A stretch of DNA of 32,691 nt from Gammaproteobacteria bacterium (lineage in GTDB: Bacteria > Pseudomonadota > Gammaproteobacteria > GCA-001735895): contig QIJI01000471.1 in NCBI GenBank assembly GCA_003231795.1, positions 1 through 32,691 of the forward strand. The letters run 5' to 3'. A model generated the notes under the pieces. The model made no database searches. It was given only the letters and a program-made list of their open reading frames with translations, and was not told the origin of the DNA. The translations under genes were made by a program, and so were the position numbers. Each line of letters opens with the position of its first letter. Within the stretch, counting starts at the first letter, position 1. Shown here one piece after another: positions 1 through 32,691 of this stretch.

Positions 1-933
1 GCGTTGTCACATGCCAGTGGATTGGCGAGCGAGGCTATCCTGGAAAAACTAGCCGAATCTGGTGTTACACCGGATTCGCTGGTTTTACTGGATGATGAGT
101 CAAAGGCCGGAAGTCGCCATGCTTTTTCCGGCACTTATGTTAAATCGGTTAACCAAAAGGATTTTGATTTTGCCGGATGCTCCATTTTATTGATGCCGGA
201 GTTTGATCGCGAACTGGAGCATAACGCCATATCACAGGGGTGTTTGCTGGTGAGCCATGATATCGGTCGTGACAGCCCCGCGATATTGTGTAGCGCGCGA
301 CAGCAATTGGAGATTTCCTACAGTGAAACCGCTCTACGCCTTACCGGTGCCGAGCTTTCCTGTTTGCTACCCGCACTGATTGAACTTGACCGTCTTTGCC
401 CGATTCGCCGGGTCAATGCAACATTAATGCGCAGTGCCGAGTTTTACGGTAAGCGCGGCGTTGATGAACTGGCGTCCCAAACCGTTAATCTGCTAAGTGG
501 GCGTGAGGCAGACAGCGTTATTTTCTCCGACCAAATAGCGTTCAATCTGCTTCCTGAGCCTGAAAATACGCTGATAACCAGTGATTTAGCTGGTTTTTTG
601 GGAAAAAGTTCATATTCCAGTCAGTTGCAAATTATCAACGCAGCTTTATTCCATGGCTTTGTGGGCTCGGTTCAGCTTGAATTTGAGTCAGATGTTGCGC
701 TTGAGGAATGCATTCGCCGCTTGTCAGCGCTCGATAATATGGTCGTTAAAAATACGCCCGCAAACCCAATTTCTGATTGCAATCAATCATTTAGTTGCAT
801 TATTAACCTTTTGGAACAGTCTCCTGACCAACCCTCCAGCCTTCGCTTCTGGATGATTGCAGACCCCATGCGATATGGCTTAGCAAATAATTACGTGAAT
901 GTTTCTGACTTTTTGCTAAAATCTTTTTTATAA
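1..933 (+). CDS. aspartate-semialdehyde dehydrogenase-like protein (Asd paralog / USG-1 family), 5' end cut by the window edge
   Basis: The frame of ORF 4..933 is open from base 1. It lies directly upstream of fimV-truA, where the asd paralog sits in Pseudomonas-type gene order. Similarity to USG-1/Asd was judged by eye only. Confidence 0.6.
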   Translation, partial: ALSHASGLASEAILEKLAESGVTPDSLVLLDDESKAGSRHAFSGTYVKSVNQKDFDFAGCSILLMPEFDRELEHNAISQGCLLVSHDIGRDSPAILCSARQQLEISYSETALRLTGAELSCLLPALIELDRLCPIRRVNATLMRSAEFYGKRGVDELASQTVNLLSGREADSVIFSDQIAFNLLPEPENTLITSDLAGFLGKSSYSSQLQIINAALFHGFVGSVQLEFESDVALEECIRRLSALDNMVVKNTPANPISDCNQSFSCIINLLEQSPDQPSSLRFWMIADPMRYGLANNYVNVSDFLLKSFL

Positions 934-1057
934 TCTATAGTTACATCTACTTGTGAAAGTGTTTTCTTTAAAGTAAATTCTCTAACTGTAATCATAGGTG
1001 CATGGATTTAAGGCACTTTTTATAAAAAATTTAGGTTAGGGAGCTGGGAGACTAAAC

Positions 1058-4000
1058 GTGCGTAAACTGGGACTAATTGTTGCTTTATGGTTGGCGGTAT
1101 TGCTGCCGACGAACAGTCATGCATTAGGTCTGGGCGAGATTGAGGTCAAATCATTCCTTAATCAGCCGCTACATGCAGAGATCGAAGTAATTTCGGCACG
1201 CGCTGGCGAAATAGATGATTTACTGGTAAGCCTGGCATCGCGTGATGCTTTTAACCGGGCAGGTCTGTCACGGCCACGCCATCTATCCGATCTCAGGTTT
1301 ACAGTTAAAAAGAGTGAAGATGGTGAGCAGGCGATTGTTATCGTCACAACCAAAGCTGGCGTTAAAGAACCTTTCCTGAACTTTCTTGTTGAAGCCGACT
1401 GGTCAAAGGGGCGGGTGCTTCGAGAATTTACCATATTGCTCGATCCTCCTTTCTATGCTGAGCAATCTGCTCCGGCAGAGCCGGCCGCTAGTCCGGCGGT
1501 AGAACCGGCTGTTTCTGATGATTCCAGTGTCAGCGAAATCGTAGAGCAAACCGGGGTAACGACAACCACGGCTGAAAGCGACGAGCAGATCACCGAACCC
1601 ATAGCTTTAACCGAAGATACGGTCGAGACGGAGCCATCCGTAGAGCCATCCTCTTCGGAATTTATCGCAAGCGAATCGGCAAACATTATCGAAGGTGATG
1701 TTTTAGTCGTTAAGGGCGATACGCTTTGGAGCATAGCATCACGTTATAAGGACGATGCTCACAGCATGGCGCAGGTAATGCTGGCATTTCAGCGCGTCAA
1801 CCCTGATGCATTTAACAGCGGTAATATCAACAACTTAAAGGAAGGTGCGATTCTTCGCGCCCCGAGCGCAGACGAAATCGATCTGTGGGATAACCAGGAG
1901 GCTTACGCCGAAGTACTGGTGCAAAATGGTTTGTGGGACGATTACGTTGAACGCGTAACGGGTGTTTCGCAGTCCATTGCTGCCGAGGGTAGCGAAGGCG
2001 AGGTTTCAACCGATCAGAGTAGTGGCGAATTAAGTCTTTTACTGCCAGGTGACGGTGATACTGAATCAACCGGTATTAGTGAAGATGCCGGTGTTGGCGA
2101 ATTGCGTACCCGACTCGCGCTGGCAGAGGAAGAGCTCGAAGCGTCCAAAATCGAAAACTCCGAACTCGAATCCCGAATCGCCGAACTTCAGGCACGTTTG
2201 TCTAAAGTTGAAGAATTGCAAAGAATGGTTGAGATCGAAGACGACAGTCTCGCCCAATTGCAGGCAGATCAAGCTGAGCAGGCCGAGGCCGTAGAAGAAA
2301 CTGCACCACCGGAAACGGTTACCGAAGCGATAGAAGCGGATGAAGAGGCGCTGCTAGAAGAACTACTGGCGGAAGAAGCCGCTGCTCAGGCTGAAGAACA
2401 GGCGGTTGTTGATGGAACCGCCGAGATGGTTTCAGATGATACGCTCGTAGATGATGACGTGATGACCGATAATATGGTCAGTGACGATACGATGTCGGAA
2501 GCAGATGCGGCTGATGCTGACGCGGCTGATGCTGACGCAACGCCACTCCCTGCACCGATCATAGTCACTGAATCTGTTGCCCGGGCGCCATCCATTTTCG
2601 ATGGCATATTGCCCCCGAATATAATTGCGATGATCCCGTCAATGCCTTCGATGGGAGGTTTGCTCGGTGATCCAATTATTCTGGCAGCTGTTGGCGGCGT
2701 TATTGTACTGCTACTGATTCTGGTCATAGTAAAACGCCGCAAAGCCGCTTCCGAGGATGATTCTGACAGCGCTGAAGATAGTATTTTCGCCGACGAAGGA
2801 GATGAGGAACTGACGCCGATTCACATGGCCGAAGGCCAATCCGATGAAACGGATATCAAGATTCCCTCCGATAAAGAGTTAAGCGTTGAACCTGCAAAAC
2901 CCGAAATCGTTGCCGAGGATGATGAAGAAGACGAGTTCTCAAGCACTGCCATCATTTCGCAGCAGGATATGCCTGAGCCGGAAGCTCCGGCACCAGCGGC
3001 AGCTAGTGCAGAACAAGACGATGTATTAAACGAAGTCGATGTTTACCTGGCCTATGGTTTATATGACAACGCCGAAGAGTTGCTGACCAGCAATCTTGAG
3101 ACGAACCCGGAACGCGCTGATTACCGCTCAAAGTTATTGGATACTTATTTTGCCACCAAGAACGTGAATGCATTTGTCCAGGAAGCAGATAAATTGAAGT
3201 CCATGGGTGATTCTGGCGGCGATTACTGGGATCGTGTACAGGTTATGGGCTACGAACTGGCCCCTGAGAATGCGCTGTTCTCTGATGCCAAGGATAGTGG
3301 CATGAGTGCCGCGGACCTCGAGATAACCAAGCCGCAGGAAGCGGATTTTGATCTCGGTGCATCAGATGAAGATGATACCAATTTCTCAACCACCGATTTT
3401 AATCTGGGCGAGGATGATACGGGCGGTGATTTTAGCGATACGGCATCCATTGGCGAGGCCGGAGATGTCTCGGCAACGCAACAGATTCAACGCCTGGATG
3501 ACGATGAATTACCTTCGCTGGACGATGATGAGACCAATATCCGGGAACCGGTAACTGATGAACCGGTTCTGGAATTGCCCGATGATATCGGCGAAGAGCT
3601 CGAATTTTCAATGGACGATGCGGCGGAAAAACCCGCCGGCGATGATGCTATGGAATTGCCAGGCGATCTTGATCTGGGTTCGGACGACGAAGAGGAAATT
3701 ACCGCAGAACCTCCGGTTGCGGGGGAATCAGATGAAATGGCGATGGATTTTGATATCGGAGACGACGCAGCGGAAGACGACTCCGAATTGGACCTGGGCG
3801 CTGAGTTCGAGGCTGCTCTGGAAGAGGCCGACGATCTTGATGTTGATGAAGCTGATCTTATCCCGTTTGAAAAAAGCCTGGATGATGAGCCCGATGATGC
3901 TGCTGTAGAAATTGACGTGGCGGCTGACGATGCCCTCATTTTTGAAGAAACCGCGATTGTCGACACCACCCCGGGTTATGAAGAACCGGCCGAAAATCCG

Positions 4001-4510
4001 AAAATAGGGTCAGCAAAATCTGGTGATTCAGAAATTGATCTGGGTATGGAAGATACTGCGTTAATGGACGACGACAAGGTTGATGATGATGACCTGCTCA
4101 TTAACATGGGTGACGGTACTGATGACGAAGAAGATATTTCAATAATTGATTTCGGTGGTGACGATTTCGACGAGCCCACTGCCGCGGTTGCATCTGTTTC
4201 AGACGATGATTCGGTTGCGATGGATATCGATATGGACGATGGCCGCGATACCCAAACCGGTACTTTTGCGCCCGGCGATTTTGACGAGCCGACGGCGGCG
4301 GTTGACTCGATTGCGGATATCGATGATATCGGCGACCTGATGTTACCGGATGATGTGGACGAAGTTTCTACCAAACTTGATCTTGCACGAGCCTTTATCG
4401 ATATGGGTGACACCGAAGGCGCTCGTGGAAGTCTGGAAGAAGTGGTGACGGAAGGTAACGATGAGCAAAAGGAGGAAGCGCAATCACTGCTCGATAGCAT
4501 CAAGAAATAA
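1058..4510 (+). CDS. fimV: FimV-family peptidoglycan-binding, highly acidic membrane protein
   Basis: GTG start with a gggag Shine-Dalgarno (SD) sequence upstream. Features are a signal peptide (MRKLGLIVALWLAVLLPTNSHA), a LysM-like segment (GDTLWSIASRY...LKEGAILRAP), a coiled-coil (ELESRIAELQARLSKVEELQ), one TM helix (ILAAVGGVIVLLLILVIV followed by KRRK), a very D/E-rich C-terminal half and the C-terminal FimV motif (KLDLARAFIDMGDTEGARGSLEEV). Position upstream of truA is conserved. Confidence 0.85.
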   Translation: MRKLGLIVALWLAVLLPTNSHALGLGEIEVKSFLNQPLHAEIEVISARAGEIDDLLVSLASRDAFNRAGLSRPRHLSDLRFTVKKSEDGEQAIVIVTTKAGVKEPFLNFLVEADWSKGRVLREFTILLDPPFYAEQSAPAEPAASPAVEPAVSDDSSVSEIVEQTGVTTTTAESDEQITEPIALTEDTVETEPSVEPSSSEFIASESANIIEGDVLVVKGDTLWSIASRYKDDAHSMAQVMLAFQRVNPDAFNSGNINNLKEGAILRAPSADEIDLWDNQEAYAEVLVQNGLWDDYVERVTGVSQSIAAEGSEGEVSTDQSSGELSLLLPGDGDTESTGISEDAGVGELRTRLALAEEELEASKIENSELESRIAELQARLSKVEELQRMVEIEDDSLAQLQADQAEQAEAVEETAPPETVTEAIEADEEALLEELLAEEAAAQAEEQAVVDGTAEMVSDDTLVDDDVMTDNMVSDDTMSEADAADADAADADATPLPAPIIVTESVARAPSIFDGILPPNIIAMIPSMPSMGGLLGDPIILAAVGGVIVLLLILVIVKRRKAASEDDSDSAEDSIFADEGDEELTPIHMAEGQSDETDIKIPSDKELSVEPAKPEIVAEDDEEDEFSSTAIISQQDMPEPEAPAPAAASAEQDDVLNEVDVYLAYGLYDNAEELLTSNLETNPERADYRSKLLDTYFATKNVNAFVQEADKLKSMGDSGGDYWDRVQVMGYELAPENALFSDAKDSGMSAADLEITKPQEADFDLGASDEDDTNFSTTDFNLGEDDTGGDFSDTASIGEAGDVSATQQIQRLDDDELPSLDDDETNIREPVTDEPVLELPDDIGEELEFSMDDAAEKPAGDDAMELPGDLDLGSDDEEEITAEPPVAGESDEMAMDFDIGDDAAEDDSELDLGAEFEAALEEADDLDVDEADLIPFEKSLDDEPDDAAVEIDVAADDALIFEETAIVDTTPGYEEPAENPKIGSAKSGDSEIDLGMEDTALMDDDKVDDDDLLINMGDGTDDEEDISIIDFGGDDFDEPTAAVASVSDDDSVAMDIDMDDGRDTQTGTFAPGDFDEPTAAVDSIADIDDIGDLMLPDDVDEVSTKLDLARAFIDMGDTEGARGSLEEVVTEGNDEQKEEAQSLLDSIKK
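2507..2536 (+). repeat. perfect 15-bp tandem duplication (gcggctgatgctgac x2) inside fimV, in frame (AADAD x2)
   Basis: Read directly: 2507-2521 is identical to 2522-2536. Confidence 0.9.
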
Positions 4511-4530
4511 ATCTAAGGTTGTAATTGAAA

Positions 4531-4562
4531 GGCCTGTTGTTTTGCAGCAGGCCTTTTTTATT
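4531..4562 (+). terminator. rho-independent terminator after fimV
   Basis: Stem ggcctgttg (4531-4539) pairs with cagcaggcc (4545-4553), 9 bp with one G.U, loop ttttg, followed by ttttttatt. It is flanked by aaa, giving A/T extension of the stem. Confidence 0.7.
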
Positions 4563-4891
4563 GGCGGCCTGAAATATAAAACCTGCAGTCATCAGGTTTT
4601 GGGTTATGTTATTACCTCGGCAATAATTTGGTGGCCGCTTGCTTTTTATAATTTCAACCCATATGTTTTAATTTCCACATTTTATTAACGATTGGCATCT
4701 AACCCGGAAAATTCATAAATCATGCGCCGTCTCGCTAGTCTGTTGATTCCACAAGAAATATTCACCATCAAGGGGCACCGAGTTCCTCAGTCGCTCGGAA
4801 TCGTTGATACGAGACTGTTTCGTGAATTTCTCCGTGAAAACAAAATCCTGCGCGATTCTGTCGCAGTTTTGTGAGATTTCCGGGCTAAGCA

Positions 4892-5671
4892 TTGAAATAC
4901 GCCATTGGTGTTGAATACTCAGGATCGGCTTACTGTGGTTGGCAACGACAGCGGCATTGCGATTCGATACAACAGCATCTCGAAACAGCAATAGGTTTTG
5001 TCGCAGACCATGCAATTGACCTGGTTTGTGCCGGTCGCACGGACGCAGGAGTACATGCAATCGAGCAGGTTGCTCATTTCGAATCTGATTCCGAGCGTGA
5101 TGAACGCGCGTGGGTCCTGGGCTCGAATTGTCGTCTACCGCGCGATATTCGAATCAAGTGGATAGCGCCTGTTGACGCGAATTTTCATGCCCGATTTGGC
5201 GCTCATGCACGCAGTTATCGTTATATTATTCAAAATTCCAGTGTACCCAGTGCCATATTTCAGGATCGGGCCTGCTGGGAGTTTCGCGCACTGGATCATC
5301 AGCTTATGCATGATTGTGCCCAGGTGCTGGTTGGCGAACATGATTTCAGCAGCTTTCGGGCAGCCGGATGTCAGGCTAAAACTGCCAGTCGAAAACTCCA
5401 TTCGATTGAATTTACGCGTCAGGGTGAACTGATATATATGGATATCACCGCGAACGCCTTCCTCTACCATATGGTAAGAAATATAGTCGGTAGCCTGATG
5501 GCGGTCGGTACCAGCGAACGGGACTGTGACTGGTTCGGTCAGGTGTTTCGTGCCCGTGATCGGAATCTGGCTGAAATCACTGCGGCTGCATCAGGTCTGT
5601 ATTTTTTGTGCGCCTGGTTCGATGATCAATATAAGCTCCCCCTGCAGGCAAAAAAGCCCGTATTATTCTGA
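4892..5671 (+). CDS. truA: tRNA pseudouridine(38-40) synthase TruA
   Basis: The N-terminus KYAIGVEYSGSAYCGWQRQ and the catalytic-Asp motif AGRTDAGVH are typical of TruA. Start is TTG, with an in-frame TAA at 4886-4888 just upstream. Confidence 0.9.
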   Translation: MKYAIGVEYSGSAYCGWQRQRHCDSIQQHLETAIGFVADHAIDLVCAGRTDAGVHAIEQVAHFESDSERDERAWVLGSNCRLPRDIRIKWIAPVDANFHARFGAHARSYRYIIQNSSVPSAIFQDRACWEFRALDHQLMHDCAQVLVGEHDFSSFRAAGCQAKTASRKLHSIEFTRQGELIYMDITANAFLYHMVRNIVGSLMAVGTSERDCDWFGQVFRARDRNLAEITAAASGLYFLCAWFDDQYKLPLQAKKPVLF

Positions 5672-5672
5672 T

Positions 5673-6317
5673 ATGACGCATAGAACCCGAGTCAAAATTT
5701 GTGGAATTACCCGCTTGCAGGACGCGCTATACGCGGCCGAACGCGGTGCCGATTCTATCGGCCTGAATTTCCATCGTTCGAGCCCGCGTTTTATCGACAT
5801 CGAACAGGCGCAAGCTATTCGCAAGCAGATCCCTCCATTTGTTAATGTCACTGCCTTACTATTGGACGAAGACGACGATTGGACCGCACAGGTGGTACAT
5901 CAGGTCAGACCCGATAGCTTACAGTTTCATGGCAGTGAATCGGTAGATAGCTGCGAAGCCTGGCAGTTGCCTTATTTTAAGGTTATTCCGATGGCCAGCG
6001 TTGACGATCCCGTTGACTATGCCAAATCTTACAGCTCTGCCCAGGGATTCCTGTTTGACAGCAACGCTGCTGGACGACAGGGCGGTTCCGGTGATACATT
6101 TGACTGGTCCAGAATTCCCTCCGGATTTAATTTCCCAATGGTCTTGGCTGGTGGAATTAATGCATCGAATGTTGCCGGGGCGATTGTTCAGTTGGAGCCC
6201 TGGGGAGTTGATGTCAGTAGTGGTGTCGAGGTTTCTAAAGGAGTCAAAAGCGCCGATTTGATCGATCATTTTATGCTTGAGGTCAATCGTGGCGATGAAA
6301 GTAAATCTGGTTGTTAA
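5673..6317 (+). CDS. trpF: phosphoribosylanthranilate isomerase TrpF
   Basis: MTHRTRVKICGITRLQDALYAAERGADSIGLNF is a typical TrpF N-terminus. The ATG at 5673 lies 1 nt after the truA stop (5669-5671). The longer ORF starting at 5526 overlaps truA and is rejected. Confidence 0.9.
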   Translation: MTHRTRVKICGITRLQDALYAAERGADSIGLNFHRSSPRFIDIEQAQAIRKQIPPFVNVTALLLDEDDDWTAQVVHQVRPDSLQFHGSESVDSCEAWQLPYFKVIPMASVDDPVDYAKSYSSAQGFLFDSNAAGRQGGSGDTFDWSRIPSGFNFPMVLAGGINASNVAGAIVQLEPWGVDVSSGVEVSKGVKSADLIDHFMLEVNRGDESKSGC

Positions 6318-6422
6318 GCGCTTATACCAATGCCTGTAACGTTTTGTTCGAGTTGATGAATAAGTTATGACTATTTTACCTGAAGTATTCGATTTGAATG
6401 AAATCGGAATCCGGAGCCTCTT

Positions 6423-7286
6423 ATGAACTGGTTTGAATCGCTGTTGCCGTCGAAAATCAGAACGTCAGGGGGTAACGACAAGAAGAACGTACCCGAGGGG
6501 CTGTGGGCGAAATGTGGTTCCTGTGATGCGATCATCTATCGAGCCGAGCTGGAGCGTAATCAGGAAGTCTGTACCAAGTGCGATCATCATATGCGGATTT
6601 CGGCACGCCGCCGGCTGGGATCGTTTTTTGATGAAGATAGCACCCATGAAATTGCCGCCAATATCGAGTCCGTCGATGTGCTCAAATTCAAGGACGACAA
6701 AAGATATCGAGATCGGTTGAGCCAGGCGCAAAAACGTACCGGTGAAAAAGATGCGCTGATCGTAATGCGCGGCAAGGTACTTGGTGTTGAAATGGTAGCG
6801 GTTGCATTTGAATTTCAGTTTATGGGAGGTTCGATGGGCTCTGTCGTCGGCGAAAAATTTGTTCGAGCGGTAAATACGGCTATTGAACACGGTATACCGA
6901 TGATCTGTTTTAGCGCAAGCGGTGGTGCCAGAATGCAGGAAGCTCTCTATTCGCTATTGCAAATGGCTAAAACCAGTGCTGCGTTAACCCGGCTGTCACG
7001 TCGTGGCCTGCCTTATATCTGTGTCTTAACTGATCCGACCATGGGCGGTGTCTCGGCCAGTTTGGCTATGCTGGGCGATGTTCAGATTGCAGAGCCCGGC
7101 GCGTTAATCGGATTTGCCGGACCCCGGGTTATCGAACAAACCGTTCGGGAAACTCTACCCGAAGGATTTCAGCGGAGTGAATTTCTGCTGGATCACGGTG
7201 CGCTGGACATGATTGTAGATCGTCGACAGTTACGTCAGAAAATCAGTTCCCTGTGCACTATGCTGATGGGGCAGGCCGCACCCTAG
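6423..7286 (+). CDS. accD: acetyl-CoA carboxylase carboxyltransferase beta subunit AccD
   Basis: N-terminal Cys4 zinc ribbon (CGSCDAIIY...CTKCDHHMR) and a carboxyltransferase core ([18 protein letters not shown]). A ggag SD sequence precedes the ATG. The stop TAG (7284-7286) is formed at the left end of the repeat element. Confidence 0.95.
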
Positions 7287-7551
7287 TGGTCGAACAACTA
7301 AGGTTTGATGGATACAGAGTGCCCCAGGTGATCTGGAACAAGGCGCAGCCCGCAGGGAATGGCATGTCCTTTTCAAGGGTTGCAACGCAGTGCCAGATCA
7401 CCTGGGGCGCTCCCTTCGGGCGAGGCGGGAAGCGGTCATTCGCTTTGTTGCGCCTTTCGACAAGGGCTGGGCCATTGCCTTCAAGGCGCGTCGCGCGACT
7501 GACCGCTTCGCGTCTCGCTGTATCCATCAAACCTTAGTTGTTCGACCACTA
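7284..7551 (+). mobile_element. MITE-like, TIR-bounded structured element, copy 1 (268 nt). The strand given is the one on which the G.U pairs are allowed.
   Basis: Perfect 34-bp terminal inverted repeat: tagtggtcgaacaactaaggtttgatggatacag (7284-7317) against 7518-7551. Internal stems are 7318-7336/7393-7411 and 7421-7443/7495-7517. A second copy lies at 24744-25034 in the opposite orientation. Confidence 0.8.
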
Positions 7552-7619
7552 GAGCTCTTTCAACACTGAAAACACCCCCTTTTAGCACCCTGGAGCAATG
7601 GCTCGAATGGCAAACGTCG

Positions 7620-8858
7620 TTGCATGACAAGGCTATCGATCTGGGACTCGATCGCGTTCGCCATGTGGCGCAACAACTTGGTTTCCATCAGATCGCAACC
7701 CGGGTCATTACCGTCGCGGGTACCAACGGTAAAGGATCGACCGTGGCAGCATACGAAACCTGGTTACATCAGGCGGGCTACCGGGTCGCGAGTTATACCT
7801 CGCCACATCTTTTACAATATAACGAACGCATTAAACATGCGCTTGTGCCTGTCAGCGATGCCGAACTTTGCGATGCCTTTGAACAAGTTGAAATAGCGCG
7901 GGGAGACACCGCCTTAACCTATTTTGAATATGGCACACTGGCTGCGCTTTATCTAATGCAACAATGGCCGCTGGATTTCGCTATTCTGGAGGTTGGACTC
8001 GGTGGTCGTCTGGATGCGGTTAATATTATAGACGCCGATCTTGTCCATCTGACCCCGATTGGTATTGACCACCAGGCATGGCTGGGTACGGATCGTGAAT
8101 CTATAGGATACGAAAAAGCCGGAGTTCTGCGGTCTCGTGTGCAGGCTATTGTTAACGACCCGGATCCGCCGCAGTCGGTGTTATCCGAGATAAACCGTCT
8201 CGGGTGCCGATCGCTTCGATACGGTGAAGATTATCAGATTGAATCGCTGGATAATGGCCGCCTCAACTGGCGTTGTGGCAAGCTCGAAGTATCATTGCCT
8301 CGTGTATTACCAGGCAAGTATCAAGATCACAATATCGCAGGCGTGTTGGCAGGATTATCCTGCCTACTTCCGTTTTCTGGGCTGGACCAGAAAAAAATTG
8401 GTGCGAATTTTGAAGGAACCCATATTCCAGGGCGCTTTGAACATTTGTCGAGCCGACTCAAGTGCCAGTTAATTGCTGACGTTGGACATAATCAGGATGC
8501 GGCAGAGGCTATTGCTGAAAACCTTCAGGCCATTCGTGGCCCCGATGCAAAAATTGTTGTGTTACTGGGTATGCTCGAAGACAAGCAGGCGGATCGCTTT
8601 GTTGAAGCTTTAAAACCGGTCGTAGATTGCTGGTGGACCTTGACTCTGGTATGTGACCGGGGACTTAGCGCGCAACAGCTAAAATCAAAAATTGATTCGG
8701 TTGTCGAGGTGGAAGCTTTATTTGATAACCCCGCCGAAGTACTGGATCATGCACTGTCTTCTTTAGGTAATCTGGATATAATGCTGGTGACTGGTTCCTT
8801 CGTGACTGTAGAACGCTTGTTACATACGCTATCTGACTCAGACGAACTCAAACCCTAA
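7620..8858 (+). CDS. folC: bifunctional folylpolyglutamate synthase / dihydrofolate synthase FolC (start uncertain, may lie upstream)
   Basis: Contains the P-loop VAGTNGKGST, plus LTYFEYGTLAALYLM and ILEVGLGGRLDAVN. TTG at 7620 is the first canonical start, but FolC-like sequence (FSTLEQWLEWQTS) continues in frame upstream, where only CTG codons (7566, 7590) are available. Confidence 0.85.
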   Translation: MHDKAIDLGLDRVRHVAQQLGFHQIATRVITVAGTNGKGSTVAAYETWLHQAGYRVASYTSPHLLQYNERIKHALVPVSDAELCDAFEQVEIARGDTALTYFEYGTLAALYLMQQWPLDFAILEVGLGGRLDAVNIIDADLVHLTPIGIDHQAWLGTDRESIGYEKAGVLRSRVQAIVNDPDPPQSVLSEINRLGCRSLRYGEDYQIESLDNGRLNWRCGKLEVSLPRVLPGKYQDHNIAGVLAGLSCLLPFSGLDQKKIGANFEGTHIPGRFEHLSSRLKCQLIADVGHNQDAAEAIAENLQAIRGPDAKIVVLLGMLEDKQADRFVEALKPVVDCWWTLTLVCDRGLSAQQLKSKIDSVVEVEALFDNPAEVLDHALSSLGNLDIMLVTGSFVTVERLLHTLSDSDELKP

Positions 8859-9481
8859 TGGATCAAAATATCAAAAATCGTCTGGTTGGAATTATCGTCG
8901 TATTCGCACTGGCGGTCATATTCCTGCCGATGATTTTGGACGGTTCAGGAGTGAACAAGGACAAACTCGAAATCGTGATACCGGCGCAACCGGTGATTGC
9001 CGAAAATCCTGAATTTGAACCCAAACTGATCGAGTTAAAAGCAAAGGTCGAAGCCTTGCCTGATCTCGATGCCCGCATGATAGATGAAAACTCTCCCGAA
9101 AATAAAATTGAACGACCGCTCACTACAAAAGTAGAGACTGCCTCAACATCTACCAGCTCATCCGGGACTCAGACCCAGTCAGAGACTGAATCTCGGGTAA
9201 AAACGACCGTTGAAGTTAAAGCAGAAGTTAAATCCGGGGGAGATAGTTGGGTTTTACAAGTTGGCAGTTTCCAGCAGCGACAAAAAGCGCTCGTTCAACG
9301 AGACAAATTACGTAAATCTAATATAGCTGCGGTATTTATTGAACAGTTCGACATCGACAATAAAGCTAATTACCGGGTTCGGCTGGGTCCGTTTTTAAAT
9401 CGCAATCAGACTCGGGTAGCGCAAAACAAGATAAAAGCCAAACATGACATTGATGGCATAATCATGAAGTATGAAAGATAA
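8858..9481 (+). CDS. dedD: SPOR-domain cell-division protein (DedD-like)
   Basis: N-terminal TM anchor (LVGIIVVFALAVIFLPMIL), a low-complexity linker and a C-terminal SPOR-like domain (WVLQVGSFQQRQKALVQRDKL...YRVRLGPF). TAATG overlap with the folC stop. Its position between folC and cvpA matches E. coli and Pseudomonas. Confidence 0.7.
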   Translation: MDQNIKNRLVGIIVVFALAVIFLPMILDGSGVNKDKLEIVIPAQPVIAENPEFEPKLIELKAKVEALPDLDARMIDENSPENKIERPLTTKVETASTSTSSSGTQTQSETESRVKTTVEVKAEVKSGGDSWVLQVGSFQQRQKALVQRDKLRKSNIAAVFIEQFDIDNKANYRVRLGPFLNRNQTRVAQNKIKAKHDIDGIIMKYER

Positions 9482-9503
9482 TTGTTGATCCTTGCTGACA
9501 GGT

Positions 9504-9559
9504 GATTAATTGAAACAAACCGACTTTGGAGGCCCACATGGCTCCTGTGGATTAATTGA
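9504..9559 (+). repeat. 10-nt direct repeat gattaattga (9504-9513 and 9550-9559) flanking a small hairpin just upstream of cvpA
   Basis: Read directly. The second copy ends 8 nt before the cvpA ATG. Confidence 0.6.
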
Positions 9560-9567
9560 GAAGATAT

Positions 9568-10062
9568 ATGACGTGGATTGACTTTGTTATATTTGGTGTA
9601 ATCGCTCTTTCGGCACTGATCAGTTTGATACGGGGTTTTGTCAAAGAGTCCATATCGTTGATAACATGGATCCTTGCCGGCGTTATTGCATTTCGATATT
9701 TCACGCCGGTTTCGGGACTGCTGGAACCTTTCATTGAGTCGTCGACAATACGAGGAATGACGGGTGGGGGGATCCTGTTTGTGCTTACCTTGATCGTAGG
9801 TGCAATCGTTAATTTCATTGTCAGCAAGATGGTGTCGAGTACAGGACTGAGTGGTACTGATAAGGCGCTTGGTATAATTTTCGGTGGAGCGCGCGGGGTA
9901 TTGATTGTATCGATGGTGGTGTTGCTTTTTAGTTTAACTCCGGCGCCGTCTAGCGATACCTGGCAGGATACTGTCTCAATCGAATTTTTTGAACAGCTTG
10001 CGCAATGGGTAAAGGGCGTTGTTCCGTCCGATGCTGCGGAAAAATTCAAAATTCAGTTGTGA
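9568..10062 (+). CDS. cvpA: colicin V production / membrane integrity protein CvpA
   Basis: [34 protein letters not shown] closely resembles the E. coli CvpA N-terminus. It has multiple TM helices and lies upstream of purF, as in the cvpA-purF operon. I prefer the ATG at 9568 over the TTG at 9556. Confidence 0.85.
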
Positions 10063-10087
10063 TTGGCTTAACCAGAGTATTTACGAA

Positions 10088-11602
10088 ATGTGTGGAATTG
10101 TAGGAATCATTAGTCAGCAAGCGGCGGCGCAGGTGATTTACGACGCGTTGCTGGTTTTGCAGCATCGCGGCCAGGATGCGGCGGGAATTGTTGTATGCGA
10201 TCAAAACAAGCTGAGCTTGCACAAGGATAACGGGCAGGTCAGCGATGTGTTCCATTCGCGCCACATGCGTAAACTGGTCGGAAAAATGGGCATCGGCCAT
10301 GTGCGTTATCCAACAGCCGGATGTTCATCCTCAGCAGAAGCCCAGCCTTTTTACGTGAATTCTCCTTACGGCATTACGCTTGCGCACAACGGCAACTTGA
10401 CCAATGTGGAAAAGCTCAAATCCGAGCTTTACCAATCCGATTTGCGCCATATCAATACCGAGTCCGATACCGAGGTATTACTCAACGTTCTTGCACATGA
10501 GTTGCAAAGCCGCGGTAGTCTGAAATTGACTGCTGATGAAATATTTACCGCAGTAACCGAGACACATAAGCGCATCGAAGGTGCCTATGCCGTGGTCGCA
10601 ATGTTAACCGGCAAGGGGATAATCGGTTTTCGTGACCCACGTGGCATTCGTCCAGTGGTGTATGGCAAACGTAGGCGCAAATCAGGATATGAGTATATGA
10701 TTGCGTCGGAAAGTGTCGCCTTGCAGACTTCAGGTTTTGAACTGGTCGCCGACCTGAAACCTGGAGAAGCGGTTTACATCGACGTAGAAGGAAACGTGCA
10801 TCGCCAGCAATGTGCGGCTGATGCGCAACTGAACCCCTGTATCTTTGAATATGTATACCTTGCCAGACCGGATTCTATTATTGATGACATTTATGTCTAC
10901 AAGGCGCGACTACGCATGGGAGTTAAACTCGGGCGTAAAATTCTGCGCCTGATGCCTGATCACGATATCGACGTAGTCATTCCTATTCCGGATACCAGTC
11001 GCCCGGCAGCGATTGAGCTGGCTTATCATCTCGGCGTCAAGTTCCGTGAAGGTTTTATAAAGAATCGATATATAGGGCGTACCTTCATCATGCCGGGTCA
11101 AAAATTGCGTAAAAAATCAGTGCGCCGTAAACTGAACCCTATCGATATTGAATTTAAAGGTAAAACCGTGTTACTGGTAGATGACTCGATTGTGCGCGGG
11201 ACCACCTCCAAGCAGATTATCCAGATGGCCCGTGAAGCGGGTGCGAAAAAGGTTTATATTGCTTCTGCTGCGCCCCCAGTACGTTACCCTAATGTCTATG
11301 GGATCGATATGCCTGCATCAGAAGAGCTAGTGGCATTTGGTCGTAACGAACAACAGGTAGCTGACTATATCGGTGCCGACTGGCTGATCTACCAGGACCT
11401 GGACGACTTGATCGATGCGGTACAAAAAGGTAATCGCAGTATCAAGGGATTTGATTGTTCCTGCTTCAATGGAGAATACGTCACCGCGACGGTGGACATT
11501 GATTATCTTGATAAAATCAGACGATTAAGAAACGATTCGGCCAAGGAAGCAACCGAAGATCAACTCAATGTGGTAGGCATGGATTTGCACAATAACGCCT
11601 GA
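10088..11602 (+). CDS. purF: amidophosphoribosyltransferase PurF
   Basis: MCGIVGI is the Ntn-amidotransferase N-terminus (Cys right after Met). The PRPP-binding loop [13 protein letters not shown] is present. The ORF extension to 10019 overlaps cvpA and is rejected. Confidence 0.95.
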
Positions 11603-12141
11603 TGTTATGGCATGACATCAATCGTGACGTTGCCAGTCGGTTGCAAGGCAATTCCGCACTTGCGGACCAACGTCCGTTCATCGTTATTGAATCGGGTAAG
11701 CAACAGTTGCACTGGATTGATATCGAGCAGGAAATGAATCGCAGTTATCCGGTGTCTACCGCCGAGAACGGCATGGGTAATCGAATTGAATCCTATAAGA
11801 CACCATTCGGAATTCACCGGATTCGGCAAAAGGTCGGTGGCGACCAACCTTCCGGCATGATATTTGAAGCACGTGAAGCTACTGGCAAAATTGCACATAA
11901 CATGGATAATCAGGAGAAAGATGAAATCACTTCCCGCATACTTTGGCTGGATGGTCTCGAACAGGGCGTCAACCTGGGCGGGGCCTATGACACCTACCAG
12001 CGATACATTTATATCCACGGAACTTCGGATGAAAAGCGTATCGGTGAACCGGTTTCTGCCGGTTGTATCAGAATGAAAAATCAGGATGTCATCGAACTGT
12101 TTGACGAAGCCCTCGTCAACGATATCGTATTTATAAGATAG
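11602..12141 (+). CDS. YkuD/ErfK-type L,D-transpeptidase catalytic-domain protein with no evident signal peptide
   Basis: Carries the C-terminal catalytic signature IHGTSDEKRIGEPVSAGCIRMKNQDVIELF (His ... SxGCIRM). The ATG overlaps the purF stop (TGATG), suggesting translational coupling. Confidence 0.7.
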   Translation: MLWHDINRDVASRLQGNSALADQRPFIVIESGKQQLHWIDIEQEMNRSYPVSTAENGMGNRIESYKTPFGIHRIRQKVGGDQPSGMIFEAREATGKIAHNMDNQEKDEITSRILWLDGLEQGVNLGGAYDTYQRYIYIHGTSDEKRIGEPVSAGCIRMKNQDVIELFDEALVNDIVFIR

Positions 12142-12194
12142 TCTCTAAAATCATACTCTCGCAAACAACTATCAACAATTCGAGGAGCGGCCGA

Positions 12195-13337
12195 ATGAGT
12201 TCGGTGTTACGTCGTATTTCGCTACTATTCAAGCTGCTTGCCTCTATCGGGCGTAGCTCGTTCCCAAAATATGCAGTAGAAGCCGAGTTTCTGGATGAAG
12301 TGATTTCGACTACAGTTGATTCAAGTATCGCCCAATATTATCTAAATCATTACCTGCAAGACAAAAAGAATAATCCTGAACTGGACCGCGATATAGATCT
12401 GGTTTATCAGAATTACCCCGAAATACTCCCAAGTCGTAATGACCTCACACAAATATCACAGCAGTTTTCCAATGATTTTGCCGCATTGTTTTTAGCCGAC
12501 CGCTTGTGGCAGGATCAAAAAAACCGATCGGTCCAAAAAGCCTTTCACCGTCTGATGGCGCTGCCCAGAGAAGGATTGTTCGCCCCGCCGGTTTCGGTTA
12601 GCGACTACCTGATATTACTGGTCCCGGGCTGGAATTACGTGGCCAATGGTCACATCACGGGTTCGGACTTTGCTGCGCCCAGACGTTTGATCGATAAACT
12701 GGGGATTGAAAATCATCTGATTCTAGTGCCACCAAATGGATCGGTAATGCAATCTGCCGAGTTAATTGCAGCCTCGGTTATGCGTCACAGCGGTAGCGCT
12801 AAAAAAATAATTATCGTCGGGTCCAGTGCCGCAGGGCCGTCGATTCATTACACCCTGGGTAAACTACCCAATCACGGAGAGTTAGAATCGGTGGTAGCCT
12901 GGGTTAACCTCGGAGGCATACTTCAGGGCAGTCCGCTAGTTGATTATTTTCAGAAGTGGCCGCAAAAAATAGCGCTCAATCTGGCAATGGCATGGTTAGG
13001 CTGGGACGAAGAAGAGATAGTGACCCTGTCTGCAAGTCAATCCAGGGAACGCGTTAAAACGTTGAATTTGCCCCCGGATCTTGTCGTCATTAATTATCTG
13101 GGATTATCGCTAACCGGAAATTTGAGTAGTCTGTCTGCTAACAAGTATCCCTTGATTGCCGAACAGGGGCCGAATGATGGCTTAACGCCGTTAGTCGATA
13201 TCATCGCTCCCGATAGCATGACCCTGATTGCGACCCGCAGCGATCATTATTTTGGTAAAGACCCGAAAATCGATCTTAAGACAATCGCTATCTTAAAAAC
13301 CGTAATTGAAATGATTGAATCTGGCAACAGCAACTGA
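12195..13337 (+). CDS. hypothetical protein, possibly alpha/beta-hydrolase (lipase-like) fold
   Basis: 380-aa ORF with an aggag SD sequence 8 nt upstream. Candidate triad elements are LILLVPGW, IIIVGSSAAGP (a variant nucleophile elbow), PNDGLTP and SDHYF. The function call is inference only. Confidence 0.45.
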   Translation: MSSVLRRISLLFKLLASIGRSSFPKYAVEAEFLDEVISTTVDSSIAQYYLNHYLQDKKNNPELDRDIDLVYQNYPEILPSRNDLTQISQQFSNDFAALFLADRLWQDQKNRSVQKAFHRLMALPREGLFAPPVSVSDYLILLVPGWNYVANGHITGSDFAAPRRLIDKLGIENHLILVPPNGSVMQSAELIAASVMRHSGSAKKIIIVGSSAAGPSIHYTLGKLPNHGELESVVAWVNLGGILQGSPLVDYFQKWPQKIALNLAMAWLGWDEEEIVTLSASQSRERVKTLNLPPDLVVINYLGLSLTGNLSSLSANKYPLIAEQGPNDGLTPLVDIIAPDSMTLIATRSDHYFGKDPKIDLKTIAILKTVIEMIESGNSN

Positions 13338-13354
13338 TTTACGATTTTGATCGC

Positions 13355-13383
13355 TTGACATCAACTTATCATCGTTTTAATGT
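13355..13383 (+). promoter_or_regulatory. candidate sigma-70 promoter for metZ
   Basis: ttgaca (13355-13360), a 17-nt spacer, then taatgt (13378-13383). This would give a leader of about 145 nt. Confidence 0.3.
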
Positions 13384-13533
13384 TCACGAAAGGCGCTGAT
13401 TTGTTTCTCGGCTTGCAGGCGCACGGGGTTGTGTATTGACAAATAATCCCAATATAAATTTGCTAAAGAGGGTGGTCCTGAGCACTTTCTGAACCTTTTC
13501 CCTTCCGAGTTTTTCGTTTACTGGAGAAACTCC

Positions 13534-14712
13534 GTGACATACGATACCCCTGGATTTGAAACCGTCGCAATCCGCAGCGGACAACGACGCACAAATGAAT
13601 TCGAGCACAGCGAACCGATTTTTGCGACATCGAGTTTTGTTTTCGAAAATGCGGCGCAAGCTGCCGCCCGATTTTCTGGTGACGAACCCGGAAATATTTA
13701 TTCACGTTTTACCAACCCAACCACGAATATTTTTGAACAACGGCTGGCCGCTCTCGAAGGAGGCGAAGCCTGTGTCGCGACCGCTTCAGGGATGGCAGCG
13801 ATAATGAGTCTATGTGTTGGCCTGTTAAAATCGGGCGATCATATCGTCAGTTCACGCTCAATTTTTGGTTCGACCACCACATTGTTTGACAAGTATCTGA
13901 CTCGCTTCGGTATCGATACCAGTTACGTAGATCTGACTGATATCAACGACTGGAAACGGGCAGTTCGACCCACCACGCAATTATTTTTCCTCGAAACTCC
14001 GTCGAACCCGCTGGCAGAAATCGCAGATATCAGGGCTGTTGCGGATCTCGCGCATGAGAACAACTGTTTGCTCGCAGTCGATAACTGTTTTTGTACTCCG
14101 GCACTGCAGCAGCCCCTGGCGCTGGGCGCTGATGTGATCGTGCATTCTGCTACCAAATATCTCGATGGTCAGGGGCGTATCGTTGGAGGTGCGGTGGTTG
14201 GTAGTCAGGAACTGGTGGGTGAAGAGCTGTTTGGCGTGATTCGCACCACCGGTCCCAGTATGAGCCCATTTAATGCATGGGTAGCGCTCAAGGGGCTAGA
14301 AACCTTGAGTTTACGGATGACTGCTCACTCGCAACAGGCATTGAAACTGGCACATTTTCTGGAGCAACACACTGCGGTTGAAAAAGTGTTTTACGCGGGT
14401 CTTGAATCACATCCACAATATGAACTGGCCAAACAGCAGCAAAGTGATTTTGGAGGTGTTGTGTCGTTTGTTGTTCGAGGTGGGCGGGAAAAAGCCTGGC
14501 ATTTAATCGATTCCACTCAAATCCTGTCGATTACCGCCAATCTGGGTGATGTCAAATCCACCATCACGCATCCGTTTACCACCACTCACGGTAAAGTTAG
14601 CGAAACGGTAAAATTACAGTCTGGAATTACCGAGGGACTGGTACGAGTTGCCGTCGGCCTGGAATATATCGACGATATCATTTCAGATATATCTCGAGGG
14701 CTTGATGGTTGA
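13534..14712 (+). CDS. metZ: O-succinylhomoserine sulfhydrylase (Cys/Met-metabolism PLP enzyme)
   Basis: GTG start with a ggag SD sequence 9 nt upstream. It has the PLP-lysine motif HSATKYLDGQG and family motifs (YSRFTNPT, SGMAA). A position downstream of purF matches Pseudomonas metZ. Confidence 0.8.
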   Translation: MTYDTPGFETVAIRSGQRRTNEFEHSEPIFATSSFVFENAAQAAARFSGDEPGNIYSRFTNPTTNIFEQRLAALEGGEACVATASGMAAIMSLCVGLLKSGDHIVSSRSIFGSTTTLFDKYLTRFGIDTSYVDLTDINDWKRAVRPTTQLFFLETPSNPLAEIADIRAVADLAHENNCLLAVDNCFCTPALQQPLALGADVIVHSATKYLDGQGRIVGGAVVGSQELVGEELFGVIRTTGPSMSPFNAWVALKGLETLSLRMTAHSQQALKLAHFLEQHTAVEKVFYAGLESHPQYELAKQQQSDFGGVVSFVVRGGREKAWHLIDSTQILSITANLGDVKSTITHPFTTTHGKVSETVKLQSGITEGLVRVAVGLEYIDDIISDISRGLDG

Positions 14713-14798
14713 GCTGTTTCATCAAGTTGAAGTGATATTGCTGCAAGGCAGGCCTTGCCCGCCTAAACATTAATTCCGCTCCGGATCGTCAGACGATA

Positions 14799-15518
14799 TT
14801 AGGGGACTCTGCTATCGACCAGTTTGAATCCCTGGTCTTCACGCCAGCTTAGGTAACTTGGGCCGGGGTTCCAGTCGCCCAGTACGTAGCGGGTATTGTT
14901 GTCCGGGTAGCGATGGATGGCGGGTCTGTGAGTATGCCCGTGCACGATGATATCTACCGACTGAGTTCTAAAGCAAGCGTCGACTGCCTGTTGGTTGACA
15001 TCCATGATTTGCATCGACTTTTGTGCCATTGCAGCGACACTATCCTGCCTTAACTGTGCGGCAATTTGCTGTCTCTCAGTTAATGGTTTTGACAAAAATG
15101 TACTCTGCCAAAGCGGATCTCTGACCATTTTGCGAAACTCCTGATAGTCATGATCGTCGGTGCACAGGCTGTCACCGTGAATCAGAAGAACAGCCTGGCC
15201 CCCAAGTTCGATTGACAGGGGCTCGGTAACAATGGACAGGCCGGCCTGGGTCGCGAAGTTTTCTCCGAGCAGAAAATCCCGGTTACCGGCGATAAAATAA
15301 ACCTCGGTATTTTTTGCGATCTGTTGTAGCGCAGCCAGGATCGGGCTTAGTTCGAATGTTGCGTCGTCGCCTAACCAGACTTCAAAGAGATCACCCAGAA
15401 TATAAAGGCAATGGGCCGTAGAGGCCTGTTGTTGAAGAAAAACGGTGAGCGCGTCAGTGACCTCGGGTCGGCTGGCATCCAGATGACAGTCGGAGATAAA
15501 CAGGTACTCGTCAGTCAT
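14799..15518 (-). CDS. lpxH: UDP-2,3-diacylglucosamine diphosphatase LpxH
   Basis: Calcineurin-like metallophosphoesterase motifs: LFISDCHL, GDLFEVWLGDD, GNRDF, HGD and HGHTHRP. It is adjacent to the cyclophilin gene, as in the E. coli ppiB-lpxH pair. Confidence 0.9.
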   Translation of the reverse strand: MTDEYLFISDCHLDASRPEVTDALTVFLQQQASTAHCLYILGDLFEVWLGDDATFELSPILAALQQIAKNTEVYFIAGNRDFLLGENFATQAGLSIVTEPLSIELGGQAVLLIHGDSLCTDDHDYQEFRKMVRDPLWQSTFLSKPLTERQQIAAQLRQDSVAAMAQKSMQIMDVNQQAVDACFRTQSVDIIVHGHTHRPAIHRYPDNNTRYVLGDWNPGPSYLSWREDQGFKLVDSRVP

Positions 15519-15532
15519 GCTGCCGGCCTCGC

Positions 15533-16147
15533 CTATTGACGGCTGGCTCCGGTAATGGTGATGGTTTCGTCCGGTACATTTTGATGACCACCTTTATCAC
15601 CAGTGGCTACCTTTGCCATCGCGTCGATCACGTCCATGCCGTCGGTAACTTTGCCAAACACCGCATATCCCCAGCCCTGCATCGATTCGCTGGTGAAATT
15701 CAAAAAGGCATTGTCCGCGTGATTGATGAAAAACTGCGAGGTGGCCGAATGCGGGTCGCCGGTCCGAGCCATGGCAAGAGTTCCTCGATCATTGGTCAGG
15801 CCGTTGTTGGCTTCGTTCTGGATGGCAGGCAACTTGCTGGGTTTATCGCGCATATCAGCTGTGATACCACCACCCTGAATCATGAAATTGGGGATGACAC
15901 GGTGGAAAGTGGTGTCGACAAAGTAGCCATCGTCGACATAAGCGAGAAAGTTTTCACTGCTGATCGGGGCATTTTGCATATCGAGTTCGATCGTGATGTT
16001 GCCCATGGTTGTTTCGAGCAGCACTACCGGATTGTCGGCGGATGTTTCATTCATCGTTTCGTTACCTTTGAGATTGGGGAAAAGTACCAGGGACAAAATG
16101 GCTGCCAGTACCACCAGAATCGGAAGCAGGGTTTGTTTCATCATCAT
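15533..16147 (-). CDS. cyclophilin-type peptidyl-prolyl cis-trans isomerase (PpiA/PpiB family) with an N-terminal signal or anchor segment
   Basis: Cyclophilin motifs [33 protein letters not shown] and YAVFGKV. The N-terminus [23 protein letters not shown] is hydrophobic. Confidence 0.9.
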
Positions 16148-16211
16148 TCCCGTAATTGTAAACCTGCGGATTTTACTGATTTGTATGCCTATTTGGAAGC
16201 CAGTAAAGAAA

Positions 16212-16360
16212 GCTCTGCATAAATCATCCCTGACTTAGCAGAGCGGGGAGGAGCGAAAAATGTGATTTCCGTTCCTCCTTCATTTTCAATCACTCAGCGT
16301 GATTGAAAATGGCGGTACATCCATGTACCACAGGAAACTCTGCCTTTTGCAGAGTTTCCT
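16212..16360. promoter_or_regulatory. cluster of five consecutive inverted repeats in the divergent cyclophilin/cysS intergenic region
   Basis: The arm pairs are: 16212-16218/16238-16244 (7 bp); 16247-16255/16270-16278 (9 bp, one G.U on the + strand); 16281-16293/16299-16311 (13 bp perfect, 5-nt loop); 16314-16329 (ggtac..gtacc); 16332-16343/16349-16360 (12 bp perfect, 5-nt loop). Confidence 0.4.
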
Positions 16361-16441
16361 CAACATTTAACTGTTTCGCTTGTCGGAAGCTTCTTTTAAA
16401 CTTGACCCTGTTTAACTCAGACGACCTATAGAAAGCCGAAA

Positions 16442-17827
16442 ATGCTGACGATTTACAATAGTTTTAGCAAGCAAAAAGAAGTCTTCGAACCCATAGTATC
16501 CGGGCAGGTTCGCATGTATGTCTGCGGTATGACGGTTTACGATTATTGCCATATTGGCCACGCCCGCGTGCTGGTGGTGTTTGACGTGGTTTATCGCTAT
16601 TTGAAACACCTCGGCTACGAGGTTAAATATGTTCGCAACATTACCGATATCGACGACAAGATAATCAATAGAGCGAATGAAAACGGTGAGCATTTTGAGC
16701 AGCTAACCGCGCGCTTCATTGAAGCCATGCATCAGGATGCCGATGCACTTGGAGTATTGCGACCGGAGCTGGAGCCCCGGGCAACTGAAACAATTGCCGA
16801 GATGTTGGAAATGATCGAAAAGCTGCAACAACAGGAATATGCCTATCAGGCTGACAATGGTGATGTGTACTTCTCGGTTTCGAAGTTTCAGAACTATGGC
16901 AAGTTGTCGGGCAAGAAGATCAAAGAACTGCGAGCCGGTGAAAGGGTAGAAGTCGATGAAGGTAAACGAGACCCTCTGGATTTCGTGTTGTGGAAATCAG
17001 CCAAGCCCGGTGAGCCCAGCTGGTCATCGAAATATGGAGATGGTCGTCCTGGATGGCATATCGAGTGTTCCGCGATGTCTGGCAGTTTGCTGGGCAATCA
17101 TTTTGATATTCACGGCGGTGGCCAGGACTTGCAGTTTCCGCATCATGAGAATGAAATTGCACAAAGCGAAGCCTGTAACGGCGAAAAATTCGTTAATTAC
17201 TGGATGCATAACGGATTCGTAAGCGTTAATGAAGAGAAAATGTCTAAATCGCTGGGAAACTTTTTCGTGCTACGTGAGGTACTGGAAAGTTTCAAAGCCG
17301 AGGAGATTCGATATTTCATACTGGGAAGCCATTATCGTAGTCAATTGAATTACTCGGAAGATCAGCTCGAAAATGCCCGTGCGGCGTTGCAGCGTCTGTA
17401 CTCCGCATTGCTCGATACTGAAACGGTGGATATTCCTGCCGATAGTGAGTATCAGACTCGTTTTGAAAAAGCTCTATGCGATGATTTTAATACCGCCAAT
17501 GCAATTGCCGTGTTGTTTGATTTGGTGCGTGAGATTAACCGTGCGAAAACCGAGCAAAGGGATGATTGCGACACCCTTGCATCGCTATTACGTTACCTTG
17601 GGGCCGTTATTGGTTTGTTACAGGATCATCCCGAAAAGTTTCTTAAATCGCAGGCGGGTCAAAAGCATGGTCTTGGCGATTCCGAAATCGATCAGCTTAT
17701 TGATCAGCGGCTGCAGGCCCGTCAAAGCAAAGACTGGGCCCTGGCAGACCAGATTCGCGATCAATTGACCGCCGCGGGTGTCGAAATTGAAGATAGTTCC
17801 GGTGCCACCCGCTGGCGCCGGAAATAA
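16442..17827 (+). CDS. cysS: cysteine--tRNA ligase
   Basis: Class I aaRS motifs HIGH (CHIGHARV) and KMSKS, plus the Zn-binding region WHIECSAM. Divergent from the cyclophilin gene, as in E. coli. Confidence 0.95.
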
Positions 17828-17885
17828 TCTTTTCGAGGTTGCTTTGAAAGTCTGGTTAAATGGTTGAAATTCCATGGTTATTCAT

Positions 17886-17914
17886 TTGACGATCAATTTT
17901 GATCGGCGTATGAT
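17886..17914 (+). promoter_or_regulatory. sigma-70 promoter of the tRNA operon
   Basis: ttgacg (17886-17891), a 17-nt spacer, then tatgat (17909-17914), followed by a GC-rich discriminator ttcgcgcc typical of stable-RNA promoters. It lies about 50 nt upstream of tRNA-Pro. Confidence 0.5.
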
Positions 17915-17962
17915 TTCGCGCCTTGCATTCCGCCACGTTTGGCGTGTCGGAGGGGCAGAAAT

Positions 17963-18039
17963 CGGGGTGTAGCGCAGCCTGGTAGCGCAACTGCTTTGGG
18001 AGCAGTGGGTCGGGAGTTCGAATCTCTCCACCCCGACCA
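17963..18039 (+). tRNA. tRNA-Pro (anticodon TGG)
   Basis: Cloverleaf read by hand: acceptor cggggtg/caccccg, anticodon stem actgc/gcagt with loop tttggga, T-arm gggag-ttcgaat-ctctc, encoded CCA. Confidence 0.9.
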
Positions 18040-18115
18040 TATTCATTCCAGTGAATGCTCCAAAATTCACTAGAATCAGGAAAGGTAAGTAAATTTTCTG
18101 GCAGTTTAAGGTGAT

Positions 18116-18199
18116 CCGAGGACCGCGGCGTATATAAAATACGTGAGGATTCGACGGCCCGGTCCACCGGCACGCGACCAACGCCACAATCGCGTAAAA
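18116..18199 (+). repeat. unit A of the tRNA-spacer duplication (shorter paralog of the core of unit B)
   Basis: Shares ccgagga, accgc.g.gtata...tgaggattcga and ccaacgcc.caatcg..taaaa with 18233-18355. By hand alignment the identity is about 75-80%. Confidence 0.55.
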
Positions 18200-18201
18200 G
18201 A

Positions 18202-18229
18202 TTGACGATTAGAAACCGGTAGTTAAGAT
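18202..18229 (+). promoter_or_regulatory. candidate internal sigma-70 promoter ahead of the tRNA-Arg/His/Leu genes
   Basis: ttgacg (18202-18207), a 16-nt spacer, then taagat (18224-18229). A degenerate paralog of the -10 region (tttaaggtg) precedes unit A. Confidence 0.4.
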
Positions 18230-18236
18230 GAACCGA

Positions 18237-18376
18237 GGATGCCTTTCTAAGCGCCTATTTTAGGCGAGTGCAAGGCGGCAGCACGCGCAGAACCGCAGTG
18301 TATACAGATATACATGAGGATTCGAGCATGCTGCCAACGCCGCAATCGTCTAAAATAGGCACTTAGAAAGGTATCC
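18237..18376 (+). ncRNA. rod-like, roughly 140-nt structured leader (unit B) abutting tRNA-Arg, function unknown
   Basis: 31-position outer stem 18237-18267/18346-18376 (28 Watson-Crick pairs, 2 G.U, 1 C.A). It continues with tgc/gca, ggcg/cgcc and gcagca/tgctgc, and is capped by hairpin tgtata-caga-tataca (18299-18314). It ends 3 nt before tRNA-Arg. Confidence 0.5.
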
Positions 18377-18379
18377 GAA

Positions 18380-18456
18380 GCGCCCGTAGCTCAATTGGAT
18401 AGAGCATCGGCCTTCTAAGCCGAGGGTAGCAGGTTCGAATCCTGCCGGGCGTGCCA
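18380..18456 (+). tRNA. tRNA-Arg (anticodon TCT)
   Basis: Acceptor gcgcccg/cgggcgt, anticodon loop cttctaa, T-arm gcagg-ttcgaat-cctgc, encoded CCA. Confidence 0.9.
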
Positions 18457-18462
18457 AATTAT

Positions 18463-18539
18463 GGTGGGCGTAGCTCAGTTGGTAGAGTGCAAGATTGTGA
18501 TTCTTGTTGTCGTGGGTTCGATCCCCATCGTCCACCCCA
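18463..18539 (+). tRNA. tRNA-His (anticodon GTG)
   Basis: The extra 5' G(-1) pairs with C73 (ggtgggcg/cgtccacc), which is diagnostic of tRNA-His. Anticodon loop ttgtgat, T-arm gtggg-ttcgatc-cccat, encoded CCA. Confidence 0.9.
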
Positions 18540-18626
18540 TTTTCCGGGCGCCTGTAAACAGGCGCTGTAAATGGCGTTTTTAAATGACAGGTGAACTCGA
18601 TTCGATTTATTTGAAAGTTGTTATCT

Positions 18627-18710
18627 GCGAGAGTGGCGGAATTGGTAGACGCGCCAGATTTAGGTTCTGGTATCTTTGATGTGAGAGTTCGAGTCTCTCC
18701 TTTCGCACCA
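18627..18710 (+). tRNA. tRNA-Leu (anticodon TAG), class II with a long variable arm
   Basis: Acceptor gcgagag/ctttcgc (one G.U), anticodon stem ccaga/tctgg with loop tttaggt, a long variable arm, T-arm gagag-ttcgagt-ctctc, encoded CCA. Confidence 0.9.
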
Positions 18711-18782
18711 TTACTTTCTGGAACCGGAAGCCGATATTGTATTTTCCAGAATCCCCGAACAGAATATTACGAGTAACACAAT

Positions 18783-20087
18783 ATGCAAGTATCGATAGAA
18801 ACTCTCGAAGGCCTTGAGCGCAGAATGACGGTACAAATTCCGTCAGAACAGGTGACCGAAGCGGTTGAGAAGAAGCTCAAAGACCTGAGCAAGACAGTTC
18901 GCATTGACGGGTTTCGTCCCGGCAAAGTACCGCTCAAAGTGGTGCAGCAGAAATATGGTGTACCTGTGCGTCAGGAAGTGATCGGGGACGTAATCGAATC
19001 TTCGTATCAGGAAGCCCTGGTGCAGGAGCAGGTTCGCCCTGCCGGAGTGCCCAGCATCGATTCGATCAGCAGTGAAGAAAAAGAAGATGTTTCTTACACC
19101 GCAACTTTCGAAGTGTATCCGGAAGTTGAGGATTTACAGCTCGAATCGATTGAAATCGAAAAGCCGTTGGTAGAAATTACCGATCAGGATTTCGAAGCGA
19201 TGCTGCAAAAGTTACGCGAGCAACGCAAGGGCTGGAAGGAAACCAGGGCAGCGGCCAAAAAAGGCTTCCAGGTGATGGTCGACTTTGAGGGTCGCATAGA
19301 TGGGGAGTTGTTCGAAGGTGGTGCTGGCAAGGATATGCCGATTGAAATCGGGGCAGGCCAGATGTTGCCCGAATTCGAGTCAGGTCTCGAAGGGATCAAG
19401 GTGAACGAGGAGAGGCTTGTCGAGGTAAACTTCCCCGAGGAATATCATGGTGAGGACGTGGCCGGAAAGAAGGCGGAATTCACGTTAAAGGCAAGCAAAA
19501 TTTCCAAACCAGAGCTACCGGAAATAGATGCCGAGTTTGCCAAGGCGTTTGGTATCGAGGACGGTGATCTGGACAAGATGCGCAGCGATATTCGCGCCAA
19601 TATGGAAAAAGAAAAAAACGACCGCCTTAAGTCCCACCTGAAAAATGCCGTGATGACTAAATTGCTGGCAAAAAATTCCATTATTGCACCATCTGCCATG
19701 GTAACCGGGGAAATCAAATCATTACGCGTCCAGGCAGCCGAACGAATGAATAAGGATCCTGCTTCGATGGATGAAGCCAGTTTTCCGAATGAACTGTTTG
19801 CTGAAGAGGCGACTCGGCGGGTACAACTGGGGTTGTTGATTGCTGAAGTTATTCGCAAGGAAGAGATCAAGCTAGATCAGGCGAAGGTTGAATCGGCCAT
19901 CGAAGAAATGGCGGTTTCTTATGAACAACCCGATCAGGTACTCAATTATTATCGCCAAAACAAGCAGGCTCGATCAGGTCTCGAAAGCATGGTACTTGAA
20001 GATCAGGTCGTCGGCCATATCTTGGATAAAGCCAGCGTCACTGAGAAAACTGCCAATTTTGACGATCTGATGAACGGCAAGCTATAG
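18783..20087 (+). CDS. tig: trigger factor
   Basis: [20 protein letters not shown] is a typical Tig N-terminus, followed by GFRPGKVP and an FKBP-type middle domain. Conserved tig-clpP-clpX-lon order. Confidence 0.95.
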
Positions 20088-20112
20088 ACTAATCCAATCT
20101 CCGGGTATCGCA

Positions 20113-20787
20113 ATGCAAGATAATCGAATCAAATCCGAAATAGTATCCATCATGCCTCAGCAGGTGGATACTCAAGCCAACCTGGTACCGATGGTAGTAG
20201 AGCAATCTGCCCGTGGCGAGCGTGCTTACGATATTTACTCTCGCTTGCTCAAAGAGCGGGTGATATTCGTGGTCGGACCCATTGAGGACCATATGGCGAA
20301 CCTGATTGTTGCCCAATTGTTGTTCCTGGAATCGGAAAATCCGGATAAGGATATCTCGCTGTACATCAACAGCCCCGGTGGTTCGGTAACTGCAGGACTT
20401 GCAATTTATGACACCATGCAATTCATCAAACCCGATGTCAGTACATTGTGTACGGGTCAGGCTGCCAGTATGGGAGCGATTCTACTGGTCGGAGGTAGCG
20501 CCGGTAAACGTTATGGACTGCCGCATTCACGAGTGATGATTCATCAGCCACTAGGCGGTTTTCAGGGGCAGGCCAGCGATTTTGAAATCCACGCCAAAGA
20601 AATTCTAGCGGTTCGTTCGCGAATGAACAAGTTACTCGCTCATCACACCGGTAAAAAAGAAATTACGATCAACAAGGACACCGAACGTGATAATTTCATG
20701 AGCGCCGATGAGTCGGTCGAATACGGAATTATCGATCAAGTTTTAACCTCACGTGCCGAACCAGAAGGGAAAGGCGCCTCAGAATAG
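20113..20787 (+). CDS. clpP: ATP-dependent Clp protease proteolytic subunit ClpP
   Basis: [29 protein letters not shown], active-site Ser context GQAASMGA, and His in MIHQPLGG. An alternative start at 20152 cannot be excluded. Confidence 0.93.
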
Positions 20788-20906
20788 AAGAAGTTCTCAT
20801 ATTCAAACTGTGAAACGCTATTCAAAAAAGGTTATTTTCGGTTGTGCTTGGCGGCGGCGTCTAATATTATTAAATCAATAAGGTACGATTAATCGGTAGT
20901 TTTGGT

Positions 20907-22178
20907 ATGAGTGACGATAGATCAAAAAATAAGGACGAAAAACTGCTTTATTGCTCATTTTGCGGTAAAAGTCAGCATGAAGTAAGAAAGTTGATCGCGG
21001 GACCTTCGGTGTTTATCTGCGATGAATGTGTTGACCTATGTAACGATATTATCAGGGAAGAAATTCATGAAAACGGCGAGGATATCGAGAGCAAACTGCC
21101 GATACCGCATGATATTTTCGAGGTTCTTGATGAATATGTTATCGGACAGGAGCGCGCCAAAAAGGTATTGGCAGTCGCGGTGTACAATCACTACAAACGT
21201 CTTGAAGTAGGTCACGTCAAAGACGACATCGAACTTTCAAAATCCAATATACTACTCATTGGGCCTACCGGTTCCGGTAAGACATTATTAGCCGAAACAC
21301 TTGCACGTTTACTCAATGTACCGTTTGCCATAGCTGATGCAACGACGCTGACGGAAGCGGGATATGTCGGCGAAGACGTTGAAAATATCATCCAGAAGCT
21401 GTTACAGAAGTGTGACTATGACGTTGAGAAGGCTCAGACCGGAATTGTATATATCGATGAAATCGACAAGATTTCACGCAAATCCGATAACCCGTCGATT
21501 ACGCGCGATGTATCCGGTGAAGGTGTCCAGCAAGCTTTGTTGAAGCTGATTGAAGGCACGATCGCTTCAGTTCCGCCACAGGGTGGGAGAAAGCATCCGC
21601 AGCAGGAATTTTTACAAGTTGATACCGGGAAAATACTGTTTGTGTGTGGCGGCGCATTTGCAGGGCTCGATAAGGTGATCCTGAACCGTTCTGAAAAAGG
21701 CGGAATCGGGTTTGGCGCGGACGTTAAAAGTAAGGATAAAAGAGATCAGTTCGGCGAGGTCATTAGCAAAGTCGAGCCTGAAGATTTGATCAAGTATGGC
21801 TTAATCCCCGAATTTGTCGGGCGCCTGCCAGTGGTAGCAACGCTTGAAGAGCTGGATGAAGAGGCGTTGATTAAAATTCTGACCCAGCCCAAGAATGCGA
21901 TCACCAAACAATATCAGAAAATGTTTGAAATCGAAGGATGTGAAATCGAGTTTCGCGTCGATTCACTGGCCGCAGTAGCCAAGAAAGCAATGGAGCGTAA
22001 AACCGGTGCCAGAGGATTGCGTACTATCCTCGAAAATACCTTGTTGGAAATTATGTACGATTTACCCGCGATGGAAAATGTCAGCAAGGTCGTGGTTGAC
22101 GCTGCGGTTATCGAAGGTCATGCCCAGCCCTATGTAATTTATGAAGGCGGAGAAATGCAGCGCGTGGCTTCTGACTAA
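20907..22178 (+). CDS. clpX: ATP-dependent Clp protease ATP-binding subunit ClpX
   Basis: N-terminal zinc-binding domain ([11 protein letters not shown]...CDECV), Walker A GPTGSGKT, Walker [10 protein letters not shown]. Confidence 0.95.
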
Positions 22179-22212
22179 TAGACCTCATCTGGCGCAGGCT
22201 TTGAGAGGTCGG

Positions 22213-22240
22213 GTTGAAATTTTATTTTTGACTCCCATAT
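22213..22240 (+). promoter_or_regulatory. sigma-32 (heat-shock) type promoter for lon
   Basis: gttgaaa (22213-22219), a 13-nt spacer, then tcccatat (22233-22240). This matches the sigma-32 consensus CTTGAAA-N13-15-CCCCATNT as I recall it. It lies 30 nt upstream of the lon ATG. Confidence 0.55.
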
Positions 22241-22269
22241 AAACTCGAAATGTAAGCTTTGAGGCATTA

Positions 22270-24708
22270 ATGTCGGACGATCAGAACAAACCCCTGGCGG
22301 AACAGCAGGAAAGGCAGTTGATTCCGGTATTACCACTGCGCGACGTAGTGGTGTATCCGCACATGGTGATTCCATTATTTGTCGGTCGCGAGAAATCCAT
22401 TCTTGCGCTTGAAGCAGCAATGTCCGACAACAAGAAAATTCTGTTACTGGCACAAAAAAATGCCGAGGTCGACGACCCGGAACAGACTGATCTGTATCAG
22501 ATAGGCACGCTATCTACCATCCTGCAAATGCTCAAACTGCCCGACGGCACTATCAAGGTGCTGGTCGAAGGTGGTGATCGGGTCATTGTCGACAGTTTAC
22601 TGGCAACCAACGAATATTATTCGGCCTCGATCCAGGTGATCGAGAAATCAAATCTGGTCGATGACCGGGAAGCCGAAGTTCTGCTGCGTTCGGTGATGAA
22701 TCTATTCGACCAGTACGTCAAATTAAACAAGAAAGTACCACCTGAGATATTGACTTCACTTTCGGGAATTGATGATCCAAGCCGACTCGCCGACACCATT
22801 GCTGCGCATATGTCGCTTAAGCTGGATGAAAAACAGGAAATTCTGGAGATTCAGGATCCGAGGGAACGAATCGAGCACATCATGAGCAAGATCGAAGGTG
22901 AAATCGATTTGATGCAAATTGAGAAACGAATCCGTGGCCGCGTCAAACAGCAGATGGAAAAGAGTCAGCGTGAGTACTATCTGAATGAGCAAATGAAAGC
23001 GATTCAAAAAGAACTCGGTGATATGGATGACGCGCCAAATGAAGTCGATGATCTGCAAAACAAGATTGAAGCGTCAGGAATGCCGAAGGAAGCTCGGGAA
23101 AAGGCCGATTCGGAGCTTAGTAAGCTTAAAATGATGTCGCCCATGTCGGCAGAAGCAACTGTGGTACGCAACTATATTGATTGGCTGGTCAGTGTACCCT
23201 GGAAAAAGAAGTCGAAAATTCGGCGTGATCTGGCACAGGCGGAACAAGTGCTGGAAGAAGATCACTACGGTCTGGAAAAGGTGAAGGAGCGTATCCTGGA
23301 GTATCTCGCGGTGCAGCAGCGGGTGCGCAAGCTAAAGGGCCCTATTTTGTGCCTGGTGGGGCCACCCGGTGTCGGTAAAACATCCTTGGGTCGTTCCATT
23401 GCGCGTGCTACGAATCGCAAGTTCTCCCGTATGTCGCTTGGCGGGGTGCGTGATGAATCCGAAATCAGGGGTCACCGTCGCACCTATATTGGATCGATGC
23501 CGGGTAAAATTATCCAGAATCTAGCCAGGGCCAAAGTCAGGAACCCGCTGTTTCTGCTTGATGAAATCGACAAGATGGCGATGGACTTTCGCGGCGATCC
23601 AGCATCGGCATTGCTGGAAGTTCTTGATCCAGAGCAAAACAACACTTTTGCAGATCATTATATGGAAGTCGAGTTTGATCTGTCAGATACCATGTTTGTC
23701 GCAACCTCTAATAGCATGAATATTCCAGGTCCGTTGCTTGATCGGATGGAAGTCATCCGAATACCGGGTTATACCGAAGATGAGAAATTAAATATTGCGC
23801 TTAAGTATTTGATTCCAAAACAGATCAAGGAGAACGGACTCAAGCCGGAAGAAATTGATATTAAAGAAAGCGCGGTAAGCGAAATTATTCAACGCTACAC
23901 TCGTGAAGCGGGTGTGCGTAATCTCGAGCGTGAAATATCCAAAATCTGCCGTAAGTCAGTAAAAGCCATGTTACTGAAGCCGAGCACTAAAAAACTGACC
24001 ATCAGCGCTAAAAATATTGAAAAATATCTTGGCGTTAAACGATTCCGTTATGGTTCGGCCGATGCGCGTGATCAGGTTGGACAGGTTACCGGTCTGGCCT
24101 GGACTGAAGTCGGTGGAGAATTATTGACCATCGAATCAGCGGTGGTCCAGGGCAAGGGCAAGTTTGTCCAAACCGGTCAACTTGGCGATGTAATGAAAGA
24201 ATCGATACAGGCGGCAATGACCGTAGTTCGTAGTCGAGCCGATGTTCTTGGTGTCAAGCCGGATTTTAACGAAAATAAAGATATTCATATTCATGTTCCG
24301 GAAGGAGCGACTCCGAAGGACGGCCCGAGTGCAGGGGTCGGTATGTGCACCGCGTTAGTATCGGCATTGACCAAAATTCCTGTTAAAGCCGAGGTCGCAA
24401 TGACCGGAGAGATTACGCTAAGAGGCGAGGTTTTACCGATCGGAGGGCTGAAGGAAAAATTACTGGCTGCACATCGTGGTGGTATTACCAAGGTATTAAT
24501 TCCTGAAGAAAATGCCAAAGATCTGGCCGAAATCCCCGATAATATCAAGGCTAAACTTGAAATTATCCCGGTACGCTGGATAGATCAGGTGCTTGATGTG
24601 GCGCTAGCTCATCCCCCTACGCCGCTGAGTAAGGGTGCCGAGACCGTTGCGGATACGCCGAAATCGAAAGAAAAAGAGAAAAAGTCGTCCAGAGTCAGGG
24701 CGCATTAA
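22270..24708 (+). CDS. lon: endopeptidase La (Lon protease)
   Basis: N-terminal LON domain ([20 protein letters not shown]), Walker [10 protein letters not shown], Walker [10 protein letters not shown], and the proteolytic Ser motif PKDGPSAG. Confidence 0.95.
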
Positions 24709-24743
24709 AGCAGTTAAGATCAACGATTGGATTCTCTGCAGTA

Positions 24744-25034
24744 TAGTGGTCGAACAACCAAGGTTTGATGGATACAGCGCGACGTGAAGCGGTTAGTCGC
24801 GCGACGCGCCTTGCAGGCAATGGCCCGGTCCTTGTCAAAAGGCGCACCAAAAGTAGGCGCCCTGAGGCGACAAAGCGAATGACCGCTTCACGCCTCGCCC
24901 GTAGGGAGCGTCCCAGGTGACCTGGCACTGCGTTACAACCCTTGAAAAGGGCATGCCATTTCCTGCGGGCTGCGCCTTGTTCCAGGTCTCCTGGGACGCT
25001 CTGTATCCATCAAACCTTGGTTGTTCGACCACTA
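24744..25034 (-). mobile_element. MITE-like, TIR-bounded structured element, copy 2 (291 nt), inverted relative to copy 1
   Basis: Perfect 34-bp TIR (24744-24777 against 25001-25034). The reverse complement aligns end to end with 7284-7551, apart from a 23-nt insertion (about 24847-24869) and scattered substitutions. Confidence 0.8.
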
Positions 25035-25274
25035 GAATGTACCAAGTTTTAATCCAACAGCCGCTGGATCAGAAAATTATGAGACTTTTTTTGACCTTTT
25101 GTCCTTTTTAGGTTGACCCTAAAGCGTGCTGTTGGTTTAATTCGACGCTCTGGACGGGGGAATTCGCGGGCGATAATTGCTCAAGCGCAACAATAACAAG
25201 CAAGATCAGACTTGTGTTGCCTGTCCGTCCTTCGGGCTATAAATATATAAACTTAACCAAATGGAAAAAATCAA

Positions 25275-25547
25275 ATGAATAAATCCGAATTGATTGATGC
25301 TGTTGCAAATGCTGCAGACATGAGTAAAGCAGATTCTTCTCGTGCTGTAGACGGAGTAATCGCAGCAGTGACCGAAGCGCTCAAATCAGGCGATCAGGTA
25401 ACCATCGTCGGCTTTGGAACCTTCCTTGTTCGCCACCGCGAAGCACGTGCAGGACGCAATCCCCGCACCGGTGAAACTATCCAGATCAAGGCTTCTAATG
25501 TACCCGCATTTAAGGCTGGCAAAGCATTAAAAGACGCAGTAAACTAG
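25275..25547 (+). CDS. hupB: DNA-binding protein HU-beta
   Basis: [11 protein letters not shown]...[18 protein letters not shown] is the canonical HU fold. Position after lon is conserved. Confidence 0.95.
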
Positions 25548-25567
25548 CGCCCTTTTTTGCCCACACC

Positions 25568-25643
25568 GGGTGCTTAGCTCAGCTGGGAGAGCATCGCCCT
25601 TACAAGGCGAGGGTCGGCGGTTCGATCCCGTCAGCACCCACCA
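25568..25643 (+). tRNA. tRNA-Val (anticodon TAC)
   Basis: Acceptor gggtgct/agcaccc, anticodon loop cttacaa, T-arm ggcgg-ttcgatc-ccgtc, encoded CCA. Confidence 0.9.
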
Positions 25644-25648
25644 TATCA

Positions 25649-25725
25649 GGAGTGGTAGTTCAGTTGGTTAGAATACCGGCCTGTCACGCCGGTGGTCGCG
25701 GGTTCGAGTCCCGTCCACTCCGCCA
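25649..25725 (+). tRNA. tRNA-Asp (anticodon GTC)
   Basis: Acceptor ggagtgg/ccactcc, anticodon stem ccggc/gccgg with loop ctgtcac, T-arm gcggg-ttcgagt-cccgt, encoded CCA. Confidence 0.9.
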
Positions 25726-25730
25726 TCCTT

Positions 25731-25766
25731 GAATGCGCTCCGGACAGAGCGCTTCATTTTATTTTT
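25731..25766 (+). terminator. rho-independent terminator after tRNA-Asp
   Basis: Stem gcgctc (25735-25740) pairs with gagcgc (25747-25752), loop cggaca, with partial extension, followed by ttcattttattttt. Confidence 0.6.
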
Positions 25767-25791
25767 CTCTTTGATGATGACCTGCTTATAA

Positions 25792-27681
25792 ATGCTGCTA
25801 GCAATTCGTGAAAAAGTATCGGGATGGCTTGCCTATGGCATCATCTTTCTAATCAGTATCCCATTCGCGCTGTTCGGTGTGAATTCGTATTTCGGTGGTG
25901 GTGCAGTTTCCCCGGCGGCAACCGTCAACGGTGAAGAAATAAGTCTGCGTGATTTCGATCGGGAATATGCAAATTACCGCCAGCGGCTTGCACGTCTGTT
26001 TGGTGGAACTATACCGGATTCTTTTGACAATGAGACAGCACTACGCCAGCAGGTTTTGAGTCAATTGGTTGAGAATATCGTGCTTCAACAATATACCGAG
26101 GAACGTTATTATCGAATCAGCGATGAGGCGCTCAGCCGAATCATTCGCGAAATGCAGGAATTCCACAGCAATGGGCAGTTTGATACTGATACCTACCAGG
26201 CACAATTGCGTTCGATTGGTGCCTCACCTTTAGGATTTGAGCAAAGACTCAGACAAAGCCAGGCAATGAGTCAATTTCAGAACGGAATACAGGCAACTGC
26301 ATTTGCAGTCCCCGTGCAGGAGAAGTGGTTTGCCAGTTTGAACAGTCAATCTCGCAAAATCCGTTCGCTTAATTACAGTGTTGGCCCAGGCGGGATAATG
26401 GTTGATGCGCAAGACATAGAACAACGCTACCAGTTAACGCCGGATAGGTTTCGTACCTCTGAGAAAATTAAAATTGAATATATTGAGATTAATCTGGCCA
26501 GCATTACAGAGAGAATCAGCGTCGATCGGGAAAATAGCTATGCGCGCTATCAGGAAAGTCTCGAGGCCTATTCCAGTCCGGAGGTGCGTGACGCCAGCCA
26601 TATACTGATTCAGGTTTCGGGCGAGGAGAATGAACAGGCACTAGCGCAAATAACCCGGATTCGTGAGCGTCTTGATAATGGTGAAAGTTTTGCCGACCTG
26701 GCACGGGAACATTCGCAGGATACAGGCTCTGCCGGGGATGGCGGTAGTCTTGGTGAAGTTGAGCGCGGCATCATGGCACAGGCTTTTGAGACATCTTTAT
26801 TTTCACTGCAGCCAGGGCAGATAAGTGAGCCGGTGAAGACAAATTTTGGCTGGCATTTAATTCAATTGCATAGTGTTAGCGGGGGTGAAGCCCAATCCTT
26901 CGAGTCTGTCAGAGCAGAGATAGAAGACGAAATTAGAGCCGGACTCGCCGAAGGGCAGATTTTTGAAATAGTGGAGACTCTGGCGAACCTGGTTTACGAA
27001 CAATCAGATTCACTGTTGGCGGCAGCCGAACAGCTCGATCTGGAAATTGAAACCAGCGACTGGTTTGAACGTTCTTCCGGAGAGGGTATCGCCGCTCAAC
27101 AAAAAGTTAGACAGGCTGCATACTCTGCCGAGGTGTACCAGTTGGGTCTCAATAGTGAGGCCATAGAACTCGGTGACGAATCCGTTGTCTTTATCCGTCT
27201 CAAGCAAGTTAAAAAATCCGAGTTGCAACCGCTAGAGCAGGTCAGCGATCAAATTCGAAACGAATTGATTCGGAGTAAAACACAGGAACAGAATCTGGCT
27301 GCAGGCACGAGTGCACTTTTGGCATTAAAACAGGGTAAGAGTCTGGAGCAACTTGCGAACGACTGGTCATCCTCTATTGTTGACCACGGGTTTGTTGCGC
27401 GTGATCAGGCTGAAGTAGATAACCTGATAAAAAGAACTGCGTTCAGAATGCCTAAACCGGATCAGGGGATGGAATACGAAGGGCTACCTCAGCCTGATGG
27501 TAGCTACAGTATTGTCGAATTGTCGGCTGTTATCAGTAATGATTTTGGTGCCGACGATGACTTGCTGGAAGGCATGAGCAGTGCCAATGCGGAAGCAGAT
27601 TACCAATCCGTCTTGAAACTGCTAAGTAGCCGTGCCGAGGTAATACAAACTCCGCTTGAAGACCTCGATTTTCTTAACTAG
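25792..27681 (+). CDS. ppiD: periplasmic chaperone / peptidyl-prolyl isomerase PpiD
   Basis: N-terminal membrane anchor (WLAYGIIFLISIPFALFGV), a SurA-like N-domain and a parvulin domain (ASHILI...FADLAREHSQDTGSAGDGGSLGEV...GWHLIQL). Position after hupB is conserved. Confidence 0.9.
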   Translation: MLLAIREKVSGWLAYGIIFLISIPFALFGVNSYFGGGAVSPAATVNGEEISLRDFDREYANYRQRLARLFGGTIPDSFDNETALRQQVLSQLVENIVLQQYTEERYYRISDEALSRIIREMQEFHSNGQFDTDTYQAQLRSIGASPLGFEQRLRQSQAMSQFQNGIQATAFAVPVQEKWFASLNSQSRKIRSLNYSVGPGGIMVDAQDIEQRYQLTPDRFRTSEKIKIEYIEINLASITERISVDRENSYARYQESLEAYSSPEVRDASHILIQVSGEENEQALAQITRIRERLDNGESFADLAREHSQDTGSAGDGGSLGEVERGIMAQAFETSLFSLQPGQISEPVKTNFGWHLIQLHSVSGGEAQSFESVRAEIEDEIRAGLAEGQIFEIVETLANLVYEQSDSLLAAAEQLDLEIETSDWFERSSGEGIAAQQKVRQAAYSAEVYQLGLNSEAIELGDESVVFIRLKQVKKSELQPLEQVSDQIRNELIRSKTQEQNLAAGTSALLALKQGKSLEQLANDWSSSIVDHGFVARDQAEVDNLIKRTAFRMPKPDQGMEYEGLPQPDGSYSIVELSAVISNDFGADDDLLEGMSSANAEADYQSVLKLLSSRAEVIQTPLEDLDFLN

Positions 27682-27738
27682 TTGTTCGACCCCTGGCTTA
27701 AGCAAACTCAAGTTCGATAACTATTTTCCGGCGGCCGG

Positions 27739-28524
27739 TTAGTCTAGTACACCCATGCTTACAATATTGTAACCGGAATCGACGTAGATATTTTCGCCAG
27801 TAATTCCTGCGGCCAGATCTGAACATAAAAATGCACCGGTATTACCGACGTCATCGATCGTTACGTTGCGGCGTAAAGGTGAGTTATGTTTAACTTCATC
27901 AAGAATCATTTTAAAACTTCCGATACCGGCTGACGCCAGTGTTTTGATCGGTCCGGCTGAAATTGAATTGACCCGAATTCCCTCAGGGCCCAGTGCTGCA
28001 GCAAGATAGCGCACGTTTGCTTCAAGGCTGGCTTTAGCTACACCCATTATATTGTAATTAGGCAGGGCACGTTCTGAGCCAAGATAGGTCATGGTTATGA
28101 TTGCGCCATTGGTATTTTGCATCATGGATCGTCCTGCCTTGGCCATGGCAGCCAGGCTATAAGAGCTGATATCGTGGGCCATCCGAAAACCTTCGCGATC
28201 CAGATTTTCCAGGTAATCACCTGCCAGGGCTTCACGTGGAGCAAATGCGATTGAATGAACGAGAGCGTCCAGCGAGTCCCAATGTTTACCGAGAAGTTCA
28301 AACAAACCGGTAATGTCGTCGTCATTTGCCACGTCGCAGGGCAAAACTATTTGGGAGCCAAGCTCGGCGGCAAACTTTTCTACCCGCGCTTTTAATTTGT
28401 CATTGGGATAACTGAAAGCAAGTTCTGCTCCTTCCCGGTGCATTGCCTTGGCAATGCCATAAGCGATGGATCGATTACTGGCAATGCCAGCAACCAGGGC
28501 TTTTTTGCCGGTTAGAAATCCCAT
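27739..28524 (-). CDS. fabI: enoyl-[acyl-carrier-protein] reductase (NADH) FabI
   Basis: [25 protein letters not shown], active-site Tyr/Lys context ([12 protein letters not shown]), [13 protein letters not shown]. Confidence 0.95.
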
Positions 28525-28841
28525 GAGTACTCCCGAAAAATAAAAAGCATTTTGTCAGCGTAGCAGGTTTCGTGCAATCTTTAATCTGGAGTCCGGCGCG
28601 CGATAAAGGGAAAACCGGGTTCACAGGTCTCGATAGGTTACATTCCACCGGATTATTCGAATGAGCCTGATCTATATAAAGCGACAATGTTGGCTCTGAT
28701 TACGAAAATAAGGCCTGTTAAAAAAGGTAAGACGATTCAGTGCTTATATCGAATGTAGGAATATAGTATCTGGATTTATCATTTTTTGAGATATATTGTC
28801 TGGGCTATATTGAGCGGCCATTAATGCTGCGAAGCTTTACT

Positions 28842-30497
28842 ATGTACGCCTATAATCAGATTGATCAAAAACTGGTAGATGAACGAGTCGAACAGTTTCG
28901 CGATCAGACGGATCGGTTTCTTGCCGGCAAGCTTGATGAGGAAGTATTCAAGCAATTGCGTTTACGCAACGGGCTATACGTACAGCGCCATGCCCCGATG
29001 TTACGCGTCGCGGTGCCCTACGGCATTCTCAATTCGGATCAGATGCGCATGCTGGGCCATATCGCACGCACCTATGACCGGGGATACGCGCATGTCACAA
29101 CACGTCAGAATTTCCAGTTTAACTGGCCGGCTTTAGAGACAGTCCCCGATATTCTGGCGCACCTGGCGGGTGTGCAGATGCATGCCATTCAGACCAGCGG
29201 CAACTGTATTCGTAATGTCACATCCGATCCCCTGGCAGGGGTCGCACCGGACGAACTCGAAGATCCGAGGATATGGTGTGAATTGTTACGCCAGTGGTCG
29301 ACTTTACATCCCGAGTTTTCGTTTCTACCGCGTAAGTTTAAATTTGCAGTAACCGGCTCACGCCAGGACAGGGTGGCTTCTCAGGTGCACGATATCGGCC
29401 TGCAACTGGTACAGAATGGTCAGGGGGAGGTATGTTTTAAAGTCCTGGTTGGCGGTGGCATGGGGCGAACCCCGGTTATTGGAAAGTTGATTCGAGACTT
29501 TTTGCCGCGCCATGATCTACTCAGCTACCTTGATGCGATACTGCGGGTATACAACCTGCATGGTCGGCGCGACAATATTTATAAAGCACGCATCAAGATT
29601 CTAGTTAATGCGCTCGGAATCGAAACCTTTCGCGAACAGGTTGAAGCCGAATGGCAACATTTACGCGAGTCCGATCTTAAACTGTCTGATCAACGTATCG
29701 ATCGAATCAGGGAATCCTTCCAGATCCACAAGTACAAGGATCTTGAAGATGATGACGGAATCAAGGATCAATGCGCCCAGAATCCGATGTTTAACTCCTG
29801 GTATCGTCAAAATACCCAGGCGCATAAAATCAGGGGCTATCGAATCGTAACCCTGTCGTTGAAGAATCATGGGCAGGCGCCTGGAGATATCAGTGATACC
29901 CAGATGGAGCAGGTGGCTGATCTGGCAGATCAGTACAGCGCGGGCGAAATAAGGACCACCTATTCGCAAAACCTGATACTGGCGCAGGTGGAGCAAGTTG
30001 AATTGTATTCGTTGTGGCAAGCTCTGACTCGGCTGCGTCTGGCCAACCCGAATATCGGCACTGTCAATGATGTTATCTGCTGCCCGGGATCCGATTTCTG
30101 TGCGCTGGCCAATGCAACTTCTATCGACGTATCAGAAGATATCATTCGTCGTTTCGACGCGCTGGACAAGCTTTACAGTATCGGCAATATCAGGATCAAT
30201 ATCTCGGGCTGCATAAATGCCTGCGGGCATCATCACGTTGGAAATATTGGTCTGTTGGGTGTCGATAAAAATGGTGAAGACTGGTATCAGATTACGCTCG
30301 GTGGCGCTGCCAGTAATTACACTGCTCTGGGCAAGGTATTGGGCCCGGCGGTTGCCAAGCGAGACGTAGGGGAGGCAATTGAAAAAATCATTGAAACCTA
30401 CGTTGACTATCGTCAAGTGGATGAAAGCTTCTTACAAACACTGGAGCGGATAGGCCGCGATCCATTCAAGGCACGCGTATATGTCAGTCGTCATTAA
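28842..30497 (+). CDS. cysI: sulfite reductase hemoprotein-type (nitrite/sulfite reductase family, siroheme/4Fe-4S)
   Basis: MYAYNQIDQKLVDERVEQFRDQTDRFLAG...LRLRNGLYVQRHAPMLRVAVPYG resembles the Pseudomonas-type CysI N-terminus. Cluster-binding Cys motifs are CPGSDFC and SGCINACGHHH. An alternative ATG at 28824 would add 6 residues. Confidence 0.85.
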   Translation: MYAYNQIDQKLVDERVEQFRDQTDRFLAGKLDEEVFKQLRLRNGLYVQRHAPMLRVAVPYGILNSDQMRMLGHIARTYDRGYAHVTTRQNFQFNWPALETVPDILAHLAGVQMHAIQTSGNCIRNVTSDPLAGVAPDELEDPRIWCELLRQWSTLHPEFSFLPRKFKFAVTGSRQDRVASQVHDIGLQLVQNGQGEVCFKVLVGGGMGRTPVIGKLIRDFLPRHDLLSYLDAILRVYNLHGRRDNIYKARIKILVNALGIETFREQVEAEWQHLRESDLKLSDQRIDRIRESFQIHKYKDLEDDDGIKDQCAQNPMFNSWYRQNTQAHKIRGYRIVTLSLKNHGQAPGDISDTQMEQVADLADQYSAGEIRTTYSQNLILAQVEQVELYSLWQALTRLRLANPNIGTVNDVICCPGSDFCALANATSIDVSEDIIRRFDALDKLYSIGNIRINISGCINACGHHHVGNIGLLGVDKNGEDWYQITLGGAASNYTALGKVLGPAVAKRDVGEAIEKIIETYVDYRQVDESFLQTLERIGRDPFKARVYVSRH

Positions 30498-30969
30498 CTT
30501 AAACGAAGTCATTACCGACGACTGGCTTGAGACCAGCGACAGCGATGAATTGGGTAGTAACCGGTCAGTTATCATTTCACTGCAGCGACTGCAGCGAGAC
30601 TGGGATGTTTTGCAGAGTTCGGATTACAGAATCGGAGTAGAACTTGAAGCTACGGACGACGTTGAAGAAATCAGAGAATTCCTGCCGCGGCTGGATTTAG
30701 TGGCATTGAATTTTAACGTATTTGCCGATGGGCGGGCTTTCAGCCAGGCCAGGTTATTGCGCGAAAGATTGGGTTACCGGGGAGAGTTACGTGCCCGTGG
30801 CGATGTAATACGCGATCAGCTGTCATTCATGCATCGCTGTGGATTCACCCAGTTTCAATTGGCTGATAGCGAAGAGGTAGAGCTTGCGCTAAATGCTTTT
30901 TCAGATATCAGCGATACTTATCAACCCGAAATAAAGCAGATTCCTGATTGTTCGGCCACTAGTCGGTGA
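30481..30969 (+). CDS. DUF934-family protein (accessory to sulfite reductase)
   Basis: 162 aa, overlapping the cysI 3' end by 17 nt. Contains FADGRAFSQARLLRERLGYRGELRARGDVIRDQLSFMHRCGF, typical of the DUF934 partner of Pseudomonas-type cysI as I recall it. Confidence 0.75.
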   Translation: MSVVINLNEVITDDWLETSDSDELGSNRSVIISLQRLQRDWDVLQSSDYRIGVELEATDDVEEIREFLPRLDLVALNFNVFADGRAFSQARLLRERLGYRGELRARGDVIRDQLSFMHRCGFTQFQLADSEEVELALNAFSDISDTYQPEIKQIPDCSATSR

Positions 30970-31372
30970 TAAAGAGCTGTGTCAGCATATCAGGTACAAA
31001 AGGACGTCCGTTGGCGTTTAACGAGGTACCGGTAATTCGTGCAGCCAGCATCAGTTTCTCTTGCGGTAGTTTGTATACGTCCTGCTGAAATTCGAAACGG
31101 ACACGAGAGATCTGGCGTACCAGACTACGGACCACAAAGGTATCATTGCTTTTGAGCGAATTTTTGTAATCCAGCTCGGCTCTGATCACAACCAGGTTGA
31201 TACCGCTTTCGGTGACTTCGGCAAAATTAATACCCCGCGTCTGTAGAAATTCGTGCCGCGCATGTTCAAGATAATTCTGATAAACGCCGTTATTGACTAC
31301 GCCCTGCATGTCGCACTCGTAATCACGCACCTTAAATTCGATATGGTGAGAATATTTCATAGGCGAACTCAT
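30959..31372 (-). CDS. hotdog-fold acyl-CoA thioesterase (4HBT / YbgC-like)
   Basis: 137 aa. VRDYECDMQGVVNNGVYQNYLEHARHEFL is the typical 4HBT catalytic-Asp N-terminal motif. Its start lies 6 nt downstream of the stop of the preceding ABC ATPase gene on the minus strand. Confidence 0.8.
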   Translation of the reverse strand: MSSPMKYSHHIEFKVRDYECDMQGVVNNGVYQNYLEHARHEFLQTRGINFAEVTESGINLVVIRAELDYKNSLKSNDTFVVRSLVRQISRVRFEFQQDVYKLPQEKLMLAARITGTSLNANGRPFVPDMLTQLFITD

Positions 31373-31378
31373 CTTGTT

Positions 31379-32356
31379 TTATCGGTTGGGATTTTCTAGT
31401 AAATGGCAGGCCGCAGAATGATTGTCTCGATTGTGCATTGGCGGTGATTGATGACTACAGCGATCGAACACCATCGGGCAGCGAGTATGAAAACGACAGC
31501 CATCGGGTGGATTTATCGCAGATGGCACTTCGCCACGTAATATTTCACCGCTACGTTTGTGACTGGGATCGGGTACCGGAATCGAGTCAATTAATGATTG
31601 CGTATAGGGATGTAAGGGATTCCGATAAATTTCGTCGCTTTTGGCGGATTCAACAATTTGACCGAGATACATCACGGCTACCCGGTCGGAAATATGTTTC
31701 ACCACCGCCAGGTCGTGCGCAATAAACAAATAGGAAAGATTAAACTCCCGCTGCAGATCGAGTAACAAGTTGAGGATCTGACTTTGAATTGAAACGTCGA
31801 GTGCAGATACCGCTTCGTCGCAAACTATCAGTTTTGGTTTCAAAGACAGCGCGCGAGCTATGCCGATTCGCTGACGTTGTCCACCGGAAAATTCGAAAGG
31901 ATAATGTGAGCAAGCGGAAGCGGGTAAGCCGACAATATCGAGTAATTTTCTGACTTCCTCGCGCCGTGTTTTGTGGTTGCCGATATTATGTATGATGAAG
32001 GGCTCAGTCAGAATCTCTTCGACACTGTGTCTCGAATTGAGCGATTCCATCGGATCCTGAAAAATCATTTGTACCGATCTGCGGTAGGCCAGGGTCTGGC
32101 GTCGATTCAGTTTGAGAATATTTTGACCTTCAAAAATTATCTGGCCCGAATCGGGTTGATACAATTTGGCGATGCATCGGGCCAGGGTCGACTTACCGCA
32201 ACCCGATTCGCCCACCAGGCCCAGGGTTTCACCTGCCTCTACCGTGATCGAAACATGGTCGACTGCCTGATTGTAAGCGCGAGCGCGTAACAATATTCCT
32301 TCACGCACCGGAAAGCCTTTACACAGATCCTGCACCTCCAGTAAAGCGGTGCTCAC
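31379..32356 (-). CDS. peptide-type ABC transporter ATP-binding protein (OppF/DppF-like)
   Basis: Walker [10 protein letters not shown], signature [15 protein letters not shown], Walker [13 protein letters not shown], and a C-terminal oligopeptide-transporter domain ([12 protein letters not shown]). The GTG start at 32356 overlaps the upstream gene's TGA (GTGA). The longer ORF to 32395 is rejected. Confidence 0.85.
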
Positions 32357-32691
32357 TTTAGTGTGCTGCCATCGAAGTCGATGATATGGCGCCAATGGAA
32401 ACAGCTAACCTGATGATTTCCTGCAATAGTCTCGATATCGGGATTGGTTTCACGACAGCTATCTTTTGCATAATGGCATCGATTTTCGAAGCGACAGCCC
32501 GTGGGCATTTGGTGGAGCGAAGGTACCAGGCCTTCAATCGTGCTCAGGCGCGATTTTCCGGGTGTATCCAGTCTGGGTATGGAATTGAGTAATCCGCGCG
32601 TGTAGGGGTGTGCAGGGCGCTCGAAGATATCATATATGCTGCCTGACTCGACTATTTTCCCGGCGTACATTACCAGCACTCGATCACAGCT
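32353..32691 (-). CDS. peptide-type ABC transporter ATP-binding protein (OppD/DppD-like), C-terminal part only (5' end beyond the window)
   Basis: The frame is open to the window edge. [14 protein letters not shown]...[11 protein letters not shown] and the C-terminal Cys-containing motif [10 protein letters not shown] are typical of OppD/DppD C-termini. Confidence 0.8.

Follow-up and report, generated by a model that had tools for sequence, protein, structure and literature searches.

The spacer between accD and folC in the window (the whole stretch of DNA analysed here, 32,691 nucleotides of contig QIJI01000471.1) is most probably occupied by a non-autonomous MITE, moved in trans by a DDE transposase and inserting at CTAG, a reading to which we give a probability of roughly 85%. 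The element has moved, its copies sit at a recognizable target, several of them provide the stop codon of the abutting gene, and the pairing of its interior is conserved among copies. The family was previously undescribed; the kind of element is ordinary. We conclude that it represents a new CTAG/TA-targeting MITE family of uncultured marine Gammaproteobacteria and a genuine, well-defined feature.

Copy 1, copy 2 and their empty alleles

Copy 1 lies on the forward strand at 7284–7551, between the genes for AccD and FolC, and measures 268 nt with both flanking TA (core GTGG...CCAC, 7286–7549). An earlier note on this DNA had described a perfect 34-bp TIR, and the two arms of this outer helix P1 (5' arm, 7284–7317; 3' arm, 7518–7551; both given on the forward strand) are indeed exact; with the flanking C/G counted, 7283–7317 and 7518–7552 are 100% complementary over 35 nt. 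Searching the window for the 34-nt arm gave four occurrences, and none of 100 shuffles gave any match. Inside P1 lie hairpin P2 (7318–7411, forward strand), with a covarying stem and a highly conserved apical segment, a junction linker, cccttcggg (7412–7420, forward strand), and hairpin P3 (7421–7517, forward strand). The 19-bp core of P2 with its single G.U, as previously proposed, was confirmed by eye, and the complementary stretch extends to 23 nt at 91% (7317–7339 with 7390–7412). P3 was likewise found, as 24 nt at 88% complementarity (7420–7443 with 7495–7518), together with the predicted inner stem gcgcctt/aaggcgc at 7450–7456/7483–7489. The cUUCGg motif to which the note drew attention is present in the linker, but its UUCG varies among copies (TACG in copy 2, TATG in L021). 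As RNA, copy 1 has an MFE of -178.9 kcal/mol compared to a shuffle mean of -97.3 (z = -16.9), and the MFE fold contains P1, P2, a 2-bp mini-hairpin in the linker and P3.

Neither the 94-aa nor the 90-aa ORF spanning copy 1 matched Pfam, and the 23-nt indel that distinguishes copy 2 would frameshift any ORF over the P3 tip. ORFs such as 7253–7537 are spurious products of the element, in line with the earlier view that it holds no transposase and no convincing ORF.

The nearest AccD relatives of the window, all 287-aa proteins, include alleles in which this site is empty. In L032 (AccD 94% identical) a single CTAG, containing the accD stop, is found; the site reads gcaccCTAGcgc and the junction without the element is gcaccCTAGcgctttcc. 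The window reads gcaccCTAG-TGGTCGAAC...GTTCGACCA-CTAGagctctttc, with the element between two CTAGs, and L032 is without exactly the 7284..7551 block. L033 (AccD 88% identical) is also empty, and the spacer thus grows from about 30 nt in the empty state to about 300 nt with the element. The left CTAG (7283–7286) is the target or its duplication, as TA within CTAG or as the whole CTAG, and the right one (7549–7552) is the second copy of that target. A TA target-site duplication had been suggested for this site; the duplication itself stands, with one CTAG in the empty allele and two in the filled one, but its size of 2 or 4 bp is ambiguous, since CTAG is palindromic and duplication of TA cannot be distinguished from duplication of CTAG.

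The second copy occupies 24744–25034 on the reverse strand, in the lon–hupB spacer and in the opposite orientation to copy 1. It is 291 nt long, about 92% identical to copy 1 over aligned columns, and its P3 tip contains an additional module of 23 nt. Two relatives, L038 and L040 (Lon 97% and 95% identical), lack it; their lon–hupB spacer measures 279 nt against 566 nt in the window, and the gap in the alignment is exactly the element. Relatives are therefore empty at both window positions, which answers the search for empty sites proposed in the note, and the element accounts for the oversized accD–folC spacer as well as for the lon–hupB spacer of this genome. The junction of copy 2 is imperfect and not a textbook duplication: the empty alleles read CCGA (L038:3960–3975) and the filled allele TA (24744–24745). 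More distant relatives do not have this segment of the spacer, so that the direction of the CCGA/TA change is not readable from them; a footprint, a polymorphism that predates the insertion or imprecision of the insertion itself may lie behind it.

The accD site is a hot target, since a different MITE with a related end sits there in L031 (AccD 93% identical). It occupies the same accD stop-codon site, at 3362–3537 (176 nt with flanking TA), and has a TA-flanked, 22-nt TIR, GTGCTCTTTCAACATGATAATT. Its end reads GTGCTC... against GTGGTC... in the accD–folC element, with a likeness only over GTG-TC---CAAC, and its interior has a 31-nt module in common with the CTAG-targeting family. Searching the window with the TIR of the L031 MITE gave no match. 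The right flank of copy 1 at 7553–7566, GAGCTCTTTCAACA, resembles that TIR. L031 was also considered as proof of a 2-bp duplication and rejected, because the stop before insertion may have been either TAG or TAA and one mutation is needed under either model.

Copies at unrelated loci, the CTAG target and captured stop codons

When 185,579 species-representative genomes were scanned for the TIR core, the family turned up in two MAGs, one labelled Gammaproteobacteria bacterium Cli_6 and the other uncultured Haliangium sp. A single hit in a MAG labelled Actinomycetota (L010) matched the search pattern alone and was treated as chance. The metagenome scan added 20 more loci, and BLAST/nhmmer combined with inspection yielded about ten further full or near-full copies with unrelated flanks, beyond the two in the window. 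The check for other copies that had been recommended thus points to a mobile element, present in at least 12 independent sites plus remnants. Its sources are uncultured Gammaproteobacteria MAGs, the Haliangium-labelled MAG and marine metagenomes. Contigs of the Haliangium-labelled MAG (CAXMQY01; L001–L004 and L007) have a GC content of 0.53–0.58, which is low for Haliangium, and this MAG may carry a wrong label or be misbinned, or the element family may have crossed phyla. BLAST of the element against plasmids returned nothing, and the three 18-mers matched in a scan of viral contigs stand alone in otherwise dissimilar sequence, as expected by chance.

Complete copies at separate sites are the two in the window (W1, copy 1; W2, copy 2) and those of L002, L012 (the site of L029 and L020), L016, L017, L024 and L026. 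They range from 268 to 304 nt, and the TIR is conserved in all aligned copies. Others are cut by contig ends (L005, L008/L009, L013, L015, L020 and L021); seven contigs end inside the element, as expected of a multi-copy repeat, and it can be flagged as a breaker of MAG assemblies. Truncated copies were found in L001, L006 and L014 (the site of L023), and solo ends in L004, L007, L018, L025 and L027/L030. In L019/L028 a left end is followed by about 50 nt of unrelated sequence ending in CCACTAG, possibly a short derivative. Finally, a TA-flanked 27-nt mini-hairpin, GTGGTC-N15-GACCAC, recurs at two unrelated sites, L003 and L011/L022. Judged from their sequence, the solo ends, half copies and recurring mini-hairpin look like the decay products typical of transposons. 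The mini-derivative, GTGGTCGAACAACCAAGGTTTGACCAC, is identical at L003:2839–2867 and L011:5919–5947 (L022 is the same site), with TA on both sides; hairpin deletion may have produced it repeatedly, or it may be a very small derivative that can still move. An additional partial element end (GGGTCGAACAACTAG) was seen at L013:3176–3192, 40 nt upstream of the full copy.

The window itself holds a probable right-end remnant of about 18 nt (aacTAGTTGTTCGACCcCTgG) at 27676–27696 on the forward strand, a short and weak match (16/18) that, on its sequence, may be a third, decayed insertion. Separately, spacers of the tRNA cluster (18100–18376) contain two related segments of about 70 nt, GTATAnA...ATACnTGAGGATTCGA...CAACGCCnCAATCG, and a 35-nt inverted repeat (18237–18271/18342–18376, 89% complementary); these are another small repeat family.

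The four bases just outside TGGTCGAAC are CTAG at 26 of about 34 independent ends, and at the remaining ends they are one base off. With copies at unrelated loci, pairs of filled and empty sites, and CTAG or TA at nearly all ends, the MITE-like reading of the earlier note is borne out. The element combines a TIR, a target duplication, small size without coding content and multiple unrelated loci, the features by which bacterial MITEs are generally recognized.

Insertion at CTAG has a direct consequence for neighboring genes. The gene accD spans 6423–7286, and its TAG stop (7284–7286) doubles as the first three bases of the element. No fewer than six abutting genes use the element's terminal TAG as their stop, namely those for AccD (copy 1), a DsbA-like protein (L024), a TPR protein (L021), CysZ (L013), a PilZ protein (L008) and, at a solo end, an SDR (L025). 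The truncated copy of L014 provides the last codons and the stop of citrate synthase, and the probable remnant in the window likewise gives the stop (27679–27681) of a 629-aa ORF, 25792–27681. We attribute this capture to the CTAG target together with purifying selection against intragenic insertions, and it offers a clean natural example of a target specificity, CTAG/TA, by which insertions are channelled to stop codons and the transposon itself then provides the stop.

At accD the insertion also affects the downstream gene. In the empty L032, the called folC start is an in-frame GTG (L032:1609) that overlaps the accD end, and that allele has no other canonical in-frame start ahead of the conserved N-terminus of FolC. 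The homologous GTG of the window, at 7253, opens the 94-aa ORF 7253–7537, which ends in the right TIR, so that the insertion cuts this start off from folC. The stretch from the element to QWLEWQ, a conserved motif at the FolC N-terminus, contains no ATG, GTG or TTG; canonical folC starts begin only past this motif, with TTG 7620, and folC may start in the window at a conserved CTG, 7566. Since the only canonical upstream start of the empty allele is severed, the effect of the insertion on folC deserves attention.

We propose that a DDE transposase encoded elsewhere would bind the 34-nt TIRs and insert the element into 5'-CTAG-3', the duplicated target being either the central TA, as for IS630/Tc1-mariner, or the entire CTAG, as for IS5-type elements. 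As CTAG holds the stop codon TAG, intragenic insertions would be purged and the survivors would be those at or just past gene ends, where the terminal TAG of the element would then work as a stop codon, as at accD. P2, P3 and the hairpin-tip indels would be inherited from master copies of the family. About 250 kb of examined loci, the plasmids and the viral contigs yielded no autonomous element with the same TIRs, and neither a transposase nor a partner end was found beside the single-end loci (L004, L006, L007, L025, L018, L019 and L027), whose neighbors are ordinary genes (RtcB, rubrerythrin-like, LipA/LipB, UspA and TRAP). We infer a parent transposase of the IS630 type, which is the origin we favor. 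According to Tenzen and Ohtsubo (1991), as cited in PMC2170065, IS630 prefers TA within CTAG and makes a 2-bp duplication, and the same preference is seen at the 26 ends described above. For ISY100, TA is duplicated in vitro and the TIRs alone suffice (literature, with PMC2170065), and RUP is mobilized by IS630-Spn1 (Delihas, PMC2229807).

We consider it rather unlikely, though worth weighing, that the MITE was instead derived from the IS5 family, with a 4-bp CTAG/YTAR duplication, and not from IS630/Tc1-mariner. IS5 targets YTAR, and a CTAG on both sides of the element with a single one in the empty site fits a 4-bp duplication equally well; the TIR also holds CGAACAA, as do real IS5 ends, GGAAGGTGCGAACAAG (E. 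coli K-12). Whichever duplication model is assumed, however, this common heptamer does not fall in register with the IS5 end; it is all that is shared, and kinship with IS5 through CGAACAA was rejected on these grounds. Moreover, the IS5 TIR is 16 nt long and starts with GG, whereas that of the element is 34 nt long and starts with (G)TGG, and at imperfect sites the TA is retained at both ends in more cases than the complete four bases are, which is a weak argument in the same direction.

Paired changes and modules of the interior

We mapped the structure of copy 1 onto an alignment of 12 copies (A2) and used an explicit pair count in place of RNAalifold, which missed P1 with truncated rows. 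In this alignment 93.3% of cells pair, compared to 33–43% with partners slid, and 21 pairs are altered on both sides, compared to 0–7 slid; a count of 21 was reached in 0 of 500 shuffles. Two-sided changes include those at 10 of 22 stem pairs in P2, at 5 of 24 in the outer part of P3 and at 3 of 10 in its inner part. In the subfamily formed by L016, L005, L008 and L013, 10 of the 22 P2 pairs are swapped for other Watson-Crick pairs, while an apical P2 segment of about 45 nt and the linker GCGCTCCCTTCGGGC are almost invariant even in this 70%-identical subfamily with its rewritten P2 stem. Such near-invariance is not predicted by a purely passive interior. The helices predicted in the note are thus real and maintained by paired substitutions, and what it had envisaged for an ordinary decaying MITE, random substitution without preserved pairing, is not the pattern among these copies.

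At the DNA level the paired changes would fit hairpin-templated correction, or else they would fit selection on a folded single strand. Template-switch (hairpin-templated) correction of quasi-palindromes can yield paired changes without selection. The interior structure is real and conserved, and it may act at the level of DNA or of RNA, or not at all.

Long hairpins maintained through paired changes, which dominate the structure, would also be expected of a hairpin-dependent single-strand element without a classical DDE transposase, either REPIN/RAYT-like or derived from IS200/IS605, and the vertical inheritance through which REPIN-type elements persist would agree with that origin. To our knowledge, REPIN/RAYT and IS200/IS605 systems have neither target duplications nor long TIRs, whereas here the CTAG/TA target is duplicated and the TIR measures 34 nt; furthermore, no RAYT or TnpA gene lies near any examined locus. 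We regard this origin as highly improbable, and retain mobilization in trans by a DDE transposase.

The earlier note had left a choice between a MITE-like repeat, a structured RNA or both; the MITE stood, but an RNA function did not find support in Rfam, in an excess of G.U pairs or in a uniform orientation. Once transcribed as part of the accD–folC or lon–hupB mRNA, the element would fold into two arms on a perfect duplex of 34 bp, and it could be an RNase III/processing site or a stability element, as for Correia/NEMIS. Any effect at the RNA level is something we infer from the fold, and a dedicated RNA function is unproven. That the element is primarily a functional structured RNA carried between transposon ends, as a cis-acting processing, stability or insulator module or as a small RNA, with the three-way junction, the P2 apex and the linker under selection for that function, seems to us very doubtful. 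Such a role would explain the excess of pairing and of two-sided changes over slid and shuffled controls, the nearly constant apex and linker beside the rewritten P2 stem of the L016/L005 subfamily, and the very strong fold, and it has a precedent in the RNA hairpins of Correia/NEMIS, which are RNase III substrates (PMC2229807).

Against it, Rfam, queried at gathering and permissive thresholds with copy 1 and the divergent L016, returned only sub-threshold hairpin look-alikes, the best of which, a miRNA model matched as a generic hairpin, scored 31 bits where its threshold is 70 bits; the Rfam check proposed earlier therefore gave no match at or above the gathering threshold. Copy 1 has no sigma-70-like promoter or terminator, and around copy 2 promoter and terminator matches occur at chance level only. 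G.U and A.C mismatch columns are balanced (18 versus 14), with P1 and P2 leaning to G.U and P3 to A.C; this test gave no consistent signal of a strand-specific G.U excess, and with P2 and P3 leaning oppositely no single strand looks selected. The element lies in either orientation with respect to the gene that it abuts, at about 7 to 4. Some stem pairs show all four allele combinations, C.A mismatches included, and hairpin-templated correction can in general mimic selection on pairs.

Additional modules are found in the arms. A 36-nt module lies in the P2 tip of L002, L005 and L008 and also in the different MITE of L031; a second, of about 21–23 nt, lies on the 3' side of P2 in L016 and L024; a third is the 23-nt module in the P3 tip of copy 2. 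The second and third share a 17-nt core, GCACCAAAAGTAGGCGC, in opposite orientation (core regions at window 24841–24874, L024:3929–3958 and L016:3006–3027). A weak resemblance between P3 and the reverse complement of P2 (z = 3.1) suggests an ancient inverted duplication. The invariant P2 apex and junction, the tip modules present inverted in both arms and the piece found in the L031 MITE raise the idea that the interior is a selected, portable structured module, or else that the terminus marks the transposase lineage that moves Correia elements; we hold this pair of proposals to be quite unlikely. The portable module could be a folded single-strand mobilization signal, or an RNA element which the host puts up with or makes use of, one that could for instance rely on RNase III processing to separate the accD stop from the folC start or to connect the two.

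Comparison with known families

The TIR string was met in the searchable literature only as an unrelated plant primer. With the 26-bp Correia repeat (published sequence tatagtggattaacaaaaaccggtacgg, PMC5039591), to which the note had likened the ends, 11 of 14 terminal bases agree (TAGTGGnnnAACAA in the element, tatagtggattaacaaaa in Correia) and nothing beyond (PMC5039591), so that the resemblance is confirmed at the termini but kinship is not established. Both lie between genes, have TA at their termini and long TIRs, and give transcripts that fold strongly. We know of no transposase for Correia elements, nor for the accD–folC element; if the parent of the latter were found, its Correia-like terminus could hint at how Correia elements move.

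In other respects the two differ. Correia elements are about 107–155 bp long, with a single stem, an IHF site and promoter motifs, whereas the element measures 268–304 nt and has two interior hairpins. In Correia, TAGTGG follows the duplicated TA; in the accD–folC element, the TA is part of TAGTGG. Their host is Neisseria, while the hosts of the element are uncultured Gammaproteobacteria, of a different phylum and class. Membership in Correia/NEMIS was rejected because repeat sequence, size, architecture and host all fail to agree, which bears out the view that the element is otherwise unrelated to them.

Like RUP and other IS630-derived MITEs, the element is non-coding, bounded by TIRs, inserted at TA, intergenic and multi-copy, with mobilization in trans. 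RUP, however, measures 107 nt with a 9-nt TIR (table of Delihas, PMC2229807), compared to 268–304 nt and a perfect 34-nt TIR here, and the element differs further in its modular two-hairpin interior, in its uncultured marine gammaproteobacterial hosts and in that no cognate IS was found. ERIC/IRU and BOX also are imperfect palindromes with internal insertion modules, transcribed with neighboring genes (PMC2229807), but they have short or no TIRs, no CTAG specificity and no sequence similarity to the element. Taken together, the element acts like RUP, Correia and other TA-targeting MITEs (PMC2229807) and is a member of none of these families.

Follow-up and report, generated by a model that had tools for sequence, protein, structure and literature searches.

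We found that the feature between lon and hupB in contig QIJI01000471.1 of a gammaproteobacterial assembly (GCA_003231795.1) is, with high probability, a copy of a bacterial MITE, a non-autonomous DNA transposon about 270 nt long. The window, that is, the whole stretch of DNA that was analyzed, spans 32,691 nucleotides and carries two copies of the element, copy 1 between accD and folC and copy 2 between lon and hupB. TIRs of 35 nt (CTAGTGGTCGAACAACYAAGGTTTGATGGATACAG, starting CTAGTGGTCGAACAACYAAGG...), perfect in both window copies, enclose two internal hairpins (P2 and P3) and a short linker. The TIR arms are 100% complementary over 35 nt in copy 1 and 93% complementary over 43 nt in copy 2. 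The element is most likely selfish DNA mobilized in trans by a transposase that we infer to be IS630-like or IS5-like. The features of the window are the following.

24743 to 25035, minus strand: element copy 2, 293 nt including the flanking A/CTAG bases, inverted relative to copy 1
24744 to 24777, unstranded: copy 2 TIR, low-coordinate arm, sequence TAGTGGTCGAACAACCAAGGTTTGATGGATACAG
25001 to 25034, unstranded: copy 2 TIR, high-coordinate arm
24777 to 24898, minus strand: copy 2 internal hairpin P3, stem arms 24777-24800 and 24875-24898
24847 to 24869, minus strand: 23-nt module absent from copy 1, minus-strand sequence CGCCTCAGGGCGCCTACTTTTGG
24899 to 24905, minus strand: copy 2 linker between P3 and P2, CUACG-type (UUCG in copy 1)
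24906 to 25001, minus strand: copy 2 internal hairpin P2, stem arms 24906-24928 and 24979-25001, apex conserved across subfamilies
7283 to 7552, plus strand: element copy 1, 270 nt, between accD and folC; TIRs 7283-7317 and 7518-7552, P2 7317-7412, P3 7420-7518
7284 to 7286, plus strand: accD stop codon TAG, within the terminal CTAG of copy 1
27678 to 27696, plus strand: probable degenerate remnant of a third copy, CTAG+TTGTTCGACCcCTgG, 16 of 18 bases identical to the outer right TIR

Copy 2 is located 35 nt past the lon stop codon, upstream of the hupB promoter region. The TAG of the CTAG at 27678 is the stop codon of ppiD and is directly followed by TTGTTCGACCCCTGG; judging from this resemblance, the site probably holds a decayed third insertion or an excision remnant. 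A comparable remnant, CTAG+TTGTTCGACCAC, occurs near position 496 of the stretch L028. The tips of the two hairpins are inverted copies of a single unit that have diverged from each other; a local alignment of the P2 apex with the P3 apex in reverse complement scores 39, compared with 15.3±3.0 in shuffles.

An earlier sequence-only reading had described the lon-hupB feature as an inverted copy of the accD-folC feature that differs from it mainly by changes preserving base pairs, and had considered an RNA as a possible functional form. The reverse complement of 24743-25035 can indeed be aligned with 7283-7552 over its whole length; the two differ by 21 substitutions and one 23-nt indel (92% identity without the indel). 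The individual changes that it listed are present in our alignment: the TIR pair T7299:A7536 becomes C:G, the P2 pairs C7322:G7407 and T7332:A7397 become T:A and C:G, the P2 wobble U7320.G7409 becomes C:G, the P3 mismatch G7428/G7510 becomes T:A, the linker changes from CTTCGG to CTACGG, and three changes fall in the P2 apex. The disruptive changes that it reported, an A/A mismatch in P2 and new mismatches in P3 of copy 2, are likewise there. In the larger family alignment the G/G of copy 1 is the derived state, the consensus being T:A. The description of the differences as mainly pair-preserving is overstated. On the MFE structure of copy 1, 10 of the 21 substitutions keep or create a pair (six make up three compensatory pairs, two convert G/G into T:A, and two are pair-keeping changes of the wobble type), eight break a copy-1 pair, and three fall at other unpaired positions. 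The underlying observation is nonetheless real, because only about 0.1 compensatory pair is expected by chance from 21 substitutions (an estimate over 270 positions) and three, arguably four, are found.

The 23-nt insert in copy 2 had been read as a local duplication inside P3. This does not hold, as L039 and L023 contain the same module in inverted form in the opposite arm (P2), in both cases inserted at GCA^AC. Two ORFs across copy 1 (7253-7537 and 7258-7530; 94 and 90 aa) were considered as coding sequences and rejected, since both are disrupted in copy 2 and the indels between copies are frame-breaking.

The element belongs to a repeat family that we collected by pattern scans with 20 nt of the TIR, using one pattern per collection. 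The scan of GTDB genomes returned ten stretches, in two MAGs, with one chance match, and that of metagenomes returned 37 stretches, about 27 of them genuine. No match was obtained from viral contigs by the same type of scan or from plasmids by blastn. Altogether the family occupies about 30 distinct loci with different flanks, in the two MAGs and in many metagenome contigs. We identified 13 full copies of 174–306 nt, in addition to copies cut by contig ends, half-elements, solo TIRs, and mini-derivatives of 33 nt. Every full copy has conserved TIRs. The repeat breaks metagenome assemblies, several copies being located at contig ends.

Indels between copies, those of 23, 36, 15 and 21 nt included, are mostly not multiples of three, so any reading frame is broken, and the element is without coding capacity. 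The 36-nt module is found in P2 of L002, L005 and L009 and, inverted, in P3 of L035. That both this module and the 23-nt module recur inverted in opposite arms follows from the homology of the P2 apex with the reverse complement of the P3 apex.

The 33-nt mini-derivative, CT(A/T)GTGGTCGAACAACCAAGGTTTGACCACTA(G/A), is found at two unrelated loci, L003 2836-2868 and L013 ~5914-5946, the latter being the same locus as L033. It is made up of the left 25 nt and the right 8 nt of the element joined at a GA microhomology, and represents either a recurrent deletion or a 33-nt version that is still mobile.

One of the two MAGs that carry the family (contigs L001-L004 and L007, CAXMQY01...) is labelled 'uncultured Haliangium sp.', and the other (contigs L005, L006, L009 and L010, JAAEPH01...) is the gammaproteobacterial MAG Cli_6. 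Haliangium is a myxobacterial genus. Unless the Haliangium-labelled MAG carries a wrong label or was wrongly binned, the element has crossed phyla. A tmRNA-like sequence beside a solo end in L004 was rejected after ARAGORN and Rfam gave no confirmation. A literature search for the TIR sequence found it nowhere in the searchable literature, and an exact protein look-up of the HupB of the window gave no record. The family is previously undescribed, and its hosts are uncultured marine Gammaproteobacteria.

Comparison of the insertion sites with those of related strains, a check that the sequence-only reading had proposed, found both window sites empty in close relatives. The identities that this reading had given to the flanking genes, accD, folC, lon and hupB, were confirmed. 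In the contigs L048 and L050, where Lon identity is 97% and 95%, the lon-hupB site holds no element; the spacer there is 279 nt long compared with 566 nt in the window, and the gap falls exactly between the element ends. The accD-folC site is without copy 1 in L053 and L054, contigs with 94% and 88% AccD identity. The element is thus polymorphic for presence and absence at orthologous sites, and both window copies are recent insertions, absent from close relatives.

The accD site is also informative about the target. The empty site in L053 reads GCACCCTAG|CGC, so copy 1 entered a CTAG made by the last Pro codon and the TAG stop codon of accD. The length of AccD stays at 287 aa because the terminal TAG of the element now serves as the stop. 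In L054 accD ends in TAA and there is no insertion. A third relative, L052 (93% AccD identity), carries a different MITE of 176 nt (3861-4038) at the same stop-codon CTAG that copy 1 occupies. Its TIR is CTAGTGCTCTTTCAACATGATAA, its end is related to that of the main family (CTAGTGCTC..., CTAGTGCTCTTTCAAC...), and its internal module CCCAAAGCACTCGCT is common to some main-family copies. These sequence similarities point to a superfamily with CTAGTG ends and exchangeable interiors. In the window, the flank right after copy 1 (7553-7566, AGCTCTTTCAACA) resembles the TIR of the L052 MITE (TGCTCTTTCAACA); it also aligns with the ordinary flank of the relatives if a 7-nt deletion is allowed. The resemblance may be coincidence or the trace of an earlier occupant.

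Across the family, 38 of 42 element ends are flanked by or start with CTAG, and the base outside is variable. CTAG is the most depleted palindromic tetramer of the window (28 occurrences compared with 126.5 expected, a ratio of 0.22), and three of the 28 sites lie at element ends. TCGA is two-fold enriched in the window. At nine loci, accD included, an ORF of at least 100 codons uses the terminal TAG as its stop codon. At three further loci an ORF runs into the TIR: those of L037/L015 and L020/L036 stop at the TIR TGA (positions 24-26), and that of L007 stops at a TGA 62 nt in, at a solo TIR. The element therefore inserts at CTAG, or at the TA within it, often at gene stop codons.

A transposase encoded elsewhere would bind the identical ends, excise or copy the element, and insert it at the rare CTAG. 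Since CTAG is depleted and genes cannot contain an in-frame TAG, the insertions that survive would accumulate at gene ends and particularly TAG stop codons, where the terminal TAG of the element itself would restore the stop. Insertion may duplicate the central TA, as with IS630, or the whole CTAG, as with some IS5-family elements. Titles cited in PMC2170065 indicate that IS630 inserts at TA within CTAG, and the IS5-type MITEPsy1, linked to ISPsy2, duplicates CTAG or YTAA (PMC3189936). Mobilization by an IS5-family enzyme that duplicates the 4-bp CTAG, and not by an IS630-family enzyme that duplicates TA, is a tentative alternative that we think somewhat improbable. CTAG is present at both ends of most copies, MITEPsy1 provides a precedent, and flank positions 1, 2 and 3 vary at similar rates, position 1 behaving like the TA. 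However, window copy 2 (ATAG...CTAG) and L016 (TTAG...CTAG) have equal TA flanks and unequal 4-bp flanks, which favors TA duplication, although positions 2 and 3 vary about as often. The first 14 bases of the element also resemble the TA-ended Correia repeat (PMC5039591; PMC2229807). For the accD site, duplication of TA and duplication of CTAG explain the data equally well.

At the lon-hupB locus the empty sites (L048 5355-5372) read GCAGTA-CCGA-GAATG, whereas simple duplication of TA or CTAG predicts GCAGTA-TA-GAATG. The 4-nt difference lies exactly at the junction (window 24738-24746 and 25031-25040). The CCGA could be an ancestral polymorphism, the result of a deletion on insertion, or a footprint. 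The more distant relative L051 is without that part of the spacer and so is silent on the ancestral target.

A search for an autonomous element with matching TIRs, made with one TIR pattern in each collection, found none in the scanned genomes, metagenomes, viral contigs and plasmids, and the fetched stretches contain no paired TIRs 0.7-3 kb apart that would suggest a parent IS. There are no transposase-like ORFs beside the element ends; the ORFs by ten solo ends are ordinary host genes, among them those for a permease, SDR, GST and RtcB. Many accepted MITEs have no known autonomous partner. The element has the general features of a bacterial MITE, being small (below about 500 bp) and non-coding, with TIRs, dispersed copies, and presence/absence polymorphism.

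Pairing potential is conserved throughout the family. We aligned 12 copies and scored them on the structure of copy 1, which has 109 pairs; 93.5% of the cells are paired. Of the 109 pairs, 23 are changed on both sides, compared with 9.5±2.2 in shuffles (none of 500 reaches the observed value) and 0-8 in slid controls. Covarying pairs occur in all three helices. RNAalifold, run independently, found the two internal hairpins again, with 18 pairs of this kind. When the divergent L023/L005 subfamily is left out, seven pairs are changed compared with 4.9±1.1 in shuffles, 23 of 500 of which reach the observed value, and with 0-1 in slid controls, so that the signal within the main subfamily is moderate. 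Transversion swaps are still part of it, with T:A replaced by A:T in the TIR, G:C by T:A in P2, and A:T by T:A in L027. The proposal that pairing is kept by compensatory change, made from two copies, thus becomes stronger with twelve. In the divergent subfamily the stems have changed, yet the P2 apex and the junction still keep their sequence.

Such a pattern could mean that the element is, or carries, a functional structured RNA, with selection on the RNA for a Y-shaped fold of the TIR stem and two hairpins. Its role could be that of a module for mRNA processing or stabilization at the 3' ends of genes, or of a small RNA, with copy 1 sense to accD/folC and copy 2 antisense to lon/hupB. The strong covariation across the family, transversion swaps such as A:U to U:A included, fits this explanation, as does the conservation of the P2 apex and junction while the stems vary. 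The RNA folds are very stable (z = -16.9 for copy 1 and -12.8 for copy 2, against shuffled sequence). Copy 1 would be co-transcribed if folC is expressed from upstream, as the gene order suggests, and Correia/NEMIS and ERIC repeats are known to affect mRNA fate (PMC2229807).

However, we found no strand signal in the family. Column pairs of G·U and A·C type number 21 and 16 (p=0.51, a count in which symmetric internal loops are included), which speaks against one defined RNA strand as the functional form. The sequence-only reading had found G·U pairs tolerated on one strand only, but copy 2, read in the orientation proposed as sense, holds four A·C mismatches. From one full copy to another the MFE difference between strands takes values between -12 and +11 kcal/mol, and its sign varies. 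A consistent sense or antisense placement is contradicted by copies in both orientations relative to flanking genes: those that supply stop codons number about five in sense and two in antisense, and many others lie between convergent genes. The UNCG tetraloop class of the linker, which had been thought conserved, is not kept either, as the loop is UUCG, UACG or UCCG but also GUCG or UAUG. At the Rfam 15 gathering score only tRNAs of the window reach threshold, and at permissive thresholds the two copies yield only sub-threshold, meaningless matches to miRNA hairpins. Simple scans for promoters and terminators found none at copy 1 and chance-level matches only at copy 2. Many copies are truncated or solo ends, and both window copies are recent and missing from close relatives. 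We therefore regard selection on an RNA as improbable, and a function as RNA is unproven.

The sequence-only reading had itself cautioned that the covariation could arise at the level of DNA. This caveat fits the data at least as well, with a precedent in REPINs (PMC3116915). It is the combination of no strand signal with the compensatory changes known from mobile DNA hairpins that leaves the RNA interpretation unsupported. The same reading had used the TIRs as one paired stem but left the element unnamed where we see a mobile MITE. Hairpin potential may be retained in the lineage of copies that are still transposing, or may be restored by hairpin-templated repair; either would produce paired changes with no need for a functional RNA.

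A further DNA-level explanation is movement of the element in the form of a folded DNA single strand, as in REPIN/REP-RAYT, IS200/IS605 or attC-like systems, with hairpins that covary because an HUH-type enzyme recognizes them. The single-stranded DNA fold is as significant as that of the RNA (z = -14), compensatory changes occur in all three helices as they do in REPIN hairpins (PMC3116915), and the element is a nested mosaic of palindromic modules. Yet identical 35-bp ends with symmetric CTAG flanks are typical of DDE cut-and-paste elements, and the element is 3-8 times longer than REP/REPIN units. No RAYT- or IS200-like gene is among the ORFs next to element ends in the roughly 388 kb of flanking sequence that was fetched, and the strand bias that might be expected of a strand-specific single-stranded substrate is absent. 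We consider this mode of movement very unlikely.

The conserved P2 apex is not predicted by a purely selfish model, unless the apex is a protein-binding site. It is conceivable, though unlikely, that the three-way fold itself is selected, as a folded transposition intermediate or recognition structure or as a host RNA module at gene ends. Such a reading would take together the TIR stem, the two hairpins built from inverted units, the conserved apex and the covarying stems. One such RNA module could be an entry site for RNase III by which accD is uncoupled from folC. If the three-way fold is selected, the family would represent a structure-dependent class of MITE in which short modules move between two arms.

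For the non-autonomous MITE that we favor, transcription would be a by-product of position. Copies inside operons, such as that between accD and folC, must be transcribed passively, and from the gene order this applies to copy 1 if folC is expressed from upstream. The long perfect duplex of at least 35 bp could then be processed by RNase III, by analogy with NEMIS, as a side effect.

Known bacterial MITEs have TA ends and form long stem-loops (PMC2229807). The systems closest to the element described here are the TA-ended Correia/NEMIS, RUP and ERIC repeats and, for the two-armed fold, CIR (PMC2229807). Correia/NEMIS repeats are likewise non-coding MITEs with long TIRs and TA-containing termini that occur at gene ends and inside operons in variants differing in length by internal modules. 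Their transcripts form a long duplex that is cleaved by RNase III in Neisseria (PMC2229807). The Correia repeat is 26 bp long, with the sequence TATAGTGGATTAA(C/A).... Compared by eye, the outer TIR of our element matches it in 11 of 14 bases (TAGTGGATTAACAA compared with TAGTGGTCGAACAA; Correia sequence from PMC5039591). However, Correia elements are 100-155 bp long with TIRs of 24-26 bp and a single stem, whereas the element here is 270-306 nt long with 35-bp TIRs and two extra hairpins. The host clades differ, the ends are CTAG here and TATA there, and we detected no IHF site in the element. With only the first 14 bases similar, the resemblance is a lead and not a sign of membership.

RUP of Streptococcus pneumoniae is a small TIR element found at TA that is thought to be mobilized in trans by an IS630-family enzyme (PMC2229807). 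Its TIRs match those of a known IS (IS630-Spn1), whereas no matching IS was found for our element, and it is 107 bp long with no reported internal hairpins or covariation. ERIC/IRU repeats of enterobacteria are imperfect palindromes with TA termini that are co-transcribed at gene ends, and their orientation matters for mRNA stability in Yersinia (PMC2229807). They differ in being 127 bp long with perfect TIRs of 7 bp and in having no sequence similarity to the element. CIR of Caulobacter and Brucella is predicted to form two long hairpin arms with a linker and is conserved across species (PMC2229807), but it is without TIRs and carries GANTC methylation motifs, whereas the element here has a third, terminal stem formed by the TIRs.

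REPINs are also mobile palindromic DNA in which compensatory changes on both sides of the hairpin are common (PMC3116915). They are much shorter, go with a flanking RAYT gene present in single copy, and use an HUH single-stranded DNA mechanism, none of which is seen here; with its length of about 270 nt, 35-bp TIRs, and no RAYT-like ORF beside any copy, the element falls outside the REP/REPIN-RAYT systems. MITEPsy1 of Pseudomonas syringae inserts at CTAG or YTAA and duplicates the site (PMC3189936), but is 100 nt long with imperfect 18-nt TIRs that resemble ISPsy2 and has no sequence similarity to the element.

Covariation between two copies of a palindromic repeat is no evidence for an RNA. 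Because mobile DNA with long inverted repeats yields the same signal, a search for TIRs, empty sites, and strand symmetry should precede any assignment of such hits to ncRNAs. With this family, a well-defined MITE becomes known from a group of marine and sediment Gammaproteobacteria that is abundant but uncultured. Its targeting of a depleted CTAG is very clean, with the terminal TAG reused as a gene stop, and two different MITEs with related ends have struck the same accD stop codon in sister lineages. Correia repeats are not known to have a cognate transposase. If the transposase of the family described here is found, the similar outer end might lead to what mobilizes Correia repeats in Neisseria.

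Elsewhere in the window there are six tRNA genes in two clusters (17963-18707 and 25568-25722), four of them upstream of tig-clpP-clpX-lon and two between hupB and ppiD, which is an ordinary context. An unrelated near-perfect palindrome of 140 nt (18237-18376), with 35-nt arms and an RNA MFE of -83 kcal/mol, is located immediately upstream of the tRNA gene at 18380. The relative L051 has it at 5782-5916 with 86% identity, which suggests that this palindrome is probably inherited vertically and is not mobile.
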